A stretch of 11,653 nt of DNA from Candidatus Hadarchaeota archaeon (GTDB lineage: Archaea; Hadarchaeota; Hadarchaeia; Hadarchaeales; Hadarchaeaceae): positions 1 to 11,653 of the forward strand of contig JBFMBF010000032.1 of NCBI GenBank assembly GCA_040755315.1. Reading direction: 5' to 3'. Under the pieces are notes generated by a model that was not told where the DNA came from, ran no database searches, and saw only the letters and a program-made list of their open reading frames with translations. The position numbers were made by a program, and so were the translations under genes. Below, piece by piece: positions 1 to 11,653 of the stretch (position 1 is its first letter; every line of letters starts with the position of its first letter).

Positions 1-13
1 TCTCGACATACAT
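1..13 (-). CDS. Possible 5' end of a leaderless gene running off the window (MYVE...)
   Basis: Minus-strand ATG at 13 (ATG TAT GTC GAG), about 23-29 nt downstream of a TATA-like TTAAATA at 42..36. Only 4 codons are visible. Confidence 0.4.
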
Positions 14-25
14 AACAATAGTTTG

Positions 26-88
26 GGTGACTACATATTTAAGCATTTTGGTTGTAGGTGACTACATATTGCCTTTTTGTAGTCACCT
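26..88. promoter_or_regulatory. Three-copy GGTGACTACA motif (two direct, one inverted) around a TATA box; probable protein-binding/operator array
   Basis: GGTGACTACATATT at 26-39 and 57-70 (31 bp period). TGTAGTCACCT at 78-88 is the exact reverse complement of AGGTGACTACA at 56-66. The minus-strand TATA TTAAATA at 36-42 overlaps copy 1. Confidence 0.6.
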
Positions 89-136
89 CGTTGGATTATT
101 GCCGAAAAACCTTGAAGTCGAACCCCGCTGGAATAA

Positions 137-210
137 CGGGCCGGACGGGATTTGAACCCGTGTCACAGGCTCCGGAGGCCTGAGTCTTATCCAGGCTGGA
201 CTACCGGCCC
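137..210 (-). tRNA. tRNA-Arg(CCG), intronless, CCA not encoded
   Basis: Reverse complement folds as a cloverleaf: acceptor GGGCCGG/CCGGCCC, anticodon arm CAGGC-CT CCG GA-GCCTG, T arm ACGGG-TTCAAAT-CCCGT, discriminator G. Confidence 0.96.
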
Positions 211-247
211 AATCTGATATCGGCACGCAAAATAAATAGAAAAACGG

Positions 248-769
248 CTACTCAAAAAACTCGACCGCAAGAAAAAGCGACAGCGCCATCCAGACGCCGT
301 GCTCGTACAGCGCCTTCCTGCTTACCATCCCCCGCGTGAAAATCCCTATCGCGCCGCCTCTTTTCTTGGTGTCCTTCTCCCCCACTAGGCCGTCCATGAC
401 ATCCCCGAGCTCCCTCCCCCGCTTGAGCTCTCGCAGAATTCCTGGCGGGCACTCGAACCAGCCGGAAGTGCCGGTTCCCACCCTACCTTTTTTGTCAACG
501 ATGGCGACGAATCCCAGGTTATACCACTTGCCGCCGAACTTTGTGACGCCCCCTTCAATCCCGACGCCGTAGTCGGCCCGCGTGACATTCAGCGCAGCCT
601 TTGCGCGGGTTATGGCGCCGCCTGTTATTTCACCCGCATGGAACGGTTGCATAGGCACTCCTGAGTCCACATCAACGCCTTTTACCTCCACTTTGCCAAA
701 AGCATGCCTGAAGACATTCTCCACTGCCTTGACTTTTGGAGGGCTTGTGGACCCGACCGCGACCTTCAA
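248..769 (-). CDS. yjjX: Inosine/xanthosine triphosphatase (YjjX / DUF84 non-canonical purine NTPase)
   Basis: Family motifs KVAVGSTSPPKVKAV, SGVPMQPF, GAITRAK, YGVGIEGG, ELGDVMD and GAIGIFTRG..SR. TTG start with SD GAGGTG just upstream. Confidence 0.92.
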   Translation of the reverse strand: MKVAVGSTSPPKVKAVENVFRHAFGKVEVKGVDVDSGVPMQPFHAGEITGGAITRAKAALNVTRADYGVGIEGGVTKFGGKWYNLGFVAIVDKKGRVGTGTSGWFECPPGILRELKRGRELGDVMDGLVGEKDTKKRGGAIGIFTRGMVSRKALYEHGVWMALSLFLAVEFFE

Positions 770-891
770 ATTTACACCTCAAAATCAGTGATGCTTTCAG
801 GTTAAAGAAGTTTAGAATGGCAGGTCCAGCATTCACAACATCAACTCCACCAAAGACATTTATGTTGTTGAAACCTCTATTCTCTGATATC

Positions 892-1386
892 ATGAGCGAA
901 AAAATGCCTCCCGGGCTTGCATCAAGAGCAGCCGTGAGCGCCGTGGTCTTTTTTGGGTGGCTGATTTTTTTGGTGCTGCATCTGGCCTTCTACGCTTCGA
1001 ACTTCAGCATCTTCCAGAACCTCGCAATAATCATCATATCTATTCTCATAGGGATTGCGATACTGGCCCCAATGTGGATTGTCTGGGGAATGCAGCACGC
1101 GAAAGATTTTGAAAAGATGGATAAGAAGTGGAAGGGGCATCCAAAGAAGTCGTGGATTGGAATGGCGGGTGGCATCGTGTGGGCAATTTTCCTCGTGTTC
1201 TACCTCTGGTTTTACGCAGGAAACTACAACATCTACCAAAATTTGGCGGTAGTGATTGTGGCAGGTCTTATCATATGTGGAGTAACAATCCCGATACAGA
1301 TGAGGCGCGGAGAAGGTTGGTGGCGCCAAGTCAAGGAAGAGAAACCCGCCGCCAGAAAGCCAAGGCGAAAGAAGAAAGTCGCATGA
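892..1386 (+). CDS. Hypothetical 4-TM membrane protein built from two internal repeats, with a basic C-terminal tail
   Basis: Start moved from the ORF track's 736 (which overlaps yjjX) to ATG 892, which has TTTATG about 28-33 nt upstream. Two homologous TM hairpins: WLIFLVLHLAFYASNFSIFQNLAIII and WAIFLVFYLWFYAGNYNIYQNLAVVI. Confidence 0.8.
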   Translation: MSEKMPPGLASRAAVSAVVFFGWLIFLVLHLAFYASNFSIFQNLAIIIISILIGIAILAPMWIVWGMQHAKDFEKMDKKWKGHPKKSWIGMAGGIVWAIFLVFYLWFYAGNYNIYQNLAVVIVAGLIICGVTIPIQMRRGEGWWRQVKEEKPAARKPRRKKKVA

Positions 1387-1399
1387 TTTTTCAGTTAAA

Positions 1400-1494
1400 T
1401 GGCGGGCCCGGTGGGATTTGAACCCACGACCTACAGGTATCTTCCTTTATCAAGGCCGAAGCCTGCCGCGCCATCCAGGCTGCGCCACGGGCCC
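1400..1494 (-). tRNA. tRNA-Arg(TCG) with a 17-nt BHB intron at canonical 37/38 (1439..1455); CCA encoded
   Basis: Acceptor GGGCCCG/CGGGCCC-G-CCA, D arm GCGC/GCGC, anticodon arm GCAGG-CT TCG G[intron]A-CCTGT, T arm GTGGG-TTCAAAT-CCCAC. Strict BHB: central helix CTTC/GAAG, bulges GGC and ATA, intron hairpin CTT-GATA-AAG. Confidence 0.95.
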
Positions 1495-1582
1495 ACCAAA
1501 ATGTCTAATCCAGCATGCTTAATCAACCCTTCTATAAGAAGTTACCAATATGCCGTCCGTAATGTCTCTGGCGTAAACGTGT

Positions 1583-2803
1583 TCAGGCGGCCAAGCCAGA
1601 GCTATCGGCCTTCACGAGATAGATGTCCGACTGCCCAGCACCCGAAGAAAACGTACCTCCGGCCGCGATGAACCCCCCGTCGCTCGTCTGTGTCACGGAA
1701 TAAAATCTGTCGAGGCCGGCCCCGCCAAATGTTTTGACCCAAATGGCTTCCCCCGAAGAGTTCGTCCTGATGAGATAGGCATCCCTCGTGCCGGTGCCGC
1801 GGGGCGACAAGTACCCCGCGATCACGTAGCCTCCGTCATCCGTCTGGGACACTGAATAACCCCTGTCAAAATATGTGCTCCCGTAAGTCTTTGTCCAAGT
1901 CACCGCGCCTGAGTTGTCTGTTTTGACTAGATACACATCCTCAGACCCCGCGCCAAAAGAGCTCGTGTAACCGGTGGCGATGTACCCGCCATCGCTTGTT
2001 TGGACTACTGAAAAGCACCGGTCATTGTTTTCTCCGCCGTAAGTGTTTTCCCACAACACTCCTCCTGAAGCGTCCACTTTCACGAGATAAAAATCATCCC
2101 TGCCGGCGCCATAGGAGCTGGTGTGCCCTCCGATGATGTAACCGCCGTCGCTCGTTGCATTCAGAGAAAAAGCCCATTCATCTGCGGTTCCGCCATATGT
2201 TTTGCTCCACAGGTTTTCTCCGGCGGAGTCTGTTTTTATGAGATAAAAGTCGTTGCTGCCAGCGCCGAAGGAAGTGGTCCTGCCAGCGACCATGTAGCCG
2301 CCATTTTCGGCCAGCGCTACGGATTCGCCCCAGTCAGTTCCGCTACCGCCGTGACTTTTTGCCCAAAGGTTCTCGCCTGCAGAGTTGGTCTTTACCAGAT
2401 AAACATCGTCACTTCCGCTTCCAAAAGAGCTCGTCCAGCCCGCCACGACGTAACCACCGTCGGAAGTTTTGGCGACGCTGTGGCCGCTTTCGCTGGCGCT
2501 CCCCCCAGATATCTTGAGCCAAAGCACGCTTCCCAAAGCGTCTATTTTGGCGAGGAAAGCGTCCCTAGCCACGCCTGCGCCGAACGACCTTGTCTCCCCG
2601 GCGATAATGTAACCTTCATCATGCGCGGCGGTGACGGATAGCGCAAAATCTTCCCCGTTTTCGCCGTATACTGTGATCCATTTTTCTTTTGTTCTGTGTT
2701 CACCTAGCAGGTAAGCTGCGGCTCCCGTCCCGATGATGATCAGCAGGAAAACAACGATGGCGAACTTTTCCAATCTTGGTCCTCCCGGTTTTTCATTCAC
2801 CAC
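1583..2803 (-). CDS. Membrane-anchored extracellular beta-propeller repeat protein (7 repeats of about 52 aa)
   Basis: N-terminal hydrophobic helix FAIVVFLLIIIGTGAAAYLL, then seven repeats of W.KTYGG...D...SV.QTSDGGY..AG.T.SFGAG..D.YLVKTD..G. Its GTG start abuts the hel308 stop codon. Confidence 0.85.
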   Translation of the reverse strand: MVNEKPGGPRLEKFAIVVFLLIIIGTGAAAYLLGEHRTKEKWITVYGENGEDFALSVTAAHDEGYIIAGETRSFGAGVARDAFLAKIDALGSVLWLKISGGSASESGHSVAKTSDGGYVVAGWTSSFGSGSDDVYLVKTNSAGENLWAKSHGGSGTDWGESVALAENGGYMVAGRTTSFGAGSNDFYLIKTDSAGENLWSKTYGGTADEWAFSLNATSDGGYIIGGHTSSYGAGRDDFYLVKVDASGGVLWENTYGGENNDRCFSVVQTSDGGYIATGYTSSFGAGSEDVYLVKTDNSGAVTWTKTYGSTYFDRGYSVSQTDDGGYVIAGYLSPRGTGTRDAYLIRTNSSGEAIWVKTFGGAGLDRFYSVTQTSDGGFIAAGGTFSSGAGQSDIYLVKADSSGLAA

Positions 2804-4993
2804 TCATACGTTAGGATTTATTTCATTATAGTTTCCGGCTTGCCGCTTGACGCTCCGCGCGATTTCGGCGCCAATGTAGGGCACCTTCGCCAGATCCTCC
2901 TCTGCGGCCCGCTCGATGTCCGCCAGCTTCCTGTAACCTGCCCTGAAGAGGCTCCGTCCGCGCACCCGCCCTATTCCGCGCAGCTGCACCAGCTCCAGAA
3001 GTTCCGCCTTTACCCCGTACCTGACGCGCTTCTGGAGGTCCCTGAGGGGGGCCAGCGCGGGCCCGGCCTTGAAAAGCCTGGCCAGCTCGTGAGAGGCGTG
3101 CAGCAGCCACCCAGCCGTGTCGGCCGTCCTTCTGATGTCCCCGGCGCCAATCCCGAACTCCTCATGGATGTCGTCCTCCCTCATCTCTTCAATCCACATC
3201 TGCACTATCCTCGCCGTCTTGAGTTCGGCCATGAAGTGCTCGAACTCCTCCGGCTTCCGGTGCGGGTCTGGGATCGGGACGAGCAGCTCGTCCGCGTACC
3301 TCAGGTAAAACTCCTCCATCTCCTCCAACTCCCGCTCCCTGAGATAGTATGTGGTCATGTCTGGGGTCCTGGAAATCAGGTGGAGGAAGGCGAGGTCCGT
3401 CGGCCTTTCCGCCGTCACTCCCTTGAGGCCGTCCCTGATTACCACGGCCGAAAGCGGGTCGATGTAGAGTGTCGAAACCAGCTCCCCGAACTGGGTGGCC
3501 AGGAGAAGCTTCCCCTTGCGTGAAATCATGCCCTCTTTTTCAAGGAAGTCCAGAATCCGCTCCACCACACGCCTAACGTCCCTGGTCCCAAACTGGTGTG
3601 CAAAAAAAGTCCGCCCCATGAAGCCCAGCAGGCTGTCTTCGTCACTCACATAGCCAGCCGCTATCGAGGCGAGCACGTGGGTCCTTAGCGCGGGCTCGGT
3701 GCCCAGCTTTGAGGTTATCCTCTCGGATTCCGCGTGGATGAACTCCTCGAACAGGGCCTCCACCTCCCGCTTGCCGTGCGCGATGGCCACCGCCTCCCCA
3801 TACTCGTCGTACTGCGGGCGGCCAGCCCTGCCGCACATCTGGTGGAACTCGAGCACGGGGATATACTGCATCCCGTACGGCTCCACGTATCTCCTGTAGT
3901 CCCTGATAATGGCACGCCGCGACGGCAGGTTCACACCAGCCGCCAGCGTGGGGGTGGCGCAAATCACCTTGAGAAAAGTCTTCCTGAACGAGTCCTCAAC
4001 AGCTTTCCTCTGGCTCGGGTGGAGTCCAGCGTGATGAAAGGCCGAGCCGCGCCTCACGCAATCGGCCAGCAACCGGCATGTCCTGCTGGGCTCTCCAAGG
4101 GCCTTCTCCACCTCCTTCGCGGCTTCCGCCAGCTTTTCTTTCTCCTCAGCGGTCAGGTGGTTTTTTGTGTGTGATGCCAGAAGTTCGGCGGAAGTCTGCG
4201 CCGAGCGCCGGGTGTTCACAAAGACCAGCGCCTGCCCGCCCTCCTTCACTGTGTCCAGCGCCAGCGCCGCCAGTGCTTCCCCCCCTCCCGCGACCTCTCT
4301 CCTGCCGCCGTCGTCGAACTTTATCTTCCCGTTCCAGTAGACTCCCTTTTTCAGCGGAACCGGCCTCCACTCGCTCTTGACCAGCTCAGCCCCGAGCCAC
4401 TCCGCCATCTCGTCGGCGTTTTTTATCGTGGCCGAGAGCGCGAGTATCTGAACCTTCGGGTTGACCTGCCTCAGCCTGGCCGTCAGTATCTCGAGGGTGG
4501 GGCCCCTACCTGGGTCGTCAATCAGGTGGACTTCATCCAAGACCACCACGGAGACGATGTCGGCAAGCCACTTCGCGCGGTGCCTGAGCAGCGAGTCCAC
4601 CTTCTCGGAGGTGGCCACCAGGATGTCATAGTGTGCAAGGCGGGGATCGGCCACGTCGAAGTCGCCAGTGGCTATCCCGACCTTTACTCCTAGATGTCCG
4701 TACTTCTGCCTGAACTCGTCGTACTTCTCGCTCGCGAGGGCCCTGAGCGGCACGATGTAGATGCATTTTCCCTTTTCCCTGAGGACGGACTTCAGCATGC
4801 AGAATTCGGCGATGAGCGTCTTCCCACTGGCAGTCGGCACTGCCAGAACCATGTTTTTCCCTTCAAGAACCTGCTTCTTCACGGCCTCGGCCTGCGGCGG
4901 GTAAAGCTTTGTTACGTTTGATTTCTCCAAGGCTTCGGCCACTTCACCGGGCAATCCGTACTTTTTGCACACTTCTGAGATTTCCAAACCCAC
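2804..4993 (-). CDS. hel308: ATP-dependent DNA helicase Hel308 (Hjm; Ski2-like SF2)
   Basis: Q motif LYPPQ, Walker A AVPTASGKT, DEVH, SAT, FHHAGL, TPTLAAGVNLP, QMCGRAGRP, RVRYGVK and C-terminal HhH motifs (LRGIGRVRGR, VPYIG). The start may be TTG at 4987. Confidence 0.95.
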   Translation of the reverse strand: MGLEISEVCKKYGLPGEVAEALEKSNVTKLYPPQAEAVKKQVLEGKNMVLAVPTASGKTLIAEFCMLKSVLREKGKCIYIVPLRALASEKYDEFRQKYGHLGVKVGIATGDFDVADPRLAHYDILVATSEKVDSLLRHRAKWLADIVSVVVLDEVHLIDDPGRGPTLEILTARLRQVNPKVQILALSATIKNADEMAEWLGAELVKSEWRPVPLKKGVYWNGKIKFDDGGRREVAGGGEALAALALDTVKEGGQALVFVNTRRSAQTSAELLASHTKNHLTAEEKEKLAEAAKEVEKALGEPSRTCRLLADCVRRGSAFHHAGLHPSQRKAVEDSFRKTFLKVICATPTLAAGVNLPSRRAIIRDYRRYVEPYGMQYIPVLEFHQMCGRAGRPQYDEYGEAVAIAHGKREVEALFEEFIHAESERITSKLGTEPALRTHVLASIAAGYVSDEDSLLGFMGRTFFAHQFGTRDVRRVVERILDFLEKEGMISRKGKLLLATQFGELVSTLYIDPLSAVVIRDGLKGVTAERPTDLAFLHLISRTPDMTTYYLRERELEEMEEFYLRYADELLVPIPDPHRKPEEFEHFMAELKTARIVQMWIEEMREDDIHEEFGIGAGDIRRTADTAGWLLHASHELARLFKAGPALAPLRDLQKRVRYGVKAELLELVQLRGIGRVRGRSLFRAGYRKLADIERAAEEDLAKVPYIGAEIARSVKRQAGNYNEINPNV

Positions 4994-5016
4994 CGCCTCG
5001 TTCAGACCTCATCGTG

Positions 5017-5031
5017 TTATTAAATTAAATA
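5017..5031. promoter_or_regulatory. Shared AT-rich TATA core of the divergent hel308/elp3 promoter
   Basis: TTATTAAATTAAATA lies in a 58-bp intergenic gap, roughly 20-40 nt from both start codons. Confidence 0.6.
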
Positions 5032-5051
5032 CAGTGTTTATCTGGTGGAAC

Positions 5052-6656
5052 ATGCAGGGGGACGCGGTTCAGTCGGCAGTCAAGCTAGTTTGGGACGGGA
5101 TAGTAACAGGAAAAATTACAGACGCCCGCAGCCTCTCAAAAGCCAAGATTCAGGCGTGCCGCGAGTTTGGGCTTTCGGGGCCGCTGAAGAACTCGGAACT
5201 TCTGTCGGCTGCCGATGCCGACAAAAGGGAGAAGCTCCTGAAGCTTTTGACCCTCAAGCCCGTGCGATCAATCTCAGGCGTCACAGTTATAACCGTGATG
5301 CCCAAGCCTTACGTCTGTCCCAAGGACGAGCCTTGCATCTACTGTCCAGGCGGGCCGGACTCCAACATACCCCAGTCTTACACGGGAAAAGAGCCCGCGT
5401 CGGCCCGGGCCGTGCAGTGCAATTATGACCCCATCTGCCAAATCAAAAGCAGGATCGAGCAGCTCCGGGCGGTCGGCCATGATGTTGACAAGGTCGAGTT
5501 GATAATGTTCGGCGGCACTCTGACAGCTTACCCGGCCGATTACTTGGAACAGTTCACAATCAAGTGTTTGAACGAGATCTCTGGGTCAAAAGCCGAAGCG
5601 ATTGAGGAAGCGCAGCTCGCCGCCGAAAACTCGCAGATCAGAATAAGCGACATCACAATGGAGACGCGCCCTGACTACTGCAAGGCGCCGCAGGTTGACT
5701 TCATGCTCAAGCTGGGTGCGACAAGGGTGGAGTTGGGGGTGCAGACAGTCTACGACGAAATTTACAGGCTGGTCAACCGCGGCCACACCGTGGAGGATGT
5801 CGTCGAGGCCACGAGGATAACCAGGGATGCCGGCTTCGCGGTGGTTTATCACATGATGCCTAACCTGCCTGGCTCGGATTACAAGCGCGATCTCGACACA
5901 TTTGACACAATTTTCAGCGATGAGAGATTCAAACCGGACGCCGTCAAAATTTATCCAACTCTCGTGATGCCCGGCACAAAGCTACACGAGATGTGGCAGC
6001 GCGGAGACTACAAGCCCTATCCGCTTGATAAAATTGTCGAGCTAGTTTCAGAAATAAAAAAACGCGTGCCGAAGTGGGTGAGGATACAGCGCATCCAGCG
6101 AGACATCCCCACAAACCTGATCGCCGACGGGGTCAAGATGGGGAACCTGCGTGTTCTGGTCCAGGAAAAGCTCAAGAAGGATGGCGCTCGCTGCAGATGC
6201 ATACGCTGCCGCGAGGTCGGGCATGTGAAGTACAAGCTCGGCCTTGAACCCAATCTTGATGACGTGAAGTTGATGGTTGAGAAGTATAATGCTTCTGAGG
6301 GTGAGGAACTTTTCGTATCGTTTGAGGATGTGGAGAAGGACATTTTGGTCGGGCTTTTGAGGCTGAGGCAGCCGTCCGAGAAGGCACACAGGCCGGAGGT
6401 AAAAGCCGCTAGGGCAATGCTGGTGAGGGAGCTGCATGTTTTCGGGCCACTCGTGCAGGTGGGGGAGGAGGCAGGTGCGGGCGACTGGCAGCACAGAGGC
6501 TGGGGCGAGCGCCTGATGCAGGAGGCAGAGAGGATTTCCAGAGAAGACTTCGGCGCGCGCAGGGTCATGGTGTTGGCAGGCATAGGAACACGGAATTACT
6601 ATAAAAGGTTCGGTTACGAGCGCGAGGGACCTTTCATGGTGAAGGAGCTGAGCTGA
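5052..6656 (+). CDS. elp3: tRNA uridine(34) 5-carboxymethylation radical SAM/GNAT enzyme Elp3
   Basis: KPVRSISGV, CPKDEPCIYCPGG, PQSYTGKEPA, ETRPD, ELGVQT, HMMPNLP, KIYPTLV, RIQRDIP, CRCIRCRE, VRELHVFG, QHRGWG, GIGTRNYY. ATG 5052 with SD GGTGG is preferred over the ORF-track start at 4965, which overlaps hel308. Confidence 0.96.
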   Translation: MQGDAVQSAVKLVWDGIVTGKITDARSLSKAKIQACREFGLSGPLKNSELLSAADADKREKLLKLLTLKPVRSISGVTVITVMPKPYVCPKDEPCIYCPGGPDSNIPQSYTGKEPASARAVQCNYDPICQIKSRIEQLRAVGHDVDKVELIMFGGTLTAYPADYLEQFTIKCLNEISGSKAEAIEEAQLAAENSQIRISDITMETRPDYCKAPQVDFMLKLGATRVELGVQTVYDEIYRLVNRGHTVEDVVEATRITRDAGFAVVYHMMPNLPGSDYKRDLDTFDTIFSDERFKPDAVKIYPTLVMPGTKLHEMWQRGDYKPYPLDKIVELVSEIKKRVPKWVRIQRIQRDIPTNLIADGVKMGNLRVLVQEKLKKDGARCRCIRCREVGHVKYKLGLEPNLDDVKLMVEKYNASEGEELFVSFEDVEKDILVGLLRLRQPSEKAHRPEVKAARAMLVRELHVFGPLVQVGEEAGAGDWQHRGWGERLMQEAERISREDFGARRVMVLAGIGTRNYYKRFGYEREGPFMVKELS

Positions 6657-7024
6657 TGCACGAAAAGCTGGAGCACGAAAATTTCAGGCTTCAGGCTGCA
6701 CTCATCGTCGCCGTAATTTTTGTGGACGTTGTTATCACATACATGCTGGCGCCCCCAAACGCCAAGCTGTTCAGGTTCAGCAGCTTCTTGACGCACCTTG
6801 TCGTCGGAATGCTGGTGTGGTTGATATGGGCGCTGCCGGGAGTCATGGGGCGGACATCCCTCTGGTTGGTGAAGGCGGGGGAAGTGTTTGCTGAGGGGAT
6901 CAAAACTCGGGAGGGGGTGCTGTGCCGGGTTCCTCAAAAAAGAAGCATCGGGGTTATGGCCACTCTTGTTCTTGCATTTGTGATTTTCATTGTCACGATA
7001 GCCCTGGCCGTGATGATCCTTTAG
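6656..7024 (+). CDS. Hypothetical membrane protein (about 3 TM)
   Basis: ATG overlaps the elp3 stop codon (TGATG), consistent with translational coupling. Three hydrophobic segments. Confidence 0.7.
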   Translation: MHEKLEHENFRLQAALIVAVIFVDVVITYMLAPPNAKLFRFSSFLTHLVVGMLVWLIWALPGVMGRTSLWLVKAGEVFAEGIKTREGVLCRVPQKRSIGVMATLVLAFVIFIVTIALAVMIL

Positions 7025-7033
7025 AGTTCATAT

Positions 7034-7531
7034 TTGAACCTGACAGGGGCCATAAACATTGGACGGACGATAACTTTTCTTGCCGTCGCGATTCCGATAG
7101 TTTACATCTTGCTGGGGTGGCTGGCTCCTACTCTCAGGCTGGTCGACTCAAGCGGGCTGCGTTACCGCGTCGACCGCCAGAACCAGGTACATGACATTGG
7201 GAGTGTTTTGCGGGGAAGGCTTGGGATATTGGTGGGAATAGGCGCCTTCGCTTCAATTTACACCACGATGGGTTTGCTGGATTTCAAACTCGATCAGTTT
7301 CTCACGCTTATCCGCTCCTTGGTGCTGGAGTTACTCCCCCCGGCGCTGGTTTCCGCGTTTTTCTTCAGATACTTTGTGGAGAAAAGGGCTGCTAAAGCTT
7401 TTAATTCATTGCTTGATTCTCGCGGGGTAAAGAGGGTTGATTCCTTGGAAGAGATTGTGAACATACCGGCTGTAAAAAGAAAAAGCCGGATTGAAAAAGT
7501 TTTGAGTAAGGTTAGACTGGCCAAAATATAA
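7034..7531 (+). CDS. Hypothetical membrane protein (about 3 TM, basic C-terminus)
   Basis: 165-aa ORF with TTG start 9 nt after the previous stop. Hydrophobic segments present; converges on the minus-strand operon. Start uncertain. Confidence 0.6.
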   Translation: MNLTGAINIGRTITFLAVAIPIVYILLGWLAPTLRLVDSSGLRYRVDRQNQVHDIGSVLRGRLGILVGIGAFASIYTTMGLLDFKLDQFLTLIRSLVLELLPPALVSAFFFRYFVEKRAAKAFNSLLDSRGVKRVDSLEEIVNIPAVKRKSRIEKVLSKVRLAKI

Positions 7532-7540
7532 TCCAGCAAC

Positions 7541-8050
7541 TCACTTTTTGATGGTCGCCCCGCAGTTCGGGCATTTTTTGTTGGTTAACTTGACTGGCTC
7601 GCTGCAGTACGGGCAGGGGATGACGTCTCTTACCAACCACCCATTCTCGTAACGGACGTCTTCAAAGTAACCCTCTTCGATCATCGGTTTAAGATATTCC
7701 GTCTCAAGAATTTTGATGTTGGCGCCCATTTTTACATGGTTGGCTATTTCTCTAAGCGAAACCTTCCCTTTTGATTTCAAAATCTGGTTTGCGAAACTGC
7801 TTATTTGTTCTTTCATTCCCTTCCTTCCTATTCTTACAGCGGTGCCAATCCCCAGCACCGCCATCATAATTCCAATTGTAAAAGTGATTATTACTAAATA
7901 TCCTTCAGTTGTAAACGACACTCCATCGGCCGCCCACATTCTGGGCCAAAAATTTCCAAACACGAGTAACAAAAAAGGTATCAAGCAAATTATTACACCA
8001 ACCAATCCAACAATCCCTCCAACATTTGCTTTTGTTTTTTCAGAAACCAA
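7541..8050 (-). CDS. Membrane protein: 2 TM + winged-helix/PCI-like segment + C-terminal zinc ribbon
   Basis: Two TM helices, then ILKSKGKVSLREIANHV...LKPMIEEGYF..VRYENGWLV (wHTH-like, inferred), then CPYC-x9-CPNC. TTG start with SD-like GAGG upstream. Confidence 0.75.
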   Translation of the reverse strand: MVSEKTKANVGGIVGLVGVIICLIPFLLLVFGNFWPRMWAADGVSFTTEGYLVIITFTIGIMMAVLGIGTAVRIGRKGMKEQISSFANQILKSKGKVSLREIANHVKMGANIKILETEYLKPMIEEGYFEDVRYENGWLVRDVIPCPYCSEPVKLTNKKCPNCGATIKK

Positions 8051-8085
8051 GTTTATCCCTCATTTTTGCTCGTTGTCCCCACCTG

Positions 8086-9051
8086 TTATTTTGATAACTT
8101 CTTTCCGCAGCTGGGGCAGAACTTTGTCTCGGCAGGAACCGCCTCGCCGCATTTGGGGCACTTTATGGTCTTGGGCTTGGTGGCAATCTTCCCTCCGCAC
8201 TCTGGGCAGAACTTGGAGTTTGACGGAACCTGCGCGCCGCAGTTGGGGCAGATGACAAGAGGGGCTGCCGCGGCTCCCCCGGCAGGCTGCTGCATCATCT
8301 GGGGGATCAAAACCATCCCGGCCCCGAGCCCGGCACCCGACGACTTCCCGAGCTCCTTCGCCGACTCTTTCATTGTCTCCATCCTGAGCACCTCAGAAGG
8401 CGCGGCTCTGCCGGATTGCATCCAGAACAGCCTCTCCCGGTATTGCGGCTCGGTGTCGATGCCTTCAAACTTGAGGTCTATGAGTTCAATCCCGAGCCTC
8501 TTGAACGCGTCCAATATGTGGGCCTTTACAGTCGCCGATGTTTCATCAAGTTTAGTGAAGACTGTGGCCAAGTCGTATTGGGAAAGCTCGTCAATCATCT
8601 TCTCATTGACAAATCCTCTCAGGAACTCGTTGACGTCGACGGTGTGGAAAGCTCCCTGTCCTCCCACGACCTCGGTCACGAAGAGTTGCGGGCTCTCTAT
8701 CTTGAACCAGAAGCCGCCGTGTGCCATAAGCGGAGCGAGCTCGGTCGTCTGGGCTCTCATCCCGTACTTCCCGTCAAACTGCTTGGTTGAGACAAATATG
8801 ACCATGCACTTGAACGGCGTGTCTTTGTAACCCGCCAACCGGGTCAAAAGTTTTCCGATGAGTGGCAAGTTTCTCGTCGTCAGGGTGTGCCTCCCGGGCC
8901 CGAGGACATCGTAAGCTTTGCCGTCCCTGAAGAAGACTGCCGCCTCCATCTCCTTGACTATCAGCTGGGCGCCCCAAGTTATATTTTCGTTTGGATACTT
9001 CCAGACGATTTTGCCAGGCTCGTGAGTCTCCCACTCTATAACCTGCGGCAT
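8086..9051 (-). CDS. SPFH/Band-7 domain protein (YdjI-like) with C-terminal double zinc ribbon
   Basis: IEW...IVWKYP...I.WGAQLIV.E.EAAVFFRDGK..DVLGPGRHTL.T.NLP.I is the typical YdjI-like SPFH N-terminus. Followed by a GAGLGAGM linker and four CxxC pairs (CPNC, CPEC, CPKC, CPSC). Confidence 0.9.
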   Translation of the reverse strand: MPQVIEWETHEPGKIVWKYPNENITWGAQLIVKEMEAAVFFRDGKAYDVLGPGRHTLTTRNLPLIGKLLTRLAGYKDTPFKCMVIFVSTKQFDGKYGMRAQTTELAPLMAHGGFWFKIESPQLFVTEVVGGQGAFHTVDVNEFLRGFVNEKMIDELSQYDLATVFTKLDETSATVKAHILDAFKRLGIELIDLKFEGIDTEPQYRERLFWMQSGRAAPSEVLRMETMKESAKELGKSSGAGLGAGMVLIPQMMQQPAGGAAAAPLVICPNCGAQVPSNSKFCPECGGKIATKPKTIKCPKCGEAVPAETKFCPSCGKKLSK

Positions 9052-9584
9052 CAGATCTCAACTCCCATGATGACTTCTTTCCTCTCGTTGAAGTTGCTTT
9101 CCAGACCGTCGATCATGACTCGGAGTTCGCTGATATGGTCGCCGGCGCTTTCAAAGTTTTCTCCAAGGGCCTCTTTCTTGAACTGCTTCACTTTCGCCTC
9201 TATCTCCTTGGCGCTTTCGACCATCTTCATGTCAAAGTCAATCATCCTTTCCAGGTCGTCCTCCTCAATCTTCACGGCGTTGAAAAATCCGGCGTACCCG
9301 TAAGGCGCGTGGTTTATCAGCTCCGCGACCCTGTCGAACTTCGCGATGACCCTGTCGAGCTCGCCCATAGGGCCGGTGATCTTGTTGATCGCCAGGCGCT
9401 GGAAGATTTCCCTGAGGCTTGACTTTGCATCCGCCAGCCTCCGGTGGATGTTGTCCCTTATGAGCCTGTCAGCCTCCCGCCTCATCTCCTTCAGCTTGTA
9501 GCCCCTGAAGCCCGGGATGGCGAGCGAAATTTTCTCAAGTAGGGCCTTTTCGCTCTCGACTTTTTTCAGAGTTTTTTCAGTCAT
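9051..9584 (-). CDS. Conserved all-helical hypothetical protein
   Basis: LLEKI...IPGFRGY..KE.RREAD.L.R and A.YGYAGFF.AVKI.E..L......D motifs; amphipathic helices. Its stop overlaps the SPFH start (TGATG). Confidence 0.85.
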   Translation of the reverse strand: MTEKTLKKVESEKALLEKISLAIPGFRGYKLKEMRREADRLIRDNIHRRLADAKSSLREIFQRLAINKITGPMGELDRVIAKFDRVAELINHAPYGYAGFFNAVKIEEDDLERMIDFDMKMVESAKEIEAKVKQFKKEALGENFESAGDHISELRVMIDGLESNFNERKEVIMGVEI

Positions 9585-9585
9585 T

Positions 9586-10158
9586 TTATCTCCCTAGTTT
9601 TGCTCCGCAGTTGGAACACCTTTGAGATTCAACCGGTATAAGGGCACCGCAATACTTGCAGGGCACCTTAATCACCTCTTTGACCACGACCTGACCGGAG
9701 GGTGGAGCCGCTGGACCATATGGGGTGAAGGCAACGCTGACATTTGTTTCCTGAGTCTTGTCCGGCCGCCCCTTGACAGCGACCACTCCTTTTACTTTTC
9801 TCGATATTACGCCATTTGGCATTGATGGCCTCACGGGGGGGATGTTGAAGCTGAAGGGGAACGACTCCTTCATGCCTTTTGTTACATCGAACGGCCCGGA
9901 CACCCTGACGTTTTCGGAATGCAAATTCTTGACATGGGTTTCCATTGTTTGGTAAGTGCGTCCTCCAGAATGGCGCCACCCTGGGGCCTGATATGTTTCT
10001 GTCACCCGGACCTCCAGCCTGATTTCGTCGGCGCGAACATTTTCATCTGAATCCAAAAACACGTTTCCGGTGACCTGCTCACCCTCCGCAAATGTAGCTT
10101 TATCAAACTGGATTGACACTTTGGCATTTATCGGGTTCAGCCTGTCGAATAACCCCAA
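9586..10158 (-). CDS. Arrestin-N/SpoOM-like beta-sandwich protein with C-terminal zinc ribbon
   Basis: VSIQFDKATFAEGEQVTGNVFL...EIRLEVRVTE...SFPFSFNIP...PS...ISRKVKGVVAVKGRPD matches the arrestin-N/SpoOM strand pattern. Ends in VIKVPCKYC-x9-CSNC. TTG start with SD AGGTGA. Confidence 0.75.
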   Translation of the reverse strand: MGLFDRLNPINAKVSIQFDKATFAEGEQVTGNVFLDSDENVRADEIRLEVRVTETYQAPGWRHSGGRTYQTMETHVKNLHSENVRVSGPFDVTKGMKESFPFSFNIPPVRPSMPNGVISRKVKGVVAVKGRPDKTQETNVSVAFTPYGPAAPPSGQVVVKEVIKVPCKYCGALIPVESQRCSNCGAKLGR

Positions 10159-10188
10159 CCTCTCACCTATTCTCCACGAGCGGCTGGA

Positions 10189-10196
10189 TTTAAAAA
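10189..10196. promoter_or_regulatory. TATA box TTTAAAAA of a probable divergent promoter (SPFH operon / membrane gene)
   Basis: Single TTTAAA core in a 57-bp gap, about 20-35 nt from both starts. Confidence 0.5.
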
Positions 10197-10215
10197 CTTT
10201 CGTGTTGTTTATTGT

Positions 10216-10575
10216 GTGAGCATGACAGGAAAAAGACCAATAGGAGTAATCTCATTCGGGATTTTCCTCGCGACATGCGGGGTAGCGGGGGTGGCCTACG
10301 CCGCTGGCTACATAGTAATGTGGGAAACCCTGCCGCTTGTTGCAGCTCTCAACGGAGCCTGGTTCCTGGTTTTGGCCGCGATAAAGAGTTCGAGCCCAGC
10401 AAAATATGAGATGGAAGCTTTCGCCACCGGCGTCTGGGGGGCGATGATACTTGGCGGCGGGCTTGCGTGGTTCCTCTACATTCGGATTTCTGCAATCGCT
10501 GGCGTGTCTTCATTTTTTGTTCTGGTCGGGATTTTGGCGGTCGCCGCTGGAGTGCGGGCTTGGAAGGACCATTGA
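10216..10575 (+). CDS. Hypothetical 4-TM membrane protein
   Basis: Four hydrophobic helices. Start is GTG 10216 or ATG 10222. Ends 23 nt before the 3' end of tRNA-Pro. Confidence 0.8.
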   Translation: MSMTGKRPIGVISFGIFLATCGVAGVAYAAGYIVMWETLPLVAALNGAWFLVLAAIKSSSPAKYEMEAFATGVWGAMILGGGLAWFLYIRISAIAGVSSFFVLVGILAVAAGVRAWKDH

Positions 10576-10598
10576 GAAACCAGCGCGGCTAAAATTAG

Positions 10599-10716
10599 TG
10601 GTGGGGTCGCCGAGATTTGAACTCGGGTCACCGGCTTTTTTGCGTTGGCCTACGTCCCATTCGGCAGATCAAGAGATCTTAAGCCGGCAGGATAGGCCAT
10701 GCTACCCCACGACCCC
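10599..10716 (-). tRNA. tRNA-Pro(TGG) with two BHB introns: 21 nt at 33/34 (10660..10680) and 19 nt at 37/38 (10637..10655); CCA encoded
   Basis: Acceptor GGGGTCG/CGACCCC-A-CCA, Pro-type D arm GGGTAGCATGGCCTATCCT, T arm CCGAG-TTCAAAT-CTCGG. Removing both inserts gives the anticodon arm CCGGC-TT TGG GA-GCCGG. Confidence 0.93.
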
Positions 10717-11492
10717 GTGTTATATGTTTCGATGGCTTCTTTAAGGCAATTGCTTTTTTCTGTTATCACGTCGCGTATTCCAAACAATATCGCGTTTTTT
10801 TCAAATCCACAGTAACTACGGGATTTGTACGCTTTGACGCTGTCAATGAACCCACCAAAATTCGCAAATTTTAACATGTTTGGTCTTCGGTCAGTATTTA
10901 TCCCATGAATGCCTGACCAAGTATTTTTGTCTTTAGTCAAGTTCATCAATATTCCTAGCTCTTTTGCCAACAGCTTCCACTCATTTGCTAGAGTTGGGTG
11001 GGCACAGCCCAGTCTTAATCTAAATTTTTGGCCGTCGTTGATAATTGAAACATTTCCATCGGCACTCATTGCAAGCCTAAAAGCCAACACTTTTACTTTC
11101 AACGATTCTTTGAAAATGAACTGTAAAGTTGGGTTGGTAGTAACTGTAAATTTGTCATCATTGTTTCGTTGCGGGCCTGTTTTAAAAGAGGGGGTCAGCG
11201 AAAAAGAGTGTTCATACATTCGGATTTCAATCCGCGTTCAAATACTGTTCGGTAAGATCTATTGTGAATTTGTAAATAACCAGACGGTTTTCCTAAGTCC
11301 ATTCATAATCAAAAATCTGAAAATCTGATGTAAAGCGACGTCTTTTCCGTAGTATACCAACCAATGTGCTTTTCTGTTTCTTCTTTTCATGACGCATCCG
11401 TCTGTCAAAAGCATTACGGCAGCCAATTTACAACATTCACTAAGCGTCAATTCTTTCATCTGTTCGTAAATCTCCAATTTCCTCGCCCCCAT
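10650..11492 (-). pseudogene. Two-motif LAGLIDADG-like homing-endonuclease-fold gene, interrupted by two compensating frameshifts (real decay or assembly errors)
   Basis: ORFs 11259..11492 and 10650..11219 share a frame and carry the LAGLIDADG-like helices LAAVMLLTDGCV and LAFRLAMSADGNVSI. The two stops between them (TAG 11259-61, TGA 11238-40) are bridged by an open alternative frame at 11195..11302. Two sampled 60-mers are 35-37% GC. Confidence 0.7.
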
Positions 11493-11600
11493 TAATTTTC
11501 ACATTGCAAGATAAACAATTTGTGGGGAGAGGTCGGCGAAAGTAATATTTAAACGTTTTAACAAGCCTGACAATATTATATTGTTTTCAAAGGCGATATC

Positions 11601-11653
11601 ATGAAAAAACAGAACTGGCCCGTCCTCATCTCGCTGTTCTACCCGCTGGTGCT
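11601..11653 (+). CDS. 5' fragment of a probable membrane or secreted protein (MKKQNWPVLISLFYPLV...)
   Basis: ATG at 11601, open to the window end. TTATAT lies about 20-25 nt upstream, and composition returns to GC-rich after the first codons. Confidence 0.55.
   Translation, partial: MKKQNWPVLISLFYPLV

Follow-up and report, generated by a model that had tools for sequence, protein, structure and literature searches.

A two-intron tRNA-Pro(UGG) gene of Hadarchaeota whose second intron probably guides the folding of the first

Nested tRNA introns that enforce an order of splicing are already described in the available part of PMC3728597, and tRNAscan-SE 2.0 handles them according to the accessible text of PMC8450103. 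Excerpts of PMC4090602 list non-canonical intron positions and call the mechanism of intron transposition unknown, and those of PMC3695527 describe independent D-loop introns that are spliced in the opposite order. In the nested pre-tRNAs of Thermoproteales (Sugahara 2007/2008; Tocchini-Valentini 2009, as represented in the same portions of PMC3728597, PMC4090602 and PMC8450103), the last BHB likewise forms only after the others have been removed, but the hosts use an (αβ)2 EndA with the crenarchaeal loop, whereas the genome studied here has one EndA gene without that loop. Closer in lineage are the Hadesarchaea, which the available text of Kaneta 2018 (PMC5829648) reports to combine an α4 EndA with many disrupted tRNAs; our genome resembles them in its one-subunit EndA and its many disrupted tRNA genes. 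The same text assigns the Hadesarchaea enzyme an L3 loop, whereas the present EndA shows no such insertion, though the definitions may differ.

Among 301 genomes of another phylum, we found 16 with a tRNA-Pro(GGG) gene in which a 5-nt exon is flanked by introns at 32/33 and 37/38, which are 32 and 16 nt long in one genus. These lengths match the two-intron tRNA-Pro(GGG) of Methanothermobacter thermautotrophicus, which we take to be interrupted at the same two positions. As in the gene described below, the anticodon of this family lies on a micro-exon and the second BHB forms only after the first intron has been spliced; in all 16 genes the micro-exon and the start of intron 2 give eight contiguous pairs with the D-arm. 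In contrast, the present gene has its first intron at 33/34, a 4-nt exon, UGG or CGG anticodons and a single contiguous outer pair, and its D-loop match, which covaries, lies apart in the intron-2 loop. The intron sequences of the two families are unrelated, and the D-arm helix of the Pro(GGG) genes is the same principle in another register.

The stretch of DNA analysed here, from an uncultured Hadarchaeota archaeon (the window, 11,653 nucleotides of contig JBFMBF010000032.1) contains a tRNA-Pro(UGG) gene with two introns, 118 nt long with the CCA encoded, at 10716-10599 on the minus strand. It is laid out as follows, in the direction of transcription.

10739..10744, minus strand: putative TATA-like box (by eye), about 23-28 nt upstream of the tRNA and within the LAGLIDADG frame described below
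10681..10716, minus strand: exon 1 (positions 1-33), identical in sequence to the first exon of the Pro(CGG) gene in this genome
10693..10699, minus strand: D-loop positions 17a-21, target of the antisense stretch of intron 2 (precursor minimum free energy fold; pair counts in 29 homologues)
10686-10683 with 10665-10662, minus strand: intron-1 central helix, with a 5-bp hairpin beside it
10660..10680, minus strand: intron 1, 21 nt, at 33/34 (BHB motif scan, blind splicer, 29 homologues)
10656..10659, minus strand: 4-nt micro-exon U34 G35 G36 G37 (anticodon UGG plus G37), with Gs that, in the precursor, can pair with C27 and with the 3' strand of the D-stem
10637..10655, minus strand: intron 2, 19 nt, at the canonical 37/38, its BHB present only once intron 1 is gone
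10646..10652, minus strand: 7-nt D-loop antisense stretch in intron 2, the proposed internal guide (pairing, covariation at position 20, folding tests)
10599..10636, minus strand: exon 3 (positions 38-76, CCA encoded), equal to the exon of the Pro(CGG) gene

Splicing of both introns yields a standard 78-nt cloverleaf with the anticodon UGG. Its body equals the exons of the single-intron tRNA-Pro(CGG) on contig C7, base 34 being the sole difference, a match that cannot arise by chance. A blind iterative BHB splicer ranked the two-intron 33/34 and 37/38 parse first. The earlier note on this DNA, made from the sequence alone, had proposed this identity and these two introns round a 4-nt exon; the isoacceptor body, the parse and 29 homologues bear it out. 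To its question whether this is the sole tRNA-Pro(UGG), the assembly answers that only three Pro bodies are present, CGG (C7), GGG (C13) and the UGG gene itself, single-copy counts being bounded by an assembly completeness of 86.6%. A sigma-70 promoter and terminator scan, a model unsuited to archaea, gave nothing useful; the TATA-like motif recurs at the corresponding place (by eye) in the other loci that bear the upstream cassette discussed below.

The 33/34-intron pattern gave 35 matches in 66 genomes of the phylum, 29 of which are tRNA genes; the other six were left out as non-tRNA (five inspected, one a near copy of one of those). These 29 genes, 16 UGG and 13 CGG, come from 26 of the 66 genomes, 12 genera and four families, and a further seven two-intron copies were found in metagenome contigs. 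The 37/38 intron is present in 29/29, so that a 33/34 gene lacking intron 2 occurs in 0/29, and among the Pro(UGG/CGG) genes that lack intron 1, at least 21 have no intron at all, as judged from hit spacing with two confirmed. In a tree masked for the guide sites and base 34, the UGG and CGG genes split with a support of 89/92. As controls we used 32 single-intron Pro genes, leaving aside six whose intron lies in the D-arm and three whose only intron is at 32/33.

The motif scan of the precursor returned the intron-1 BHB as the earlier note had drawn it, with a 4-bp central helix on C28-C31 and a 5-bp hairpin, together with one contiguous outer pair. This central helix is complete (4/4) in all 29 homologues, and both position 28 and the hairpin show two-sided changes. 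The intron-2 BHB also agrees with the earlier note. It comprises a 4-bp central helix, a 3-bp hairpin and seven outer pairs and was detected only in RNA lacking intron 1, so the dependence on prior removal of intron 1 held in the scanned intermediates; its central helix is 4/4 in 24 homologues and 3/4 in the remaining five of 29. The ViennaRNA probability of this motif is uninformative, being near 0 here and 0.002 at the median in controls. Because positions 32-35 become contiguous only after intron 1 has been spliced, the order intron 1 before intron 2 is locked by topology. The principle is known, and that nested introns are spliced in order is in itself no surprise. The parse, the topology behind the order, the conservation and the covariation are in silico results, and gene identity and splicing order, taken jointly, are almost certain. 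Multi-intron tRNAs and ordered splicing being known, the gene alone would be a clean new example.

The earlier note further held that the endonuclease must tolerate a weak outer helix of intron 1. Indeed, the strict hBHBh' arrangement has an outer helix of at least two contiguous pairs, and intron 1 offers one (C27-G35, in 28/29 homologues), with the pairing beyond it broken by bulges. That part stands, but the D-arm pairing continues with the micro-exon and with the covarying 7-mer of intron 2. The outer helix is thus probably not weak, and an account by enzyme tolerance is incomplete.

In the minimum free energy fold of the precursor, the intron-1 motif is borne on a long irregular helix in which the D-loop bases 17a-21 pair with 10652-10646 and the D-stem 3' strand is paired with the micro-exon. 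The 7-nt pairing is complete (7/7) in 22 of the 29 two-intron genes and 6/7 in the other seven, compared with 6/7 in three, 5/7 in 14, 4/7 in 14 and 3/7 in one of the 32 controls in their best register. The median duplex energy is -10.7 kcal/mol in two-intron genes versus -4.5 kcal/mol in controls; gene by gene, the shuffle p value of the duplex exceeds 0.05 in 9/29. The 7-mer falls mostly in the loop of the intron-2 hairpin, a region in which the controls vary freely, and the bases it catches include G18/G19, those of the T-loop contacts. When the proposed structure was imposed on a MAFFT alignment, where three rows are shifted out of register here, 98.2% of cells were paired, a value reached by 0/500 shuffles, and controls slid along the alignment stayed at or below 50%.

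Position 20 and its partner are U-A in 17, U·G in two and C-G in ten of the 29 genes, with no mismatch (Fisher p=0.005 over 16 genus-by-anticodon units), and C-G in all seven metagenome copies. Each of the two clades, UGG and CGG, contains both states, and the tree implies five changes (5-7 across bootstraps), only two of which are forced by well supported branches. This is the one guide pair with two-sided change; the other variants are transitions, which would seem wobble-compatible anyway. RNAalifold, run on the 29 genes, did not return the guide helix and gave a mature-like fold instead, which means that the two folds compete closely. Contacts of G18/G19 with the T-loop favour the mature-like fold and are ignored by the folding model.

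Within that model, the 7-mer acts on the folding of intron 1. In this gene the intron-1 central helix has, at 37 °C, a probability of 0.98 in the full precursor, which falls to 0.14 when intron 2 is removed and to 0.009 when the 7-mer is scrambled; at 60 °C the corresponding values are 0.91, 0.58 and 0.15, so intron 2 is not strictly required. The full precursor exceeds the scrambled one in 27/29 homologues at both temperatures, although the helix surpasses 0.5 in the full precursor in only 15/29 (37 °C) or 18/29 (60 °C). The homologue medians at 60 °C are 0.74 for the full precursor versus 0.69 without intron 2, and at that temperature the helix can form without intron 2 in 17/29 genes. The guide helix is likelier before than after intron-1 removal in 29/29; in the present gene it persists at 0.74 after removal at 60 °C.

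We therefore regard the locus as a working tRNA-Pro(UGG) gene, present in a single copy, whose two BHB introns interlock and whose intron 2 probably serves as a built-in folding guide for intron 1; the guide role of the 7-mer, as modelled, is likely to a similar degree. In a first step, pairing of the 7-mer with D-loop 17a-21 and of the micro-exon Gs with C27 and the D-stem 3' strand would block a mature-like cloverleaf, leaving C28-C31 free for the intron-1 central helix and keeping the intron-2 hairpin from forming. EndA, a one-gene enzyme of the α4 type, would then cut intron 1 and RtcB would join the ends, the 4-nt exon being still tied to intron 2 and held in place by the long helix. In silico, the joined RNA is predicted to refold into the cloverleaf with 32-35 contiguous, allowing the canonical 37/38 BHB to form, and a second round of cutting and ligation would release the 78-nt tRNA. 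If so, one tRNA intron acting as folding guide for its neighbour would be an RNA-side answer for a loop-less one-subunit endonuclease faced with anticodon-arm introns.

Comparators confine this role. Apart from the two-intron Pro(GGG) relatives, two single-intron Pro(GGG) genes of the other phylum (L153 and L155), with C at both 32 and 33, carry a 10-pair complement between the intron start and the D-arm and have no first intron; it is possibly a relic of a lost first intron, or else a counter-example to the guide. In the Leu(CAG) family with 32/33 and 37/38 introns, a partial D-loop match in intron 2 is present in three of the only four full-length genes. Together with the Pro(GGG) genes that have a lone 32/33 intron, these results tie the 7-mer guide to the 33/34 family and do not extend it to anticodon-arm introns in general. 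Long Pro genes numbered 0/38 in the phylum of genome G057. In three Pro(GGG) genes of Hadarchaeota whose sole intron is at 32/33 (L134, L135, L141), the anticodon Gs pair directly with the D-stem 3' strand.

Splicing in this genome would rely on a single 177-aa EndA (contig C30), with one match each to PF01974 and PF02778 and neither a β subunit nor a fused repeat, hence of the α4 type; a second gene could have been missed in an assembly that is 86.6% complete. One RtcB gene is present (C10). The closest EndA relatives are Hadarchaeota records, and alignment with M. jannaschii 1A79 is colinear, showing no insertion of a broad-specificity loop (L1/L2/L3). Relative to A. pernix 3P1Z a 9-residue gap replaces the loop, and relative to ARMAN-2 4FZ2, which has a longer pre-histidine loop, there is a 5-residue gap. 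Six other introns of the genome have no outer helix at all, which indicates that this EndA accepts relaxed motifs and that a guide is no general need; the idea that a strict enzyme requires the guide is thereby ruled out.

Such tolerance lends itself to a reading that we consider rather unlikely, in which splicing is ordered and the 7-mer is now idle: EndA would take the relaxed intron-1 motif from a minor conformer, and the 7-mer would be a relic, derived as an inverted D-loop copy, or be kept for another reason. The introns without outer helix agree with this, as do the mature-like consensus fold, the partial dispensability of intron 2 at 60 °C and the D-arm complement in the single-intron genes of another phylum. 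However, it leaves aside that the stretch is kept in 29/29 genes of four families at a place where controls vary freely, and that it tracks the C/U change at position 20 several times.

Less probable again is a pairing that is real but serves something apart from folding, either by splinting the cut ends and the 4-nt exon for joining by RtcB or by preventing a one-sided nick at the 3' bulge of intron 2. The guide does overlap the intron-2 hairpin and bridge exon 1 to the 3' fragment, and the 17/29 genes that form the intron-1 helix at 60 °C without intron 2 would fit this role, but scrambling the 7-mer with intron 2 present lowers that helix in 27/29. Splint or lock and folding guide are not mutually exclusive.

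Annotation tools miss or mistype the gene, as the earlier note had foreseen: ARAGORN does not call a tRNA-Pro(UGG) in default mode and in intron mode types the gene as Phe(AAA) with a single intron of 40 nt, and the best Rfam clan match is tmRNA, below threshold. Single-intron annotation of this kind mislabels such genes as Phe(AAA) or Leu(AAG). Taken at face value, the ARAGORN calls would suggest one long intron of 40-46 nt in a tRNA-Phe(AAA) or Leu(AAG), or else a pseudogene or dead copy, which is highly improbable, given that no single-intron BHB yields a cloverleaf, the body is that of Pro(CGG), both motifs are conserved with compensatory changes in 29 homologues, and no other Pro(UGG) was found although CCA accounts for 3202 of the 14060 Pro codons counted, roughly and with antisense frames included, over long open frames. 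Least probable of all is a role of intron 2 in guiding box C/D-type modification of the D-loop (e.g. Gm18), like that of the archaeal pre-tRNA-Trp guide introns described in the available part of PMC4090602: its antisense stretch does span G18, but box C and box D motifs occur in 0/29 introns and the introns measure merely 16-22 nt.

The earlier note overlooked, besides the 7-mer, the remnant of a protein gene whose frame enters the tRNA.

10650..11492, minus strand: frameshifted double-motif LAGLIDADG gene (open reading frames; Pfam PF14528 at E=3e-4, under the cut-off; three-segment tblastn)
11535..11552, minus strand: left-end motif of the cassette, 836 nt upstream of the tRNA

Homology to LAGLIDADG proteins extends over 11477-10797, with frame changes near 11294 and near 11190-11204, and the GC content of this region is 0.39 versus 0.54. 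The last frame reads through the putative promoter and the 5' half of the tRNA to a stop in intron 2. The same read-through is seen in G007, G016 and L186-L188, and an earlier stop in L189-L191 makes it probably incidental. The frame, broken by its two changes in this genome, stays intact over 300 aa in G016 and 275 aa in G007. The model of an intact relative (pLDDT 69.7) matches I-Tsp061I, I-DmoI, I-SceI and the non-cutting WhiA, consistent with a predicted two-domain LAGLIDADG fold that, by alignment, has an acidic residue in both motifs.

Close relatives of this protein occur in 4/66 genomes and seven metagenome contigs, and 11/11 lie directly upstream of a two-intron Pro gene, although the 11 loci are not independent and may represent perhaps five or six lineages. 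The left-end motif recurs 836-853 nt upstream of the tRNA in 7/11 loci. Further upstream, at 870-970 nt, 7/11 loci carry a copy of the first 28-37 bases of the tRNA, above the shuffle maximum, and one further locus has a borderline 16-base copy of the 5' end; such a fragment was not recognisable in G001, G016 or this window. The fragment of G007 stands behind a native-type promoter and stops at the intron-1 site. The fragments of G007, L186 and L187 have U20, as against C20 with a matching guide in the full gene. In L189-L192 the UGG gene stands beside cdc6, a place occupied by CGG in the 12/12 genomes checked. L186 and L187 also contain, at 2-925 and further upstream than the stranded fragment, another ORF in which a LAGLIDADG-like motif can be made out by eye. 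In a fifth genome, L178 (G066) 850-2043 encodes a distant relative of 398 aa with an N-terminal helix-turn-helix fusion, not beside a Pro tRNA. At L176 (G016), the cassette and its two-intron tRNA-Pro lie between a TFB gene and the splicing endonuclease gene.

These arrangements suggest, tentatively, that the intron pair is co-adapted cargo of a tRNA-targeting homing cassette and has spread by homing, a possibility that we rate as less likely than not. A free-standing LAGLIDADG enzyme would cut tRNA-Pro genes lacking the 33/34 intron. During repair, both introns would be copied in along with the enzyme gene, a new promoter and a fresh 5' exon, and the former 5' piece would remain upstream as the homology arm. 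Intron 1 would render the rebuilt gene immune, and the guide in intron 2, matched to the D-loop of the cassette, would make intron 1 splicable. The consistent abutment of the 11 relatives on two-intron Pro genes would follow, as would the fragment that stops at the intron-1 site, the three U20 fragments next to C20 rebuilt genes, and the four contigs with UGG at the cdc6 locus. Against it, only 4/29 of the genes in the genome set bear the cassette, the other 25 having no such neighbour, and the loci are not independent. Were homing the route, it would be a concrete way for BHB introns to spread between tRNA genes and isoacceptors, and would bear on how archaeal tRNA introns are gained and moved, stated to be unknown in the accessible part of PMC4090602. 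A LAGLIDADG profile search in the phylum of G060 returned 0/1 genome, uninformative at n=1.

Two described systems come close to this layout. At the tRNA-Thr(GGU) locus of Caldiarchaeum subterraneum, for which the available text of Sugahara 2012 (PMC3293823) proposes integration and reports an ORF classed as recombinase by a classifier, a stranded tRNA 5' fragment, a one-ORF insert and a full tRNA with an extra intron near the junction are arranged in a row, as in most of the 11 loci above. In contrast, the ORF here has a predicted LAGLIDADG fold, which points to homing, and this window lacks a recognisable fragment. Phage collaborative homing, as far as the accessible part of PMC3984707 describes it, also places a free-standing endonuclease beside an ORF-less intron at its would-be cut site, but there the introns are of group I and reside in phage genes, whereas here they are protein-spliced tRNA introns of an archaeal chromosome, with a putative target site and putative cleavage. 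Neither an intron acting as D-loop guide for a neighbouring intron nor a LAGLIDADG cassette at an archaeal tRNA was found described in the partial texts covered by our literature search, the primary papers that might draw such pairing lying outside it (Marck and Grosjean 2003; Sugahara 2007/2008; Tocchini-Valentini 2009).

Disrupted tRNA genes are frequent elsewhere in the genome: among 35 parsed tRNA candidates, seven have two or three introns, three gave no parse and one is doubtful. A tRNA-Leu(CAG) (G000 C27:10703-10840) has 32/33 and 37/38 introns round a 5-nt exon. For tRNA-Trp(CCA) (G000 C23:19357-19512) the parse gave three introns, one of which is nested; the insert in its anticodon loop shows box C/D-like motifs by eye. 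A 172-nt tRNA-like gene (G000 C6:13587-13758, minus strand) probably has at least three introns, though its parse is doubtful. Relaxed motifs for the loop-less EndA are seen in Gln(CUG) with D-arm and 32/33 introns (G000 C13:3409-3520), in Ser(GCU) with an anticodon-stem intron (G000 C19:12355-12463) and in Thr(UGU) with two introns (G000 C12:15948-16053).

The window itself holds two further tRNA genes on the minus strand, a tRNA-Arg(UCG) with a 17-nt canonical intron (1494-1400) and an intronless tRNA-Arg(CCG) (210-134), about 1.2 kb apart with an NTPase (PF01931) gene between them. Three co-oriented genes at 10158-8086 (minus strand) encode an arrestin/Spo0M-like protein with a zinc ribbon, a 177-aa helical protein and an SPFH protein with a double zinc ribbon. 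A Hel308-like helicase gene (4993-2804, minus strand) is divergent to an Elp3 gene (4965-6656, plus strand), whose product combines radical SAM and acetyltransferase parts. Elp3 is a wobble-uridine modifier, and its gene shares the contig with this U34 tRNA.
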